Positions 1 to 64,000 of a stretch of 64,000 nt of DNA are shown one piece after another. Each line of letters opens with the position of its first letter. Position 1 is the first letter of the stretch. A program made the translations under genes and the position numbers. The stretch lies in assembly GCA_026387235.1 (NCBI GenBank), contig JAPLMD010000042.1:3185-67184 (forward strand), written 5' to 3'. The notes beneath the pieces were generated by a model that saw nothing but the letters and a program-made list of their open reading frames with translations, searched no databases and was not told the origin of the DNA. The stretch is from Candidatus Omnitrophota bacterium. Lineage in GTDB: Bacteria > Omnitrophota > Gorgyraeia > Gorgyraeales > Gorgyraeaceae.

Positions 1-1320
1 TGCCGCAATAAAAATCCTTTTGCCCTGGCATCCTTTGCGATCCTTGTCCAGCACATATCCCTCTGGCCCATATGAAATACGCCCATTGCCTCATTCAGAA
101 AACTGTGTATTTGTCTTTCCAGTATAGGCTCGAAATCCTTCTGCATTTTTCTTCCGGCTACTTCTACTATTATTCCCAGGGGCGCTGCTCCGCCGTCTTC
201 AATTTTATCGAGTTCCGGGCCTATAACTTCAATTTTCCCATCCTCTATCTTATCGGGTGGCACCATTTTTACATATTCAAACGCATCTGAGTATTTGCCT
301 CCAAATTGCGCAAACATCTGCTCCCGCCTTACTCTTTCGCCTTCAAAAGCCGGCGAATACGGCACAGGTATCGGTATTTCTGTAATTTTTATTTTCAAAC
401 CTCTTACTTCTATTGAACGCTGCGCTATCTTTTTATGGTCCAATTCTTTTACTACGTGCTCATAAGTACATATGCCGCTCGGCTTTATTTCAGGTATATC
501 TGTGTCGGCTATAATAGGAAAGCCCATATTGATTGCGCCTGCGCCTGTCGCATATTTAATATCATCCAGCTTTCCCAAGACCATGCCAAAGGCAAATACC
601 CTGTTCTGGCAGTATTTAAGACATTTGAGAGCCTCTCCTTTTTTATGGCCTCCGAATGTAAGTGCGCCCCTTATCGCCCAATTCAAAGGATATATGGCGC
701 TCAAGGTGTCTCTTCCGTAAGGTATTATATAAGTGTCCCAGCCCATTTCTACTTTTTCTTCAAGAAGCTGATCGATTATGCTTCTCCCGTTAACATTACT
801 GCCTACAAATGTCATTATGCTGCGCTTTTGCAATTCACGCACAATATAAACTGCTGTTTTATTGTCAGGCGCAGCCCCTAATATTGCGGCAAAGCCTGGT
901 ATCCTCCCATCTACAAGCTGAATCCCTAATGTGCGGAGAATTGTATCTGAAAAGAAGCCGTTACAATCTTTTTGCGGTTCCTGGCCATATAAATACCTTA
1001 GCGCCATTATTATTTCTTCGCACAATAGCGTTGCTACGCCTGAATCCAGGGTATCTCCCAAATAAGGCAGCCATATTTTTTCAGAAGGGTCGTCACGCAG
1101 AAGTGTTTTTGCAAATAATAAAACTCTTTTGGCATCACTTAGTTTTTTCACCTCTTCGCCCAGCAAAGCATAAGCCATTGGAAAATAAAAAGCAGTATCC
1201 GGGAATTTAATCTCGCAGGATTCGGTTTTTTCCTTGATCGAGTTTTCCAGGAATTCCTCAGCCTGCCTGTATATCTCTCTGGCGCCCCTTATAGCGCATG
1301 TTGCAATTATCTTTGACATG
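1..1320 (-). CDS. acsB: Acetyl-CoA synthase (CODH/ACS complex, AcsB/CdhC-type subunit). N-terminal ~440 aa; the 3' end runs off the window start.
   Basis: Not in the ORF track because it is truncated at the edge. Manual reverse-strand translation from the ATG at 1320 (preceded by GGAGGA) gives MSKIIATCAIRGAREIYRQAEEFLENSIKEKTESCEIKFPDTAFYFPMAYALLGEEVKKLSDA... then ...DGKIEVIGPELDKIEDGGAAPLGIIVEVAGRKMQKDFEPILERQIHSFLNEAMGVFHMGQRDMCWTRIAKDA. This matches conserved AcsB blocks (PDTAYYLPV..GEEVKKLGDL; DGKIEVIGPDID; RRIHDF.NYGEG.WH.GQR). The frame is open to position 1. Confidence 0.85.
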
Positions 1321-1323
1321 CTT

Positions 1324-1392
1324 CCTCCAAATTTACGAAGTAAATTTGATCCCGAGTCCGCCCTTTTTATTGCTACTGTGCGGCGAGGGACC
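1324..1392 (-). repeat. Structured leader/intergenic repeat, copy A. AT hairpin AAATTTACGAAGTAAATTT plus GC hairpin GATCCCGAG..GCGGCGAGGGACC. It fills the FNOR-acsB gap.
   Basis: Shares motif and arrangement with copies at 12456, 23606, 37009, 37092 and 44668. It sits immediately 5' of the acsB SD and ATG on the coding (minus) strand. Confidence 0.7.
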
Positions 1393-1394
1393 TA

Positions 1395-2684
1395 TTATAG
1401 CGTCATTATCGTCTCTTTAAACTCCGGTTCTTTAAACCCTCTTTTAGATTTTTTTATAAGAGGGGCGATTTTACCATAATCAAAATAGTCTTCTAACATT
1501 ATGTCTTTAATGCTGGTGACATCCGCCTTATTCTTAATCAAAGTGCCGATTATGCCTATATTTTCAATTGAATTTACAAATATAACACCCACAATAATAC
1601 CATCTTTTAAAACTATTTTTTTGTAAATATTTTTACCTGCATCTTTTTTAACAATTTCTTTATACCTATCGCTTTTCGGCTTTGTTATACCAACTGAAAT
1701 AACCGGCAATCCGAAAAACTCTATTGAATTCATTGCCAGAGACCCTTCGTATGTTTCATTTTCCCCGGTCATATTTAAACCGGCAATTCTTCCCTGCTCA
1801 CACGCAGCTGGCCAGATTGCATTTATAGAACTTTCTTCCAAGGCAATATCATTTGTTTCTGACACATCGCCTGCGGTAAATATATCTTCAACGCCTGTTC
1901 TTAAGCGCTCGTTGGCCAAAATACCCCAGCTTGTTTTTATACCGGCATCCTTTGCTATTTCAACATTCGGCGAAACACCTTTACCTATAATTACAAGCTC
2001 GCAATCGTGTTTCGAGCCATTATCAAGCGCAACCCCATCTACTGACTTAGCCCCTGTGATTTCTTTTGCAGCTACGCCTGTAAATATTTTTATGCCTCTT
2101 TCCTCTATGCGTTTCTGCATAATGCCAGCGGCATCCTTATCAATTATCTGGGAAAGTATAGAGCCTGATTTTACAAAAACGCTCACATTCTTGCCTCTGT
2201 TTTTCAATGCATACGCAGCGCGCAGGCCTATTAAGCCGCCGCCCAAAACAGCCACGCTTTTTACCTTATCCAGCATAGACTGGATCTCTGTAGTGTGTTC
2301 AATAGTTCTGAGAGGAAAAACACCTTTTTTATCTATGCCGGGTATATCTTCTAATTTTGGCGAAGCGCCTGTTGCAATAAGCAGCTTATCAAACTTTATC
2401 TTTTCTTTATTGCCGATGGCTATTTCTTTTTTCTTTATATTTATTTTTTCAGCCTTGATGCCAAGCAATGCTTCAACTTTATTATCTTTAAAAAAACTGT
2501 CCGGCTTGTACCAGATCTTTTTCCCATCAATAGTGCCTGCCAAAAGATAAGAAATAAGGCATCTTGAATAAAGCGGATTTTTCTCATCCGAGATAATAAT
2601 TATCTTTGATGTCTTATCTTTTGTCCTTATGGCTTCTATTGCGTTTATTCCAGCCGCACTGGAACCGATTATTACGTACTGCAT
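1395..2684 (-). CDS. FAD-dependent pyridine nucleotide-disulfide oxidoreductase (the FAD/NAD(P) oxidoreductase that accompanies CooS-CooF).
   Basis: N-terminal GxGxxG (VIIGSSAAG) and a second Rossmann motif (VLGGGLIGLRAAYAL); typical length of 429 aa. It lies directly downstream of cooS-cooF, as in clostridial cooS1-cooF-FNOR clusters. Confidence 0.75.
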   Translation of the reverse strand: MQYVIIGSSAAGINAIEAIRTKDKTSKIIIISDEKNPLYSRCLISYLLAGTIDGKKIWYKPDSFFKDNKVEALLGIKAEKINIKKKEIAIGNKEKIKFDKLLIATGASPKLEDIPGIDKKGVFPLRTIEHTTEIQSMLDKVKSVAVLGGGLIGLRAAYALKNRGKNVSVFVKSGSILSQIIDKDAAGIMQKRIEERGIKIFTGVAAKEITGAKSVDGVALDNGSKHDCELVIIGKGVSPNVEIAKDAGIKTSWGILANERLRTGVEDIFTAGDVSETNDIALEESSINAIWPAACEQGRIAGLNMTGENETYEGSLAMNSIEFFGLPVISVGITKPKSDRYKEIVKKDAGKNIYKKIVLKDGIIVGVIFVNSIENIGIIGTLIKNKADVTSIKDIMLEDYFDYGKIAPLIKKSKRGFKEPEFKETIMTL

Positions 2685-3136
2685 ATCTTTGTAAACTCCT
2701 TAAGAGTTCCTAAAAACAGCGACTTTGTCTGGCATGCTTCAACGCAAGCAGGTTTATCCCTGTCAGGACAAAGATCACATTTCAAGACTATCTTTTCCTC
2801 TCTTAATCTCGTCACTGCTCCAAAAGGACAAGTCATTATGCACATCCAGCACCCAACGCATCTATCTTTATCATGCTGCGTAAGAGCTGTTTTCTTATCC
2901 TTGTACATTGCGCCTGACATGCAGGCTGTTACGCACGCCGCATTTTCGCAATGATGACAGCCTGTAGATATAGAGACGCTCTCTTCTACGAATTCTGCTT
3001 TGCGTCTTTTGACAGGAAGAGGGCTTTCTGCTATAGATTTATTCAATTCTCTGGACTTAGAATGCTCTATAGCGCATGCAATCTCACAACTCCCGCATCC
3101 GAGGCATTTTTTAATATTGCAGTATATTTTTTTCAT
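2672..3136 (-). CDS. cooF: CooF-like 4Fe-4S ferredoxin (iron-sulfur electron-transfer subunit).
   Basis: Four CxxCxxCxxxCP-type cysteine clusters (CLGCGSCEIAC, CHHCENAACVTAC, CVGCWMCIMTCP, CDLCPDRDKPACVEAC). 154 aa. Adjacent to cooS. Confidence 0.8.
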   Translation of the reverse strand: MKKIYCNIKKCLGCGSCEIACAIEHSKSRELNKSIAESPLPVKRRKAEFVEESVSISTGCHHCENAACVTACMSGAMYKDKKTALTQHDKDRCVGCWMCIMTCPFGAVTRLREEKIVLKCDLCPDRDKPACVEACQTKSLFLGTLKEFTKICST

Positions 3137-5037
3137 ACTTTAGCGCATATCAGGGGTTTCAGTTTAAGCGCTTCTCGCTTCTTATCAATATGCTCTACCA
3201 TTAAATGAGCTGCTTTTATCGGATCGCCTTCAAATGCCCATTTCCCGCCGTATAGCGGCTCGATTTCATTACAGATATAATTTGTGACATTCTTACTTCC
3301 CATCACTCTTAACGGAGTGCCAATTACCACAAATATTCCGGATGCTACAAAATACCAGCCTATTGCAATTGCTTTTTCAGACATCCATTCAGGGGCAGCT
3401 CCTGCAACAGGAAGCTCATCTATGCTATTTCCAATGCCGCCTTCTTTTACCATCTCGCAGCAGGCAGTCAGTATCCTTGTATTGTCCACGCAAGAGCCTG
3501 TGTGTAAAACCGGCGGTATCCCAACTGTTTCGCATATCTCCTTTAGGCCGTCTCCGGCAAACTTGAAAGCAGCTTCCGGAGTTAAAAGGCCTGCTTTTGC
3601 GCATGCGCTCCCGGAACACCCTGTTTGCACAACCAGCACATCATTTTTTATAAGCTCCTTTACCATTTCTGCGTGGCAGAGGCCTGATTCATTTTTCGGA
3701 TTATCGCAGCCTATCACACCGGCTACGCCTCTTATCCTTCCGCTTATAATCGCGTCATTTAAAGGCCTGTATGACGGTCTGAAACTTCCGCCCAGGTTAT
3801 AAAAAATATTTTCCATTGTAAAACCAGCCACAAGCGTCATTTTTTCTTTTGGTATATTGACCTTGGAGCGATTTCTATTTTTATAATTTTCAATAGCGAT
3901 TCTTAAAATCTTTTTTGCTGTTTCCAATGCATCTTTTTCATGAAATTCTATGTGCTCCATGCCAACAAATTTTGCCTTGGGAGAAGTAGAAATAAGTTTT
4001 GTATGAAATGACTTTGCTACTTCCGGCAGGCTCGGCATTATACATTGTATATCAACAATCATTGCTTCTACAGCCCCTGTAATTATAGCCAGCTCCTGCT
4101 GCAGAAAGCTTCCAGCCATAGGCACGCCATGCCGCATAAGCACTTCTGCTGCAGTGCAGCATATGCCTGAAAGGTTTATGCCTTTTGCCCCGTATTTTTT
4201 TGCAAGTTCTACAAGCTCTTTGTCCTGGCTGGCTGTAACCATGATATCGGAAAGAATCGGCTCGTGGCCGTGCAAAAGAATATTGACCTCGTCTTCTTTC
4301 AATACGCCTAAATTCACCTCAGCTCGTATGGGTTCCGGGGAGCCGAATAAAATATCGCTCAGGTCAGTTGCTATCATTGAACCGCCCCATCCATCTACAA
4401 GCGAAGCCCTTATTGCTGATTCTAAAACATGCTTATACTCATTATCGCATCCTATGTGAGTCCTGGACATTGCCTGAACAACCTCTATATCAATACCCCT
4501 TGGATTGACATTTGTTTTTTTCCAGTTATCCCGCTGTTTCTTAGGGGCTCTCTTTGTCAGCGTTAATTCTCCTTCTTGCTGGCCGTATTCTTTTAAAATA
4601 ACTTCCCCAAGCTCTTCCGCAATTTTTAAATCACCTTTACCGTCTATTTTTATGCTGAATTCAACAGCTAGTTTCTTTAATTTCGCGGGGTCTTTTATAG
4701 AATAGTCCTTTACATGGCCTCTTCCCAGTTCAAGAAGCGTCCATGCAAGATCTCTGCCATGATCTGAATGACACGCAGCTCCTGCTGCAGCGTTACGGAC
4801 TAAATTTCTTGAGCTTATAGTATCTGCGTCTGCTCCGCACGCCCCCTTCTGAGCTCCTTCTCCGAACGGGTCTATCCTGCATGGGCCGAGGTTACAGATC
4901 TTGCAACACACCCCGAGCGTCCCGAATCCGCAATGAGGCTCCTGCTCCATAAAGCGGTCCCATACAGTAGAAATATTATTTTGCGCAGCTATCTCTAATA
5001 ATTTATCGTTAATAGGATTACCTGTTGGTTTTGCCAT
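3133..5037 (-). CDS. cooS: Anaerobic carbon-monoxide dehydrogenase catalytic subunit (Ni-CODH).
   Basis: 634 aa. The N-terminal cysteine-rich block CGFGTLGVCCKICNLGPCRI and the overall CooS/AcsA length and sequence character are diagnostic. Confidence 0.92.
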   Translation of the reverse strand: MAKPTGNPINDKLLEIAAQNNISTVWDRFMEQEPHCGFGTLGVCCKICNLGPCRIDPFGEGAQKGACGADADTISSRNLVRNAAAGAACHSDHGRDLAWTLLELGRGHVKDYSIKDPAKLKKLAVEFSIKIDGKGDLKIAEELGEVILKEYGQQEGELTLTKRAPKKQRDNWKKTNVNPRGIDIEVVQAMSRTHIGCDNEYKHVLESAIRASLVDGWGGSMIATDLSDILFGSPEPIRAEVNLGVLKEDEVNILLHGHEPILSDIMVTASQDKELVELAKKYGAKGINLSGICCTAAEVLMRHGVPMAGSFLQQELAIITGAVEAMIVDIQCIMPSLPEVAKSFHTKLISTSPKAKFVGMEHIEFHEKDALETAKKILRIAIENYKNRNRSKVNIPKEKMTLVAGFTMENIFYNLGGSFRPSYRPLNDAIISGRIRGVAGVIGCDNPKNESGLCHAEMVKELIKNDVLVVQTGCSGSACAKAGLLTPEAAFKFAGDGLKEICETVGIPPVLHTGSCVDNTRILTACCEMVKEGGIGNSIDELPVAGAAPEWMSEKAIAIGWYFVASGIFVVIGTPLRVMGSKNVTNYICNEIEPLYGGKWAFEGDPIKAAHLMVEHIDKKREALKLKPLICAKV

Positions 5038-5758
5038 CTAATGCCTCCGATAAGTTTTTTATAAATTCAGAATCCTCCGGCAACACGCCTCTTGAGTTTA
5101 AAAGCGATTCATCAAGGCCTATGTACCCCTGAACCCGGATACCTTCTAAATTTTTCTTTATAAAATCTTTGTCTTCTTTTGACCTGATTTTGTTTCCTAT
5201 AGCTGAAATCTCTTTTATGCCAAGGCCTTCGGCAAGCTGTTTTATTTTTTTGGCTGTATCAATTGATGTGCTATTCGGTTCTATAACTATTAAAAATTTT
5301 TCAACGGACTCGGCAGTGCCTCTCCCAAGATGCTCTATGCCTGCCTCCATATCAACTACTATAACCTCGTCCCTGTTTAAAAATATATGGCTCAATAACG
5401 CTTTTAAAAATGCGCTCTCAGGACAAACGCAGCCTGAGCCGCCTCTTTTGACAGTGCCCATCTCCATCAAAATCACATTGCCGCGCTTAGAAGAAAACTT
5501 GTCAGGTATATCATCTACCCTTGGGTTTAATTTAAAAAAGGCGCCTACCTCACCTGTCCTCTCCAGAATCAGTTTCTTGAGTTCAGAGATCGGCGCAGGC
5601 CTCTCTGAACTTGAAAAACCAAGGGTAGCCGCAAGGTTCGCATCAGGATCAGCATCTATTGCAATTACCTTCTTGCCTTGATTTTTAAAGAGCAGGACAA
5701 GCCCAGCTGCCACAGAAGTCTTCCCTACTCCGCCTTTTCCGCTTACTGCTATTTTCAT
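5018..5758 (-). CDS. cooC: CODH nickel-insertion accessory ATPase (MinD/ParA family; CooC/AcsF).
   Basis: Deviant Walker A at the N-terminus (MKIAVSGKGGVGKTS). 246 aa. Overlaps the cooS start by 20 nt. Confidence 0.85.
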   Translation of the reverse strand: MKIAVSGKGGVGKTSVAAGLVLLFKNQGKKVIAIDADPDANLAATLGFSSSERPAPISELKKLILERTGEVGAFFKLNPRVDDIPDKFSSKRGNVILMEMGTVKRGGSGCVCPESAFLKALLSHIFLNRDEVIVVDMEAGIEHLGRGTAESVEKFLIVIEPNSTSIDTAKKIKQLAEGLGIKEISAIGNKIRSKEDKDFIKKNLEGIRVQGYIGLDESLLNSRGVLPEDSEFIKNLSEALDGKTNR

Positions 5759-6621
5759 AATCCTGCAGCATTCAAAACTAAAGGAACTTTTTTATCCCAT
5801 CCTATGGGCATTATATGAACGCCCTGGCATATAGGTTTAAGTTCTTTAATAAGCCTTGCTGCTATCTCTATTGATTTTACGCTTTTATCCTTAGCCTGCT
5901 CCATTTCCTGTATCAAATCTTCAGGCACAAACACCCCTGCTACATTTTTATTCATATACCTTGCCATGCCAGCTGATTTTAAAAGCACTATGCCAGCTAT
6001 AATGGTCGTTTTTAAATGAGAGGCTGCTTTCAGAAATTTCTCAAAAAGATGCATCTCATAGATAGCCTGGGTCTGAAAAAACTGAGCGCCTGCTTCTATT
6101 TTTTTCTCCATCTTAATAATCTCAGGCTCTATGGGGTCTGCGCCAGGATTCACCACTGCTCCTACGCAAAACTTAGGGCTTCCTTTCAATTCTTTGCCCG
6201 CCATATCCTTCCCTGATTGCAAGCCCCTGATAGCCTCAAGCAATTGCATTGAATCCAGATCAAAAACAGGTTTTGCGCCAGGATGGTCTCCCAAGGCCGG
6301 ATGGTCTCCAGTAAGAGCTAGCACGTTCTGTATCCCAAAAACAGCTGCGGATAAAAGATCTGACTGGAGAGCCAATCTGTTTCTGTCCCTGCAGGTAATC
6401 TGAAAAACAGGTTCAAGCCCGCGTTCCAATAAGAGTTTGCATATTGCCAGAGACCCTGTCCGCATGACAGAGCTTTGAAGGTCTGTCACATTTATCGCAT
6501 CCACCCTGCCTTTTACAAGCTCAGCATCCTTTAAAATCTCTTCGACATCAATGCCTTTCGGCGGAGCTATCTCCGACGTAATAATGAACTTACCTGATTG
6601 TATTTTTTCGCAAAGCGCCAT
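5755..6621 (-). CDS. metF: 5,10-methylenetetrahydrofolate reductase.
   Basis: 288 aa with MetF family blocks (FSFEFFPPK-like region ITSEIAPPKG; LALTGDHP; GAVVNPGADP). Located inside the Wood-Ljungdahl cluster. Confidence 0.85.
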   Translation of the reverse strand: MALCEKIQSGKFIITSEIAPPKGIDVEEILKDAELVKGRVDAINVTDLQSSVMRTGSLAICKLLLERGLEPVFQITCRDRNRLALQSDLLSAAVFGIQNVLALTGDHPALGDHPGAKPVFDLDSMQLLEAIRGLQSGKDMAGKELKGSPKFCVGAVVNPGADPIEPEIIKMEKKIEAGAQFFQTQAIYEMHLFEKFLKAASHLKTTIIAGIVLLKSAGMARYMNKNVAGVFVPEDLIQEMEQAKDKSVKSIEIAARLIKELKPICQGVHIMPIGWDKKVPLVLNAAGL

Positions 6622-6634
6622 AAGCTTTTTCCCG

Positions 6635-7501
6635 TTATTTTGTTTGTTGTTGTTTAAATGCCTCGACTACGTTCCGCATTAAAATCGTTACAGTCAAAGG
6701 CCCTACGCCGCCTGGAACAGGCGTTATGTACGAGGCCTTCTCAAATGCCTTATCGAATTCCACATCGCCCACAATCTTGCCTTCAACGCGGTTGATCCCG
6801 ACGTCTATTACAATTGCGCCTTCTTTTATCCAATCGCCTTTTACAAGCCCGGCCTTTCCCACAGCCACTATTAAAATCTCTGCTTTTTTCACAAATTCAG
6901 GAAGAGTTCCTCTTTGGCCTGTGGCTATGTGGCACACCGTGGTAGTTACGAATTTATTTAATAATAACAGCGCTAGAGGCTTTCCTACGATTTCGCTGTG
7001 GCCTACCACAACTGCCTCTTTGCCGTATAGCTCAAGCGAATCTATGGAATTCAATAATTCCATGCAGGCAGCCGCAGTGCACGGCAAAATCTTTGCTTTC
7101 CCAAAAACAATCTCTCCCATGTTCTCAGGATGGACTGCCTCTATGTCTTTTAAAGAAGAAATGTATCTGGATATAAGCTTTGCGTCTATATGCTGCGGCA
7201 AAGGCATCTGGACTATGATCCCATGCGTTGATTTATCTTTGTTCAGAGAATCGATTATTTCTATAAACTCATCCTGGGTTATGCCGGCGTCTATCTTTTT
7301 CAACTCGTACGTTATGCCGAGATCCCTTGCTGTCTTCTCCTGGGACTTGATATAAATTTCCGAGGCAGGATTTTCTCCTACCTGGACGCTCACAAGCTTA
7401 GGGCCGGCCCCGTATTTATTCTTCAGCGATTCGATTTCCAGTTTTATATTTTCTTTTATTTTTAAAGCAACGCTTTTACCTTCCAACAACTTAGCAGGCA
7501 T
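6635..7501 (-). CDS. folD: Bifunctional methylene-THF dehydrogenase / methenyl-THF cyclohydrolase.
   Basis: 288 aa. FolD hallmarks present: GKxxVVVGRSxIVGKPLALLL-like block (GKEAVVVGHSEIVGKPLALLLL) and PVPGGVGPLTV. Confidence 0.9.
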   Translation of the reverse strand: MPAKLLEGKSVALKIKENIKLEIESLKNKYGAGPKLVSVQVGENPASEIYIKSQEKTARDLGITYELKKIDAGITQDEFIEIIDSLNKDKSTHGIIVQMPLPQHIDAKLISRYISSLKDIEAVHPENMGEIVFGKAKILPCTAAACMELLNSIDSLELYGKEAVVVGHSEIVGKPLALLLLNKFVTTTVCHIATGQRGTLPEFVKKAEILIVAVGKAGLVKGDWIKEGAIVIDVGINRVEGKIVGDVEFDKAFEKASYITPVPGGVGPLTVTILMRNVVEAFKQQQTK

Positions 7502-7503
7502 GC

Positions 7504-8103
7504 CTATACCATCCTTTCGCCGGTTTTAGAAATAGTTTTTTTATACAGATGAGATATGTCTTTTTTAAGGCCGCGGAGGACGATCCTTTCTTTTTCTACA
7601 AAAGAGGCGTCCTTTATGCCTTTCAGGTTTATCTCAGAATTGAACACACCTGATTCAAAACCTGCTTTTAGAAGCTCTGCCCCGCACCCGACATCTGTTA
7701 TTAAATTCACGTTTGATTTCTCTGCCAGATTTAACGCGATTGCCATTCCGGCTTTCGCCAATCCGCACATTTTTAAAGAGATACGATACCCTTGTTTTAG
7801 AGCATTCTCAATTATTTTTTCATCTTTTGTTTTGAACGCCGCGCATATAGAAGAATATATCTTCACATCCTCGTCTACTAAAAGCAGAAATTCCTCTCTT
7901 ATCTTTCTAAGTGATGTCAGATAATCGGCCACGGCTTCTTCTGTGTCCTTGTATTTTTTATTTCCTATAGTAAAATTGCACACCATTTCTAACAGGGCTG
8001 AGCCCATGGCTCCTGCCAAGCTAGCTGCGCTGCCGCCGCCTGGCGTGGGCTGCCTCGCAGCAAGGTCATCTATATATTTTTTTAAAGGTTTATTGACATA
8101 CAT
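7504..8103 (-). CDS. fchA: Methenyl-THF cyclohydrolase / formimino-THF cyclodeaminase family protein (FchA-like).
   Basis: 199 aa. The cyclodeaminase-domain signature PTPGGGSAASLAGAMGSALLEMV. Sits between fhs and folD, as in acetogen Wood-Ljungdahl clusters. Confidence 0.75.
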   Translation of the reverse strand: MYVNKPLKKYIDDLAARQPTPGGGSAASLAGAMGSALLEMVCNFTIGNKKYKDTEEAVADYLTSLRKIREEFLLLVDEDVKIYSSICAAFKTKDEKIIENALKQGYRISLKMCGLAKAGMAIALNLAEKSNVNLITDVGCGAELLKAGFESGVFNSEINLKGIKDASFVEKERIVLRGLKKDISHLYKKTISKTGERMV

Positions 8104-9812
8104 TAAAATAGCCCTAACACCTTTCCGTCCTTATCAATATCCACTTTAGTCCCTGCGGGCACGGACGGTAAGCCCGGCATCGTGCGCATCTCGCCGCACA
8201 ATGGGTATAAAAATCCTGCGCCTGCTGAAATCCTTACATCTCTTATAGGCAAAGTAAAATCCCTGGGCCTCGCCTTAAGCTCAGGGTCGTGCGAAAGCGA
8301 TAAATGAGTCTTTGCCATACATATGGGTAATTTATCATAGCCCAATTTTGTATAGCAAGATATCTTTCTTTCAGCTTCCGGCGAATAACTTACATCTTTT
8401 GCGCCGTAAATCTTTTTTGCTATCAGCTCTATCTTTTCTTTAATCGGCATATCCAGAGGATATAGAAACTTGAAGTCTGATTTTTTCTCGCACATCTTTA
8501 TTACAGCTTTAGCTAAAGCTACGCCGCCTTCGCCGCCTTTTTCCCATACCTCGCTTAAAACAGCATCCTCTGCCCCTGCTTTTACAGCTATTTCTTCTAT
8601 TGCTGCAATTTCTCTATCCGTATCATATAAAAACCTATTTATCGCAACTACTACTGGCACGCCGAATAATTTTATATTCTCAATATGTTTTTCAAGGTTA
8701 CTAGCGCCTTTTTTAACAGCTTCTACATCTTCTCTCTTTAAAGCTTCTGCATCTATCTTCTTGCCCGGCGCTGCCTTAAACGCTCCTCCGTGCATCTTAA
8801 GGGCTCTGACACTGCATACTATCACCACAGCATCAGGTGGCTTAAGGCCCGGTATCCGGCATTTTATATCCATAAATTTTTCCGCGCCGCAGTCTGCGCC
8901 AAAACCGCTCTCAGTCACCACGTAATCTGATAGTTTTAATGCTATTATATCAGCCAGTATTGAATTGTTGCCGTGCGCGATATTTGCGAAAGGCCCGGCG
9001 TGCATGATGCACGGGGTGTTTTCCGTCGTCTGAACAAGGTTAGGCTTAATAGCGTCTTTTAAAAGGACTGTCATAGCGCCTGCGCATTTCAGGTCCTCCG
9101 CTGTGACTGGCAAGCCAGCATAAGTAAAAGCCGCTATAATTTTTCCTATGCGGCTCCTCAAATCAAAAAGATCTTTTGAAAGCGCGAGTATTGCCATCAC
9201 TTCACTTGCAACTGTTATATCAAAACCTGTATCTCTTGGAATTCCATTTTCCTCTCCGCCCAAGCCAGTTTTTATCTGCCGCAAAGCCCTGTCGCTTATA
9301 TCCACTACTCTGCGCGTGATAATAGTATCGGGATTTATATTCAGCTTATTGCCTTTGGCAATGCTATTATCAATGAATGCCGCCAGGAGATTATTTGCTG
9401 CGCCCACAGCGTGTATGTCGCCTGTAAAATGAAGGTTTATATCTTCCATTGGCAAAACCTGGGAATAACCACCTCCAGCAGCTCCGCCTTTTATTCCGAA
9501 TACAGGCCCCATCGAAGGCTGGCGCAATGTGGTAATTACCTTTTTCCCGAGCTTATGCAGTCCTAGACTCAAACCAATAGTGGTAACTGTTTTCCCTTCT
9601 CCCAAAGGCGTCGGCGTAATGGCTGTTACGTCTATATATTTTCCAAAAGGTTTATCTTTAAGGCGGCCAAGTATAGAAAGGGATATTTTGGCTTTATACC
9701 TTCCGTATAATTCAAGCTCATCCTCTTTTATACCCATCTCTTTTGCAATCTCAGTAATAGGCTTAAGTTCTGCAGCCTGGGCTATTTCTAGGTCACTTGG
9801 AATACTCTTCAT
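8103..9812 (-). CDS. fhs: Formate--tetrahydrofolate ligase.
   Basis: SDLEIAQAA..., TPTPLGEGKTVTTIGL and PSMGPVFGIKGGAAGGGYSQV are diagnostic. The start is called at MKSIPSD (ATG at 9812 with GGAGG 5 nt upstream) rather than the track's 9824. Confidence 0.92.
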   Translation of the reverse strand: MKSIPSDLEIAQAAELKPITEIAKEMGIKEDELELYGRYKAKISLSILGRLKDKPFGKYIDVTAITPTPLGEGKTVTTIGLSLGLHKLGKKVITTLRQPSMGPVFGIKGGAAGGGYSQVLPMEDINLHFTGDIHAVGAANNLLAAFIDNSIAKGNKLNINPDTIITRRVVDISDRALRQIKTGLGGEENGIPRDTGFDITVASEVMAILALSKDLFDLRSRIGKIIAAFTYAGLPVTAEDLKCAGAMTVLLKDAIKPNLVQTTENTPCIMHAGPFANIAHGNNSILADIIALKLSDYVVTESGFGADCGAEKFMDIKCRIPGLKPPDAVVIVCSVRALKMHGGAFKAAPGKKIDAEALKREDVEAVKKGASNLEKHIENIKLFGVPVVVAINRFLYDTDREIAAIEEIAVKAGAEDAVLSEVWEKGGEGGVALAKAVIKMCEKKSDFKFLYPLDMPIKEKIELIAKKIYGAKDVSYSPEAERKISCYTKLGYDKLPICMAKTHLSLSHDPELKARPRDFTLPIRDVRISAGAGFLYPLCGEMRTMPGLPSVPAGTKVDIDKDGKVLGLF

Positions 9813-9814
9813 TT

Positions 9815-10195
9815 TTACCTCCATCTACTATCCAGATCAAACGCATTCTTTATCAGCCTTACTTGCGGCCGGAGACTATCAACGCCCTCTATGCAAACCA
9901 CATCAAACCTGCAGCTTTTATCTTCCAGCTTAAATTTCTTTATATACGCTAGGGCTGCTTTTGAAATCTGCAGCTGTTTCTTTTTTAATATCGTCTCTTC
10001 AGGCAAACCGAACGCGGGCGAGTTTTTAGCCCTGACTTCCACAAAACAAGTACAGCCTTTATAATCCGCTATTATATCTATTTCTCCCAGCTTTGTCCTG
10101 TAATTTCTTCCTATTATTTTATAGCCTTCTCTTCGCAAATAAGAAACAGCCAGCTCCTCTCCGCTCTTTCCAGAACTAATCCTTGCAAATGTCAT
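9815..10195 (-). CDS. yraN: YraN/UPF0102 family endonuclease.
   Basis: MTFARISSGKSGEELAVSYLRREGYKIIGRNYRTKLGEIDIIA... is a typical YraN. The start is taken at MTF (ATG at 10195); the track ORF extends 16 codons upstream into a hairpin. Confidence 0.75.
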   Translation of the reverse strand: MTFARISSGKSGEELAVSYLRREGYKIIGRNYRTKLGEIDIIADYKGCTCFVEVRAKNSPAFGLPEETILKKKQLQISKAALAYIKKFKLEDKSCRFDVVCIEGVDSLRPQVRLIKNAFDLDSRWR

Positions 10196-10210
10196 TTTTT
10201 TAATGAGCAC

Positions 10211-10250
10211 TTGACTTATGGAGTGAATGAAATGAACGAGCATAAGTCAA
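10211..10250. repeat. Inverted repeat TTGACTTATG-N20-CATAAGTCAA in the rnhB-yraN gap. It is followed by GC motifs related to the leader-repeat family (TAATCCCGGGC ... GTTGCGAGGGAT; 10259-10300), a second inverted repeat GCGAGGGAT-N18-ATCCCTCGC (10292-10327), and CTCGGGAT (10355-10362).
   Basis: Perfect 10-bp arms. The neighbouring TAATCCCGGGCAACCC...GCGAGGGAT closely resembles TAATCCCGAGCAGCCC...GTCGCGAGGGGC of copy E. I read this as a degenerate seventh copy of the element. Confidence 0.4.
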
Positions 10251-10375
10251 TGTGCGAATTAATCCCGGGCAACCCTATTTTTCATCATGTTGCGAGGGAT
10301 AAAACTTTATATGATAATCCCTCGCTGCATATAATCAAGAATCAAGGCAGCTCGGGATAAGTTCGGACATATAGC

Positions 10376-11113
10376 TTACGTCGTCCTTCGGATTCCGCAA
10401 GCTATGTCCTCACTTATAGGCGCGAAACTTTTCCTGTGTATCAAGCAAGGCCCATGTTGCTTGATGGCCTCCAAATGAAATCTCGTGCCATATCCCTTGT
10501 GTTTAAAAAAACCATAAAGGGGATATTTTTTATCATACCGGTCCATGATCGCATCGCGCATTACCTTTGCGACTATTGACGCAGCTGCTATGGAAAAACT
10601 CTTGGAATCGCCTTTTATAATTGGAATTGTTTTATAGGGTAGAAACCCGCCAAATAGGCCATCTACTAGAACGCAGATATCTTTTCGGACATCTTTTTCT
10701 TTTTTATTAGCCAGCCGGCAGAATTTGAATACCAGTTTCTTAACAGCCTGCTTCATTGCTGCAAGCGTTGCCATGTGTATATTTTCTCTGTCTATATATT
10801 TATTATCTTTAATGCCTACCCCAAAAATAGCTTTCGCTGATATTTCTTTGAATGCCTTTTCTCTCTCCGGCGGCCGGAGTTTCTTAGAATCATCTATGTT
10901 TTCCTTGTATTCCGGCACCTTAAATATTCTCAAAGGAGAGCGGTTTAAAATCACAGCCCCCGCCACCACAGGACCTGCCAGAGGACCCCTGCCTGCTTCA
11001 TCGACTCCTATTATTATAGAAAAGCCTTTAAGAAACGCTTTCCGCTCCCAAGACAACATCTGCCGGGTTTTTAGCGGCTTCTCTTTCTTCTTCGACCGTT
11101 GTATGTTTGCCAA
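10376..11113 (-). CDS. rnhB: Ribonuclease HII.
   Basis: [23 protein letters not shown] and the ...[28 protein letters not shown]-terminal block. The start may be the internal MLSWERK (11059). Either start overlaps the rplS 3' end. Confidence 0.85.
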
Positions 11114-11420
11114 TTCTTTTCCTCAAATAATACAGCCTCGCCCTGTTAACCTTGCCTTTCTTGACAACCTTTATTGAGTCTATGTGCGGAGAATGCATAT
11201 GAAACACCCTCTCAACACCTTCTCCGAAAGATATACGCCTGACCGTAAAAGTCTCTTTTATCCCCGACCCTTTTCTGGCAATAACTATGCCTTCAAAAGC
11301 CTGGGACCTGGTCTTGTCGCCTTCTTTTATCCTGACTGCTACTCTGACAGTGTCGCCAACCTTGAAAACAGTGATTTCCTTTTTCATAAGATCTTTTTCC
11401 AGCTCTCTGATTATGTTCAT
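11028..11420 (-). CDS. rplS: 50S ribosomal protein L19, with a ~15-20 aa C-terminal extension.
   Basis: [10 protein letters not shown]...[63 protein letters not shown]...[22 protein letters not shown] lies 6 nt upstream. Confidence 0.9.
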
Positions 11421-11435
11421 AATTCCTCCTTGAGC

Positions 11436-11501
11436 TTCTCGACTCAGCCCTTCGGGCTTCGCTCGAAGAATATTGTTCGAGCGAGCGAAGCGAGTCGAGA
11501 A
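11436..11501. repeat. Nested GC-rich palindromic element between the trmD stop and the rplS SD. Outer arms are TTCTCGACTC/GAGTCGAGAA, the inner arms are GCTTCGCTCGAA/TTCGAGCG(AG)CGAAGC, and there is a UUCG-looped mini-hairpin AGCCCTTCGGGCT.
   Basis: Read directly from the sequence. It shares the 14-mer TCGCTTCGCTCGCT with the element downstream of tRNA-Arg (45440-45525). Confidence 0.55.
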
Positions 11502-11505
11502 CTGT

Positions 11506-12195
11506 TTAATGTTTTAATAAATCCGGCCTTTTCTTTTTAGTTGTTTTTACCGCCTCTTTCTTTCTCCATTCTTTTATTTTCTCATGATCCCCGGACAAAA
11601 GAACATCCGGAACTTTCATGCCGTTGTAATCAGCCGGCCTTGTATAATGCGGATACTCCAAAAGATCTTCGGAAAACGACTCATCCTTGCAGGAATTCTC
11701 ATCTCCAAGAGCTCCCGGCAAAAGCCTTACAACGCCGTCAATTATTACCATGGCCGGTAATTCTCCGCCGGTCAAAATAAAATCTCCTATCGATATCTCG
11801 TCATCCGCTAGGTGCCCAGCAACCCTTTCGTCTATGCCTTCATAATGACCGCACAATAGCACCACGTGTTCATATTTTGACAATTTTACAGCAAGCGCCT
11901 GATTAAATCTCCTGCCTTTAGGGCTCAGAAGCACTGTTCTCGTCTTGAGCCTGAGGTCTTTTGTCTTTCTTCTTATATAATTAACAGCTTCAAAAAACGG
12001 CTCGGCATTCATCACCATGCCCGGGCCTCCGCCAAAAGGCTTATCATCCACCTTTCTATGCTTGTCTTTTGAAAAGAGCCTCAAATCTATTACATTTATT
12101 TCAACAACGCCTTTTTCTTTTGCCCTTTTTATAATAGACTCTCCCATCACCGCATCAAACATCTTCGGGAATATTGTCAGAACATCTATACGCAT
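11506..12195 (-). CDS. trmD: tRNA (guanine37-N1)-methyltransferase.
   Basis: [12 protein letters not shown]......SI..RA...G.V......[20 protein letters not shown]; SPKG; [10 protein letters not shown]. 229 aa. Confidence 0.9.
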
Positions 12196-12202
12196 TTGAT
12201 AA

Positions 12203-12445
12203 TTAAATTACACCCTGTTTTTTGAAAAGGCTCTTTATTATCTCTGTCGGCGTAGCGCCTTTTGACAACCAGATCCTGGCCCTTTCTTTATCTATACTTA
12301 GAAAGGTTGGCTTCTTGGATGGATCATAATATCCTAACTCCTCTATTGTTTTTCCATCTCTTGCGCGCCTTATATCGCATACGACAATCCTGCGATGAGG
12401 TTTCTTTTTCGTCCCTAATCTCTTTAATCTGATTCTAACTGCCAT
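12203..12445 (-). CDS. rpsP: 30S ribosomal protein S16.
   Basis: MAVRIRLKRLGTKKKPHRRIVVCDIRRARDGKTIEELGYYDP. The ATG at 12445 follows GGAGGA; the track's extra MGGK is just the SD read as codons. Confidence 0.9.
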   Translation of the reverse strand: MAVRIRLKRLGTKKKPHRRIVVCDIRRARDGKTIEELGYYDPSKKPTFLSIDKERARIWLSKGATPTEIIKSLFKKQGVI

Positions 12446-12455
12446 CTTTCCTCCC

Positions 12456-12520
12456 AAATTTTGCGAAGCAAAATTTGATCCCGAGCCGCCATTATACCCG
12501 CGTATACGCGGCGAGGGACC
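12456..12520 (-). repeat. Structured leader repeat, copy B (AAATTTTGCGAAGCAAAATTT + GATCCCGAG..GCGGCGAGGGACC). It fills the murA-rpsP gap.
   Basis: Same architecture as copy A, with compensatory palindrome variants TGC/GCA. Confidence 0.7.
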
Positions 12521-12526
12521 TTTATA

Positions 12527-13792
12527 CTAATCCTCTTTTTCTCTTTTTATCCGTACGCCTAATTTTTCTAATTTCTCCTCTATGTTATAATAACCCCTGT
12601 CAAGGTGGTATATCCTGGATATCTCTGTTTTGCCTTTTGCAACAAGACCTGCCAGAACCAGCCCTGCGCTTGCCCTTAAATCAGAAGCCATTACAGGCGC
12701 CGCGCTAAGCCTCGGAACGCCTTTGACTATCGCGCTCGAACCTTCCAGTATTATATGCGCGCCCATCCTGGCTAGTTCGCTTATATGCATGAATCTTTCC
12801 GGATATATCTTCTCCGTTATCACGCTTATGCCTTTGGTCATGCACATAAGCGCCATCATCTGGGCCTGCATGTCAGTAGGGAAGCCGGGATAAGGCAGCG
12901 TAGTGACGTCAACGGGCCTTATAAAACCCGTCTTTACAACGCGCATCCCGTCTTTAGTGTTTGTGATCTTCACGCCTACGTCTTTTAATTTATCTATAAT
13001 AGCCCCGAGATGCTCTATATTAGCCCCTTTTATTAACACGTCTCCTCCGGTAATTGCAGAAGCTATCATAAAAGTACCGGCCTCTACCCTGTCGTTTATT
13101 ATGGAATATTCCGCTCCGTGAAGTGATTTCACGCCCTCTATCTCCAATATCGGAGTTCTCTGGCCTTTTATTTTTGCGCCCATCTCAACAAGAAAATCCG
13201 CAAGGTCGCAAACCTCCGGTTCGCACGCTGCGTTTTCAATGACAGTCTTTCCCTTTGCAAGCGTTGCAGCCATCATGACGTTAGCCGTAGCAAGGACGCT
13301 GGACCCGAATTTGCCTCCGAGGTAAACACGGCCGCCCGTAAGATTTTTTGCGTCTGCGATTATGTATCCATGCTCCACTTTTAAATCAGCGCCTAAGGCC
13401 TTAAGCCCTTTTACATGCAGGTCGATCGGTCTCGGCCCTATTATGCATCCTCCGGGCATTGACACCTCTGCATGTTTCAATTTCGCAAGTAAGGGCCCGA
13501 GCACGCATACAGAAGCCCTCATTGTGCTGACGAGTTTATACGGCGCGACGTAATTAGAGTATCCGTTCGGATGAATGACAACGACCCCGTCTTCCATGTC
13601 AGCCCTGACGCCCATATTCCTGAGTATCCTGAGCATCGTATACACGTCGCGTAAAGGCGGGACATTCCTTATGATGCATTTTTCGTCTGTCAGGAGAGTG
13701 GCTGCCAGTATAGGAAGCGCTGCATTTTTTGCGCCGCTTATCTCTACAGTGCCTTTTAGTCTCACTCCGCCTTCTACAATAAATTTATCCAC
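12527..13792 (-). CDS. murA: UDP-N-acetylglucosamine 1-carboxyvinyltransferase.
   Basis: 421 aa; MDKF.VEGG.RL.G.V.ISGAKNAALPILAA.LL; the active-site region around C...GPRPID. A typical MurA throughout. Confidence 0.92.
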   Translation of the reverse strand: MDKFIVEGGVRLKGTVEISGAKNAALPILAATLLTDEKCIIRNVPPLRDVYTMLRILRNMGVRADMEDGVVVIHPNGYSNYVAPYKLVSTMRASVCVLGPLLAKLKHAEVSMPGGCIIGPRPIDLHVKGLKALGADLKVEHGYIIADAKNLTGGRVYLGGKFGSSVLATANVMMAATLAKGKTVIENAACEPEVCDLADFLVEMGAKIKGQRTPILEIEGVKSLHGAEYSIINDRVEAGTFMIASAITGGDVLIKGANIEHLGAIIDKLKDVGVKITNTKDGMRVVKTGFIRPVDVTTLPYPGFPTDMQAQMMALMCMTKGISVITEKIYPERFMHISELARMGAHIILEGSSAIVKGVPRLSAAPVMASDLRASAGLVLAGLVAKGKTEISRIYHLDRGYYNIEEKLEKLGVRIKREKED

Positions 13793-14625
13793 ATTGCCCT
13801 TTCTATGCCTGAAAAATCCTTGATTATCTTATGTATCTCAAATATGTTATATAAGGAAAAAATATCTTTCAAAGCCTGTTTTTGGCCAAAGCCTATTTCC
13901 AATAAAATACTGCCGCATTTTTCCAAATATCTATGTGATTCTTTCGCTATGATCCTGTAAAAATCCAAACCATCCCCTCCGCCGTTCAAAGCAATCTCCG
14001 GCTCTTGTTTCACTTCATTCTGTAAATATGGAAATTCAGCCTTTTTTACATAAGGCGGGTTACAGACTATTATATCAAATTTAGGATTTTTATCAAATAC
14101 TAAAGCGTTAAAAACATTTCCTTTATAAAATTTTATTCTCTCACTCACATTATGCCGCGCCGCATTTTTCTCTGCTATCTTTAAAGCAGCCTCGGATATG
14201 TCAGTAGCCGTTACTTCAATTTGCGGCATCAATTTAGCCAGGCTTACGGCGATGTTTCCGCTGCCTGTGCATAAATCTAATATTCTGAAGCTCTTATCTG
14301 GTGAATTAAGTAATTCATTCACCAATATCTCTGTCTCTGGCCTGGGTATGAACGTATCTTTCGTTACAATAAAATCCAGGCCCATAAATTCTGCGCAGCC
14401 TGTAATGTATTGCACAGGTTCCCCGTTCAGCCGGCGGCTAATCAAAGAATCATATAATTCTTCTATCGTTTCATTGATGCTGAAATTCCTGATATACAAA
14501 TCTATTCTGGCGCAATTAAACAGATATTCTAAAAGCATCTCTGTTTCGACCTTGGAAACAATGCCGGAATATTTGTTTATTAAATAAAAAACGTCTCTTT
14601 TGCAAGTTTTACTACTTAATATCAT
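13774..14625 (-). CDS. prmC: Release-factor glutamine N5-methyltransferase (HemK/PrmC).
   Basis: ILDLCTGSGNIAVSLA (SAM motif I) and VCNPPYV (NPPY motif). Located downstream of prfA. Confidence 0.85.
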   Translation of the reverse strand: MILSSKTCKRDVFYLINKYSGIVSKVETEMLLEYLFNCARIDLYIRNFSINETIEELYDSLISRRLNGEPVQYITGCAEFMGLDFIVTKDTFIPRPETEILVNELLNSPDKSFRILDLCTGSGNIAVSLAKLMPQIEVTATDISEAALKIAEKNAARHNVSERIKFYKGNVFNALVFDKNPKFDIIVCNPPYVKKAEFPYLQNEVKQEPEIALNGGGDGLDFYRIIAKESHRYLEKCGSILLEIGFGQKQALKDIFSLYNIFEIHKIIKDFSGIERAMWINLL

Positions 14626-15703
14626 TTTGCGCTCCCGATATGGATTGGTTTAATTTTAACTTTCTTTCTGCTTCTATAAGGGCATTTAAAATTTTATCTA
14701 TTTCGCCTTCCATTACGTTCGGCAGATCGTGTATTGTAAAGCCTATCCTATGATCCGTAACCCTGCGGTCCGGAAAATTATAAGTCCTGATTTTTTCGCT
14801 TCTGTCTCCGCTGCCTACCTGGATACGCCTGTCCTTTGCTATTTTTTCTTCATGCTTTTTCCTGATGTGATCCAAAAGCCTTGCCCTCAATACCCTCATG
14901 GCCTTCTCCTTATTCTTACTCTGAGATCTTTCATCCTGGCATGTAACAACCATGCCTGACGGTATATGCGTAATGCGCACCGCTGATTCTATCTTGTTTA
15001 CGCCTTGACCACCGGCGCCTGATGCCCTGTATACATCTACTCTTAAATCCTGCGGATTAATCTGAACGTCGACGTCCTCTGCCTCGGCAAGAACCGCTAC
15101 TGTCACGGCAGACGTATGAATCCTGCCTGACGCTTCCGTAGCAGGAACTCTCTGGACCCTGTGGCAGCCTTTCTCGTATTTAAGTTTTTTGTACGCGCCT
15201 TGGCCTTTTACGGCAAATATCACTTCCTTGAACCCTCCTGCTTCAGCTGGATGAGCGTCCATAATTTCCACCTTCCAATTATTTTTCGCGGCATACTTAG
15301 AGTACATTCTGAAAAGATCTCCCGCAAAAAGAGAAGCCTCTGCCCCGCCTGTTCCTGCCCTGATCTCCACAATCACATCTTTATCCGCGTCAGGGTCTTC
15401 TTCCAGCATCATCTCTTCTAATCCAAGCTGGAGCTGTTTTTGTCTTTTTTCCAGCTCTTCTATTTCTTTATCCGCCATATCAACAATTTCTTTATTAGTT
15501 TCTTTTTCCGAAAGATGCTTTGCGCCGCTTATCTCAGAAACAACCTTCTTATACTCGCTATATTTTTTAACAATACCTTCAAGCGAAGACAGTTCTCTGG
15601 CGAGCTTCTGATATTTATCAATGTCGGCTATAACATCGTGATCTGACATTAACATATGCAATTCGTTGTAACGTTTTAATATAGAGTCTAATTTTTCAAA
15701 CAT
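14612..15703 (-). CDS. prfA: Peptide chain release factor 1.
   Basis: GGQ motif (RASGAGGQGVNK), PxT-region block, 363 aa. Confidence 0.92.
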   Translation of the reverse strand: MFEKLDSILKRYNELHMLMSDHDVIADIDKYQKLARELSSLEGIVKKYSEYKKVVSEISGAKHLSEKETNKEIVDMADKEIEELEKRQKQLQLGLEEMMLEEDPDADKDVIVEIRAGTGGAEASLFAGDLFRMYSKYAAKNNWKVEIMDAHPAEAGGFKEVIFAVKGQGAYKKLKYEKGCHRVQRVPATEASGRIHTSAVTVAVLAEAEDVDVQINPQDLRVDVYRASGAGGQGVNKIESAVRITHIPSGMVVTCQDERSQSKNKEKAMRVLRARLLDHIRKKHEEKIAKDRRIQVGSGDRSEKIRTYNFPDRRVTDHRIGFTIHDLPNVMEGEIDKILNALIEAERKLKLNQSISGAQNDIK

Positions 15704-15722
15704 AATGATATTCCGGCATTGC

Positions 15723-15742
15723 CTGCTCTATTATTTAGAGAC
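15723..15742. promoter_or_regulatory. 20-bp perfect palindrome ATTTAGAGACGTCTCTAAAT, ~20 nt upstream of the prfA start and just downstream of the rpmE 3' hairpin (15764-15796).
   Basis: Perfect dyad symmetry read from the sequence. Its position is consistent with an operator or an RNA hairpin in the rpmE-prfA junction. Confidence 0.35.
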
Positions 15743-15797
15743 GTCTCTAAATGCTGTATTCCGCCCAAGGAACCCCGGGCTTGAGCCCGGGTGGGCT

Positions 15798-16010
15798 TCA
15801 TTTCTTCTCTTCCTTCTTACTATATTTCTTCAAAAACTTTTCTACCCTGCCTGCGGAATCCACGAATTTCTGCTTGCCCGTGAAAAAAGGGTGACACTTA
15901 GAACATATTTCCACACGCAGATTCTGTTTTGTAGAACGCGTGCGAATAACCTCTCCGCATGCGCACGTAATAACCGCTTCCTTGTACTCCGGGTGAATTT
16001 TGTCTTTCAT
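15798..16010 (-). CDS. rpmE: 50S ribosomal protein L31 (Zn-ribbon type).
   Basis: [59 protein letters not shown]. 70 aa. Confidence 0.9.
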
Positions 16011-16019
16011 TTTATCCTC

Positions 16020-17285
16020 CTATTTATTCATGCTGTCCAAGAAATCTTCATTTGTTTTAGTCTTGCTGATTTTCTCTATTAAAAGCTCCATTGCTTCTAC
16101 GCTATTCAATTCATTCAAGACTTTTCTGAGAAGCCATATCCTCTGAAGCTCTTTTGCATCCACAAGCAGGTCCTCTTTTCTGGTATTGGACCTCTTGATG
16201 TCTATAGCAGGATAAATCCTTCTCTGGAAAAGAGTCCTGTCCATCTGCAGTTCCATATTGCCTGTGCCTTTGAATTCTTCAAAAATAACCTCATCCATCC
16301 TGCTGCCCGTATCTACGAGAGCTGTTGCTATGATGGTAAGGCTCCCTCCTTCTTCTATGTTCCTTGCAGCTCCAAAAAATCTTTTTGGTTTATGAAGCGC
16401 GTTTGAATCCACTCCTCCTGAAAGTATTTTGCCTGAATGAGGCACTACGGTGTTATATGCCCTGGCCAGCCTGGTAATGCTATCCAGAAGTATGACCACG
16501 TCTTTTTTATGCTCCACCAACCTCTTTGCTTTTTCAAGCACCATCTCCGCAACCTGAACATGCCTTTCAGCAGGCTCGTCGAAAGTGGAGCTGATAACCT
16601 CTCCTTTTACAGACCTCTGCATGTCAGTAACTTCCTCGGGCCGCTCATCTATCAACAGCACCATGATAATTGTGTCCGGAAAATTGGTTGCGATACTATT
16701 GGCTATCTTCTGCATTATTATGGTTTTACCGCTGTAAGGAGGCGCAACTATCATCCCTCTCTGGCCTTTCCCTACGGGAGTCAATAAATCCATTATGCGC
16801 ATAGATGTGTCTACAGTTTTCGTCTCCAGTTTATATCTTATGTTAGGATATATCGGAGTAAGGTTATCGAAAAGCACTTTGTCCTTTGCCGCCTCAGGGC
16901 TTTCAAAATTAACAGCCTCCACCTTTAATAATGCGAAATATCTTTCGCCTTCTTTAGGAGGCCGTATCTGCCCGCTCACTGTGTCGCCCGTTCTCAAATC
17001 AAATTTCCTAATCTGCGAAGGCGATATGTATATATCGTCAGGACACGGCAGATAGTTATAGTTCGGCGAACGGAGAAAACCAAATCCATCAGGCAATATC
17101 TCCAGAACCCCTTCCCCGAATATAAGCCCGTCTTTTTCTGTCTGAGCCTGGAGGATTTTGAATATCATGTCCTGTTTTTTTAACCCGCTCACGCCGTTTA
17201 TGTTCATATCATGCGCGAGTTTATTTAATTCGGTTATCTTCATTGATTTCAATTTTTCAATATCTAGTTTTTCTTTCACGTCCAT
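16020..17285 (-). CDS. rho: Transcription termination factor Rho.
   Basis: 421 aa. N-terminal domain followed by OB fold, Walker [16 protein letters not shown], and the Q and R loops. Confidence 0.93.
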
Positions 17286-17286
17286 G

Positions 17287-17868
17287 TTATACTCCTCGTT
17301 TTTTCCAGATCTCTTTGACCTGGGTTAATGTGTTTGTTTTCGATCCGCTATTATCTATGATAAAATCCGCGAATGCCAGTTTTTCCTTAAAAGGCATCTG
17401 CATCCTTATTCTCTTTAGAGTTTCTTCGGCAGATAATCCCCTATTTTCTCTTATTCTTCTAATTTGCTCTTCTTTTTTATTTGCCACCACTATTACCTTA
17501 TCCATTTCTCTATAAAAACCTGTTTCCACCAAAAGAGGCGCCTCGATAACTATAACCTTGCCTCTTTTGGATTTCGCTATGTCTCTTATCTCTTTTATGA
17601 CCTCGAAATGAGTAACGCTATTAAGAAGTTTAAGTTTTGATTTTTCTTTAAATACGATATTTCCGAGCTTTTTCCTGTCTATCCGCCCTGTCCTGCTTAA
17701 TATATCTTTGCCGAAACGCCTGACTATTTTTTTATAACAATTTTCCCCGGGCATTATAAGCGAATGATAAACCTTATCCGCGTCAATTGCATAAGCGCCG
17801 AGTCGCGCAAACATTTTCGCAACTGTCGTCTTCCCGCTTCCAAAACTTCCTGTAACGCCGATAATCAT
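17287..17868 (-). CDS. coaE: Dephospho-CoA kinase.
   Basis: [29 protein letters not shown]. The start is taken at MIIGVTG (17868); the track start at 17895 would overlap the polA stop. Confidence 0.85.
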
Positions 17869-17870
17869 GA

Positions 17871-20555
17871 TTAAATCTCTTTCATCTCCAGCCAATTTTT
17901 TCCGTACTGCACGCTTGCCTTTATGGGGACCGATAGCTTTACGGCGCCTTCCATCTCTTCTTTTACAAGTTCTTTCATTTTATCCAGCTCATCCTTGGGT
18001 ACTTCAAAAACAAGTTCATCATGCACCTGTAAAGTCATCAGCGATTTTAAATTCTCTTTCTTCATCCTCCTGCATATATTTATCATCGCTATTTTTATCA
18101 GATCCGCTGCCGAACCCTGGACAGGCGTATTTATGGCAATCCTCTCCGCCTGCTGCTGTTCTCTTATGCCGCCTGTTTTTATTTCAGGGATATATCTCCG
18201 CCTGTTGAAAAGAGTTGTTACATACCCAGCACTTCTAGCCTCTTCGATTTTGTCTTCCATATAAACTCTTACGGCTGGATATCTTTCAAAATACGAATCT
18301 ATGAATTGCTGGGCGCTAGCCGGATCTATGTTAAGGCCTTTACTTAAACCAAAAGCGCTGATGCCGTATATTATGCCAAAGTTCACGGTCTTAGCGCTCA
18401 CCCTCATTTCCGGCGTTACTTCGCTTTCATTCACGCCAAAAATCAAAGAAGCAGTATGGGTATGCACGTCTCTATTATTTTCAAACGCAGATAGAAGCTC
18501 AGGGTCTTTCGAGAGATGCGCCAGAATCCTCAGCTCTATCTGGGAATAATCAGCTGACATTATTAAATTACCGCCTTCCCCTACAAAAGCCTTTCTTATC
18601 TTTCTGCCTTCTTCCGTCTTTATCGGAATATTCTGAAGATTTGGATTAGAGGATGAAAGCCTTCCTGTAGCCGTAACCGCCTGGTTAAAAGAAGTGTGAA
18701 GCCTTCCTGTTTTTTTATTAATCAGCTCCGGCAATGCATCTACGTAAGTAGACTTCAGTTTGGATAATTCCCTGTATTTCAATAGTTCTTTAGCTAGCGG
18801 ATGCAAAGAAGAAAGCCTTTCAAGAACCTCTACGTCCGTCGAAGCGCCGGTCTTTGTCTTTTTTACAACAGGCAGCCCTAATTTTTCAAATAAAATCCGG
18901 CTGAGCTGTTTCGGGGAATTAATGTTGAATTCTTCGCCTGCTATCCGATATATCTCCTTAGTGAGCGCAGAAAGTTCTTTCTCCATATCAGACGAGGTTT
19001 CTTTTAAAAAATCAACATCTATCTTTATTCCATTCTTCTCTATCTCGCCCAAAATATCTACAAGCGGCAGCTCTATATCGTTAAAAAGCGATTCCAGCTC
19101 TTTTTTAAAAATCTCTTTTTCAAATACATTTTTAAGCCTCAGCGTGACATCGCTATCTTCGCAAGAATATGCGGAGACCTTCTCTACGTCCACCTTGTCC
19201 ATCGTAATTCTTTTCTTGCCAGTGCCCAGAAGTTCGTCAATAGAGGTCATTTTATGGTCAAGGTATTCAAACGCAAGGTCATCCAGGCCATGGCTCATCC
19301 TGGAAGGGTTCAGCAGATACGATGCTATCATCGTGTCATAAGATATGCCCTTAACCTCTATGCCATAATTTGACAATACCAGCTTGTCATATTTTATATT
19401 CTGCCCGATTTTCTTTATGTTTCCGTCTTCAAGAATAGGCTTTAGTTTTTTAATAACTGCTTCTAAATCTACGCCTTTGGCATATGGCGCAGAGCGCGGA
19501 GCCACGTAATACGCTTCGCCTTCTTTCCAGCAAAACGATATGCCTACAAGCTCTGCTTCCATCGGGCGTTCGCTCGTGGTTTCAATGTCCAGAACAAACT
19601 CTTTCTTTGTTTTCAACTCTCCGATAAAATCCCTGAAATCTTCAGCGCTAGCGATTGTCTTATAGTTGGCCGCTTTATGAACATCCGAATAGCATGACGC
19701 GATTTCCCTGGCAAAGTTTTTAAACTCCAGCTCTTTAAAAATGGCTAATAGTTTTTCCGAATCAGGGCCTGTTGAGCGCATGACATCAGCGTCTATTTCT
19801 ATCGGCACCTCTGAATCCACAGTAGCGAGCTCCTTGGACATCCTCGCGCTATCTTCCTGCTCAGACAGCATTCTTTTTCTTGATTCGCTTTTTATCTTAT
19901 CGAGATTTTTATAAAGATTGTCCAGGCTTCCAAACTCCTTTATAAGCTCAATGGCTGTTTTTTCTCCTATGCCCCGCACACCCGGAATGTTATCAGTGGC
20001 ATCACCTGCAAGAGCGATAAAATCAGTTATGTTTTCAGGCCCGAGCCCTGAAAATCTTTCCTTTACGGCTTCAGAGTCGTAAACAAGCTCATCTTTATGC
20101 GTGCTGTAAACTTTTATATTATTATCGACTATCTGAAGCATGTCTTTATCGCCCGTGACTATATACACTTCTATGCCCTGCTGAGATATTTTTTTAGCAA
20201 TAGTGGCCAGGATATCATCCGCCTCAAAACCCTGTTTTTCAAAAATAGGTATGTTATACGCAGATATAGTTTCTTTTATTAAGCCCATTTGGCTTACAAG
20301 ATCGTCCGGCATGGGCTTTCTATGAACCTTGTAACCATCAAACTGCTCGTGCCTGAACGTAGGGCCCTTCAGGTCAAACGCCACACCAATATAAGCAGGC
20401 TTTTCTTTCTCTAGTAATTTTTTAAGCATCAGGATAAAGCCGTAGACCGCGTTCGTGGGCCTGCCTTTTGAATTCCTTAGCTCTTTTATGGCATAAAAAG
20501 CTCTATAACAATAAGAATTTCCATCAATCAAAAAAAGTTTTTCTTTTTTAGTCAT
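17871..20555 (-). CDS. polA: DNA polymerase I (5'-3' exonuclease + 3'-5' exonuclease + polymerase domains).
   Basis: 894 aa. N-terminal LFLIDGNSYCYRAFYA; polymerase motifs RRxAKTVNFGIIYG and QVHDELVFEV. Confidence 0.95.
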   Translation of the reverse strand: MTKKEKLFLIDGNSYCYRAFYAIKELRNSKGRPTNAVYGFILMLKKLLEKEKPAYIGVAFDLKGPTFRHEQFDGYKVHRKPMPDDLVSQMGLIKETISAYNIPIFEKQGFEADDILATIAKKISQQGIEVYIVTGDKDMLQIVDNNIKVYSTHKDELVYDSEAVKERFSGLGPENITDFIALAGDATDNIPGVRGIGEKTAIELIKEFGSLDNLYKNLDKIKSESRKRMLSEQEDSARMSKELATVDSEVPIEIDADVMRSTGPDSEKLLAIFKELEFKNFAREIASCYSDVHKAANYKTIASAEDFRDFIGELKTKKEFVLDIETTSERPMEAELVGISFCWKEGEAYYVAPRSAPYAKGVDLEAVIKKLKPILEDGNIKKIGQNIKYDKLVLSNYGIEVKGISYDTMIASYLLNPSRMSHGLDDLAFEYLDHKMTSIDELLGTGKKRITMDKVDVEKVSAYSCEDSDVTLRLKNVFEKEIFKKELESLFNDIELPLVDILGEIEKNGIKIDVDFLKETSSDMEKELSALTKEIYRIAGEEFNINSPKQLSRILFEKLGLPVVKKTKTGASTDVEVLERLSSLHPLAKELLKYRELSKLKSTYVDALPELINKKTGRLHTSFNQAVTATGRLSSSNPNLQNIPIKTEEGRKIRKAFVGEGGNLIMSADYSQIELRILAHLSKDPELLSAFENNRDVHTHTASLIFGVNESEVTPEMRVSAKTVNFGIIYGISAFGLSKGLNIDPASAQQFIDSYFERYPAVRVYMEDKIEEARSAGYVTTLFNRRRYIPEIKTGGIREQQQAERIAINTPVQGSAADLIKIAMINICRRMKKENLKSLMTLQVHDELVFEVPKDELDKMKELVKEEMEGAVKLSVPIKASVQYGKNWLEMKEI

Positions 20556-20620
20556 TCATTATTTATACGGGATTTCCTAAAATAGGAAGGGTATTTCTCT
20601 GCATAAATCAGGCGGTTCTG

Positions 20621-21646
20621 CTACTCTGGTAAAATACTTAAAATTGCTTCGAATTCTTTTTTGGCGCCCGCAAAATCTTTCTGGCGGTAACATATCATAC
20701 CTTCTTTATAATAATCCTCTATCCTTTCCTCCTTCATTTTAAACTTTATTTCGTCTTCTAATTCTGAGAACGACTTACTTTCCTTGGAATCCTGCTTGGC
20801 AAGCCTTATTACATCCAGCGCCTTTGCGTATTCGCCTTTATTGTAATAATCTCTTGCCTTGCCATAAGATGCGCTCGCTCCGCTGTTAGTTGCCGCTTTA
20901 GGCTCTTTGGCATTTTCTTTGCTGTCTTTTTCTTTTCTCAGCCTTTCTTCGGCCAACTTCAAGGATTCCTGAAGTTCTTTGTCTATATTCTTATCTGATT
21001 TTGAAATTTTGACAGGTTGTTTCTTTTTTTCAGATCCTATCCTAGTCCAACCAGAATCTTTTTTTGCTTTTGGTTTAGGCTCTGGTTTTTGTTTTTTTTC
21101 AACAGGAGCCTGCTGCTTTATTTTTGGCGGTTCAGCCTTTAGTTCAGTCTTTTCTGTTTTATCAATCAGGCCGAGCTTTTCTAGCCTACTACTTGCTTCC
21201 TGAGTCCATGGATCGTTCGGGTTGCCTAATTTATATCTTCTCATCCAGTGAAAAGCAGCTCTTTCCAGCTCGCCTTTTCTCTCATAAAGAAGCGCCAGGT
21301 TCGTATGAACTTCTTTATAATTCGAATCCAAAACAAGGGCTTTCTCGTATTCAGCTTCCGCCCTATCCAGCCATCCTTTTGTCTCAAATAGAATGCCGAG
21401 ATCATTGTGCGGAGAAGCATATTCAGGCTTAATATTAGCCGCCTTCTGATACCATTCAATAGCGGTATCTATATCTCCGCGCTGCTGCGCATCATACCCC
21501 TTTGCCCGATATGTTTCCGCTTCGCTCGATATTCCCACTACATTTCCGGCATACATATAAGGTATAATTAAAAATGGCAGGAAAAACAAAATCGCAGAAT
21601 AGATCAACCCGCGTCTTACAAATCTTATACTATTTATTTTTCTCAT
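20621..21646 (-). CDS. Membrane-anchored TPR-repeat protein with a long Lys/Glu-rich linker.
   Basis: N-terminal transmembrane segment (LIYSAILFFLPFLIIPYMYA). TPR-like repeats (AIEWYQKAANIKPEYASPHNDLGILFETKGWLDRAEAEYEKALVLD...). The central K/E/P-rich low-complexity region is ~100 aa. Confidence 0.6.
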   Translation of the reverse strand: MRKINSIRFVRRGLIYSAILFFLPFLIIPYMYAGNVVGISSEAETYRAKGYDAQQRGDIDTAIEWYQKAANIKPEYASPHNDLGILFETKGWLDRAEAEYEKALVLDSNYKEVHTNLALLYERKGELERAAFHWMRRYKLGNPNDPWTQEASSRLEKLGLIDKTEKTELKAEPPKIKQQAPVEKKQKPEPKPKAKKDSGWTRIGSEKKKQPVKISKSDKNIDKELQESLKLAEERLRKEKDSKENAKEPKAATNSGASASYGKARDYYNKGEYAKALDVIRLAKQDSKESKSFSELEDEIKFKMKEERIEDYYKEGMICYRQKDFAGAKKEFEAILSILPE

Positions 21647-21765
21647 TGCTCATAAGTGTATCACATACCTCTTATTGCGTCAAGAATAAAATTAAACAAA
21701 AAATTACTAAAACTCCGTTATTTAACAAAACAAGCCATGCTCGATCTGTAAAATAACAGCTACCT

Positions 21766-23313
21766 CTATTGTTCTTGCAGGTGCGCGGAAAAGTAGCCTC
21801 CAGTGAGAGCATCTATGTCCGCGGTAAGTTCCTGAAGCCGAAGTTCTTTTTCAAGGCTAATCTTTAAATCATGAGGAGGCAAAGCCAGCATTTCTATCTG
21901 AAGCCGCCTTCTTTCAAAATATATCCTCGTGACCTCGTTTATTATATCGTCTCTAAGTTCAACCATGAGTTTTGACCTGGTATCTATGGATGTCTGGTCT
22001 TCGTTCCATATGAGTTCCCCCATATCCCATGTCATTGCAATATCCCAGCTGACTGTATCCTTCCCTTTCTGCAATGTATCAGGATTTGTGCCTGAATCCC
22101 AATGCCAGTAATCAGTAACATACCTATCTAATCCTACTGAGACATTGGGAAGTAAGGCTTTTTTGCCCGCAGATTTTCTCCATTCTTTTATCTTATCAGG
22201 ATGGACTTCCGCATATTCTATGGCTGCATTTTGAACATCCTTTATGCTCGGCTCATTATTAAAGCTTTCTAAGATTTCGTTAAATTCATAATCTTTATCA
22301 TCAATGCGGGACAGATTAGTTTTATATAGGCCTTTTTTTGTGGCAGTCCACAAATATCCATTTGTATCTATGACAATATCCCGCGTATCTTTCGTAGTTA
22401 TGCCTTTATAGAGCGGCTTCCAGAGCTTTTCCTGTTCAAAAAACATGAAAACACCCTTATTAGTTGCGGCATAGAGATTGTCTTTATATATTAGTCTTTT
22501 TACTTTTAAAGATATGAGGCCTGCATTAATAAACTCTTTCCATGTTTCCCCTTTATCTTCACTTACGAATATCCCAGAATCAGTTGCAAGAAAAACATTA
22601 TTTTTACCCACCGTTATACTGTTTACCGGTTTTATTGCTTTAACATCTTCGTCTACGATATCCGCATCGTATTTCATTTCTCCCCTGGCTGTTACAAAGG
22701 TTCTCTTCCATCCAGTATCAGTATTTCTGTATACGCCTTTTTCAGCGGCAATAAAAATTACATCATCCATAAACTCTATCCACCTTACGCCAAAATTAGC
22801 TATTTCTCCAGGGTCTTTCTGCCAAGCAAGGCCATTATCTATGCTAATAAAAAGCCCCTTTTCCGTACCGAGGAAAATCTTACCGTCTTTGGAAAACGCG
22901 ATGTGCGCGGCATTCTCTTCAAATATTCTTTTCCAATTTAACTTACCGTCCTCGCTTTTAAAAAGGCCTGCTTTCGTGCAGATAAAAATACCTTGTTCAG
23001 AAATACCTGTGAAATTAATTTCATTATCTTCTCCCTGCGCAGAAAATACTGCTTGCCAGGTATTTCCTTCGTCTTCGCTTCTATGCAATGTTTTTTCAGT
23101 TGAGGCATAGATAACATTATTAAAAGGGCTTATGCTGACATCCTGCATATCCACTTCCTGAATTCCCTTTATTTGCTCCCAATCTCTACTAGTAAAGCCA
23201 AGCGAACAAAAAATAAACATGCACAGCATTGCTAAAATATTAACATGCCTCACAAAGCACCCCCTTATCTTTGCGCAAGGGCAGGTTTTAAACCTGCCTC
23301 TACGCTTGTTCAA
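21766..23313 (-). CDS. BNR/Asp-box repeat protein (Ycf48/sialidase-like beta-propeller) with an uncharacterised C-terminal domain.
   Basis: Three S-x-D-x-G-x-T-W type boxes (SEDEGNTWQ, SIDNGLAWQ, SEDKGETWK). The likely true start is at MLCMFIF (~23229), which begins a signal or transmembrane segment. Confidence 0.55.
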   Translation of the reverse strand: MNKRRGRFKTCPCAKIRGCFVRHVNILAMLCMFIFCSLGFTSRDWEQIKGIQEVDMQDVSISPFNNVIYASTEKTLHRSEDEGNTWQAVFSAQGEDNEINFTGISEQGIFICTKAGLFKSEDGKLNWKRIFEENAAHIAFSKDGKIFLGTEKGLFISIDNGLAWQKDPGEIANFGVRWIEFMDDVIFIAAEKGVYRNTDTGWKRTFVTARGEMKYDADIVDEDVKAIKPVNSITVGKNNVFLATDSGIFVSEDKGETWKEFINAGLISLKVKRLIYKDNLYAATNKGVFMFFEQEKLWKPLYKGITTKDTRDIVIDTNGYLWTATKKGLYKTNLSRIDDKDYEFNEILESFNNEPSIKDVQNAAIEYAEVHPDKIKEWRKSAGKKALLPNVSVGLDRYVTDYWHWDSGTNPDTLQKGKDTVSWDIAMTWDMGELIWNEDQTSIDTRSKLMVELRDDIINEVTRIYFERRRLQIEMLALPPHDLKISLEKELRLQELTADIDALTGGYFSAHLQEQ

Positions 23314-23405
23314 AAAGATAGATTCAGTATATGCCGTGTTAATTTAGATAGGCAAGGATAAAGAAGTCAGAAAATAATGCTTGAGGGACAGGGGAAAATC
23401 GAAAA

Positions 23406-23591
23406 CTAAACTCGCGGCTTTTTTAAAAAAGATATTGCGCCTCGTATTATTAACAACGCGCAGACAAAAAAAGCAATTATGGACTTTGGCCCTATATAAT
23501 TCATGGCTTTTCCAAGGATAATATCATACGTTGACACAAAAATAGCGCCTACGACGCCAAGTATAATAAAGATTAACCCTTCTGTTTTCAT
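23406..23591 (-). CDS. Small hydrophobic membrane protein (~61 aa).
   Basis: MKTEGLIFIILGVVGAIFVSTYDIILGKAMNYIGPKSIIAFFVCALLIIRGAI has two predicted transmembrane helices. The ATG at 23591 lies 8 nt after GGAGG. The track ORF's extra N-terminus is just translation of the leader palindrome. Confidence 0.4.
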   Translation of the reverse strand: MKTEGLIFIILGVVGAIFVSTYDIILGKAMNYIGPKSIIAFFVCALLIIRGAISFLKKPRV

Positions 23592-23605
23592 ATTCATATC
23601 CTCCC

Positions 23606-23713
23606 AAATTTTGTGAAACAAAATTTAATCCCGCCTCGTGCCGAAACGAGTGCTAGCTAGGCACTCGGCGCCGAGGCAAGCTGCCCTGACTCTTACACCT
23701 AGCGACGAGGGGC
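23606..23713 (-). repeat. Structured leader repeat, copy C (long form: AAATTTTGTGAAACAAAATTT + AATCCCG..extended GC hairpins..GCGACGAGGGGC).
   Basis: The AT palindrome is identical to copies D1 and E. The GC-hairpin module carries an extra CCTCGTGCCGAAACGAGTGCTAGCTAGGCACTCGGCGCCGAGG insert. Confidence 0.65.
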
Positions 23714-23821
23714 TTTTTAATAATATTACTATTATCCTATGCAAAATCAAGAAAATTATAATTTACATTTTTTCAATATCCTAACCTATTACAATGATTA
23801 ATGTTACAAGCGATGCTAAAT

Positions 23822-23850
23822 TTGAATAATGGCCCTAAATGTGATATAGT
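23822..23850 (+). promoter_or_regulatory. Putative sigma-70 promoter (TTGAAT-N17-TATAGT) for the plus-strand gene at 23868.
   Basis: The -35/-10 hexamers have a 17-nt spacer. The -10 lies ~18 nt upstream of the ATG, which is preceded by AGGAGGAG. Confidence 0.35.
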
Positions 23851-23867
23851 TATAGTAGGAGGAGAAG

Positions 23868-24212
23868 ATGTTTAAATTCGCTGTTACATTAATATCGATT
23901 TTTATCATGGCATCCGCATGCGCCTACGCAGGCACAGAACCAGGCCTTGCGATAAGTGTATCGTCATGCTCTTTTTCTGAATGGGTTAACACAGAATCCG
24001 GCAATAATCCTATAGATGAAAATGCGGAAAAAATAGCTTTAAGAGAACAATGGGAAACTAATATCGGAATAGATGTTTTCTATCCTTATTTTAAAGCAAA
24101 AGAGCTGGAATCAAAGGTGAGAGAAAAAACCAGCGTAAGAGTTTTAAAAGTAAGAGGTAAGCCGGAATTTAAAAGCAACGAAGCAAAATACATATTCACT
24201 ATAAAATTTTAG
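23868..24212 (+). CDS. Small secreted hypothetical protein (signal peptide; 114 aa).
   Basis: Strong SD (AGGAGGAGAAG-ATG). N-terminal signal peptide MFKFAVTLISIFIMASACAYA. One of only three plus-strand genes in the window. Confidence 0.5.
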   Translation: MFKFAVTLISIFIMASACAYAGTEPGLAISVSSCSFSEWVNTESGNNPIDENAEKIALREQWETNIGIDVFYPYFKAKELESKVREKTSVRVLKVRGKPEFKSNEAKYIFTIKF

Positions 24213-26251
24213 CCCTTCTTCTTTTTCAGCACATCAATTAATACGCTTGCAACTTTGGGATCAAACTGCGTGCCGCTGTTTTCCTTGATTATCCTTAAAG
24301 CTTCCTTTTTTGACAAAGCTTTTCGATAAGGCCTGTCCGATATCAGGGCTTCGTAAACGTCGGCTATGGCTATGATGCGCGCGCCTATCGGTATCTCTTC
24401 TTCTTTTAATCCGAACGGATAACCTTTGCCATCCCATCTTTCATGATGATAAAGAATCAAAGGCAACAGGTTATGAAAAGATTGTATGGGCCTTATTATA
24501 TCAACGCCGATTTTAGGATGCTCCCTGATCTTTTTAAATTCCGACCTGGTAAGAGACCCTTTCTTTAAAAGAATTTTTTCGCTTATGCCGATTTTACCCA
24601 AATCATGCAGCATTGACGCCTGCTCTATGAACCTTATCTCATCCATAGGCAAGCCGATGCGCTTGGCTATCTCGTTCGCGTAGTAAACAGTCCTTTCCAC
24701 ATGATTACCCGTATAATGATCCTTAAGCTCTATTGTTTTGGCGAATGCGAAGATGGATTCAATCGAACTCTGATTCGATTTTTTTGTAAGTTTCAAAAAT
24801 TTATGCCTTAAATTTTTAATGCTCCCTGCTTTATCTGATAAAACATTGCCGTCCTGTATATCTGACATGGAGCACACCCTGTCTCCGCCATATTCCTTTG
24901 CCTTGTTTAAAATCTTATCCGCGGCTTCGATAAAATCAGAACTTTTGAACAAGTTGTCTCCAGGATAAGAAACAACAGCCATGCTTATCCGTAATTTAAC
25001 CACATTCTTCTTGTCTCCAAAAGTAAACACCTTGATAGCATCCGCTATTCTATGCCCAAGCTCTAATGCGCTCTGGTTATAATTACCCGGCAATACGATC
25101 ACGAATTCCTCATCTCCGAATCTTATAACATAATCATGCAGTCTGACCAGCCTTCTTAGTTTATGCGCAAACTGCTTAAGAACCAAGTCTCCAAATTTAT
25201 ATCCATAAGCGTCATTAACGGATCTGAAATAATCTATGTCAATAAATATCAGCGAAAGCAGCTGATGATATTTTTTGGCCCTGTAAAATTCCGACTTCAT
25301 GATCTCTTTTAAATATCCGTGGTTATAAAGCCCTGTATGAGGGTCCTTTACGACAAGATGCTGTAATTTTTTATTTGATTTAAAAAGTTCCTTATTTAAT
25401 ATCACTGTATTTTTTTCGGCTTTCTTGCGTTTAGTTATATCTCCGGCCACTTCCAGGATAGTCTTGACATGATTTGTTTCGTCATACATGGGTATTCCTT
25501 TGATAATCCATTCCCTGCCGTCAGGCGCAACCATCTCCTCTTCTTCTATTTTTCCTGTTTCTCTGGCCCTGATTACAGGGCAATTCGCGCACGGCTTATC
25601 AAGGCCATGAAAAATCTGGTAACATATTTTTCCTTCCAGGAGCTTAGGGGTTGTTTTAAATGATTCTGCGGTAGCCTTATTAGCCCATATAATCCTGCTT
25701 TCTAAATCCTGCTGGACTACAAGCTCCTGCATATTATTAAGGATGATGGTTTTTTCGCTCTCCGTCTTCCTGCGCTCTTCTTCAACGCCTATAGCGGAAG
25801 CAATAATTCCTATCAGCCTCTCTTCTTCCGAAGTAGGCACGAAATCTTTCTTATAAACAACGCAAAGCACTCCTTTATAGCTGCCGTTAAATTTTACCGG
25901 CCGGCCCATGTAGGTCTCGAGGCCATATTTTTTAACATTCGGATCTGAATTTGCGTACGGAGTATTCTGAAGGTGGCGTACCAGAACAACTTCGTCAGCC
26001 GCGTATCTTATGGCATCATGACAAATGTGGCCTTCTGCTTTATCAGTCAGTTTGTAATCCAAAGGCACATTCCATGTACCAGCGGAGCATAGTATATCCT
26101 TATCAAGGCGATTATACAAAGCGCACGTCGCGCCCATTAAATCCCCGCACAATGCCACAAGTTTATTTATATTTTTTATAGGGTCATTACCAAAGGAGAG
26201 AAGGCATTCTGTTAACTTTATAAAATGATTTTCAATGATTAGATATTCCAT
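24209..26251 (-). CDS. Multidomain c-di-GMP signalling protein: GAF-like N-terminus, PAS, degenerate GGDEF (RFGDEEF) and HD-GYP phosphodiesterase domain.
   Basis: PAS-like region (RIIWANKATAESF...CPVIRARETG). GGDEF-family block (DPHTGLYNHGYL...IDIDYFRSVNDAYGY..GD..L) with the RFGDEEF motif. The HD-GYP signature HHERWDGKGYP plus HD residues (MLHDLGK) are present. Confidence 0.8.
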   Translation of the reverse strand: MEYLIIENHFIKLTECLLSFGNDPIKNINKLVALCGDLMGATCALYNRLDKDILCSAGTWNVPLDYKLTDKAEGHICHDAIRYAADEVVLVRHLQNTPYANSDPNVKKYGLETYMGRPVKFNGSYKGVLCVVYKKDFVPTSEEERLIGIIASAIGVEEERRKTESEKTIILNNMQELVVQQDLESRIIWANKATAESFKTTPKLLEGKICYQIFHGLDKPCANCPVIRARETGKIEEEEMVAPDGREWIIKGIPMYDETNHVKTILEVAGDITKRKKAEKNTVILNKELFKSNKKLQHLVVKDPHTGLYNHGYLKEIMKSEFYRAKKYHQLLSLIFIDIDYFRSVNDAYGYKFGDLVLKQFAHKLRRLVRLHDYVIRFGDEEFVIVLPGNYNQSALELGHRIADAIKVFTFGDKKNVVKLRISMAVVSYPGDNLFKSSDFIEAADKILNKAKEYGGDRVCSMSDIQDGNVLSDKAGSIKNLRHKFLKLTKKSNQSSIESIFAFAKTIELKDHYTGNHVERTVYYANEIAKRIGLPMDEIRFIEQASMLHDLGKIGISEKILLKKGSLTRSEFKKIREHPKIGVDIIRPIQSFHNLLPLILYHHERWDGKGYPFGLKEEEIPIGARIIAIADVYEALISDRPYRKALSKKEALRIIKENSGTQFDPKVASVLIDVLKKKKG

Positions 26252-26419
26252 GACACCCTACACTCAATTAGAAACTACCAGCACTGCTAACTTCTAAAAC
26301 AGTATTATTTACCAGCGCTTGACTCTAAAAGCTTTGGGAGATAGGAACTTTTCTATACCTAGAAGGATACCATATAAAACGTTTACTTTCAAGGGTAAAA
26401 CAAGATATTATATCCGGGG

Positions 26420-26914
26420 TTATTTCTTGTAAAGCCCTATTAATTCAGCCTGGGCCAGCACATGCCCATTAATAGCTCTTTCTAAATCAACTTTGCGACC
26501 CCCTTCTTTCAAATTAAGCTCTATATCGAGAGCGTATACTTTAAAAATATAACGATGAACCCCAGATGGAGGAAATGGTCCATCATAACCAATCCTCCCA
26601 AAATCATTAATACCCTGTTTCCCTGGTATGGAATTCTCTTCGATCTTTGAAACCGGAGGCATATCAAATACTAGCCAGTGCACCCAATCCCCGCCAGGCG
26701 CATCAGGATCATTAAATATCAAAGCGATGCTCTGGGTTCCAGCAGGAATATCACCTATAATCAACTCGGGGTTAATATTTTCTCCGCGGTAGGTAAACTT
26801 TTTAGGGATAAATTCGTTATTTTTGAATTCCGGGCTTTTTAATTCCATTGCCAAGACCTGCGATTCTATCGCCAATACAAGACAAAATACGAGAAATATG
26901 GCCTTTTTTCTCAT
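26420..26914 (-). CDS. YbhB/YbcL family (PEBP / Raf-kinase-inhibitor-like) protein, secreted.
   Basis: Signal peptide, then NDPDAPGG.WVHW, GY.GP.PP.G.HRY.F..YALD. A typical bacterial PEBP. Confidence 0.8.
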   Translation of the reverse strand: MRKKAIFLVFCLVLAIESQVLAMELKSPEFKNNEFIPKKFTYRGENINPELIIGDIPAGTQSIALIFNDPDAPGGDWVHWLVFDMPPVSKIEENSIPGKQGINDFGRIGYDGPFPPSGVHRYIFKVYALDIELNLKEGGRKVDLERAINGHVLAQAELIGLYKK

Positions 26915-27855
26915 TTGCCCTTTAAAAGCCTGTTTAAAAGCTCCTGGCCTTTTGAAACAAATAACTTTTGTATCACGTATTCAAGGTCCGGCATTACCAT
27001 TATATCAGGCACTTTGCCGCTTATCTCCATAGGCATTTTTATTAAACCTTTATCGTCCGCGATATATCTAAGCTCAGGCGCGGTATTAATAAGCGCGTTC
27101 GAAAGGTCTTTTTGTATAAATAAATCTACGCTGATGTCAATGTCCTGCTCTATCCCGATAGACCCCTTGCCTGTAAGATAAAAAGCGCTTGATTCTACCA
27201 AAAGTTCGTCAAAGAAAATTCTGCCGTCTTTTATTTCAAAATCCGCGTTTATTGGCTTAAATGCGGTGTAATTCTGGTCCAGGAGATCTCTATATTTCTC
27301 AGGCATATTATCTTTTAACTTTTGGACAAGGCCTGGCAGCATGTTAAGTTTATCCAGCGCGGCCTTTAAAACATTCATATTATCCAAAACCGCGTTTTGC
27401 AATTTTGCGTTCCCTTTTGCGCTTAATGTTTTTAACATGTCATCCTGCGACAGGCTGTTGATTGAAATGCGCATATTTAAATCAAGGCCGCATCTAAAGC
27501 TAGGGCTATCGCCCGGATTGATCCTTAATTCAGGTATAAGCAATCTCTCGATTTGGATATATTTTCTTAAAAGCGGTAGAATCCTTACGCTTGCTTCCAG
27601 GCTTTCCGCTTTTAATAAAGCGTTATCCCAGATTTTGCCCTTGTCTTTTATGGCAATGCCTCTCGCCTTGACTTCAAGCCCGTGTAAAAAACTAAGGGAG
27701 ATATTGTCTATCGCTACATCCTTGCCCATAGACTCTTCTAATTTTATTATCAATGCGCCTTTGTAGCGATTGGCGTCAAAAGTAACTATAAACAGGCCGG
27801 CCGCAATTAACAGCAATATTAAAACAGAAGCTGTTATTATGAAAATTTTTTTCAT
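26911..27855 (-). CDS. AsmA-family protein (short form).
   Basis: N-terminal membrane anchor MKKIFIITASVLILLLIAAGLFIVTFDANRYKG..., characteristic of the AsmA N-terminus. 314 aa. Confidence 0.5.
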   Translation of the reverse strand: MKKIFIITASVLILLLIAAGLFIVTFDANRYKGALIIKLEESMGKDVAIDNISLSFLHGLEVKARGIAIKDKGKIWDNALLKAESLEASVRILPLLRKYIQIERLLIPELRINPGDSPSFRCGLDLNMRISINSLSQDDMLKTLSAKGNAKLQNAVLDNMNVLKAALDKLNMLPGLVQKLKDNMPEKYRDLLDQNYTAFKPINADFEIKDGRIFFDELLVESSAFYLTGKGSIGIEQDIDISVDLFIQKDLSNALINTAPELRYIADDKGLIKMPMEISGKVPDIMVMPDLEYVIQKLFVSKGQELLNRLLKGK

Positions 27856-27858
27856 AGG

Positions 27859-28863
27859 TTAAAATCCTACGTTGAAGCCCGCGTCCAAGCTCACGTCCGG
27901 GCTTGACGCAGAGTTTACGTTTTCGGTAATGGCAAAATGCCAAGACACATTCTCTTTTTCTTTAAATCTGTAATTAACGCCTAATCCTAGATCGATCGCT
28001 GATTCATCCAGGGCATTTGTGCCGCTAGACGGATAAGGCGTTGTATTTCCGGTGGCCTGCACCACAATAGAGAATCTTTGCGTTAAAAGATATTCTACGC
28101 CTAACAGTCCAGAAATTATATTGCGCTTTAAATTCAAAACACTGAAAAAACTTGGTTTTTCTATTATTACAAAATTACAACCGGTGTACACTGTTATCTT
28201 TTCGGAAAATGTCTTATCTAAAAGCACGCCGAACCCGTAATCGATCTCCCCGCTTCCCAGTAAAGACCTTTTTTCGCCTGTAGGCAATTTAACAGCAGCT
28301 CTGAAAGACGCGTTGGGCCAAAAACCATTCTCATCTTCTTTTGAAATTTGGTATTTCGCCTTTAACACAATGTCGCCTAACCCATCGGAAGCATTGGTTC
28401 TTTTTATCAAAGACTGGCTATTATAAATAAATGAGTAGTTAAGATTATATGATCCCTGACGCGCCCTGGAACGCGGTGTTGTCGCGCCAACGGTATCTTC
28501 AAATCCCTCTACGAATTCGTCAAGATAGCCGCGAGATAAACTCAAATAAGGCACGTCCAGCCCAGCCTCAAGTTTTTCAGAAAGGCCGTATCTTAAATCC
28601 AGAGTCATCCTGGAAACCTCCGCATCGATATTTATGTTATATAAAGACGAAACAGGTGTAAAACAGCTTACGGTTACATTCGAAACAGTATATCCGGCGT
28701 TGACGTCAAAACTATCCTGCTCTACTACGCTTGCCCTGTCAGGTTCCATCTGTAGGTAAAACAAATAGAGCGGCATCTGGTTGCGTATCGGAATAGGGCC
28801 TGTTTTCGCAAAAGTATCTGTCGCGAAAAATAATAAAAAGAATATAATCATGGCGATCGGCAT
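27859..28863 (-). CDS. Putative outer-membrane beta-barrel protein (DUF3187-like).
   Basis: Signal peptide MPIAMIIFFLLFFATDTFA; alternating amphipathic beta-strand pattern; C-terminal aromatic residue (NVGF). The ORF is open up to 28971 but that extension lacks signal-peptide character. Confidence 0.45.
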   Translation of the reverse strand: MPIAMIIFFLLFFATDTFAKTGPIPIRNQMPLYLFYLQMEPDRASVVEQDSFDVNAGYTVSNVTVSCFTPVSSLYNINIDAEVSRMTLDLRYGLSEKLEAGLDVPYLSLSRGYLDEFVEGFEDTVGATTPRSRARQGSYNLNYSFIYNSQSLIKRTNASDGLGDIVLKAKYQISKEDENGFWPNASFRAAVKLPTGEKRSLLGSGEIDYGFGVLLDKTFSEKITVYTGCNFVIIEKPSFFSVLNLKRNIISGLLGVEYLLTQRFSIVVQATGNTTPYPSSGTNALDESAIDLGLGVNYRFKEKENVSWHFAITENVNSASSPDVSLDAGFNVGF

Positions 28864-29059
28864 CTTATATTTTCCCAATTTTTTATCTCTCCTCTCTCTT
28901 GAAAAATCGGTTTTATATGGTATAATTATTATAGCCGATAAGGGCAAACCCTGAGAAATCAGGGGGCGCAAAGCCTACGGGCCTAAGTTATTATGACAAG
29001 CCGTGACCAAAAGGTTAGTTAGGCAGTCAGTAATAATATGGCGGCCGGGTTGCCGAGCG

Positions 29060-29104
29060 ATAAAAAGCCGAAGCTGTAAGCCTTTATCGGCTTTTTTCTT
29101 TTTT
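29060..29104. terminator. Bidirectional intrinsic terminator (hairpin AAGCCGA...TCGGCTT with T-runs on both strands) downstream of the REC-GGDEF gene.
   Basis: A 7-bp GC-containing stem followed by TTTTTTCTTTTTT on the plus strand and TTTTTAT on the minus strand. Confidence 0.45.
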
Positions 29105-29171
29105 AGCCCTTTGTTTTAATACATTCGCCCGCCACAGAAACAATGGCGGGCTCAGTATTAAGCTAACGATC

Positions 29172-30617
29172 TTAGCCCTTTGTTTTAACTATCCTGTCAA
29201 ATATTTCGGTAAATTCACTCTCCAGGACAAACGAAGTCGCTATCGCGCAACCCGTAAGCATTTTTATCTTAGTCATGGCTTCTATATTCTTCGGATCAAG
29301 CATCGCCAAAAGAAGCGTGTTCTTATCTTTTCTTACAGGCAAAACACCGTAATTTTTCATTACGTCAAAAGATATCTTAGAAAGCATCTCTTTCATTTCT
29401 CCGTTCTCGCTCATATTGCGGATGTCAAAATGCGGGACATTGAATTGCGATTCCAGGGCCCTTGCAACATCGCCTGCGCTGGCCATTCCAAGATTTATAA
29501 TGCTCTGGCCTATTTTATGCCCAGTAGTCCAGTGTTTATTAAGCGCTGTTTCAAGCTGTTCAGGCGTAATTATCTGGGATTCAAGCAGTATCTGGCCAAG
29601 CGGTTTATGTTTGGTTCTTTCTTCTTTGCCTGCGCTTTTATTTTCTTCCTTGCAAGACTCATCAATAAATACACTCTTTTCATTCTGCCTGCGGTTCATG
29701 AGAAAATTGCTGCCCGGCAGCGTCTTTAAAAAACTCTTTATTTCCGTAATTATCTCCATTAGTTCCACCATATTTTTTATGGGAAAATATTTATTATTTG
29801 CTATGGCTATGGAGATGCTCATAAGAGGCATTTTCATGACATTACCGCGCCTGTCTTTGGAAACTACATAAGTCCTTTCTCTGTCCTCTTTTGAATAATG
29901 AAAATGCGTGGCCCTGTTAAAAGCGAGTATCGATTCAGACGCGATTAACCTGTCCTTGTCAGGCGTTGTGACGACCACAAAATCATCGCCTCCTATATGG
30001 CCTACAAAATCATGCGGATTGCCGTATCTTTTGACCGTAGTAGCTATGATGTAAGCGACGTGTCTTATGACGCTATCTCCTTTCATGTAGCCGTATTTAT
30101 CGTTAAATGATTTGAAATTATCTATATCGTAGTAGGCAACCGAAAAAAGCTTTTTCTCGTCCATCCTTGAATGTATGGCCTTTTCTATCTGCTTATTTCC
30201 CGGAAGCTTTGTGAGGGCATTCGCGTAAAGCTGGTGGCTAGTCCTGCGCAACGCAAGCTCCATCCTGACTTCAAGGTCTATCGGATCAGGAGGATTGGCA
30301 ATATAATCGTCCACACCCTGTTCTATCTCCAACATCTTTTTTCTTATCTGCTTCTTGTCTATAAGGACTATTATAGGGATATGCGCGGTGAGGAAATCTT
30401 CCTTTAATGCCTTAGACACCTTTAGTCCGTCCATATCAGGCAGGCCCCAGTCTATGATAATAATATCCGGCTGTTCCCGCCTTACTGCGTCCATAACAAC
30501 AGAGCCCTTACTAACGGTAACGGTATCGTAATCCCATGCCTTGAGAAGATATTGTATTATCTCCGCAATGCCGGCTTCATGTTCAGCTAATAATACTTTC
30601 TTTTTTCCGAGATTCAT
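29172..30617 (-). CDS. Response-regulator receiver + GGDEF-family (GGDDF variant) + C-terminal T2SS-E N-terminal (MshEN-like) domain protein.
   Basis: REC domain (VLLAEHE...IIIIDWGLPDMDG...K). GGDEF fold with HIGGDDFVVV. The C-terminal ~140 aa (LGQILLESQIITPEQLETALN...GEMKEML...YGVLPVRKDKNTLLLAMLDP) is the GspE_N/MshEN fold known to bind c-di-GMP. Confidence 0.8.
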   Translation of the reverse strand: MNLGKKKVLLAEHEAGIAEIIQYLLKAWDYDTVTVSKGSVVMDAVRREQPDIIIIDWGLPDMDGLKVSKALKEDFLTAHIPIIVLIDKKQIRKKMLEIEQGVDDYIANPPDPIDLEVRMELALRRTSHQLYANALTKLPGNKQIEKAIHSRMDEKKLFSVAYYDIDNFKSFNDKYGYMKGDSVIRHVAYIIATTVKRYGNPHDFVGHIGGDDFVVVTTPDKDRLIASESILAFNRATHFHYSKEDRERTYVVSKDRRGNVMKMPLMSISIAIANNKYFPIKNMVELMEIITEIKSFLKTLPGSNFLMNRRQNEKSVFIDESCKEENKSAGKEERTKHKPLGQILLESQIITPEQLETALNKHWTTGHKIGQSIINLGMASAGDVARALESQFNVPHFDIRNMSENGEMKEMLSKISFDVMKNYGVLPVRKDKNTLLLAMLDPKNIEAMTKIKMLTGCAIATSFVLESEFTEIFDRIVKTKG

Positions 30618-30663
30618 TTGGATTTATTATATCTCAGAAAAATATCCCGGTCAATTAATTTAG

Positions 30664-31398
30664 TTGCAAAAACCGGCATTTTTGAATATACTACATTTCA
30701 TGAAACTTTCTATCCTAATCCCGGCCTACAATGAAGAGAAATCCATTGGCTTGGTAATGCAGGAAATAAAATCATTAAACCTGTCTTCCTGTAATATCTC
30801 TGAAAAAGAAATCATACTTATCGATGACGGCTCTACTGATAAAACCGTGGAAAAAGCTACTGCCATCATCCCTTCCGCCAGAGTAATCAGGCATGTAAAA
30901 AATCAGGGCAAAGGCGCCGCGCTAATATCCGGCTTCGGCCAGGCAACAGGAGACATAATCATAATCCAAGACGCTGATTTAGAATACAGCCCTTTATCGT
31001 ATCCTGACCTATTAAAACCTATCTTAGAAAAAAACATAGACGTTGTATACGGTTCCAGGTTCCTAGGCCAGGCTCATCCTAAAGAAATGAGAATGTCATA
31101 TTTTCTTGCAAATCGTTTTGGAAATTATCTTACAAACATGCTGTGCAAAACATCTCTTACAGATTGCATGACATGCTTTAAGGTTTTCAAAAAACATGTG
31201 CTCCTGGGAATTACTTTTGAATCCAAAGGTTTTGGAATAGAGCCTGAGATCACCGCTAAAATAACCAAAGCAGGGTTTAAGATAAAAGAAACTGCTGTCC
31301 CATATAAAGCAAGGACATTCAAGGAAGGGAAAAAATTCAAAAGAGTTTATTCTCTGGGCGTCCTGTGGGCTATAATCAAATACTCGCTTATCGCCTGA
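30664..31398 (+). CDS. Family 2 glycosyltransferase (dolichyl/polyprenyl-phosphate glycosyltransferase-like).
   Basis: LSILIPAYNEE.SIG.V..E; IDDGSTDKT; D.D (QDADLEYSP). The start is possibly at MKLSILIP (30700). Confidence 0.8.
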   Translation: MQKPAFLNILHFMKLSILIPAYNEEKSIGLVMQEIKSLNLSSCNISEKEIILIDDGSTDKTVEKATAIIPSARVIRHVKNQGKGAALISGFGQATGDIIIIQDADLEYSPLSYPDLLKPILEKNIDVVYGSRFLGQAHPKEMRMSYFLANRFGNYLTNMLCKTSLTDCMTCFKVFKKHVLLGITFESKGFGIEPEITAKITKAGFKIKETAVPYKARTFKEGKKFKRVYSLGVLWAIIKYSLIA

Positions 31399-31399
31399 A

Positions 31400-31684
31400 T
31401 CAAAAGAACCCTTTTGCTTTAATAAATCCTACTACCTTTTTGTAATCCTCTAGATCTATAAATATCAAATCCGGCCTTTTCTCTTTGATTTTTCTTATTT
31501 CTTTGCTCCGCGAAGCAATGTATTTAAAATCAGTCCCGCATTTTGAGCAAGAAGCGGCCGTAGAATAATTTATCCCAAGCTCCCTGCAATTGGAACAGTC
31601 AGCGCTTGTCAGGCCTACTATCAAAAGATGGCCCTCAATATCTTTTATATCAACTTCTTTCCATACCCTTATCAATTCATTCAT
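31400..31684 (-). CDS. Small CxxC...CxxC zinc-ribbon protein, translationally coupled (ATGA overlap) to the upstream TPR membrane protein gene.
   Basis: Contains CSNC and CSKC pairs. 94 aa. 4-nt start/stop overlap with the ORF at 31681. Confidence 0.4.
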   Translation of the reverse strand: MNELIRVWKEVDIKDIEGHLLIVGLTSADCSNCRELGINYSTAASCSKCGTDFKYIASRSKEIRKIKEKRPDLIFIDLEDYKKVVGFIKAKGFF

Positions 31685-33333
31685 AGCACCCCCATCTCAT
31701 TTAGAATCCTATTTATGCTTTTTATAACATCCTGATCGTTTGTAAATTTTAAGGCATTACTTAAACACTCTTTTGCGTCTATGTATTGTCTGTTAGCGAG
31801 GTAAACGTTACTCAGATTTACGTAAGCCTCGAAAAACTCCGGATTCATTTCTATAGCTTTTTTATAATAACCTACGGATCTTTCTATGTCTCTAAAGTGG
31901 AACCAATATTCACCAAGCCTGTAATAAGCCTCTGGATATTCGGATTTAAGTTTTAAGGCAATGCTGTACTCCCTTAATGCTCCTTCATATCTTTGCGCCT
32001 TGAAATAATATACCCCCAGCGTATAATGTGCCCTTGCTTTGTAAGGGCTTTTTTTAACCGCATCCTCCCATAAAGAAATTTCTGTCTTCCATACCAGATT
32101 CCTGGAATATGCGGTAATAGAATAGGCTGCGATCAAAGCAATAAGGAATCCTATCCACCATCTTTTGTTAATCTTCAGATTATTCGCAATGTTAAGGCTT
32201 AATGCCGGCAAAATAAGGCTATATCCAAACAAGGGCAGGTATAAATAGTGCTCAAAAAAAATGTCCTCTAAAAATACCAGGGTAGTGATTGAAAGCGTAA
32301 GGTAAAACCAGCTGATAGCAAATGATATTAAAGGATTACGCTTAAAACTAAATACGCATATTGCGATCAAAGACAACAGGATAATCAAACTGCCTGAGGT
32401 TAAAATAAGGTCTGCAAAAAATATGCTCCACGTGAAATCATATTCGAGGCTCTGATTGATTGGAAAAGCCATAAGCAACAAGGATTTTATCAGCATCCTT
32501 ATTTTTGTGCAGTAATAAGGGATATAATATTCGGTAAACCTTATACTTATAGTCCCGCTTTGGCTTTCTAATTTAGTAATCATAATAGGCGCTAAAATAA
32601 ACAATAAGATTGGAATAAGGTATTTCAAAGAAGATTTCAATTCATTCATATCCTTGCTTAAAAAACATATCTCGTAAATTAGTATGGCTGCAGGAAGAGT
32701 CAGGGAGGTTTCTTTTGTCAGGGAACACAATGTCATTGATACAAAACAGAGTATATAAAACAACCAGCCTAGTTTTTTCCCGCCGCCATTTATCTGGATT
32801 AATCTGAATTTTGCATACAAAAATATTGAAAGAAAGTAAAACATGCCTGCCATTGATTCTCCCCTTTGCCATATGTAAGTAACAGATCCTGTCTGTATCG
32901 GATGAATTGCGAATATCATTGATGAAAAAAATGCAAGTATCAGGCTATGCTGCGCAAGATTCTGTTTTTTCAGCCTGGGGGAATTGAAGATAATCAAGCT
33001 TAAAGCGAAAACCAGCAAAGAAGATATGATATGGATGATTAAATTAACAAGATGATAGCCGAATACATTATATTTGCCGAAATAATAATTAGCAGCAAAG
33101 GTAAAATAAAGCAGAAACCTGCTCTTTGAATACTGGAATATGTTTCCGATATCCAGATTTTCTATTACCTTCTGGCCTGCTATTCGTTTTACATCATCAA
33201 ATTGAAACGGGGTATTGATACCAGGCAGATAAATAATTGATAAGGTTGCTGCTATAATTAAAATTGCAAAAGGAATAGATAAATGTTTCATATAATTAAA
33301 AAGCCCCTCTGCCATTTTATGACAGAGGGGCAA
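31681..33333 (-). CDS. Polytopic membrane protein with C-terminal TPR repeats (PMT/ArnT-like glycosyltransferase-fold candidate).
   Basis: About 11 predicted transmembrane helices, followed by TPR-like repeats (AHYTLGVYYFKAQRYEGALREYSIALKLKSEYPEAYYRLGEYWF..AIEMNPEFFEAYVNLSNVY). Confidence 0.6.
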   Translation of the reverse strand: MPLCHKMAEGLFNYMKHLSIPFAILIIAATLSIIYLPGINTPFQFDDVKRIAGQKVIENLDIGNIFQYSKSRFLLYFTFAANYYFGKYNVFGYHLVNLIIHIISSLLVFALSLIIFNSPRLKKQNLAQHSLILAFFSSMIFAIHPIQTGSVTYIWQRGESMAGMFYFLSIFLYAKFRLIQINGGGKKLGWLFYILCFVSMTLCSLTKETSLTLPAAILIYEICFLSKDMNELKSSLKYLIPILLFILAPIMITKLESQSGTISIRFTEYYIPYYCTKIRMLIKSLLLMAFPINQSLEYDFTWSIFFADLILTSGSLIILLSLIAICVFSFKRNPLISFAISWFYLTLSITTLVFLEDIFFEHYLYLPLFGYSLILPALSLNIANNLKINKRWWIGFLIALIAAYSITAYSRNLVWKTEISLWEDAVKKSPYKARAHYTLGVYYFKAQRYEGALREYSIALKLKSEYPEAYYRLGEYWFHFRDIERSVGYYKKAIEMNPEFFEAYVNLSNVYLANRQYIDAKECLSNALKFTNDQDVIKSINRILNEMGVL

Positions 33334-33354
33334 AGGTAGCTATTTTTTTTAAAC

Positions 33355-33558
33355 TTATGATAATTTAGTCACGTTAGCTGCCTGTTCTCCTTTTGGTCCC
33401 TGGACAATCTCAAACTCTACTTCTTGGCCTTCCTGTAAAGTCTTATAACCTTCCCCCTGTATGGCCGTATGATGCACAAATACATCTTTACCATCTTCAG
33501 GAGTGATAAAGCCATAGCCTTTTTGATTGCTGAACCATTTCACTTTTCCTTTCGGCAC
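33355..33558 (-). CDS. cspA: Cold-shock protein (CspA family).
   Basis: [27 protein letters not shown]. 67 aa, with a ~75-nt 5' UTR typical of csp genes. Confidence 0.92.
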
Positions 33559-33633
33559 CTTTACTACCCTCCTTCCATAAAATTTGTTTAATTATACCTC
33601 ACTAAACCAATTTTGTCAATACCGGCCGAGAGA

Positions 33634-34350
33634 TTATTTGTCATCAGGAAGCTCTTCAACCGCCTTTTCTTCGTAATCATGGAATATGCTTCTTGTTTTT
33701 ATATTGTGATCTTTTTCAATAGTTTCCAGTCTCTGCTCCAATTCATGCTGCATTTTGAGCATAATTTTTACAACGTCTGCTATCGGATCAGGCAGATTTC
33801 CATGCTCAAAATCCAGCTCTAATTTTTCAGCAGTTTTCTTTTTGACTATTTTACCAGGCACGCCGACTACAGTCGCGCCCGGCGGAACATCTTTTACGAC
33901 AACAGATCCGGAGCCTATTTTTGCGCCGTCTCCTATTTTTATAGGTCCCAGGACGCAGGCATTGGATCCTACCACCACGTTCCTGCCAAGCGTGGGATGG
34001 CGTTTTCCTCTTTGAAGGTTCGTGCCTCCCAGCACAACTCCTTTATAAATCAGGCTATCGTCTCCAATCTCTGCAGTCTCTCCTATTACTACGCCCATGC
34101 CATGGTCTATAAACACGCGCCTTCCTATATTTGCGCCGGGATGAATCTCTACTCCTGTAACAAATCTTGCAAAATGAGAAACCATCCTCGCAATTATATA
34201 CATCTTTCTATTGTATAAAAAATGCGCTATCCTGTAAAGCCACAGAGCGTGAATGCCCGGATAGCAAAAAATAACCTCCAGGCTGCTCCTCGCCGCAGGG
34301 TCTTTCTTCATTGCAGATTTTATATCTTCCACGATTCTGCCTAAAAACAT
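33634..34350 (-). CDS. cysE: Serine O-acetyltransferase with a ~60-aa charged C-terminal extension.
   Basis: DP.A.S..E.....PG..A...YR.AH.L; hexapeptide repeats [42 protein letters not shown]. Confidence 0.85.
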
Positions 34351-34384
34351 TTTTCACCATCCCAACCGCGTAGATTTTTTACGA

Positions 34385-35539
34385 CTATTTAGGTAGCGTA
34401 AAGTAAAACTGGCTTCCTTTTCCTAGTTCGCTTTTCACCCATATCCTGCCGTTATGTAAACTAATTATATCTTTTGCTATTGGCAAGCCCAGTCCAGTCC
34501 CTTCTTTTTTTTCAGCGGTAACACGGATAAACTTATCGAATATCTTATCCAGGTTATCAGGCGCCAAGCCCTCGCCTGCGTCTGATATCTCTACCATTAT
34601 TTCTTTCTCCAGGTTAACGGTTTTTACCATAATATTTTTAAATTCGGGCGTATATTTTATCGCATTGCTTAGAAGATTTATAAATGCCTGCGTTACCTTG
34701 TCTTTATCGGCGTTAATCTTTGGCAAATCCCTGGCTAGATCTTTCTGCAATATCTGTTTCTTATCTTTTATTATCTTATCAAAAATCTCTAAATTTTCTT
34801 CTATTATTTTATTCATCTCAATGGGTTCTTTTTTTAATTCCATTTTTCCGGATTCTATCTTTGATATGTCCAGGAGATCATTTACAAGCCTTGATAGCCT
34901 GTTGACTATATTTATAGCGCTGTCGAGCATTTCTTTTTGAGTGGGCGCAACCGGGCCAAGCCCTCCTTTATTGACAATGTCCACGTTGCCTTTTATGATC
35001 ATCAGCGGAGTCCTGAATTCATGCGCCACGTTTGCTACAAAGTCTGATTTTATTTTATCGAGCTGCTGTAATTTTCTATTTGCCGCCTCAAGCTCCACTT
35101 TCTTAGCGGCTATTTCTTTTTGCAGGCGCTCTCTTTCTTTTGCGGCGCGGAACGCAGCCATCGCGTTATGCATAATAATGGGAAGTCCTTCTTCAAATCC
35201 CTTTTCCCGTATTACGCAATCATACGCTCCTTCGCGGATTGCTTGAGGCGCGAATTCTTTATCCACGACATCCGCCAGCATGATAACAGGGCCCGATAGT
35301 TCTTTATATTGTAAATCTGCAAGTATTTCCAAACCATTTAAACCGGTAAGATTATACGAAAGAAGTATGATGTCAAATTTTTCATCTTCTACTTTCCTGA
35401 GGATATTCTCCTCTACCTGAGGCCAGGATATATCGTAAGATATGCCGGACACTTTTGAAAGCGCGCCCTTTATCTTCAATATATTAGCACTGGCAAAATC
35501 CACTATTAATACTTTAATAATCTGGCTTTCCAGATGCAT
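34385..35539 (-). CDS. Sensor histidine kinase with an N-terminal pseudo-receiver domain (phospho-acceptor Asp replaced by Ser).
   Basis: The REC-like fold VLIVDF...DIILLSYNLTGLNG carries LLS in place of LLD. HisKA H-box (VANVAHEFRTPL) and HATPase_c G-boxes (GTGLGLPIAKDI) follow. Confidence 0.8.
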   Translation of the reverse strand: MHLESQIIKVLIVDFASANILKIKGALSKVSGISYDISWPQVEENILRKVEDEKFDIILLSYNLTGLNGLEILADLQYKELSGPVIMLADVVDKEFAPQAIREGAYDCVIREKGFEEGLPIIMHNAMAAFRAAKERERLQKEIAAKKVELEAANRKLQQLDKIKSDFVANVAHEFRTPLMIIKGNVDIVNKGGLGPVAPTQKEMLDSAINIVNRLSRLVNDLLDISKIESGKMELKKEPIEMNKIIEENLEIFDKIIKDKKQILQKDLARDLPKINADKDKVTQAFINLLSNAIKYTPEFKNIMVKTVNLEKEIMVEISDAGEGLAPDNLDKIFDKFIRVTAEKKEGTGLGLPIAKDIISLHNGRIWVKSELGKGSQFYFTLPK

Positions 35540-35570
35540 AGCTACCTCTGAATAAGGAATTAATAATTCG

Positions 35571-36473
35571 TCAAACCAATGCCCTTATTTTATCTATATA
35601 CCTAAGGGTTTCTTCTTCTCCTGTTTTTACAAAATTTTTTACCAGATAAAAGTCTGTAGAGGCTGCGTCGCTCAGGACAGGATGAAGGCTTACATTAGCT
35701 CTGCAGCAGCTTATCTCTGCCAGGCTGTATTCCATTGCCTGCATGCTGGTCATTATAACGTCAAATATGTTAGGAGTAAAAATCTTTTTGAAAAATCTCG
35801 TCAAATGAACGCATATCTGCTCATCCAAAGACCCCTGCCTCATTATATTTTCCTCTTCCTTTTCAATCTCTTTTAAAGCCATGTTTCTCTCGCATATATT
35901 CCTCGGGCCGGGCAGAACATTTACTGCTATCACTTTCGCCGCCCCATTTTTAAAAAGCGTGTCCACAGGCACCGGATCCAATATGCCTCCGTCCACAAAC
36001 ATCTTTCCGTCTTCCATTACAGGCTGGAATATTCCGGGCACGGCAATACTTTTATAGACAGCGTCCAGAAGCCTGCCGCTATCTATCGTAACGGTTTCTC
36101 TATTTACCAGATCGTAAGATATTATTTTAACCGGTATCTTAAGGTCCTCAAACATCCTGTCTCCCAGGATAGCTCTTAAAAATCTTTTCAATCTCTTGCC
36201 CGCAAGTATTCCGGATACAGGGAAAGTAAAATCCAGGAGCCTCATGATGTTAAGTTTTCTTTTAAGCTTCCCGGAAATGTCTTCTATTTCCTTAGAGCTG
36301 AGGCCGATACCCCACATCGCAGCTATGAGGGCGCCCATGCTTGCGCCTGAAACAATGCCTATTGGTATCTTTTCTTTTTCCAGCACGCGCAAAACGCCTA
36401 TGTGAGCCAGGCCGAAAGCAGCTCCGGAACCCAGCGCAAGCCCTATTATATTTTTATTATCCGCATTCTCCAT
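35571..36473 (-). CDS. Patatin-like phospholipase.
   Basis: Glycine-rich oxyanion motif (LALGSGAAFG), the GxSxG nucleophile (GASMG) and DGG..D catalytic Asp block. Confidence 0.8.
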   Translation of the reverse strand: MENADNKNIIGLALGSGAAFGLAHIGVLRVLEKEKIPIGIVSGASMGALIAAMWGIGLSSKEIEDISGKLKRKLNIMRLLDFTFPVSGILAGKRLKRFLRAILGDRMFEDLKIPVKIISYDLVNRETVTIDSGRLLDAVYKSIAVPGIFQPVMEDGKMFVDGGILDPVPVDTLFKNGAAKVIAVNVLPGPRNICERNMALKEIEKEEENIMRQGSLDEQICVHLTRFFKKIFTPNIFDVIMTSMQAMEYSLAEISCCRANVSLHPVLSDAASTDFYLVKNFVKTGEEETLRYIDKIRALV

Positions 36474-36615
36474 ATTCTAAATATAAAAAAAGAAGCCGAT
36501 AAAGATTAGTCGCTTAGCGCGATCCGGCTTGGCCTTATATTAAGGCATCTCTTTGTAACTTTATCGGCTTCATTATTGAGTATATCACATTTTTTAAGCA
36601 AATTCAAGCCGTCGT

Positions 36616-36996
36616 CTAACTTACTATTTTATAGACTACGTCGTGTTCCCTAACCTTTGATTTTACCTTTAACCCTATCTCCATACCCTTTTCCGCATTT
36701 TGTATCGGCGCGTGGTCAAGCTGGATAGATTGCACCTTTTCCTTAAAATCAGACGTATGGCCTTTTATGACAATGTTATCTCCCACGGAAAGAGTGCTCT
36801 TCGTAAGTTTTACGACAGCTGCATCTACTTTTGGAAAATAATGGGTTATTATACCTGCTTCTTCGAGAGATGCGCCGCTGGGTATAGATGAAGCCTTTTT
36901 TAGTGCCTTTGCCAGGGGCTTCTTCTTGGCAACGGTTTTCTTCTTTGCCTTTTTTACAGGCTTTCTAATTACCTTCTTGGTTTTCTTTTTCTTCAT
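36616..36996 (-). CDS. Lysine-rich (histone H1-like tail) protein with a C-terminal small beta-barrel domain (translation-factor domain II-like). Hypothetical.
   Basis: The N-terminal 35 aa are ~50% Lys (MKKKKTKKVIRKPVKKAKKKTVAKKKPLAKALKK). The C-terminal ~85 aa follow the G..G..V..G..V pattern of EF-Tu domain-2-like barrels. Preceded by two tandem leader repeats. Confidence 0.4.
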   Translation of the reverse strand: MKKKKTKKVIRKPVKKAKKKTVAKKKPLAKALKKASSIPSGASLEEAGIITHYFPKVDAAVVKLTKSTLSVGDNIVIKGHTSDFKEKVQSIQLDHAPIQNAEKGMEIGLKVKSKVREHDVVYKIVS

Positions 36997-37008
36997 GCTT
37001 CACCTCCC

Positions 37009-37077
37009 AAAATTTTGTGAAACAAAATTTTGATCCCGAGTGACCCTAATTATTTTCCATCGGGTCGCGAGGGACCC
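37009..37077 (-). repeat. Structured leader repeat, copy D1.
   Basis: AAAATTTTGTGAAACAAAATTTT + GATCCCGAG..GGGTCGCGAGGGACCC, immediately 5' of the SD (GGAGG at 37003-37007) and ATG 36996. Confidence 0.7.
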
Positions 37078-37087
37078 TTGTCTTTCG

Positions 37088-38104
37088 CTACTTGTTTTGT
37101 GCAACAAAATTTGATCCCGAGGCCGCCTCGCCATCAAAGGTGGCGGGTGAGACGAGGGGCGATTTTTTATATAAAAACTCTCCGAACATTTTGCTGTGTT
37201 TTGTCCATGACGAATCAAGGTCATTGTATGTCTTTACAAAATGCCGGAATCCGTTTATCTTTGCGTCCAGGTTATCTATGTGATGCAGGATGATCGCCTC
37301 GAAGCACATGGGCCTTTTAGGCGAACCCCATTCATGTTCTCCGTGATGGCTGAGTATTATATGCAGAATAAGATTTTTCAATTCTTCCGGAAAATCCTGG
37401 ATCTTATCAATTGCCGCGCTTACGATATTTACGCCCAGGACTATGTGGCCTATCAGCCTGCCTCTATCCGTATAATAAAAACTTCTTTTATACGCAAGTT
37501 CTTCTATCTTCCCTATGTCGTGGAGAGCTGTGCCGCATAAAAGAAGGTCGATATTTATATTCTCGTATTTTAAAGATATCGTTCTTGCAAGTTGAACGCA
37601 CGCGAGCGTATGCTCAACAAGCCCGCCTATGTACGGATGATGAAAATCACTGGCAGCAGGCGCTGTTTTGAATTTTTCAGATATGCCTTTATCGGAGAAC
37701 ACGTTATGTATTAAGACCTTAAGATAGGGATTTTTGATTGATTCCATTTCAGATAAAAAATCTTTAAACATCTGATTTCTGTTTTTATCTGAAACCGGTA
37801 CATACAGCGAAAGATCTACGGATTCCTCGTTTATCTTTTCTATGGATTCCAGTTTTAATTGCGGATAGTTTTTGTAGAATTCTACCTTGCCCCTTATTTT
37901 TATAAAATCATCTACGATAAAAGAATCAAATAAAGACTTTAAGGCGTCCCATTTCCTGCAATCCACCATGCCTGTCCTGTCGGAAAGTTCGAGCGATATG
38001 TATGGATTACCGTTCTTGGTGATGTCGAAGGATTTTTCTCTTACAAGATAAACCGACTCTACTATCTCTCCTTCTTTCAAATCGCTTATAAACCTGTGAG
38101 CCAT
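37088..38104 (-). CDS. yhaM: 3'-5' exoribonuclease YhaM-like (OB-fold + HD domain).
   Basis: N-terminal OB fold (DLKEGEIVESVYLVREK...GNPYISLELSDRTG). HD domain (HPYIGGLVEHTL...ALHDIGK...HHGEHEWGSP). The C-terminal ~24 aa are encoded by repeat copy D2. Confidence 0.75.
   Translation of the reverse strand: MAHRFISDLKEGEIVESVYLVREKSFDITKNGNPYISLELSDRTGMVDCRKWDALKSLFDSFIVDDFIKIRGKVEFYKNYPQLKLESIEKINEESVDLSLYVPVSDKNRNQMFKDFLSEMESIKNPYLKVLIHNVFSDKGISEKFKTAPAASDFHHPYIGGLVEHTLACVQLARTISLKYENINIDLLLCGTALHDIGKIEELAYKRSFYYTDRGRLIGHIVLGVNIVSAAIDKIQDFPEELKNLILHIILSHHGEHEWGSPKRPMCFEAIILHHIDNLDAKINGFRHFVKTYNDLDSSWTKHSKMFGEFLYKKSPLVSPATFDGEAASGSNFVAQNK
37092..37161 (-). repeat. Structured leader repeat, copy D2 (tandem to D1). 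It overlaps the last ~24 codons and the stop of yhaM.
   Basis: TTGTTTTGTGCAACAAAATTT + GATCCCGAG..GACGAGGGGCG. The yhaM reading frame runs through it (…SPLVSPATFDGEAASGSNFVAQNK*). Confidence 0.65.
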
Positions 38105-38156
38105 GTCTGAATTATATACCTAACATAATTTGTTTTCAACAAAAAATATAATTAAC

Positions 38157-38172
38157 GCTGGCCATGGCCAGC
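38157..38172. terminator. Perfect 16-bp palindrome GCTGGCCATGGCCAGC followed (minus sense) by a U-rich tract. Candidate terminator of the LOG-family gene.
   Basis: Read from the sequence. The minus-strand downstream run is GTTAATTATATTTTTTGTTG. Confidence 0.35.
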
Positions 38173-38183
38173 TAGCTATATTC

Positions 38184-38831
38184 TTATTTTTGATTAGAAT
38201 AGAAATCCTTTATAACTTGCACTGCTTCAGACGGTTCATCTACGATAGAAAATATATCCAGATCTTCTTCTGATATGTATCTTCCCTTGAGCATAGATTT
38301 TTTGACCCAATCTATCAGGCCTCTCCAATATACGCCTCCCATCAGCACAACAGGAAATTTGTCTATCCTTTGAGTCTGAATAAGTGTTATGGTTTCAAAA
38401 AATTCATCCATTGTTCCAAATCCGCCTGGAAATATCACTGATGCTTTTGCGTATTTTAAAAACATTACTTTCCTGCAGAAAAAATACCTGAATTCCACAA
38501 GTTTTGTTATAAAACTGTTCGGCTTCTGCGCCACAGGCACCTGTATGTTAAGGCCTATAGAGGCAACGCCTGCTTTTTTAGCGCCTTTATTAGCCGCCTC
38601 CATTATGCCCGGGCCTGCGCCCGTAATTATCGCATAACCGTCTTTGGCCAGCAAGAACGCGCTCTCTTCTGCTAATTTATAATATTTATCGCTTGGTTTT
38701 GTCCTGGCTGAGCCGAATATGGTAACAGCAGGGCCTATCTTGGCAAGTTCCTCAAAACCTTCCACAAACTCAGCCATAATCCTGAATATGCGCCACGGGT
38801 CCTGCGTGGTAAAATCATCTCTTCTAAGCAT
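38184..38831 (-). CDS. LOG-family (TIGR00730) cytokinin riboside 5'-monophosphate phosphoribohydrolase-like protein.
   Basis: VTIFGSAR; GYAIITGAGPGIMEAANKGA; PGGFGTMDEFFE (the PGGxGTxxE motif). Confidence 0.8.
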   Translation of the reverse strand: MLRRDDFTTQDPWRIFRIMAEFVEGFEELAKIGPAVTIFGSARTKPSDKYYKLAEESAFLLAKDGYAIITGAGPGIMEAANKGAKKAGVASIGLNIQVPVAQKPNSFITKLVEFRYFFCRKVMFLKYAKASVIFPGGFGTMDEFFETITLIQTQRIDKFPVVLMGGVYWRGLIDWVKKSMLKGRYISEEDLDIFSIVDEPSEAVQVIKDFYSNQK

Positions 38832-38839
38832 AAATCCTC

Positions 38840-39625
38840 CTATTCTATCCCTTTATTCATGTAATCGCTAAAATCAACTTCGCCTGCAAGTTCCTGCTTG
38901 ACCATGCGTATGCGGTCTGCGACATATGGATGAGAGCGGTAACTGGTATATGGCCTTATGGGCTCAGTTTTATCCGCTTCCTGAAGCTTTTTAAGAAGGC
39001 TCACGACTGCCCACGGGTCATAACCTGCTTCTTTTAAGTATTTTATTGCCAGTTTATCAGCCAGCGCCTCGTCTTCTCTTGAATAAGACATGATCAACTG
39101 GCCGAATGCGGCGTCAATACGGCCTGCGTCCGGCCTCCCTGCTCCCGTAACAGCCATTAATATCTGGAGTATATTATAACCTACTCCTCCCTGGAGCCTC
39201 TTTATTGAATGCTTCGCTACCACGTGCGCTATTTCATGGGCAATGACTGCGGCAAGCTCATCGTCTTTGGAAACCTTGTCCACAAGGCCTTTGAAGACAA
39301 ACACGTATCCTCCCGGCAAAGCAAACGCATTCACGTCATCCTTATCTATAACCCTGAACGTATAGCTCACCTCTTTTCTGCCGCTGATAGATGCGATCCT
39401 TTGGCCGACCTCATTGACGCGCTCTGTCATCAGCGGATCAGGATCCAGTTTTATCTCTTTGCTTTTTTCAATGCTCTCGGCAATACTTTTCCCCATATTC
39501 ACTTCTTTCTGGGTATCTACAAAAATAATGTCTTCTTTGCCGGTAGCGGTATTATATTCCTGCGTAGCGCAGCCTGACACGGCGCTCATTATAAATAATA
39601 TAAAAATAATGGCTACGTTCTTCAT
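38840..39625 (-). CDS. M48-family zinc metalloprotease, lipoprotein.
   Basis: Lipobox (AVSGC). HEIAHV zinc-binding HExxH, and a downstream E (EDEALAD) consistent with the M48/BepA-like family. Confidence 0.8.
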   Translation of the reverse strand: MKNVAIIFILFIMSAVSGCATQEYNTATGKEDIIFVDTQKEVNMGKSIAESIEKSKEIKLDPDPLMTERVNEVGQRIASISGRKEVSYTFRVIDKDDVNAFALPGGYVFVFKGLVDKVSKDDELAAVIAHEIAHVVAKHSIKRLQGGVGYNILQILMAVTGAGRPDAGRIDAAFGQLIMSYSREDEALADKLAIKYLKEAGYDPWAVVSLLKKLQEADKTEPIRPYTSYRSHPYVADRIRMVKQELAGEVDFSDYMNKGIE

Positions 39626-39693
39626 ATAGAATAAGTTTATGCTAAAAACATGTCCTCGTCAAATATATTTTATCGGAAGCGCCTTATTTAATA

Positions 39694-40065
39694 TTACATT
39701 ATTTCTACGGAAACTTCTGCAAGGCCTTTTTCCAGGTCAGCTATTTTGGAAAAAGCTGTTTTTGTAAGGTCTATCGCGCGGTTTAATCTCTTGGCAGGGC
39801 CTCTATCGTTTACCCGGACAATAACAGACTTGTCATTTTCCATATTTGTTACCTTTAATATAGTGTTAAACGGCAGGTCCCACATAGCGCACGTAAGCTG
39901 GGAATCATTAAATGTTTCCATATTGGCTGTTGTTAGAAGAATTCCCGGGTCTTTCTGGGAATACCAGGACGCCTTGCCTTTAATGACAATGGAACTGGTT
40001 CCTGCCTCCTTTAAAGAAAAAACCACAGCTATAAGAACTATCAACATAACTGCGGCTTTCTTCAT
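39694..40065 (-). CDS. rlpA: RlpA-like (DPBB_1 double-psi beta-barrel) septal lytic transglycosylase family protein.
   Basis: Signal peptide, then GKASWYS..........A....TCAM..LPFNT.LKVTN..N.KSVIVRVNDRGP. Confidence 0.75.
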   Translation of the reverse strand: MKKAAVMLIVLIAVVFSLKEAGTSSIVIKGKASWYSQKDPGILLTTANMETFNDSQLTCAMWDLPFNTILKVTNMENDKSVIVRVNDRGPAKRLNRAIDLTKTAFSKIADLEKGLAEVSVEIM

Positions 40066-40081
40066 CTTGAGACCCTCGAAT

Positions 40082-40118
40082 AAAAAAACCTATCCGGCCC
40101 TTGGCAGAATAGGTTTTT
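40082..40118. terminator. Bidirectional intrinsic terminator (AAAAAAACCTATccggcccttggcagaATAGGTTTTT).
   Basis: A 7-bp stem flanked by an A-run and a T-run, so it gives hairpin+U-tract on both strands. Confidence 0.5.
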
Positions 40119-40316
40119 AAATTTCGGTAATCCAGCCACCTTAATCCCGCGCTCGCAGAATCTTAGGCCTGTGACTTTGCGCCCCGCTCTTTCGAGCGGT
40201 TTGCCTTTGTCGTAATACTATTCAGTTGTCTCTAGTTATAAGTATGCCTCATTTTTTGGAAAAAACAAGGGCTGGCGCGAAGCGAACGCAGTGAGCTTCG
40301 CGCTAAAACATATTTA

Positions 40317-41609
40317 CTATAATAATTCTGCGGCTAAGGACGCAAGACCAGAGCGCTCGTTCTTGGTAAGAGTTACATGGCCGAACATCTCCTGGCCTTT
40401 CATGCGCTCAACTGCGTAGCTGAGGCCGTTAGAGGATGAATCAAGATACGGACTGTCTATCTGGTAAGGGTCCCCCGTGAGAACCATCTTTGTATTGCTT
40501 CCTGCGCGGCTTACGACTGTTTTTATTTCATGAGGCGTGAGATTCTGTGCCTCGTCTATGATTATAAATTGATTGGGGATACTTCTCCCTCTCATGTAAG
40601 TAAGCGCTTCTAATTGCAGAAGATCGCAGTCGATCAAGCCCTCAACGTGTTCTTTTCTTTTTCTTATGGTAAGGATATATTCCAGATTATCATAAATAGG
40701 CTGCATCCAGTTTACGAGCTTCTCTTCTTTTGTGCCCGGCAGATAGCCTATATCTTTTCCCATCGGTATAACAGGCCTTGAAACAAGCATCCTTTTGTAG
40801 CCATGCTCATCCACTGTCTTTTTCAATCCTGCCGCGAGCGCGAGAAGGGTTTTTCCTGTGCCTGCCACTCCTACGAGCGTCACAAGCTTTATACTGTCGT
40901 CCAGAAGAAGATCTAAGGCAATTGCCTGTTCTTTATTTCTCGGTTTTATGCCCCACACATCCCCAAGGTCTGATTTTAAAAGCACTATGCCTTTTTGTTT
41001 AGCGTCATATCTTCCGAGAGCCGTATGTTTACCCGCGGATTTATCCTTCAATAATATATACTGATTCGGGAACAACCCGTTTTCCTTCAGGGCGAAAAAC
41101 TTTTTTTCATAAAAATTATCTATCTCTTTCGAGCTGAATTCTATTTCTTTCCAGCCGTTATACAGGCTGTCTATGTCCACTTTTTGCTTTTCAAAATCAA
41201 CCGCATTTACACCTAATGCATCTGCTTTTACTCTGGCGTTTATATCCTTGGAAACAAAAATCACATGATTGCCTTTCTGCTGAAGATCATACGCCACCAT
41301 CAAAATTTTATTGTCTCTTTCGTGCGGCGAAACATTCAGGATGCCTTTTGAATCCACGTGCATAACAATACGCAAAATTCCGCCGTTCTCAAGAGGAACG
41401 CCTTCGCCTAATTTGCCATGTTCTCTCAGGTCATCCAGCATTCTTATCGCTGCCCTGGCATTGCGGCCCTTTTCATCGCTGTCTTTTTTGAATATGTCCA
41501 ACTCTTCAATGACGTCGATAGGAAGGACAACTTCGTTATCCGCAAATACGTTCAATGCCTCAGCGTTATGAAGAATCACATTTGTATCAAGTACGAATAT
41601 TTTTCTCAT
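40317..41609 (-). CDS. PIN-domain + PhoH-like ATPase (YlaK-type).
   Basis: N-terminal PIN (IFVLDTNVILHNAEAL...PIDVIEELD). C-terminal PhoH-like P-loop ATPase (GVAGTGKTLLALAAGL; DEAQN). 430 aa. Confidence 0.85.
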   Translation of the reverse strand: MRKIFVLDTNVILHNAEALNVFADNEVVLPIDVIEELDIFKKDSDEKGRNARAAIRMLDDLREHGKLGEGVPLENGGILRIVMHVDSKGILNVSPHERDNKILMVAYDLQQKGNHVIFVSKDINARVKADALGVNAVDFEKQKVDIDSLYNGWKEIEFSSKEIDNFYEKKFFALKENGLFPNQYILLKDKSAGKHTALGRYDAKQKGIVLLKSDLGDVWGIKPRNKEQAIALDLLLDDSIKLVTLVGVAGTGKTLLALAAGLKKTVDEHGYKRMLVSRPVIPMGKDIGYLPGTKEEKLVNWMQPIYDNLEYILTIRKRKEHVEGLIDCDLLQLEALTYMRGRSIPNQFIIIDEAQNLTPHEIKTVVSRAGSNTKMVLTGDPYQIDSPYLDSSSNGLSYAVERMKGQEMFGHVTLTKNERSGLASLAAELL

Positions 41610-41657
41610 GGCTTATATTATACATAATTATAACTTAATGTAAACATCTTTTGTCCA

Positions 41658-41711
41658 CCCTCTGTCCACCTGCCAGGTGAGCCATCTGGCTCACCTGGCA
41701 GGTGGACAGAG
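41658..41711. repeat. REP-type palindrome (CCTCTGTCCACCTGCCAGGTGAGCCA..TGGCTCACCTGGCAGGTGGACAGAGG), the 3'-flanking copy of the RAYT.
   Basis: ~26-bp arms; near-identical copies at 42370 and 45614. Confidence 0.8.
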
Positions 41712-41718
41712 GCTTACG

Positions 41719-42351
41719 TTATTCTAGTATCATATCCTTTATTTTTGCCAATTCTCTTTGATAAGAAATTCTGTCTTCTACAAATTTTTTATACTCCTCT
41801 GGCTTTATATCTAATACATTGTCATATTCACAAATGCCCTCTTTATTACCGGAAATATATTCCCGATAAGAGGACCATTTCCAGTCTTCCGGGTTATTAA
41901 CTATATACGCTGTAGCAGGATTTAAATGAATGTATCTTGTCAAATGGAGCAACTGCGCATCGCTTTCTACCAGCACTTTTTTAAAACTACTCTCCCATAA
42001 TGGCCCTTTGCGATTATGCTTTATATTAAAATATCGCGAATAACTATTAAGCACGTTGCTCATAAAAACTGAAATTCCTTTGTCCTTTAATTGCTTAAGC
42101 ACTAAATGTATATGGGTCGGCATAATGCAATAACAAATAATCTGCACAAGTCTTTTAACGTCAAGTTGTTTAACCTGCATATTCCTTTCTTTGAACCTTG
42201 AAAACCGGACAAAAGGCCTTTCGATTCTATAATATTCAATGACTTCGCGCATCCTTGAATATTCAAAATCATTATTAAATATTACATATTCTGCGATACT
42301 TTTACTATAAACATGATAGATTTCGTCTGTAACTATGCGCTGACTATCCAT
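41719..42351 (-). CDS. tnpA: IS200/IS605-family Y1 (HuH) transposase of the REP-associated type (RAYT/TnpA-REP).
   Basis: HuH motif MPTHIHLV and catalytic Tyr region (TRYIHLNP). 210 aa from MDSQRIV (ATG 42351, SD AGGAGGGG). Flanked on both sides by the same long palindrome. The track ORF's N-terminal extension is just the palindrome translated. Confidence 0.8.
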   Translation of the reverse strand: MDSQRIVTDEIYHVYSKSIAEYVIFNNDFEYSRMREVIEYYRIERPFVRFSRFKERNMQVKQLDVKRLVQIICYCIMPTHIHLVLKQLKDKGISVFMSNVLNSYSRYFNIKHNRKGPLWESSFKKVLVESDAQLLHLTRYIHLNPATAYIVNNPEDWKWSSYREYISGNKEGICEYDNVLDIKPEEYKKFVEDRISYQRELAKIKDMILE

Positions 42352-42369
42352 TTTACCCCTCCTATAGCT

Positions 42370-42415
42370 TATACCTTTGGTCCACCTGCCAGGTGAGCCA
42401 GCTGGCTCACCTGGC
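42370..42415. repeat. REP-type palindrome (perfect 46-bp palindrome GGTCCACCTGCCAGGTGAGCCAGCTGGCTCACCTGGCAGGTGGACC), 5'-flanking the RAYT.
   Basis: Perfect dyad symmetry; same sequence family as 41658 and 45614. Confidence 0.8.
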
Positions 42416-42593
42416 AGGTGGACCAGGGTTCTCATTATATAAGACACATTTGGAGGGGATTTTCTTTCAAAAAAATTTAGATTTTTTCAGCAGACTAGAA
42501 GATATGTAAAAGGCGGTGAGTTTGTTTGCAAATAAAAATCCCCTGGAGGATTACTCCCCCAGGGGATTTAAACTGCTGAACTAATGTTTTAGG

Positions 42594-43946
42594 TTAGAAA
42601 GCAACCTTTACATTAGCTACGACTGTGGATGCTCGGTCGTTGTTGTCTGTTAAGAATGTTTTGCCTGGCATAAAGAAACCTGCTGTCAAACCAAGCTTCA
42701 CATCTTCTGTGTAGTCATAACCTAATGAAAAATCTACTTCTTGCCCTAAATTTTTATTACCCCTTATTTGTAGACCATCTCTTGTAGTTGTAACAGTGGT
42801 GTCCCATTTCTGCGCTAACATAAAATAGTAATAATCAAGCGCAACTGTCAGGTCCTGCACAGGAACAGCTGACGCCATTACATTGATTATGCTAGAGTTT
42901 GAATCCACGCCATCGTTATTGCCGTCAAAAATCTGATTTGCAACAATACCGTGCGTCTGGTCTTCAAACGAAGTATCCCATGCTTTATAAGTTACACCAG
43001 CCGCTGCATCTGTATCAACAGCTTGACCAGGAGGTGTTTTCTGGCCGGAACGATAGACATATCTTGCTGCAACTTTTGGCGACCACTTGTAATCAATCGC
43101 GTATGCTGCGCCTAAATCAGCTGCCCAAGCAGATCTGTCAATGCTCACGCCACCAAGCCTATAATCGCCTCTCTGTACTGCAAGCTCTCCATCTACTACT
43201 AACTTGGAGATTGGCTCTAAACTGCCTCTTACGCCATATGTATAAATTTTATCTGATTCCACGTTAGCTGCTCTGGTATTCTTTGCGAACATATAAGCTT
43301 CTGCTTCTGAATTATACTTGTCAAACTTATATGCTGCATTGATACCATATAGATCTGTATCATCGTCGTTTTTCGATGATCCGACAGTGCCTGCAGTAAT
43401 CTTTGCCATTACAATATCCAACACTAAAGGATTGTAGTCAAAAGTTGCCCTTACTGCGTCAAAAGCTTTTCTTACAGAAAAGTCTTCTGCTGCGATTGAA
43501 GTACCTATTGATCGATCATTTGAATCCGGATCTCCAACTACTAATCCATTGCCGAATCTTAAATTCTGCCTTCCAATGGTCAGTGTTAAAGGAGCATAAA
43601 ACATCTCCTTCATCTTTACAGATGCGAGATCTAAGGCAATGTTTGTATTGCCGCTTCCATCAGCAACAGCTTCTTGATTCCAATCTCTTTCATTGAGTAA
43701 TCTTACACAAGTAGACACATTATCAGTCAGGTCTGCGTCAATCTGAACTCTTGCGGTTGACATGAACCATGTGTCTGAATCAGCATTAGTGCCGCTTGTG
43801 TAATTATTGAAATCGTAGTCATTTCTGGTAATCATTTTTGAATCAATATCACCGCTGACCTTTACGTTCTGCACTTCTGCGAACGCGGGGACAGCAATGA
43901 GAGCTACTATTGCTAGTATACTCATTAGTTTTAAGAATCTACTCAT
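42594..43946 (-). CDS. Putative major outer-membrane porin (beta-barrel, C-terminal Phe).
   Basis: Signal peptide ending AFA. Long alternating hydrophilic/hydrophobic strands rich in Y, G, D, N, T. Terminal ...VKVAF. Strong SD (GGAGGAAAAG). Codon usage looks like a highly expressed gene. Confidence 0.55.
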   Translation of the reverse strand: MSRFLKLMSILAIVALIAVPAFAEVQNVKVSGDIDSKMITRNDYDFNNYTSGTNADSDTWFMSTARVQIDADLTDNVSTCVRLLNERDWNQEAVADGSGNTNIALDLASVKMKEMFYAPLTLTIGRQNLRFGNGLVVGDPDSNDRSIGTSIAAEDFSVRKAFDAVRATFDYNPLVLDIVMAKITAGTVGSSKNDDDTDLYGINAAYKFDKYNSEAEAYMFAKNTRAANVESDKIYTYGVRGSLEPISKLVVDGELAVQRGDYRLGGVSIDRSAWAADLGAAYAIDYKWSPKVAARYVYRSGQKTPPGQAVDTDAAAGVTYKAWDTSFEDQTHGIVANQIFDGNNDGVDSNSSIINVMASAVPVQDLTVALDYYYFMLAQKWDTTVTTTRDGLQIRGNKNLGQEVDFSLGYDYTEDVKLGLTAGFFMPGKTFLTDNNDRASTVVANVKVAF

Positions 43947-44137
43947 TTACTTTTCCTCCTTGGTTGACTTTATTATATCTAGGCTATTACCTAAAATTGT
44001 TTTTCTCTCTATGATATATCGCTATATTATTTTGGCTGCTTCTGCTTAAAAGTTTCACCTCCCTCCCTTGCATAGATTAAAGCTGCCTATAGCGGTATAC
44101 GCTTCTTGTAAACGATTTCTTTACTTTATTGCCAAAA

Positions 44138-44166
44138 AGTATACCTCATATATATATAATTGTCAA
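44138..44166 (-). promoter_or_regulatory. Near-consensus sigma-70 promoter (TTGACA-N17-TATACT) ~185 nt upstream of the porin start, implying a long 5' UTR.
   Basis: Minus-strand reading is TTGACAattatatatatatgaggTATACT. The hexamers match consensus 6/6 and 5/6 with a 17-nt spacer. Confidence 0.4.
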
Positions 44167-44190
44167 GAACTTTGTGCTTTTATCCCTATT

Positions 44191-44655
44191 TTACTTGGTT
44201 TCCGTTTTCTGCGCTTTTATAGGCCTGGACCTAGGAGAAAGAGATATTATAACAGTGCTCTTTCCGCCCTGCGGTTGTACTGTAACTATACAGCTTTCAT
44301 CCGAATTCTCGTAGTTTAAAACCTTTCTATCGTATTCTATGATATTCACCAGGTCCCAATTAAATGAAGCCATCTGCTCCTTATAAAACGCCACTACCTG
44401 GTCTGCTGTCTGGCCGCCGTAATACTTTAATAAGGCTACTCTCGATTTATCATTCTGGAACGCAAAAGACTCTTTGTCTAAACTTTTAAAACCCGCGGGA
44501 ACAGGTATATCTTCAAATTTAAGAATAGGGGCCACTGAAAGAGTTACTTTATTTTTTTCTGCATTGCCCGATGATTCGTTTTGAGGAAATGTAGCGCAGC
44601 CGGCCAATAAAACCAGAGACAAAACACAAAGAATAAGAAACTTAAATATATACAT
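44191..44655 (-). CDS. Lipoprotein, hypothetical.
   Basis: Lipobox LLAGC after a hydrophobic signal peptide. 154 aa. Preceded by leader repeat copy E. Confidence 0.45.
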   Translation of the reverse strand: MYIFKFLILCVLSLVLLAGCATFPQNESSGNAEKNKVTLSVAPILKFEDIPVPAGFKSLDKESFAFQNDKSRVALLKYYGGQTADQVVAFYKEQMASFNWDLVNIIEYDRKVLNYENSDESCIVTVQPQGGKSTVIISLSPRSRPIKAQKTETK

Positions 44656-44667
44656 ATATCCTCCTTA

Positions 44668-44728
44668 AATTTTGTGAAACAAAATTTAATCCCGAGCAGC
44701 CCTTATTCTTCACTGAGTCGCGAGGGGC
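44668..44728 (-). repeat. Structured leader repeat, copy E (AAATTTTGTGAAACAAAATTT + AATCCCGAG..GTCGCGAGGGGC).
   Basis: Abuts the SD (GGAGG at 44660-44664) and ATG 44655 of the lipoprotein gene. It fills most of the PHP-lipoprotein intergenic gap. Confidence 0.7.
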
Positions 44729-44765
44729 TTTTTTATAATAAGGTTACTACATCTATCCTTTAATG

Positions 44766-45413
44766 TCAAGTAAGTCGTGCTACTAATTCTTCCGAATTTT
44801 TAAAAACCTGCGCAATTTCCTTTTTATCAAGTCCTGCGCCAAAAAGAACCTCTTCCGCAAAATCCTTTGTAATCAGATTTTCAGGCGCGTGGGAATCTGT
44901 ACTTATAACAAGTTTCGCTCCCGCGAGTCTCGCCATCTTCGCAACGTGACCGTTACTAAGCGAATGGCCTTTACGAGTCGTGATTTCAAGATAGATATTT
45001 CTACTTGCCGCGAGCTTCGCGTCTTCCAGCGTTATAAGCCCCGGATGAGCCAGGATGCTTATGTCCGCAAGAAGCGCTTCCTTATTTGTGCCTTTAATAA
45101 CAGGCTCGACTATTGTTTCGCCGTGGCCGAGAATCAGCTTTATGCCTTTTGAACGGACAAATTTTGCAGTGCTTTTTATCAGCTCAATAGGCATATGCGT
45201 AATCTCAACTCCGGGAATCGCTTTTATCTTCCAGTTTTTATTTATGTCATTACACGCGTTTATGATCCTGGGTATGACAAAGTCTATGTTGGAAGAATCC
45301 ACGTGGTCGGTCATGCCTATAACTTTATAGCCTTTTTCCTGCGCCCGCCTAGCTAATTCAGTGGGCAATAACTCTCCATCGCTTAATAATGTGTGGGTAT
45401 GCAGGTCGATCAT
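44766..45413 (-). CDS. PHP-domain metal-dependent phosphoesterase.
   Basis: MIDLHTHTLLSDGEL.P.EL..RA.E.GY.V...TDH; further His/Asp motif positions. 215 aa. Confidence 0.75.
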   Translation of the reverse strand: MIDLHTHTLLSDGELLPTELARRAQEKGYKVIGMTDHVDSSNIDFVIPRIINACNDINKNWKIKAIPGVEITHMPIELIKSTAKFVRSKGIKLILGHGETIVEPVIKGTNKEALLADISILAHPGLITLEDAKLAASRNIYLEITTRKGHSLSNGHVAKMARLAGAKLVISTDSHAPENLITKDFAEEVLFGAGLDKKEIAQVFKNSEELVARLT

Positions 45414-45526
45414 GTTTCTCTCCTTAGCTAAGCATTGTGGTTCGACGCGCTCGCTTCGCTCGCTTGCTCACCACCATCCTGAGCAAGCGAAAATTTTATA
45501 AAATAAAATTTTCGCGCGTCGAAGGA
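45414..45526 (-). repeat. Highly structured GC/AT palindromic element between tRNA-Arg and the PHP gene. Outer stem TTCGACGCGC/GCGCGTCGAA encloses hairpins GAAAATTTTAT-ttt-ATAAAATTTTC and GCTTGCTCA-N9-TGAGCAAGC, plus a GAGCGAAGCGAGC tract.
   Basis: Inverted repeats read directly. It shares TCGCTTCGCTCGCT with the rplS-leader palindrome (11436-11501). Confidence 0.5.
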
Positions 45527-45603
45527 TGGCGTCCCAGGGGCGATTCGAACGCCCGACCCCAGGTTTAGGAAACCTGTGCTCTATCCATCTGAGCTACTGG
45601 GAC
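45527..45603 (-). tRNA. tRNA-Arg (anticodon CCU), with encoded CCA.
   Basis: Manual cloverleaf: acceptor GTCCCAG/CTGGGAC (7 bp), D-arm GCTC-AGATGGATA-GAGC, anticodon arm CAGGT-TTCCTAA-ACCTG (CCU at 34-36), variable loop GGGTC, T-arm GGGCG-TTCGAAT-CGCCC, discriminator G, CCA. Confidence 0.85.
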
Positions 45604-45613
45604 CTTTGACCTT

Positions 45614-45661
45614 GGTCCACCTGCCAGGTGAGCCAGATGATGGCTCACCTGGCAGGTGGAC
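45614..45661. repeat. REP-type palindrome (third copy of the RAYT-associated family), immediately upstream of tRNA-Arg.
   Basis: GGTCCACCTGCCAGGTGAGCCA-gatga-TGGCTCACCTGGCAGGTGGAC. Confidence 0.8.
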
Positions 45662-45670
45662 AGGGATTTA

Positions 45671-46186
45671 TTAATACTGGACCATGGAATAGACCGGGAA
45701 ATCGCTTAATTTGGAACGGCCTTTTAAGTCTTCTAATTCTATGATGAAGGTAATCTCTACGATTTCGCCTTTCAGTTTTTTTACAAGATCTATTACTGCG
45801 CCAAGCGTCCCACCTGTTGCCAATAAATCATCTATCAATAAAATCCTTGCCCCGGGTTTTATCGCATCTTGATGTATCTCAAGCGTATCTTCGCCGTATT
45901 CCAGAGAGTAAGTCGCCTGGATTGTTTTGGATGGAAGTTTTCCTTTTTTTCTGACAGGGACAAATCCTGCACCTAACTTATAAGCCAGGGCTCCGCCAAA
46001 AATAAAGCCGCGTGATTCTACGGCAAGGACTGCGTCTATTTTTTTATCAGCGTATCTTTTCGCAAGCGTATCTATAACTTCCCTGAACTTATCCTTGTTA
46101 CCGATAAGTGTCGTGATGTCTCTGAAAAGAATGCCTTTTTTGGGGAAGTCAGGGATGCTGCGTATGTATTTCTTTAAATCGTCCAT
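45671..46186 (-). CDS. apt: Adenine phosphoribosyltransferase.
   Basis: IR.IPDFPK.GI.FRDIT.L; PRPP-binding motif ILLIDDLLATGGT. 171 aa. Confidence 0.9.
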   Translation of the reverse strand: MDDLKKYIRSIPDFPKKGILFRDITTLIGNKDKFREVIDTLAKRYADKKIDAVLAVESRGFIFGGALAYKLGAGFVPVRKKGKLPSKTIQATYSLEYGEDTLEIHQDAIKPGARILLIDDLLATGGTLGAVIDLVKKLKGEIVEITFIIELEDLKGRSKLSDFPVYSMVQY

Positions 46187-47007
46187 TAATATTCTCCCAT
46201 CTCGCCGGTTTGCTGCATTATAAAAACTCGCAATTTTTCAAGCGCCGCGCTTTCTATCTGCCTGACCCTTTCTCTCGTGATACCGAACACCTTTGCTGTT
46301 TCGCCCAGGGTATGAGTAGCGCCGTCGCTTAAGCCAAATCTCAGGTCCAGTATCTTTTTTTCGCGTTCATTCATGCGGTCCAGCAGCTGGACAACCCTTT
46401 CGCGGCGAAGAGTATCAGTAACGTTATCCGTAGGAGATAAGCTAGAATTGTCCTCAATAAGGTCTATAAACTGCCCTGTGCTTTCGTCGCCGATAGGCGC
46501 GTCAAGAGAAGAAATCTTAGTGGCTGCCTCGCTTATCTCCCGTATTTTCTTCATAGAAAATCTCATCAGCTTTGCAACTTCTTTTGTCTTGGGCTTCCTG
46601 CCATATCTTTGAGTCAGCTGTTCAGTAACCCTTTTCCACCTGTTGATTATCTCTGTCATGTAAACAGGTATCCTGATGGTCTTGCCCTGATTCGCGACGG
46701 CCCTTGTAATATACTGCTTGATCCACCACGCCGCGTAAGTGGAAAATCTGTAGCCTTTATGCGGGTTGTATTTCTTCACAGCTTTCATAAGGCCGAGATT
46801 CCCTTCTTCGATCAGGTCCATCATCGGAACGCCTAATTTCGAATACCGTTTGGCGATATTCACTACAAGCCTGAGATTAGCCTGTATCATCCTCTTCCTG
46901 GCATGCACATTGCCTATCCTGACCTTCTTTGACAAGGATATCTCCTCTTCCGCGGTCAGTAGAGGCGTATCTTTTATTGCCCTGAGATATAATTTTATAG
47001 CATCCAT
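46186..47007 (-). CDS. RNA polymerase sigma factor, sigma-70 family (compact RpoD/RpoS-like; regions 2-4).
   Basis: Region 2 (LIEEGNLGLMKAVKKY....GYRFSTYAAWWIKQ.I.RA). Region 4 HTH (TL.E.AK.FGITRERVRQIE..AL.KLR). The start is called at MDAIKLYL (47007), abutting the ppdK stop. Confidence 0.85.
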   Translation of the reverse strand: MDAIKLYLRAIKDTPLLTAEEEISLSKKVRIGNVHARKRMIQANLRLVVNIAKRYSKLGVPMMDLIEEGNLGLMKAVKKYNPHKGYRFSTYAAWWIKQYITRAVANQGKTIRIPVYMTEIINRWKRVTEQLTQRYGRKPKTKEVAKLMRFSMKKIREISEAATKISSLDAPIGDESTGQFIDLIEDNSSLSPTDNVTDTLRRERVVQLLDRMNEREKKILDLRFGLSDGATHTLGETAKVFGITRERVRQIESAALEKLRVFIMQQTGEMGEY

Positions 47008-47009
47008 GT

Positions 47010-49736
47010 TTATTTTTTTTCTTTCACCTGAGCCTGCGCTGCAGCGAGCCTGGCAATAGGAACCCTGAAAGGTGAACAACTTACGTAGTTCATGCCAACC
47101 CTGTGGCAGAATTCCACTGATTTAGGCTCTCCGCCGTGCTCTCCGCAAATACCAACCTTCAGGTCTTTGCGCGTTTTTCTTCCGCGATCAATAGCTATCT
47201 TTATAAGCTCACCGACTCCGTCCTGGTCAATTGTCTGAAACGGGTCATTAGGCAGAATATTCTTCTCGAGATACGCCGGAAGGAATCCAGCCATGTCATC
47301 CCTTGAAAAACAAAAGCTCATCTGAGTAAGATCATTAGTGCCGAAAGAGAAAAACTCAGCTTCTTCGGCAATACGGCCTGCCATAAGAGCGGCTCTCGGA
47401 ATTTCAATCATCGTGCCGAACATGTGAGGTATTTTCTTTACCTTATATTTAACTATAACCTCTTGGTAAACTTTTTCCGCGAGTTTTTTCTGATCTATCA
47501 ATTCATTCTTATCGCATACGACAGGAATCATTATCTCAGGAGAGACTTTCTTGCCGGCCTGAATAAGTTCGCACGCTGATTCAAGTATCGCTCGCACCTG
47601 CATCTCAGTCACTTCAGGATAAGTAACTCCCAATCTCACCCCGCGATGGCCCATCATAGGATTAGATTCACGTAAGTTTGAAGCCCTCTTTTCCAATTCC
47701 TCCAAGGATATATTCAGGCTTACTGCGAGTTCCTTTAGCTTTACTTCCTCGTGCGGTATAAACTCATGAAGAGGCGGATCCAGAAGCCTTATGGTAACCG
47801 GATACCCTTCCATTACCTCAAGAGTACCTTTTATGTCGCTCTTTACGTGTTCAAAAAGTTCAGCCAAGGCAGCTTTTCTTTCTTCCGCGGTCTTTGAAAC
47901 TATCATTTTTCTTAATTTAAATAAGGGGACTTCCGAACCTTTACCGTAAAACATGTGCTCTGTCCTGAAAAGGCCAATGCCTTCTGCGCCGAATGAGCGG
48001 GCTTTTTTCGCGTCGCTTGGAGTCTCTGCATTGGTCCTGATTTTTAATTTTCTGACAGAGTCGCATATCTTAAGAAATTTATTGAAAATCTCGTTTTCTT
48101 CTGTGGCGTCCATCATGGGAAGTTTTCCTTCATACACATAACCTTTTGTTCCGTTAAGCGTAATCCAGTCGCCTTCCTTGAAAGTTTTTCCTCCGGCAGA
48201 AAATTGTTTTGCTCCTGAGTTAATCGTTATGCCGCCGCAGCCTACAATACAGCATTTCCCCCAGCCCCTGGCAACAAGAGCCGCGTGCGAGGTCATGCCG
48301 CCTCTCACTGTAAGTATTGCCTCAGCTGCCCTCATGCCTTCAACGTCTTCGGGATTTGTTTCTTCGCGGACAAGGATCACATTTTTACCTTCCTTTTTCC
48401 ACCTTACAGCTTCTTCTGCTGTAAATACCGCCTGGCCGCATGCGCCTCCCGGGCCTGCAGGCAAACCCTTTGCAATAGGCTTGCTTAACTTTTCTGTTTT
48501 AGGATCTATAATAGGGTGCAGTAATTCATCCAGCTGGTCAGGGGTAACTCTCATAACAGCTGTTTTTACGTCTATCAGTTTTTCTTTTACCATTTCCACT
48601 GCCATTCTTACGGCAGCAGGGCCGTTTCTTTTTCCTGAACGGCACTGAAGCATGAACAGTTTGCCTTTTTCAATGGTAAATTCAATGTCCTGCATGTCCT
48701 TATAATGCTTCTCCAGCCTTTTTCTTATTTCGCAGATATCTTTATAAATCGCAGGCATGAATTTTTCAAGTCTTACAAGCTCTTTATTGTGCTCGCTTGT
48801 AGAATACTCATTTATCGGAGCAGGCGTCCTTATGCCGGCGACAACGTCTTCGCCCTGCGCATTCACGAGATATTCGCCGTAAAAACCGTTTTCTCCGTTA
48901 CCCGGATTTCTGGTAAATGCAACTCCGGTGGCAGAATCATTGCCCATATTCCCAAAAACCATTGTCTGCACGTTTACCGCGGTGCCCCATTCATGGGGAA
49001 TGCCTTCAATCCTCCTGTAAGAGATGGCTCTCTTGCCGTTCCAAGACGCGAATACAGCGCTTATGCCTCCCCATAACTGCTCGTAAGGATCATCCGGAAA
49101 ATCTTTTTTAAGGACTTCTTTTATTTTCTTTTTAAATTCTGCGCAAAGTTTTTTCAAATCTTCGGCATTCAAATCAGTATCATTCTTTACGCCTTTTTTA
49201 TGCTTCACGCTGTCCATTATTCTCTCGAGCTGCTTGCGTATCCCCATGTCGCCCTCAGGCTCAACGCCAGCTGCCTTTTCCATCACAACGTCGGAATACA
49301 TCATTATAAGGCGCCTGTACGCGTCATAAACAAACCTCTCGTTTCCTGTCTCTCTTATAAGGCCGGGGATTGTTTTCTCTGTAAGGCCTACATTTAAAAC
49401 TGTTTCCATCATGCCGGGCATGGATTTGCGGGCGCCGGAACGCACAGAAACAAGTAAAGGATTATTAGCATCGCCGAATCCCTTATTCATTAATCTTTCA
49501 ATCTTTGCCAGATTTTTATCGACATCTTCCCTGAGCCCCTTGGGATATTTTCCTTTATTCTGATAATAGTAAGCGCATATTTCAGTCGTAATCGTAAATC
49601 CTGGAGGAACAGGCAGTTTTAAATCCTTATGGCCTGCCATTTCAGCAAGGTTAGCGCCCTTGCCTCCCAGAAGATTTTTCATGCTTTCGTTTCCGTCCGC
49701 TTTTCCACCGCCAAAGAAGTAAACCACTTTGCTCAT
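47010..49736 (-). CDS. ppdK: Pyruvate, phosphate dikinase.
   Basis: 908 aa. N-terminal ATP-grasp (FGGGK.DGN...K.LLGGKGANLAEM). Phospho-His domain (GGMTSHAA.VARG.G). C-terminal PEP-utilising TIM barrel. Confidence 0.95.
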   Translation of the reverse strand: MSKVVYFFGGGKADGNESMKNLLGGKGANLAEMAGHKDLKLPVPPGFTITTEICAYYYQNKGKYPKGLREDVDKNLAKIERLMNKGFGDANNPLLVSVRSGARKSMPGMMETVLNVGLTEKTIPGLIRETGNERFVYDAYRRLIMMYSDVVMEKAAGVEPEGDMGIRKQLERIMDSVKHKKGVKNDTDLNAEDLKKLCAEFKKKIKEVLKKDFPDDPYEQLWGGISAVFASWNGKRAISYRRIEGIPHEWGTAVNVQTMVFGNMGNDSATGVAFTRNPGNGENGFYGEYLVNAQGEDVVAGIRTPAPINEYSTSEHNKELVRLEKFMPAIYKDICEIRKRLEKHYKDMQDIEFTIEKGKLFMLQCRSGKRNGPAAVRMAVEMVKEKLIDVKTAVMRVTPDQLDELLHPIIDPKTEKLSKPIAKGLPAGPGGACGQAVFTAEEAVRWKKEGKNVILVREETNPEDVEGMRAAEAILTVRGGMTSHAALVARGWGKCCIVGCGGITINSGAKQFSAGGKTFKEGDWITLNGTKGYVYEGKLPMMDATEENEIFNKFLKICDSVRKLKIRTNAETPSDAKKARSFGAEGIGLFRTEHMFYGKGSEVPLFKLRKMIVSKTAEERKAALAELFEHVKSDIKGTLEVMEGYPVTIRLLDPPLHEFIPHEEVKLKELAVSLNISLEELEKRASNLRESNPMMGHRGVRLGVTYPEVTEMQVRAILESACELIQAGKKVSPEIMIPVVCDKNELIDQKKLAEKVYQEVIVKYKVKKIPHMFGTMIEIPRAALMAGRIAEEAEFFSFGTNDLTQMSFCFSRDDMAGFLPAYLEKNILPNDPFQTIDQDGVGELIKIAIDRGRKTRKDLKVGICGEHGGEPKSVEFCHRVGMNYVSCSPFRVPIARLAAAQAQVKEKK

Positions 49737-49763
49737 TTTTACTGCGCCCTTCCTTTCTATTGT

Positions 49764-51836
49764 TTATTGAACCACGATCTGAGGCAACATTGCCAGGTCC
49801 GCTACATCATTTGTGTAGAGTTTATTAATGGCCTGCATCATCGCAAGCCTGTTTTCGCGAAGAGAGCTGTCTTCCGTGTTCACAAGCACGTTGTCAAAAA
49901 ACTTATGCAGGACTTCGAAAAACGCGTCTCCGTAAGCCCTGGTAGCTTCTTCATATTTTTCTTCCTTTATCAGGTTCTCTATTGCCCGGTTATTGGCTGA
50001 ATACGCCTTCCACACCTCTTTTTCCAAATCCTCCTTTAAAAGGGTTTCATTTACAGCGCTTATCTTTTCGCCTTTGGCGCCTTTTAAAATATTAGATGTT
50101 CTCTCGCAGACCTTAGCTGTCTTTAAAAAATATTTCTCAGAGCTTATCTTGGAGAGCGCCTCTACTCTTTTAAATACGCCCACGATATCATTACAGCCTG
50201 ATTTAAGCACTGCCTGCTTTAATTCCAGCGGCTTGGTATCCGGCGTCAGAAATTCAAGCCTTTCCTTTATGTAGTCAATCACTTTTATTTCCAATTCTGC
50301 CTGTGATATTTTAAGCTTACCTTTATATAATTCTATGGCCTTTTTAATCAGGCTTTGAAATCCGATCCTGAGAGATCTATGATTTACGATCTGAATCAGG
50401 CCCTGGGAATTTCTTCTGATGCCGAACGGATCAAAACTTCCTTTCGGTTCTATCCCGCTTCCCAGAAGGCCTACTATATTATCGACCCTGTCGCTTATTG
50501 CGAGTATCGCGCCTTCTATTGTCTCGGGAAGATTATCATCCAGGCCTTTCGGAAGATAATGTTCTTTTATGGCTATTGCTACGGATTCTTTTTCTCCGCT
50601 TTTAAGGCTATATTCCATGCCCATCGCGCCCTGCAGGCTAGGAAATTCGCCTACCATCTGCGTAACGAGGTCTGTTTTGCATAAATAAGCCGCTCTTTTA
50701 ACAGCGCCTCTTTTATCAGGGCTTATATTTAATCTTTCCGAAATAAATGACGAAAGTTCTTCAAGCCTTTGAATTTTTTCGAACATATTACCTAAATCCT
50801 TTTGAAAAATCAAGTCTTTTAATTTAGGCGTCAGGTCCGAAAACGGCTTCTTGATATCTTCATTGTAAAAAAACAGGCTGTCCTTGAGCCTGGCTTCTAA
50901 AATATTGGCGTAAACCTTTTTCATTTTCTCTATGTTCCGGCCCTTGCCGTCAATTATGGCGATAAACTTATTAACAAGCTTATTATTTTTGGAAAGAGTG
51001 AATATCCTCTGATGTTTGGACATACTGGCAGCCAGGACGTCTTTAGGGACAGCGAGAAATCTCTTGTCAAAATCCCCTGTCATCAATACCGGAGACTTTA
51101 CCAGGAAATTCGTTTCCTCAAGGAGATTTTTGTCAATGTATTCATCCAGCCCAAGTTTTTTTTGAGCCGCGCTAATCATCTTTTCTATCTCCAGCTTTCT
51201 TTTGTCCTGGTCCAAGATACATGATTTTTCAAGTTTTTTAAGATACGCGCTTATTGATGCGCCTTTAATAAGTTTGGCTTCTACGTTCCAGATTTTAATC
51301 TTTATATTTTCCTTATCCAATAAAACCAGGATAGATTCTATGGGCCTTGCGAATCTCGCGCCTGAATCGTCCCACCTCATCGTCTTTGGAAAACTAATTG
51401 ATTTTACGATACCCGGCGTAATATCCCGCAGGACCTCTTTCGTGGGCCTTGATTTTATTTTCTTGACTATAAATACATACTCGCCTTTTGGCGTTTGTTT
51501 TATTTTTAAATCTTTTACATCCACCCCCTGATTCTTCGCGAAACCCATGCCCTGAGGCGTAGGTTTATTATTTTCATCAAATGCTATTTTCCTGGGCGGA
51601 CCACTTATCTCCTGAGAAAACTCTTCCTGTTTCAATAATATGTCTTTGATATGGCAGATGAGGACAGCAGCTGTCCCGAATACGGCAATATTTCCATGCG
51701 CTATGCGCTCTGTTTTAAGCCTTTCGATGAACGCGTTTTTCAGCTTATCCAAAGCAGGCCTCACGCAGCTAACCGGCAGCTCTTCAACATTGATCTCTAA
51801 TAAAAAATCGCTGATATCTCTAATATTTTTTTTCAT
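49764..51836 (-). CDS. glyS: Glycine--tRNA ligase beta subunit.
   Basis: 690 aa. N-terminal LLEI.VEELP. Located immediately after glyQ with a 4-nt overlap. Confidence 0.92.
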
Positions 51837-52684
51837 ACAATACTACCGAGGTAGAGGTCTGCGCAGCGCTTAGCGAGAGAGCGAACCCTTGCGATATAGC
51901 GAGGCCTCTCGTTCTGGCTTATTGCGCCCCTTGCGTCCAGCACATTAAATGCGTGCGACGTCTTTAGAACAAAACCATAAGCGGGATAGGCAAGCCCTTT
52001 ATCCGCCAATCTGTTTGCTTCTTTTTCAAAAAATTCAAACATCTTTGAATGCATCTCTATGTCAGCTTCTTCGAAATTGTACTTTGAATATTCTATTTCG
52101 TGCTGCCTGTGAATGTCGCCGTAAGTCACGCTGTTATGCCACTCCAAGTCAAATAAATTGAATTTTTCCTGGATAAACATGCATATCCGCTCAAGTCCAT
52201 AGGTTATTTCGCAAGGCACGAGATCCAATTCTATGCCTGCCACCTGCTGAAAATACGTAAACTGCGTAATCTCAAAACTGTCCAGCCATACTTCCCAGCC
52301 TAGACCTGATGCGCCCAAAGTAGGAGATTCCCAGTCATCCTCCACAAATCTCGCTTCATGAGCCTTTAAATCCACTCCCAGGAATTTAAGGCTATCAAGA
52401 TAAACTTTTCTTATATCAGGAATTGTTGGTTTTATAATGACCTGATACTGGTAATAATGCTGGAGCCTCAGAGGGTTATCCGCATATCTGCCGTCGCAAG
52501 GCCGCCTTGAAGGCTGGACATACGCGCAGCGCCACGGGTCCTTTCCGAGCGATTTAAAGAACGTAGCAGGATGAAATGTGCCTGCGCCGACCTCTGTATC
52601 CAATGGTTCGACAACAAGGCACCCCTTGTCTGACCAGAACTTGTTCAACCGCTCTATTACTTCCTGAAATGATAGTTTTTTCAT
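51833..52684 (-). CDS. glyQ: Glycine--tRNA ligase alpha subunit.
   Basis: FQ..I..L..FW...GC....P.D.E.GAGT; highly conserved GlyQ throughout. 283 aa. Confidence 0.93.
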
Positions 52685-53319
52685 ATTAAAAACCTTGTTG
52701 TTTTTAAAGGCCTGTCTAAATTTTCCTCTATTATCTTGCCGGTAATTGCTTTTATCTCGGCATTCACGTCTTTTGTCAATTTCATATTAGAAGCGGTTTT
52801 CCACGATTCTTTTTCCAGATGCATAACGCTCGACATGGCGCCTTTGGTCAATTTGAAATATTCAGCGCCGGGCCAGAAACCAAGGGCCTTTAATAATTTT
52901 ATTTCAAAAAGCCTGGTTATGCTTTCCGCTTCTTTGCCGCTATCCAAAAATTTAAAACTATTGCACAGGCTGTCAAACACCTCTTCTGATTTCTCTCCGG
53001 GTTCGGTAAATACGTCCACCAGCTCCAGCATGTAATACGCCGAAGAAGCCCTGATCCATTCCTTGAGTATATTAAGGAATACTTCCTGCGTCTCGCACTG
53101 CGACACTATAGAAATGCCGCCGATTTTTTTTTCGTAAAAAACTACCTGGTCCAGACTGAAAAATATGGGGTTCGCGTCGCCCCTCGGCCTATAACCCCTG
53201 GCGCCTTTTATAATACCGTCTACTTTTCCGAAATCTTTCGTAAAAAAAGTAAGGATAAAGCTAGTTTCCCTGAAGTCCTTCTTTTTTAAAAGTATCGCTT
53301 CTGTTTTCTGTATTGCCAT
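52681..53319 (-). CDS. recO: DNA repair protein RecO.
   Basis: N-terminal OB fold ([35 protein letters not shown]). 212 aa. Its start overlaps the upstream gene's 3' end by ~59 nt. Confidence 0.8.
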
Positions 53320-53938
53320 AATCGGCTTTTGGCGTAACTGCTCCGCCTGAAATAATCATTTTCATTCCTTCTGTCACAGACATATCCAATAGAATAATGT
53401 CCTCCCGCGGCACAAGCACCAGCATGCCCGAAGTAGGGTTAGGCGTGGTGGGCACAAAAACATTTACGACATTTTCCTTTGTCTTTTTCTGAACCTCGCC
53501 TTGCGCTTCCGAAGTAATAAATCCTATGGCATAAACCCCGTTTTTAGGATATTGCACTAAAACAACTCTTTTAAAAATGGATTCATGATTAGATAAAAAA
53601 GCGGACGACATCTCTTTCAGGCCTTTGTAGATTGTGCTGATCATTGGGACCTTATATAAAATACTTTCTCCAAAACCGAATATATTCCTCAGCAGTATAA
53701 TCCTTGCAGCAAACCCAGTCAGCGTCAATAGCGTCAGCAAAATAAAAAATATCGCCGCTTTCGTAAAAAATTCCACGGATACCCTGTCAGGCAGCCAGAA
53801 CTGGAATATTTTCATTATAGGCTCTAATAATAAAAGATTGAGCCTGCTTATAACAAAATACAGCACCCAGAAAGTCAAAACTGCCGGAATTACCAATAAC
53901 AGCCCTGCAAAAAAATTAGTCCTTATTTTACGCCACAT
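53261..53938 (-). CDS. DUF502 family membrane protein.
   Basis: Typical DUF502 N-terminus (MWRKIRTNFFAGLLLVIPAVLTFWVL.F....L......I). 225 aa. Confidence 0.7.
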   Translation of the reverse strand: MWRKIRTNFFAGLLLVIPAVLTFWVLYFVISRLNLLLLEPIMKIFQFWLPDRVSVEFFTKAAIFFILLTLLTLTGFAARIILLRNIFGFGESILYKVPMISTIYKGLKEMSSAFLSNHESIFKRVVLVQYPKNGVYAIGFITSEAQGEVQKKTKENVVNVFVPTTPNPTSGMLVLVPREDIILLDMSVTEGMKMIISGGAVTPKADYGNTENRSDTFKKEGLQGN

Positions 53939-53939
53939 G

Positions 53940-54644
53940 CTATATCCTCAATAATTGAAACATAAACACCGTTATCAAAACCCCTACCAGCGCGCCTATA
54001 AAAACCTCCACGAGGCTGTGGATCTGCGCGCTGACCCTGCTTCTGGCCACCAGAATCGCCAGTATAAACACAAGAAAAATCACCAAGCTATTAGGATAAA
54101 GAAGCGATATCACCGTCCATATTGAAAACGCTATTGCGCTGTGGCCGCTCGGCATGCCGCCTCTTGAAGGCGTGCCTTTATTTAAAAATAGCTTGCTCAA
54201 AACTACTATAACCAGAATAAGGATAAATATTATAAACGTTATATGCCAGCTGGATTCTCTTATTTTCATGATATTATCTTCTATCCTGATCCCTACTCTG
54301 GAGACGAACAAAATATAACCGACTACCGCTGCAGTCATTGCGCTCAATAAAACCGCTCCGGCGCCTATATCTTTTACTATCCTCGCGAGAGGATGATATT
54401 CCATGCTCACCACCAGGTTCACCGTGTGCTCAATAGCGGTATTGAACATCTCCGCGAAAAGGACAAACGCTATAGTAAGGCACAACACCATTAATTCTAT
54501 ATAATTAAAGTTCAGGATTATACCGAGAAGAAAAGCGAAAAGCCCCATTAAAAAATGAAGCCTCATGTTACGCTGGCTTTTAAAGACGTATACAAAACCT
54601 TCTATGGCCGCATTAAAACTTTCTGCTAACCTCTGCTGCTGCAT
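53940..54644 (-). CDS. dgkA: Fusion protein: DgkA-family (diacylglycerol/undecaprenol) kinase N-domain + PAP2-type phosphatase C-domain.
   Basis: The DgkA block (…NAAIEGFVY.F..Q.N.R.H...........L......E...L.....VL..E..NTAIE..V.....E.HPLA...KD..AGAVL) is followed by two extra transmembrane helices carrying PAP2 motifs PSGHS and SR(x5)H(x3)E. Confidence 0.75.
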   Translation of the reverse strand: MQQQRLAESFNAAIEGFVYVFKSQRNMRLHFLMGLFAFLLGIILNFNYIELMVLCLTIAFVLFAEMFNTAIEHTVNLVVSMEYHPLARIVKDIGAGAVLLSAMTAAVVGYILFVSRVGIRIEDNIMKIRESSWHITFIIFILILVIVVLSKLFLNKGTPSRGGMPSGHSAIAFSIWTVISLLYPNSLVIFLVFILAILVARSRVSAQIHSLVEVFIGALVGVLITVFMFQLLRI

Positions 54645-55063
54645 AAACTTTCCATTAACTCCTTTTCCTTCTGTTTCATCTTTTTCCTTTTTCTGATTTT
54701 TTCATCATCATAACCTAATAAATGCAGTATACCGTGCACAAAGTAAAGATCCAGCTCATCCTGTAAATCTTTTTTTCTTTTCTTTGCTTCCCTCTTGGCT
54801 GTTTCTACGGATATTACTACGTCTCCGAGTATGACTCCCGAAAGCCTCCTGGAATCGCGCATCGGAAACGCTAATACGTCCGTAGCGGAATCGTTTCCTC
54901 TATATTTCCAGTTCAGGTTCCTGATATACGTGTCGTTTACAAGAACAAGGCTTAATTCCGCGTCATTCTCGCCCATTGCTTTCAATACGTAATTCGCGCA
55001 TTCTATTACCTTGTTTTTATCGATCTTTGCTACGCTCTGTAAATTTTGTATATCTATTTTCAT
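54626..55063 (-). CDS. ybeY: rRNA maturation endoribonuclease YbeY.
   Basis: HG.LHLLGYDD zinc-binding motif. 145 aa. Confidence 0.88.
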   Translation of the reverse strand: MKIDIQNLQSVAKIDKNKVIECANYVLKAMGENDAELSLVLVNDTYIRNLNWKYRGNDSATDVLAFPMRDSRRLSGVILGDVVISVETAKREAKKRKKDLQDELDLYFVHGILHLLGYDDEKIRKRKKMKQKEKELMESLCSSRG

Positions 55064-55077
55064 AAATTTAAAATTTC

Positions 55078-57255
55078 CTACTTTTTTCTGGTATCTTCCG
55101 GATATTCTACGCGGCTATGATATATGCCTGTTAAGATGTGCGTAAAAATCTCCGCTATCTTCTCAAGATCTTTCAACGTCAATTCGCATTCGTCCAGCTG
55201 AGCGTCTATGAATTTATTATTTATAATTTTTTTAACAAGGCCCTGTATGCTGGAAGGCGTGGGGTCGTCGAGCGTGCGCGAAGCAGCCTCTACCGAATCA
55301 GCCAGAAGCACGCACGCTGCTTCTTTTGTCTGCGGCTTGGGACCGGGATACCTGAAGCCTTCTTCAAATACATCTTCATCCCCTGTTTTCTCAAGAGCCC
55401 TTTTAAAGAAATAAAAAACAAGGCCTGTCCCGTGGTGCTGTTTTATTATATCCACAATTCTTCTATTCAGGCCATATTTTTGAGCAAGCTCAACCCCATT
55501 TTTAACGTGGCTTGTGATTATAAGACTGCTCATGGTAGGAGAAAGTTTATCGTGCATAGATTTCCCCGTTTGATTTTCACTGAAATACTCCGCTTTTTCT
55601 ATCTTACCTATGTCATGAAAATATGCGCTCACGCGCGCCAGAAGCGCATTTGCTCCTATTGCCTCGCAAGCTGCCTCCACGAGATTCCCCACCACAAGAC
55701 TGTGATGATAAGTGCCGGGCGCTTTTATAACCATCTCTTTTAAAATAGGGTGATTCAGATCAGCTATTTCCAAAAGGCTTATATCAGTAATAGTCTTTGA
55801 CGTTGTTTCAAAAATAGGCAGAACCCCGGTAACTATTATAGCTGACATCACTCCATTCGCAAGGCCTATGAACGCCTCTGTCATGTAAATATTAAAATCC
55901 AGGGAATTCAGAAGCCCCATTCCTATAAAATATGCCATGTTGGCAAACCCAACCACAAGTCCCGCTGATATAAGCTGCGATCTTCTCCTGACATTTCTTA
56001 CTGCAAAAATACCTATTATGCCGCCCACGATTGATACCGCTGCTACATCCAGACTGCCTCCTGAAATCATGCCTATAATTATACTCAAGAAACACGTGAC
56101 TACTATCGCGAGCCTGTTATTAATGAGTAACGCTATAAGCATCGAAGCGGCCGACACAGGAATCATATTGCTGGGCCAGGGAGATATTACTATAAGTTTT
56201 CCCGCAAGCGTCATCAGAATGCATATGGAAGCGAGAAGAACAAGTTCTTTATTACCCACTATTAAATCAGGTTCATAGAATTCAATATAAAGAACGAGAA
56301 GCAGTATAAATAAGCCTACTAAAAGCGCAATGCCAAAAAAAGCAGCTACCTTAATCGTAGGCGGATCGCGCTGTTCAATTGCCTCAAGTTTTGCCATGTG
56401 TTCTTTTGATACACGCTCTCCTTTATTAAGTATCAGCTCATTCTTCTTAACCTCTACCATATTATAGACAGGTTTAATTTTTGCAGCTGCAGCCTGCTTT
56501 CTGAAATCTGTCTCTTCTTCCTGATATCTTACGTTTGAGTTCAATGCCGCGCTTATCAAATCCACAAGAAGGATTTTTTCTTTTCTATCTTTCAGAGAGG
56601 AAGGAAAAGACTCTATTTTTTTTCTTATATCTGAAGATGCCCAGAATTCTTCCGCAGGCTTTTCTTGTTCTGTGTTTTTGGATTTATTTATCAGCGTTAC
56701 AGTCTTTAGAAGATCTTTCTTTAACTTAGTCGATTCTGATACAGAAATAATCCCTGTATCCATTATGTATTCTACTATTTTGACTGTTTCTGCAAAAAAC
56801 CCCTGCAAGTCTTTAAGGTCAAGTATGCCGCTTGTTATAGGAAAAGGCACATTGTAAGACTCGCTGGCTGCCTTTATTTTTAAAAGCTTTTCCTCTACCG
56901 CTCCTTCATCATTTTTGAGCAGCTCTATTGCGCTAAAAAACGAATTGATCTTATTTAAAGCATCTTCTTTAACAGAGCCGTCAATACTATAGACAGGCGG
57001 CACTAAACTTATAGCATCTCTTTTAACAGCTTCTGTGGTTTTATAGTCTATATCGCCTTTTATTTTAAAATCAAAAGGCGCATATATTGATCTAAGCACT
57101 ATATCGCCTTCGTGAAATTCAGTCTTAGTAAGGCCTGTATCCCATTCTGCTATTATCCCTACAAGAATAAAACAGGTAGCAAGCGCTATCAGAACATGCG
57201 ATATCTTATTGGGGATTTTGTTAAACTTATGTTTTTTATTTAGAATTTTCTTCAT
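55078..57255 (-). CDS. 7TM-receptor-coupled HD hydrolase (YqfF/PgpH family; c-di-AMP phosphodiesterase candidate).
   Basis: Extracellular N-domain, seven transmembrane helices, C-terminal HD domain (H...HSL.VGNL...A...GANALLARV.AYFHDIGK). 725 aa. Sits in the conserved ybeY-dgkA neighbourhood. Confidence 0.85.
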   Translation of the reverse strand: MKKILNKKHKFNKIPNKISHVLIALATCFILVGIIAEWDTGLTKTEFHEGDIVLRSIYAPFDFKIKGDIDYKTTEAVKRDAISLVPPVYSIDGSVKEDALNKINSFFSAIELLKNDEGAVEEKLLKIKAASESYNVPFPITSGILDLKDLQGFFAETVKIVEYIMDTGIISVSESTKLKKDLLKTVTLINKSKNTEQEKPAEEFWASSDIRKKIESFPSSLKDRKEKILLVDLISAALNSNVRYQEEETDFRKQAAAAKIKPVYNMVEVKKNELILNKGERVSKEHMAKLEAIEQRDPPTIKVAAFFGIALLVGLFILLLVLYIEFYEPDLIVGNKELVLLASICILMTLAGKLIVISPWPSNMIPVSAASMLIALLINNRLAIVVTCFLSIIIGMISGGSLDVAAVSIVGGIIGIFAVRNVRRRSQLISAGLVVGFANMAYFIGMGLLNSLDFNIYMTEAFIGLANGVMSAIIVTGVLPIFETTSKTITDISLLEIADLNHPILKEMVIKAPGTYHHSLVVGNLVEAACEAIGANALLARVSAYFHDIGKIEKAEYFSENQTGKSMHDKLSPTMSSLIITSHVKNGVELAQKYGLNRRIVDIIKQHHGTGLVFYFFKRALEKTGDEDVFEEGFRYPGPKPQTKEAACVLLADSVEAASRTLDDPTPSSIQGLVKKIINNKFIDAQLDECELTLKDLEKIAEIFTHILTGIYHSRVEYPEDTRKK

Positions 57256-57270
57256 ATTTCACGCAATCTG

Positions 57271-57864
57271 CTATTTCGGTATTGCAAGCTTCTGTCCAGG
57301 CCTTATCCTATCCGGGCTCTTAAGGACATGCTTATTTGCATCATATATACTCTGCCATTTTTGTGTAGTCCCGAAAAGCTTTTGAGATATCTTTTGAAGC
57401 GTGTCGCCTTTCTGAACAACGTAATATTCTTTTTGAGCCCCGCTGGCGCTGATCCCGGCGTCGCTTGAAGGCTCGCTGTAAACTATCTGCGGCATTCTAG
57501 AAGATCCTAATCCTGCGTTAAACCTCCCGTCAGGTACTTGCCCTTTTCCGCTCTCAGTCACATAAACTTCTTTTTCAGGAACGACGTTTCCGCGCACATA
57601 GCCCCTGTTTCCATACAGTTCCTTATCTTTCACCTCTTGGGTGGTCTTGTATCCTGAAGGAAGCTCCACTTCCACGTTATAAATCGTCCTTGTCTTTTTT
57701 ACCTGCTCTGTCTCGCTGACCGCAGGAGGAGTGCCCATTATAACGCCTCTATTACCGCTTATTTCCTGATCAACTCTTTCCATCTCAACAGTATAAGTCC
57801 TAATCACGCACCCTGAAATAAAAAACATCCCGAGTAAAATGCAACACAGAGCCGCGTTCTTCAT
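57271..57864 (-). CDS. LysM-domain lipoprotein.
   Basis: Lipobox ISGC. C-terminal LysM ([19 protein letters not shown]....W..I...N.......I.PGQKL.IP). Confidence 0.7.
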
Positions 57865-59231
57865 AACTCCTCCTTTTTTATCCTTATTCCAAGTTCCTTT
57901 AGCTGTTTTTCATCTACCGGCGACGGCGCTTCTGTCAACGGACAGACCGCCTTTTGCGTTTTTGGAAAAGCTATTACATCCCTTATCGTATCCGAGCCTG
58001 CCATCAACGCTATGAGCCTGTCCAGGCCGAGCGCAATGCCTCCGTGCGGAGGCGCGCCATATTCAAATGCCTCCAGTAAAAATCCAAAACGCTCTTTCGC
58101 CTCTTCCATGCTCAAACCTATGCGTTTAAATATCTTTTCCTGTAAATCTCTCTTATGAATCCTTATGCTGCCTGAGGCTATCTCAACGCCGTTTACGACA
58201 AGGTCGTAAGCCCTAGACCTGACCTTGTCCGGATCTTTTTCTATCAAATCTATATCTTCCACCAAAGGATACGTAAACGGGTGATGTTCCATGTCCCATT
58301 TTTTTTCTTCTTCGTTGTATCTGAATAAAGGAAAACTCGTAACCCACAAAAATTGGAATCCGGCCTTATTTTCTCTTATATCAGGCTTATCTGAATTGTA
58401 TTTTTCCATCGCCTCTTTATAAGACATCCTGGGGAACGGGATCTTCAGTTCCAGCCCTATCGTCTCTTTAAATACATAAAAAAGCAGCTTTTCTATTATC
58501 GCGAATATCTCTTCTTCGTCCGTAAAAGAAAGCTCCATGTCCAGCTGTGTAAATTCAGGCTGCCTGTCCGCCCTCAGGTCCTCATCCCTGAAACACTTGG
58601 CTATCTGAAAATACCTCTCAAGGCCCGACACCATCAATAACTGCTTGAACAGTTGAGGAGACTGCGGAAGCGCAAAAAACCTTCCGTGATTCAACCTGGA
58701 CGGAACCAGAAAATCCCTGGCGCCTTCAGGAGTGGATTTTGTAAGTATCGGCGTTTCCACCTCTATAAAATCCTTTTTATCCAGAAAATCCCTCATTGAT
58801 TTTATTATCTTATGCCGCAATATGAGTTTTTTCTGGACCAAAGGCCTTCTTAAATCAATATACCTGTATTTCAACCTTACCTCTTCCGATATCTCGTTCG
58901 CACTATCCAGTTCAAAAGGAGGCGTGAGAGACGGGTTAAGTATCTCTAGTTCTTCAACGCCTAGCTCAACCTCGCCCGTAGGTATATCCGGATTTTCTGT
59001 GCCTTTCGGCCTTTGCTGCACTACGCCTTTCACGGCTATGACGTATTCGCTGCGAAGCTCTTCAGCGGCTTTCATTTTAAAAAATACTATCTGGGTCATG
59101 CCGTACCTGTCGCGCACATCCACAAAAATCAATTTTCCATGGTCTCGTCTTTTGTTCACCCAGCCTGTCAGAATCGCTTTCTCGCCTATATTCTTAACTG
59201 TCAAATCCCCGCATGTATGCGTCCGCTTCAT
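57861..59231 (-). CDS. aspS: Aspartate--tRNA ligase, compact bacterial-type core lacking the GAD insertion domain.
   Basis: N-terminal OB fold (RTHTCGDL....G....L.GWV...RDHG.LIF.D.RDR.G..Q.VF). Motif 2 ([44 protein letters not shown]). Motif 3 (GAPPHGG.ALGLDRL). The sequence passes from ..SDKPDIR straight to ...[10 protein letters not shown] with no ~130-aa GAD domain, giving 456 aa. Confidence 0.9.
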
Positions 59232-59235
59232 CTTA

Positions 59236-60483
59236 TTATCTCCGTAATTCTATTATTATTTTTTCCAATTCCACTTCTTTCTGGCTATGGTTCTCCATAT
59301 CCCTGACGATGACTTTTTTATTCTTGATTTCTTCCTCTCCAAGGATAACAACAAATTTAGCGCCGAGTTTTTCAGCTTTTCTCATCTGCGCTTTTAAACT
59401 TTTTGTATCATAATCTATTTCGCCTGCGATGCCTGAGCGGCGTAAAGAATACAGTAATTTAAAAGCCTCGCCGCAAAATCCTTCTCCGGCAACCGCAACG
59501 AAAACATTGGCCCTTGGGCGGAGAGCATGAGGCATAGAGCCCTTTTCCAGCGCCAACGCTAACCTCTCCATGCCAAACGCAAATCCAATCGCAGGCGTAT
59601 CATTACCATCAAGCTCTTTGATTAGATTATTATATCTTCCGCCCGCGCATATGGCGTCTTTTGCCCCTAGATCATTCTGCGTTATTTCAAACACGGTCTT
59701 AGTGTAATAATCAAGACCTCTTACTATTTTATAGTCTACCGCGTATTCAATGCCTATAATATCCAAGCCTTTTTTAACTTTTTCAAAATGATCCGCGCAG
59801 TCGCCGCATAGCGCGCTTTCCACGGCAATATTCTCCGCAATAGTCTTGCAGGAAGGCTCTTTGCAATCAAATATCCTCAGCACGTTTTTATCGAAACGGC
59901 CCTTGCAGGTTTCGCATAATTTTTCAAGATAAGGTTTGAAACTCTTTTTATGCCTTTCCATTACGCTAATTTTATCTTTCTGGCAGCCCAGGCTGTTTAA
60001 TTTTATATGAAACTTTTTAATGCCGAGCTGCTCCAGAAATCCTGCCGCGAGCGCAACAACCTCCGCGTCAATAAGCGGATTATCAGATCCTATTGCCTCG
60101 ACCCCTATCTGATAGAACTGCCTCTGCCTGCCCTGCTGAGGCCTTTCGCTCCTGAACATCGGGCCTATGTAAAATAACTTGGAAACCCCGCCTGCCTGAA
60201 ATAGAGAATTTTCTATGTACGCGCGCACGATGGAAGCCGTAGCCTCAGGCCTCAGGGCAATAGACCTCCCGCCTCTATCAGAAAAAACATACATCTCTTT
60301 CTGGACAATGTCAGTCGCATCGCCTATGCTTCTTATAAATAAAGAAGCATCTTCTATTACAGGCGTCTTTATCTCTTTATACCCATATATATTAAATATA
60401 TCCCTGCCGCTGGATTCAATGTATTGCCATAAACCTATTTCATCGGGCAATATATCCTTTGTGCCGCGTAAAGCTTTTATCAT
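59236..60483 (-). CDS. hisS: Histidine--tRNA ligase.
   Basis: G.KD.LP.E.......E......F..YGY.EI.TP..E; motif 2 FRSERPQ.GR.RQF.Q; C-terminal anticodon-binding domain. 415 aa. Confidence 0.92.
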
Positions 60484-60497
60484 ATTTTATATAAAAA

Positions 60498-60782
60498 TTA
60501 TTTTACCTTTGCCTTCATGATGAGGCCGGGTTTGAATATGGCTACTTTTTTAGGCTGAACAGGGACTTGTGCGCCTGTCCTGGGATTGCGGCCCATGCGG
60601 CCTTTCCTTGACTTTGTCTTAAACACGCCGAAATTCCTGAGCTCTATTTTTTCGCCTCTGGCCAGCGCGTCAACGATAACATCAAACGTCATCTGTACGA
60701 CTTTTTTAACATCTATCTGCTTAATATTGGTGTCTGTCGCAATCTTCATTACAATGTCTTTTTTGGTCATACTCTTCCCCAT
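60498..60782 (-). CDS. hup: HU-family nucleoid-associated DNA-binding protein.
   Basis: MTKKDIV..IA.......K.V...........AL..GEKIELRNFGVF.....K.R.GRNPRTG..V.V....V..FKPG. The start is either MGKS (60782) or MTKK (60770). Confidence 0.88.
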   Translation of the reverse strand: MGKSMTKKDIVMKIATDTNIKQIDVKKVVQMTFDVIVDALARGEKIELRNFGVFKTKSRKGRMGRNPRTGAQVPVQPKKVAIFKPGLIMKAKVK

Positions 60783-60909
60783 AATAAGCCTCCTTGGTTT
60801 TTTTATATCTATCGTAAATATAATGGGTAGTGTAACAGGTTAAGCTGCTATTGTCAAACGAATTCTGGATAGTTATTCTTTCCGGATGGCAGGATCAACA
60901 GTATTAAAA

Positions 60910-63900
60910 TTAACTTTTCTCGAATTTGATGTGTTCTTTGCCGATGAGGGTTTCCAGTTCCCCGGCGAGTTCATTGGTAGGGCTCACGAAAAGTTTTCTA
61001 TCTATAAGCTGGCGGTAGGAACCGTTTGTCTTTGTTGAAAAATTAAGGTAGACAGGCGTATCGCCTTGATATCTGCTGAACACACTTCTCAACCTTCCAA
61101 AAAGTTCCTCATCCATACCCTGGGATAAAAGTTCTATTGAAACAGACTGGGTAAATTTTTTTCTTGCATCAGAAATAGGGATAATTTCTTCAACTATTAT
61201 CTTCGGCCTTTCTTCTTTAAGGCTCAGTCTGCCATTTACAAATATGGCCACATTGGGCACTATATATTTAGCAACATTCTTGTATGAATTCGGGAACACA
61301 AGCGCTTCCACGCTGCCTTCCATGTCTTCAATCATCATGATAGCCATCTTCTCACCGGAGCGTTTCGTAACCGTATTCTTTATCTTATTTATTATGCCGC
61401 CAAACCAAACCTTCTGCCCGTCTTCCAGATTCTTTAGCCCTACGCTTCCGGACGTAGAATACTCTTTCAGTATTTTCTCATACTTGGCAAGCGGATGGCC
61501 TGTGATATAAAATCCTATCATATCTTTTTCAAAATTGAGCAGCTGGCTTTCAGGCCACTCCTTGATATCAGGCGTATGATGGGATCGGCTTGTTTCTTTA
61601 AAAAGAGTCATCTGGCCCGTAGCTGATTCTTTGTTCGCCGCGCCTGCCGCATCCATCACTTCGCCCAATATAGCCATCAGCTGCGCCCTCTTTAAACCCA
61701 CACTATCAAACGCCCCGCATTTTATCAGGCTCTCCAAAACTTTTTTATTCGCGAGCCTTGAATCAGTCCACTCGCAGAATTCATATAAATTATTAAACCG
61801 CCCGTGTTTCTTCCTCGCATCTATTATTGATTCTATTGCGCCCTCTCCGACATTCTTAACAGCGCTCAGGCCGAATCTTATTTCATTTTCATTTATCATA
61901 GTGAAGTTTGCATAACTCTCATTAACGTCTGGCGGCAATATCTTTATGCCCATGCGCTCTGCTTCGTCTATGTATTCAACTATCTTATCGGTGTTATCTT
62001 TTTCACTTGTCAGCAATGCTGTCATGAATTCAACAGGATAGTTGGCTTTGAGATACGCAGTCCTGTAAGAGATCATCGCGTATGCAGCTGAATGACTTTT
62101 GTTAAAACCGTATCCTGCAAAATGTTCTATTAAACTAAATATTTTTTCCGCAATCCTTTTGTCGATCTTATTCTTTACAGCGCCGTCTATAAACGCCTTT
62201 TTCTGCTGTTCCATTATCTCCGGAGTTTTCTTGCCTATCGCCCTTCTTAAAATATCTGCCTGGCTAAGCGAAAAGCCCGCGAGGCTTGAAACTATCATCA
62301 TTACCTGCTCCTGATACACGATAATGCCGTATGTTTCCTTAAGGCTCGCCTCAAGAAGAGGGTGATCATATCTCACATCTATTTTTCCATGTTTGCGTTT
62401 CATGTAATCGTCCAGCATTCCGCTTCCTATAGGGCCTGGTCTGTATAACGCGAGAAGAGCTATTATATCTTCAAACTTTTCAGCTTTCAATTTCCTTAAT
62501 AAATCCCTCATGCCTGAACTTTCTAACTGGAATATGCCCGTGGATTCCGCGTTGTTAAAAAGTTTATAAGTCTTGGGGTCATCCATTGGCATGTCTTCGA
62601 CTTTCAGATTTATCCCATTCACTCTGTTTATTATTTTGAGCGCTTCCTGAATAACGGTCAGAGTCCTCAAACCCAGAAAATCCATTTTCAAAAGCCCAAT
62701 CTTCTCAAGCGAACCCATCGCGTAGCCGGTGGATATCTGTCCATCGCTAGTTTTAAAAAGCGGCGCATGATTGGTCAAGGAATCTTCGCTTATAACAACG
62801 CCTGCGGCGTGAGTAGAGGCGTGGCGCGTAAGTCCTTCGAGTTTTTTCGAAACATTGATAAGCTCTCTCACTTTTGAATCTTCTTTGCAGAGCTTTGCAA
62901 GCTCGGGCTCTTCGTCAAGCGCGCGCTCGAGGGTCATATCAGGGTCCATCGGCACAAGTTTTGCTATCTTATCCACGTCCGCGTAAGGAAGATTCATCGC
63001 CCTTCCGACATCTCTTATAACCGCCTTGGCTGCCATGGTCCCGAACGTTATGATCTGGGCCACATTATCCTTGCCGTATTTTTGAATAACATATTCTATA
63101 ACCTCGCCTCTTTTTTCATAACAGAAATCTATGTCTATATCAGGCATGCTGACGCGCTCGGAATTCAAAAATCTTTCAAAGAGAAGGTTATATTTCAAGG
63201 GGTCTATGTCTGTTATTCCAAGAAGATAGCTGACAATGCTTCCAGCCGCAGAACCTCTTCCGGGGCCCACTGCTATGCCTTTTGACTTCGCGTAATTAAT
63301 AAAATCCCACACTATGAGAAAATAACTCGTGTAGCCGGCTTTAGTAATAACCTTAAGTTCATTTTCAAGCCTGCCTTTTATCTGGATAGTCACTTCTTTG
63401 TATCTATGCCTGAGATTTTCTTCGCATAAATCCTTTAGGTATTTTTCGCGCGTCACACCTTCCGGAACAGTATAATGAGGGAGAAATGTTTTCTTAAAAT
63501 CCAGCTCAAGATTGCATCTCTCGGCTATCTTTATCGTATTTGAAATGGCCTCAGGCACATCCTTGAAAAGCGCTTTCATTTCATCGCCGGATTTAAAATA
63601 AAACTGATCTGTCTGTAGTTTCATGCGGTCAGGATCGTCAAGCGTTGTCTGAGTCTGTATGCAAAGGAGCGCTTCGTGGGCCTTTGCGCTGTCTCCGGTG
63701 AGATAATGCACGTCATTCGTGGCTACAAGACCTATGCCCAGCTCCTTGCCCAATCTTATAAGTTCCTTGCTTACTTCTTTCTGCTCCTGGATACCGTTAT
63801 CCTGCAATTCAAAATAAAAATTTTCCTTGCCGAGAATGTCGCGGTATTCGGCCGCGAGCTGTTTAGCTTTTTCTTCTTTATTGTTCATCACTGAACGAGG

Positions 63901-64000
63901 GATTTCGCCTTTCAAGCAGCTCGAGAGACCTATCAATCCTTTTGAATACTGCGCCAGCACCTCTTTGTCAATCCTCGGCTTATAATAGAACCCTTCCAGA
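60910..64000 (-). CDS. dnaE: DNA polymerase III alpha subunit, 5'-partial (the N-terminus lies beyond the window end).
   Basis: The frame stays open through 64000 (…LEGFYYKPRIDKEVLAQYSKGLIGLSSC). Conserved DnaE blocks include GPGRGSAAGSIVSYLLGITDIDPL, FLGLRTLTVI and the OB fold. The stop is at 60910. Confidence 0.93.
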   Translation of the reverse strand, partial: LEGFYYKPRIDKEVLAQYSKGLIGLSSCLKGEIPRSVMNNKEEKAKQLAAEYRDILGKENFYFELQDNGIQEQKEVSKELIRLGKELGIGLVATNDVHYLTGDSAKAHEALLCIQTQTTLDDPDRMKLQTDQFYFKSGDEMKALFKDVPEAISNTIKIAERCNLELDFKKTFLPHYTVPEGVTREKYLKDLCEENLRHRYKEVTIQIKGRLENELKVITKAGYTSYFLIVWDFINYAKSKGIAVGPGRGSAAGSIVSYLLGITDIDPLKYNLLFERFLNSERVSMPDIDIDFCYEKRGEVIEYVIQKYGKDNVAQIITFGTMAAKAVIRDVGRAMNLPYADVDKIAKLVPMDPDMTLERALDEEPELAKLCKEDSKVRELINVSKKLEGLTRHASTHAAGVVISEDSLTNHAPLFKTSDGQISTGYAMGSLEKIGLLKMDFLGLRTLTVIQEALKIINRVNGINLKVEDMPMDDPKTYKLFNNAESTGIFQLESSGMRDLLRKLKAEKFEDIIALLALYRPGPIGSGMLDDYMKRKHGKIDVRYDHPLLEASLKETYGIIVYQEQVMMIVSSLAGFSLSQADILRRAIGKKTPEIMEQQKKAFIDGAVKNKIDKRIAEKIFSLIEHFAGYGFNKSHSAAYAMISYRTAYLKANYPVEFMTALLTSEKDNTDKIVEYIDEAERMGIKILPPDVNESYANFTMINENEIRFGLSAVKNVGEGAIESIIDARKKHGRFNNLYEFCEWTDSRLANKKVLESLIKCGAFDSVGLKRAQLMAILGEVMDAAGAANKESATGQMTLFKETSRSHHTPDIKEWPESQLLNFEKDMIGFYITGHPLAKYEKILKEYSTSGSVGLKNLEDGQKVWFGGIINKIKNTVTKRSGEKMAIMMIEDMEGSVEALVFPNSYKNVAKYIVPNVAIFVNGRLSLKEERPKIIVEEIIPISDARKKFTQSVSIELLSQGMDEELFGRLRSVFSRYQGDTPVYLNFSTKTNGSYRQLIDRKLFVSPTNELAGELETLIGKEHIKFEKS

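Follow-up and report, generated by a model that had tools for sequence, protein, structure and literature searches.

A double-hairpin repeat beside ribosome-binding sites and tRNA ends in an uncultured Omnitrophota bacterium: a probable lineage-specific family of non-autonomous mobile DNA

Results

The window, by which we mean the whole 64 kb stretch of Omnitrophota DNA analysed here, contains five full copies of a double-hairpin repeat, one degenerate tandem copy and two copies consisting of the GC hairpin only. The layout of the window copies is (G/A)G(T/C)CCCTCG, a loop and CTCGGGAT(C/T), then C-AAATTTTGYTTCRCAAAATTT-G, GGAGG, 4–8 nt and ATG. The full copy at 1328–1392 (minus strand; covariance model R1, 61.0 bits, E = 7.5e-13), with the AT hairpin CAAATTTACTTCGTAAATTTG, has a pyridine-nucleotide oxidoreductase gene (Pfam; stop at 1395–1397) upstream and acsB (ATG at 1319) downstream; its orthologous site in L172 is also filled, but the apical subtype is different. 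At 12455–12520 (minus strand; 87.6 bits) a full copy fills the spacer between rpsP and murA, the gene upstream of it, with the Shine-Dalgarno sequence (SD) GGGAGG at 12455–12450 and the rpsP ATG at 12445, and both hairpins are present in its minimum-energy fold. The full copy at 23605–23713 (minus strand; 45.8 bits), likewise folded, has a GC hairpin enlarged by an extra internal GC-rich hairpin and lies upstream of an ORF for a membrane protein of about 63 aa, with a weak promoter-like site 40 nt upstream of the copy. The initial annotation had placed five of six copies in short gaps between co-directional genes, a description that does not extend to this one. The full copy at 37008–37077 (minus strand; 73.0 bits) is the downstream half of a tandem dimer and abuts the SD of an ORF for a Lys-rich protein of 126 aa (ATG at 36996). 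The upstream half, at 37086–37163 (minus strand; 21.4 bits), has an intact GC hairpin and an AT hairpin with truncated 3′ arm, followed by the linker CAAGTAGCGAAAGACAAG, which recurs in four other loci (L023, L138, L180 and L221); at the site orthologous to the dimer, L162 carries a single element. An HD-domain ORF (37088–38104; Pfam) has no stop before this degenerate copy and reads through to a stop at 37088–37090. The last full copy, at 44667–44728 (minus strand; 70.7 bits), lies between a PHP-domain gene (ending at 44766; Pfam) and a lipoprotein-like ORF of 154 aa (ATG at 44655), with AA inserted between its AT hairpin and GGAGG. All six copies that had been counted as full are indeed in place on the minus strand, but the one at 37086–37163 is degenerate, with a damaged AT arm and no SD.

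The two GC-hairpin-only copies had been taken for a single degenerate seventh copy. They are separate hairpins of opposite orientation, neither with an AT hairpin: the one at 10241–10303 (minus strand; 26.0 bits), in sense orientation and without SD, sits just upstream of a UPF0102 gene (9815–10243; Pfam), with an orthologous arrangement in L180 and L188, and the one at 10314–10371 (plus strand; 28.8 bits) directly 3′ of the rnhB stop codon, with an orthologous copy in L009. They form a back-to-back inverted pair, as is found around a GIY-YIG gene in other contigs. Pattern searches of the window returned six matches to CCCTCG-N10–40-CTCGGGAT against 0.00 expected, eight to the 21-nt palindrome with up to three mismatches against 0.00 expected and six to CTCGGGATYAAATTT with up to two mismatches against 0.57 expected; model R1, run with filters off, found the copies described and nothing else convincing in the window. 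Orientation within the window says little, because nearly every gene there lies on the minus strand.

Across the family the repeat measures about 62–110 bp, commonly about 70, and consists of two modules. The GC-rich hairpin is imperfect and has a conserved base, P1 (GGUCCC/GGGAUC), above which lies an invariant 2 × 2 UC/UC internal loop (GA/GA on the other strand), while the upper stem and tip are variable and sort into subfamilies. The second module is an AT-rich palindrome of 9–10 bp, C-AAATTTTGY-TTC-RCAAAATTT-G. The termini are (G/A)GTCCC... and ...AAATTTG; in pairs of filled and empty sites the repeat is seen to end on a G, the closing base of a 10-bp palindrome arm. At gathering threshold, Rfam 15 matched only two c-di-GMP riboswitches and a tRNA in the whole window, and permissive scans of two copies gave chance-level matches only (E above 1), so that the initial judgement that the repeat is no named RNA family is right for Rfam 15. 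In the literature, neither the 21-mer palindrome (as DNA or RNA) nor the 15-mer CTCGGGATCAAATTT was found in any paper; matches were limited to the 9-mer GGTCCCTCG, which turned up by chance in papers on other subjects, and nothing was found connecting Omnitrophota with such repeats or GIY-YIG proteins with REP elements.

For a wider sample we collected at least 120 metagenome contigs containing an exact 27-mer of the repeat by a search pattern that contained no SD, a sampling that biases the set to close relatives (orthologous proteins 72–96% identical). Among the matches listed, an ORF of at least 40 codons starts 10–14 nt past the AT hairpin in 103 of 119 distinct copies, and the six bases after the AT hairpin are GGGAGG in 64 copies, GAGAGG in 14 and TGGAGG in six; the orientation claimed from the window was thus upheld outside it. 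The 27-mer had no match in viral contigs, and an exact-sequence look-up of the S16 protein of the window returned no match on record. A genome scan with the 15-mer CTCGGGATYAAATTT gave mostly chance matches, but also true copies in Omnitrophota MAGs.

Both stems covary. In 94 copies, 93.9% of the stem cells pair, compared to at most 57% in slid-partner controls, and 143 cells carry double changes against 48.5 in shuffles, none of 500 shuffles reaching 143. The paired substitutions initially noticed in the AT stem were confirmed. Its variable pair is U-A in 49 copies, C-G in 35, C·A in nine and U·G in one, and more compensated variants occur in copies outside the search pattern (AAATTTTAC/GTAAAATTT, AATTTTTGC/GCAAAAATT, GAATTTTGT/ACAAAATTC, CGAATTTAC/GTAAATTCG and AAATTTGCC/GGCAAATTT). 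The UC/UC loop stays invariant even where P1 covaries (GGUCCU/AGGAUC, GAUCUC/GAGAUC). It should be noted that part of the covariation signal is the exchange of whole subtypes and not of independent point changes. By our own tally, about 30 stem mismatches are of the G·U type and about 29 of the C·A type, with no preference for the sense RNA strand, which renders the G·U to A·C ratio uninformative for strand assignment.

Comparison of orthologous intergenic regions, which the initial annotation had proposed as a check for mobility, revealed differences in presence and absence. We obtained eight clean pairs of filled and empty sites from seven filled loci, with flanks mostly 70–95% identical at the nucleotide level. 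The empty form is A-run|GGAGG and the filled form A-run[element]GGAGG, with the unit placed exactly 5′ of a pre-existing GGAGG. The SD, to which the repeat had been described as fused, is accordingly host sequence outside the repeat. Three of the empty sites lie in the window, all on the minus strand: ...ATAAAAAAGGAGGagttATG at 57866–57879, where L140 carries a full element between A-run and GGAGG (flanks 88% and 82% identical at the nucleotide level); ...GAATAGGAGGatttATG at 38833–38848, filled in L153 (flanks 84% and 85% identical); and 60785–60811, upstream of the HU gene (60498–60782; Pfam), which is filled in L185 and empty in the window and in L023. No consistent target-site duplication was found in the eight pairs and no terminal inverted repeats in the element, two features that would be expected of a MITE derived from a DDE transposon. 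The direction of change at these sites, gain or precise loss, is taken from outgroups only.

Close relatives lack the element at rplS, rpsF, groES and hup, where it is hence dispensable. Six loci of relatives that share the synteny polA...murA-rpsP-trmD-rplS...fhs-acs, with S16 proteins 59–84% identical, yielded only one divergent copy over 108 kb searched without filters, which rules out an element conserved throughout the phylum. Their murA–rpsP spacers (L240–L245) are unrelated sequences of 10–107 nt without the element. Furthermore, genes unrelated to one another share the same apical subtypes (20 copies at 18 loci, seven at six and six at six), and at the murA–rpsP site the window differs in subtype from L215 and L180, although the flanking proteins are 91–93% identical.

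Copies also abut tRNA genes, at 5′ and 3′ ends and in both orientations. Among the 27 tRNAs of the loci, a sense copy ends 0–2 nt before G1 in seven and an inverted copy starts at the CCA end in eight, and one tRNA–tRNA spacer consists of the AT hairpin alone. In all cases the AT end joins GG (CC| on the other strand) in fixed orientation. In a genome as compact and AT-rich as this one, the GG mostly opens a host GGAGG SD that follows an A-run; elsewhere it is G1 of a tRNA or is complementary to the CCA end of one. The far flank varies, with an A-run before SDs and a sequence that is not A-rich after tRNAs. Since the AT end joins any such GG, the element is not fused to the SD by design.

In six loci (L239, L161, L246, L247, L248 and L250), an ORF with a Pfam GIY-YIG domain lies between an inverted GC hairpin upstream and a sense GC hairpin downstream, the latter overlapping the 3′ end of the gene; L249 shows the same arrangement with a truncated gene. 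The protein has about 90 aa; in ORFs of about 82 aa, Pfam recognises the GIY-YIG domain alone (PF01541, E = 1.5e-20) and no separate DNA-binding domain. The hairpin arm GGTTTCCCTCGG encodes the C-terminal FG.G.RFPS tail that is specific to the clade. The loci come down to only about three independent sites in the genome, beside thrS at tRNA-Val, at tRNA-Ser, and beside rpoD at tRNA-Met/Val, and a duplicated tRNA fragment is found alongside them. In L249 six hairpins lie no more than about 600 nt from the GIY-YIG gene; L240, from the same assembly, has no hairpin in 20 kb. The 64 kb window contains no GIY-YIG gene, and no autonomous copy, with a gene between GC end and AT end, was seen in about 1 Mb of loci.

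With regard to expression, a promoter of the form TTGACA-17-TAnnnT was observed upstream of 11 of the 43 copies that are not intercistronic, its −10 element ending 9–46 nt upstream (within 28 nt in 10 of the 11), while only two of 327 control positions scored as high. From these consensus sigma-70 promoters upstream of some copies we infer that the element is transcribed as a leader. A promoter inside the element was rejected, no internal hexamers being placed such that the SD would remain in the transcript. The minimum-energy fold consists of the two hairpins and leaves the SD free. We also considered the 5′ arm of the GC hairpin as an anti-SD masking GGGAGG; inspection shows that no more than 4 bp could form, which together with the free SD led us to discard it. 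Downstream genes identified by Pfam encode S6, S16, S19, L19, L20, GroES, HU, SSB, ACP and PII, and EF-Tu, DnaK, GAPDH, ClpP and thioredoxin were identified from their N-termini only. Genes expected to be highly expressed look to be in excess among them.

Discussion

We propose that the double-hairpin repeat is probably a lineage-specific family of non-autonomous mobile DNA repeats in an uncultured Omnitrophota bacterium. Its behaviour is that of a small mobile element which has come to lie within many mRNA leaders, and not that of a purpose-built regulatory switch; we regard it as a variant of REP/MITE-like repeats. The element lands beside the SD, makes up the entire spacer between two cistrons or the greater part of the 5′ UTR, and is transcribed together with the gene. 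Two marks of a mobile repeat were found, namely presence/absence polymorphism and the same subfamily at unrelated loci. The suggestion of a mobile element targeting the SD-proximal region, one of two roles initially considered, is supported by the filled and empty sites, the near-absence in syntenic relatives, the spread of subfamilies and the subtype differences. An ordinary repeat had been expected to show random orientation and no covariation; the copies are strictly oriented and covarying, yet mobile. Strict orientation can result from an asymmetric insertion site and is therefore not by itself proof of regulatory function. The near-identity of the core across all copies and the seeming abundance of highly expressed genes downstream are likewise compatible with selection for a host function, and a benefit to the host is possible.

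Such a function is the essence of a different explanation, in which selection maintains a dedicated cis-acting RNA cassette of two hairpins as a standard leader or a module between cistrons, its spread among loci being secondary. In this view the GC hairpin would stabilise the RNA from its 3′ or 5′ side, and the AT hairpin would serve as a nuclease site, a platform for S1 or the ribosome, or an insulator of the ribosome-binding site, so as to raise or coordinate the expression of highly expressed genes and to define tRNA processing boundaries. The strict sense orientation in register with the SD, covariation in both stems around an invariant loop, transcription from upstream consensus promoters, an unpaired SD in the minimum-energy fold and downstream genes for ribosomal proteins, chaperones and other products expected to be highly expressed are all in line with a cassette, as is the position of the AT hairpin exactly at tRNA ends, like a processing signal. 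However, it is missing at the essential genes rplS, rpsF, groES and hup of close relatives and nearly absent from syntenic sister lineages, its SD is already present in empty sites, it flanks tRNAs, where translation is irrelevant, and subtype swapping at orthologous sites resembles the dynamics of repeats and not conservation. Neither do the mismatches favour the sense strand, and in one copy folded on both strands it is the antisense that lies further below shuffles (z = −4.6 compared to −2.5 for sense). Of the signs of a cis-regulatory RNA, we thus observe covariation, but neither retention at the orthologous loci of diverged relatives nor an excess of G·U over A·C, and no trans-acting factor was identified. 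We consider the cassette unlikely. We give far less credence, close to none, to a transcription signal, be it an intrinsic terminator or attenuator (the GC hairpin with a U-rich tail), an antisense terminator, or a promoter or operator in the AT palindrome. The eight bases upstream are 60–75% A, so that a transcript of the opposite strand would have a U-rich tail; some inverted copies come directly after tRNA genes; and the palindrome could bind a dimeric protein. Consensus scans of both strands of two copies, however, returned no terminator-like site, the hairpin on the sense strand is followed by AUCAAAUUUU instead of a U-run, and a T-run is present in only one of the eight inverted copies after tRNAs; the antisense or bidirectional terminator to which the A-rich flank had drawn attention is hence unsupported by tRNA copies and scans alike. 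Strong promoters lie upstream, and an efficient terminator there would therefore silence the gene. Compensating changes have accumulated in the palindrome arms, a drift incompatible with a sequence-specific operator, and no arrangement of −10 and −35 elements within the repeat leaves the SD in the transcript.

Mobility by itself would also be explained if the repeats were a classical REP/BIME family whose hairpins are mobilised as single-stranded DNA by a RAYT (a Y1 HUH transposase). The multi-copy extragenic imperfect palindromes with conserved mismatch, their tandem and inverted clusters and the lack of target-site duplication are all reminiscent of it, and the window encodes a RAYT-like protein (41719–42447; Pfam Y1_Tnp, 31.1 bits against a cutoff of 23, with HIH and RYIHLNP motifs). 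Yet this gene is flanked by a different palindrome of 66 nt, GTCCACCTGCCAGGTGAGCCA...TGGCTCACCTGGCAGGTGGAC, of which the window contains three copies and the 250 loci none, and not by the CCCTCG...CTCGGG hairpin, so that we rejected the RAYT of the window as mobiliser. In addition, the upstream flank of the element is an A-run with no 5′ tetranucleotide of the GTAG type, the element lies 5′ of genes in one orientation while REPs are typically 3′ and in either, and its hairpin family flanks the GIY-YIG gene instead, which makes a classical REP/RAYT origin very improbable. The likeness to REP/BIME elements, REPINs and RAYTs of Enterobacteria and Pseudomonas is nonetheless broad and includes short size, high copy number, extragenic position, the conserved mismatch, subfamilies and clusters, as well as a small nuclease-type gene between two inverted repeat copies and co-transcription into mRNAs. 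The differences are that the gene here encodes a GIY-YIG nuclease of about 90 aa instead of an HUH Y1 transposase and that the dispersed copies possess a second, AT-rich hairpin, the SD register and a place at tRNA termini. Correia/NEMIS elements of Neisseria and the ERIC (IRU) elements of Yersinia and enterobacteria are similarly non-autonomous, located near genes and co-transcribed to form hairpins in mRNAs, with presence/absence differences between strains and a possible influence on how mRNAs are processed and how stable they are. They end in inverted repeats, duplicate their target (TA in the case of Correia elements) and occur in both orientations, whereas the Omnitrophota element has no terminal inverted repeats, no clear duplication, a single orientation and an exact GGAGG junction. 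PATEs derived from IS200/IS605 share a hairpin at each end and absence of target-site duplication, and the AT end, which always joins GG, resembles their oriented insertion next to a short asymmetric target, with the other flank varying. Here both orientations of the element occur around a single tRNA; no Y1 transposase with ends matching the element was found, and hairpins placed at the extreme ends leave no space for IS608-type guide sequences. The ompA leader and RiboJ-type insulators are functional analogues only. In the mRNA, the element would likewise supply a structured leader, its first hairpin strong and close to the 5′ end and its second immediately ahead of an exposed SD, and would make the leader largely independent of upstream context; the analogues are single-locus or engineered parts and not a dispersed mobile family.

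For the mobile repeat, the best candidate for a protein that moves or copies it would be the GIY-YIG nuclease of about 90 aa. It is conceivable, though on balance doubtful, that the CCCUCG...CUCGGG hairpin and this nuclease make up a previously undescribed repeat-plus-nuclease system, an analogue of REP/RAYT with a GIY-YIG catalytic domain at its core. The conserved hairpin base and the UC/UC loop are probably the recognition features for the moving or copying protein. In such a system, the hairpin and its internal loop (UC/UC, or GA/GA on the other strand) would be the structured DNA target of the nuclease, which would drive copying, insertion and conversion between copies. In the lineage of the window, a derivative that gained the AT palindrome may have colonised A-run|GGAGG junctions and tRNA ends, and could have been co-opted in part as a standard leader for highly expressed genes. 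Copies that were retained would presumably be at least harmless, and a leader locked into two local hairpins with a single-stranded SD may stabilise the mRNA or insulate the ribosome-binding site. The hairpins around the GIY-YIG gene could, however, be features of the tRNA flanks instead of the nuclease gene. SegB of phage T4 is a free-standing GIY-YIG homing endonuclease gene in a tRNA cluster (PMC2330249). The likeness is that of a small GIY-YIG gene among tRNA genes, here a putative selfish cassette, while the Omnitrophota protein is chromosomal and little more than a catalytic domain, its gene being bounded by hairpin repeats and duplicated tRNA fragments and linked to a dispersed repeat family. 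If the link to the nuclease is true, a second enzyme class would join the REP/RAYT paradigm of domesticated hairpin repeats, and the widespread, uncharacterised mini GIY-YIG proteins beside tRNA genes would gain a role.

For motif discovery, the repeat is a caution that a mobile element with an asymmetric insertion site can mimic an oriented, covarying, SD-adjacent regulatory motif, which matters when genomes of uncultured organisms are scanned for new riboswitch-like RNAs. It also constitutes a natural experiment, in which one structured leader of about 70 nt has come to precede dozens of genes unrelated to one another, and close relatives lack it at those very genes. Metatranscriptomes or reporter assays should therefore show directly what the leader does to the stability, processing and translation of mRNAs. 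In annotation, the copies should be masked as repeats, and upstream ORFs that read through them, such as 37088–38104, should be treated with care. Separately from this family, we observed a second MITE, with 14-bp terminal repeats and a 5-bp duplication, seated in an AT loop.

Element architecture and copies in the window

Read on the minus strand, the six sites singled out in the initial annotation bear out its composite architecture, (G/A)G(T/C)CCCTCG - variable stem/loop - CTCGGGAT(C/T) - AAATTTTGYTTCRCAAAATTT - GGGAGG/GGAGG - 4–8 nt - ATG, in which a GC-rich hairpin is followed by an AT-rich palindrome. Its recurrence is far above chance: CCCTCG-N10-40-CTCGGGAT was observed 6 times in the window (0.00 expected), the 21-nt palindrome with up to 3 mismatches 8 times (0.00 expected) and CTCGGGATYAAATTT with up to 2 mismatches 6 times (0.57 expected). 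With filters off, the covariance model of the element (R1) returned five full copies, a degenerate copy at 37086–37163 and two copies consisting of the GC hairpin only, at 10241–10303 (−) and 10314–10371 (+), and no further convincing match in the window beyond those eight. Five of the six copies first counted as full are thus full, 37086–37163 belongs to a tandem dimer as its upstream half, and the supposed seventh copy is actually an inverted pair of GC hairpins, back to back and without AT module.

In the recurrent dimer form (window 37081–37100; fetched contig loci L023, L138, L180, L221 and L166), the linker CAAGTAGCGAAAGACAAG replaces the 3' arm of the first AT hairpin and a second full copy comes after it. 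Since this linker is common to several contigs, the dimer apparently spreads as a whole. The upstream ORF at 37088–38104 (−), with HD domain and OB fold according to Pfam, lacks a stop ahead of the element and runs through the GC hairpin, gaining roughly 25 codons, and its orthologue in L162 runs through the whole element to a TGA overlapping the ATG of the next gene; sequence of the inserted element appears to have taken the place of the earlier C-terminus or stop codon. Additionally, an AT-module-like perfect hairpin with GC clamps, GCGAAAATTTTATTTTATAAAATTTTCGC, lies at 45483–45519 downstream of tRNA-Arg (45527–45603, −), with no family GC hairpin alongside and only 17.5 bits with R1.

Distribution and genomic context

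The element is confirmed and far more broadly distributed than the window. Matches from a 15-mer scan of genome contigs were mostly noise; the genuine composite copies among them belong to MAGs of Candidatus Omnitrophota and to a single MAG labelled Planctomycetales, and the window's S16 is 93–95% identical to Omnitrophota proteins, that of CG1_02_40_15 among them. A metagenome scan with the 27-mer GGGATYAAATTTTGNTTCNCAAAATTT, chosen without any Shine-Dalgarno (SD) sequence, matched at least 120 contigs; viral contigs were unmatched. As initially supposed, no named RNA family accounts for the element: in the window, Rfam 15 at gathering thresholds returned only two c-di-GMP-I-GGC riboswitches and one tRNA, and permissive Rfam scans of two element copies gave matches at chance level only. 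A full-text literature search found the diagnostic longer strings in no paper and nothing about such repeats in Omnitrophota. The riboswitch aptamers (RF03167, gathering score 59) lie at 40122–40214 (−, 69.1 bits) and 28934–29058 (+, 61.6 bits).

Nearly all window genes lie on the minus strand, so that the common orientation of the six copies proves nothing alone. The proposed placement against the SD is nevertheless real when measured without bias by the SD-free 27-mer: among the matches listed for this query, an ORF of at least 40 codons begins 10–14 nt past the AT hairpin in 103 of 119 distinct copies, 112 of which carry the 5' arm GGTCCCTCG (up to 2 mismatches) 19–83 nt upstream. The hexamer directly past the AT hairpin reads GGGAGG in 64 of the 119, GAGAGG in 14 and TGGAGG in 6. 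For 109 copies the upstream flank extends to 100 nt or more; 66 of these are intercistronic, the stop of the upstream co-directional ORF mostly falling −2 to +13 nt from the hairpin foot. Downstream genes comprise, by Pfam, PII, SSB, L20, GroES, HU, S6, L19, ACP and S19 and, by N-terminal reading only, EF-Tu, DnaK, GAPDH, ClpP, thioredoxin, S20, S21, L31, GlnA, Amt, TatA, GreA and AcsB. Highly expressed genes appear to be favoured, which may be due to the element being selected as a useful leader, to strong A-run|GGAGG sites being preferred or to easier access to heavily transcribed DNA.

Genes are not the only neighbours. Among the 27 tRNAs surveyed in the fetched loci, 7 are preceded by a copy in sense orientation, with 0–2 nt between its AT hairpin and G1, and 8 adjoin an inverted copy whose AT palindrome starts within the encoded CCA, at C75-A76; in one case the spacer between tRNA-Ile and tRNA-Ala consists of the AT hairpin and nothing else. 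In all contexts the AT end joins GG, be it GGAGG, G1G2 of the tRNA or the complement of CCA.

Evidence for mobility

The element is probably a mobile repeat made of two hairpins, lineage-specific and non-autonomous, that inserts in one orientation at A-run|GG junctions. Many genes would thereby acquire it as their leader or spacer, and many tRNAs would come to be flanked by it. Six loci of relatives (L240–L245) share with the window the gene order polA-coaE-rho-rpmE-prfA-prmC-murA-rpsP-trmD-rplS-rnhB ... fhs-folD-metF-acs and contain one divergent copy in total (108 kb, filters off), their murA-rpsP spacers being 10–107 nt long and unrelated in sequence. An all-against-all comparison of flanks yielded eight clean pairs of orthologous sites with and without the element, trmD-rplS, rpsF, groES and hup among them, in which the empty site reads ...A-run|GGAGGnnnnATG and the filled one ...A-run[(G/A)GTCCC...CAAATTTTGYTTCRCAAAATTTG]GGAGGnnnnATG; empty sites of such pairs lie in the window at 57866–57879, 38833–38848 and 60785–60811. 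Since the SD is present in empty sites, it is host sequence and not, as initially annotated, fused to the element, which contributes only an extra G closing the 10-bp palindrome arm. Across the eight pairs, no consistent target-site duplication was found. GC-hairpin tips with at most 3 differences between them were grouped into apical subtypes, and members of one subtype occur at genes unrelated to each other (20 copies at 18 loci, 7 at 6, 6 at 6, etc.). Presence and absence at orthologous sites, near absence from syntenic relatives and subfamilies at unrelated genes all favour the option of a mobile element near the SD that the initial annotation had raised.

The syntenic block itself (window 1–20555) is long and extends across Omnitrophota with S16 only 59–84% identical to the window's; after rnhB its order is UPF0102-fhs-FTCD_C-folD-metF-CODH/ACS, so that genes of translation are directly linked with the Wood-Ljungdahl cluster. 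Spacers filled by the element in this lineage are occupied in other lineages by unrelated hairpins, for example GGGGGCGGTCGCGACCGCCCCC before tuf (L126, about 11858–11903) and a GTGTAAAG-type hairpin before rpsP (murA-rpsP spacer L244 9897–10000; L242 9894–10000), and various hairpin repeats appear to land quite generally in the SD-adjacent spacers of Omnitrophota. In several contigs (L135 4768–4896, L171 6351–6469, L195 2394–2500, L166 about 8480–8515) a second MITE sits inside the AT-hairpin loop, which is thus itself the target of another element; this insert is about 55 nt long, has inverted repeats of 14 bp at its termini (CCCCGCCCTTTTGG) and has duplicated 5 bp, either TTTCA or CTTCG.

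Base pairing, transcription and alternative functions

The symmetry-preserving AT-stem substitutions noted initially are joined by numerous compensated variants among copies outside pattern selection, and covariation was found in an alignment of 94 copies: standard pairs fill 93.9% of pair cells, and 143 double-change cells compare with 48.5 in shuffles, none of 500 reaching 143, while sliding partner columns by one to three lowers pairing to at most 57%. Within the GC hairpin, covariation is strong along the inner stem (example pair: CG 58, GC 21, AU 5, UA 2). The basal stem P1 (CCC/GGG) varies in this set to U.G only, more divergent copies show compensated changes (GGUCCU/AGGAUC, GAUCUC/GAGAUC), and the 2x2 UC/UC internal loop stays constant even there. 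Part of this signal is the swapping of whole apical subtypes. At murA-rpsP, the window's subtype differs from that of L215/L180 with flanking proteins 91–93% identical, which indicates replacement or conversion rather than slow compensatory drift and adds to the evidence for mobility. The predicted RNA fold forms both hairpins and leaves the SD unpaired. However, G.U-type and C.A-type stem mismatches are about equal in our own tally (about 30 vs 29), and the fold of one copy lies further below shuffles on the antisense (z = −4.6) than on the sense strand (z = −2.5), so that there is no mark of sense RNA as the selected molecule.

A near-consensus TTGACA-17-TAnnnT promoter was found upstream of 11 of 43 copies without close upstream ORF, controls scoring as high at 2 of 327 positions. 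Since the −10 ends just upstream of the hairpin (9–46 nt; at most 28 nt in 10 of 11), transcript starts are expected shortly before it, and the element is probably transcribed within the leader. A host benefit from such a structured leader would be plausible, and an RNA-processing role is possible; a purely translational function is hard to reconcile with a GG junction that recurs at tRNAs too, while this constant junction fits an asymmetric insertion site. A simple terminator and promoter scan of two copies was empty on either strand, arguing against the element being one or the other, and an antisense terminator, prompted by the A-rich eight bases upstream, found no support, a T-run being absent from most of the inverted copies that follow tRNAs. 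Features that define REP/RAYT systems, DDE-type MITEs, terminators or promoters are lacking in the element; it is best described as a REP/MITE-like repeat and belongs to no Rfam family.

Candidate partner proteins

A RAYT-like Y1 (IS200-type) transposase gene lies in the window at 41719–42447 (−; Pfam Y1_Tnp 31.1 bits, cutoff 23), with motifs HIH and RYIHLNP readable. It is bracketed by two copies of a near-perfect palindrome of about 50–66 nt, GTCCACCTGCCAGGTGAGCCA..TGGCTCACCTGGCAGGTGGAC (41657–41722 and 42373–42438), a third (45612–45670) lying just upstream of tRNA-Arg; the palindrome is absent from the 250 fetched loci. Flanked by its own palindrome, this RAYT forms a classical REP/RAYT unit, distinct from and unrelated to the double-hairpin element.

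A GIY-YIG nuclease as partner protein is a tentative lead, which we consider rather unlikely to hold. L239 (236–1000) and L161 (9100–9741) carry beside a tRNA a small ORF, GIY-YIG by Pfam (E=1.5e-20 and 7.3e-16), with an inverted GC hairpin upstream, a sense GC hairpin overlapping its 3' end and a duplicated tRNA fragment beyond. The same hairpin-GIY-YIG-hairpin layout, which mirrors REP-RAYT-REP, was present in all five fetched homologue loci (L246 1037–1610, L247 1032–1600, L248 800–1800, L249 5760–6530, L250 5600–6360). L249 holds six hairpins within about 600 nt of a truncated GIY-YIG gene; L240, 20 kb of the same assembly, has none. The Omnitrophota GIY-YIG clade has a C-terminal tail, FG.G.RFPS, that is missing from more distant homologues and is encoded by the hairpin arm GGTTTCCCTCGG. 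These loci represent only about three independent genomic positions (tRNA-Val/thrS, tRNA-Ser, tRNA-Met/Val/rpoD), GC hairpins occur at tRNA flanks regardless of such a gene, and the window contains no GIY-YIG gene. Possibly, the element is part of a system that resembles REP/RAYT but is built on GIY-YIG. The GIY-YIG genes (about 80–104 aa) are located at tRNA-Val, tRNA-Ser and tRNA-Met/Val; the inverted GC hairpins around them sometimes form tandem arrays of four or more, and 17–22-nt direct repeats of tRNA fragments lie beside them, a picture that repeated integration of a mini-cassette at the tRNA gene would produce.
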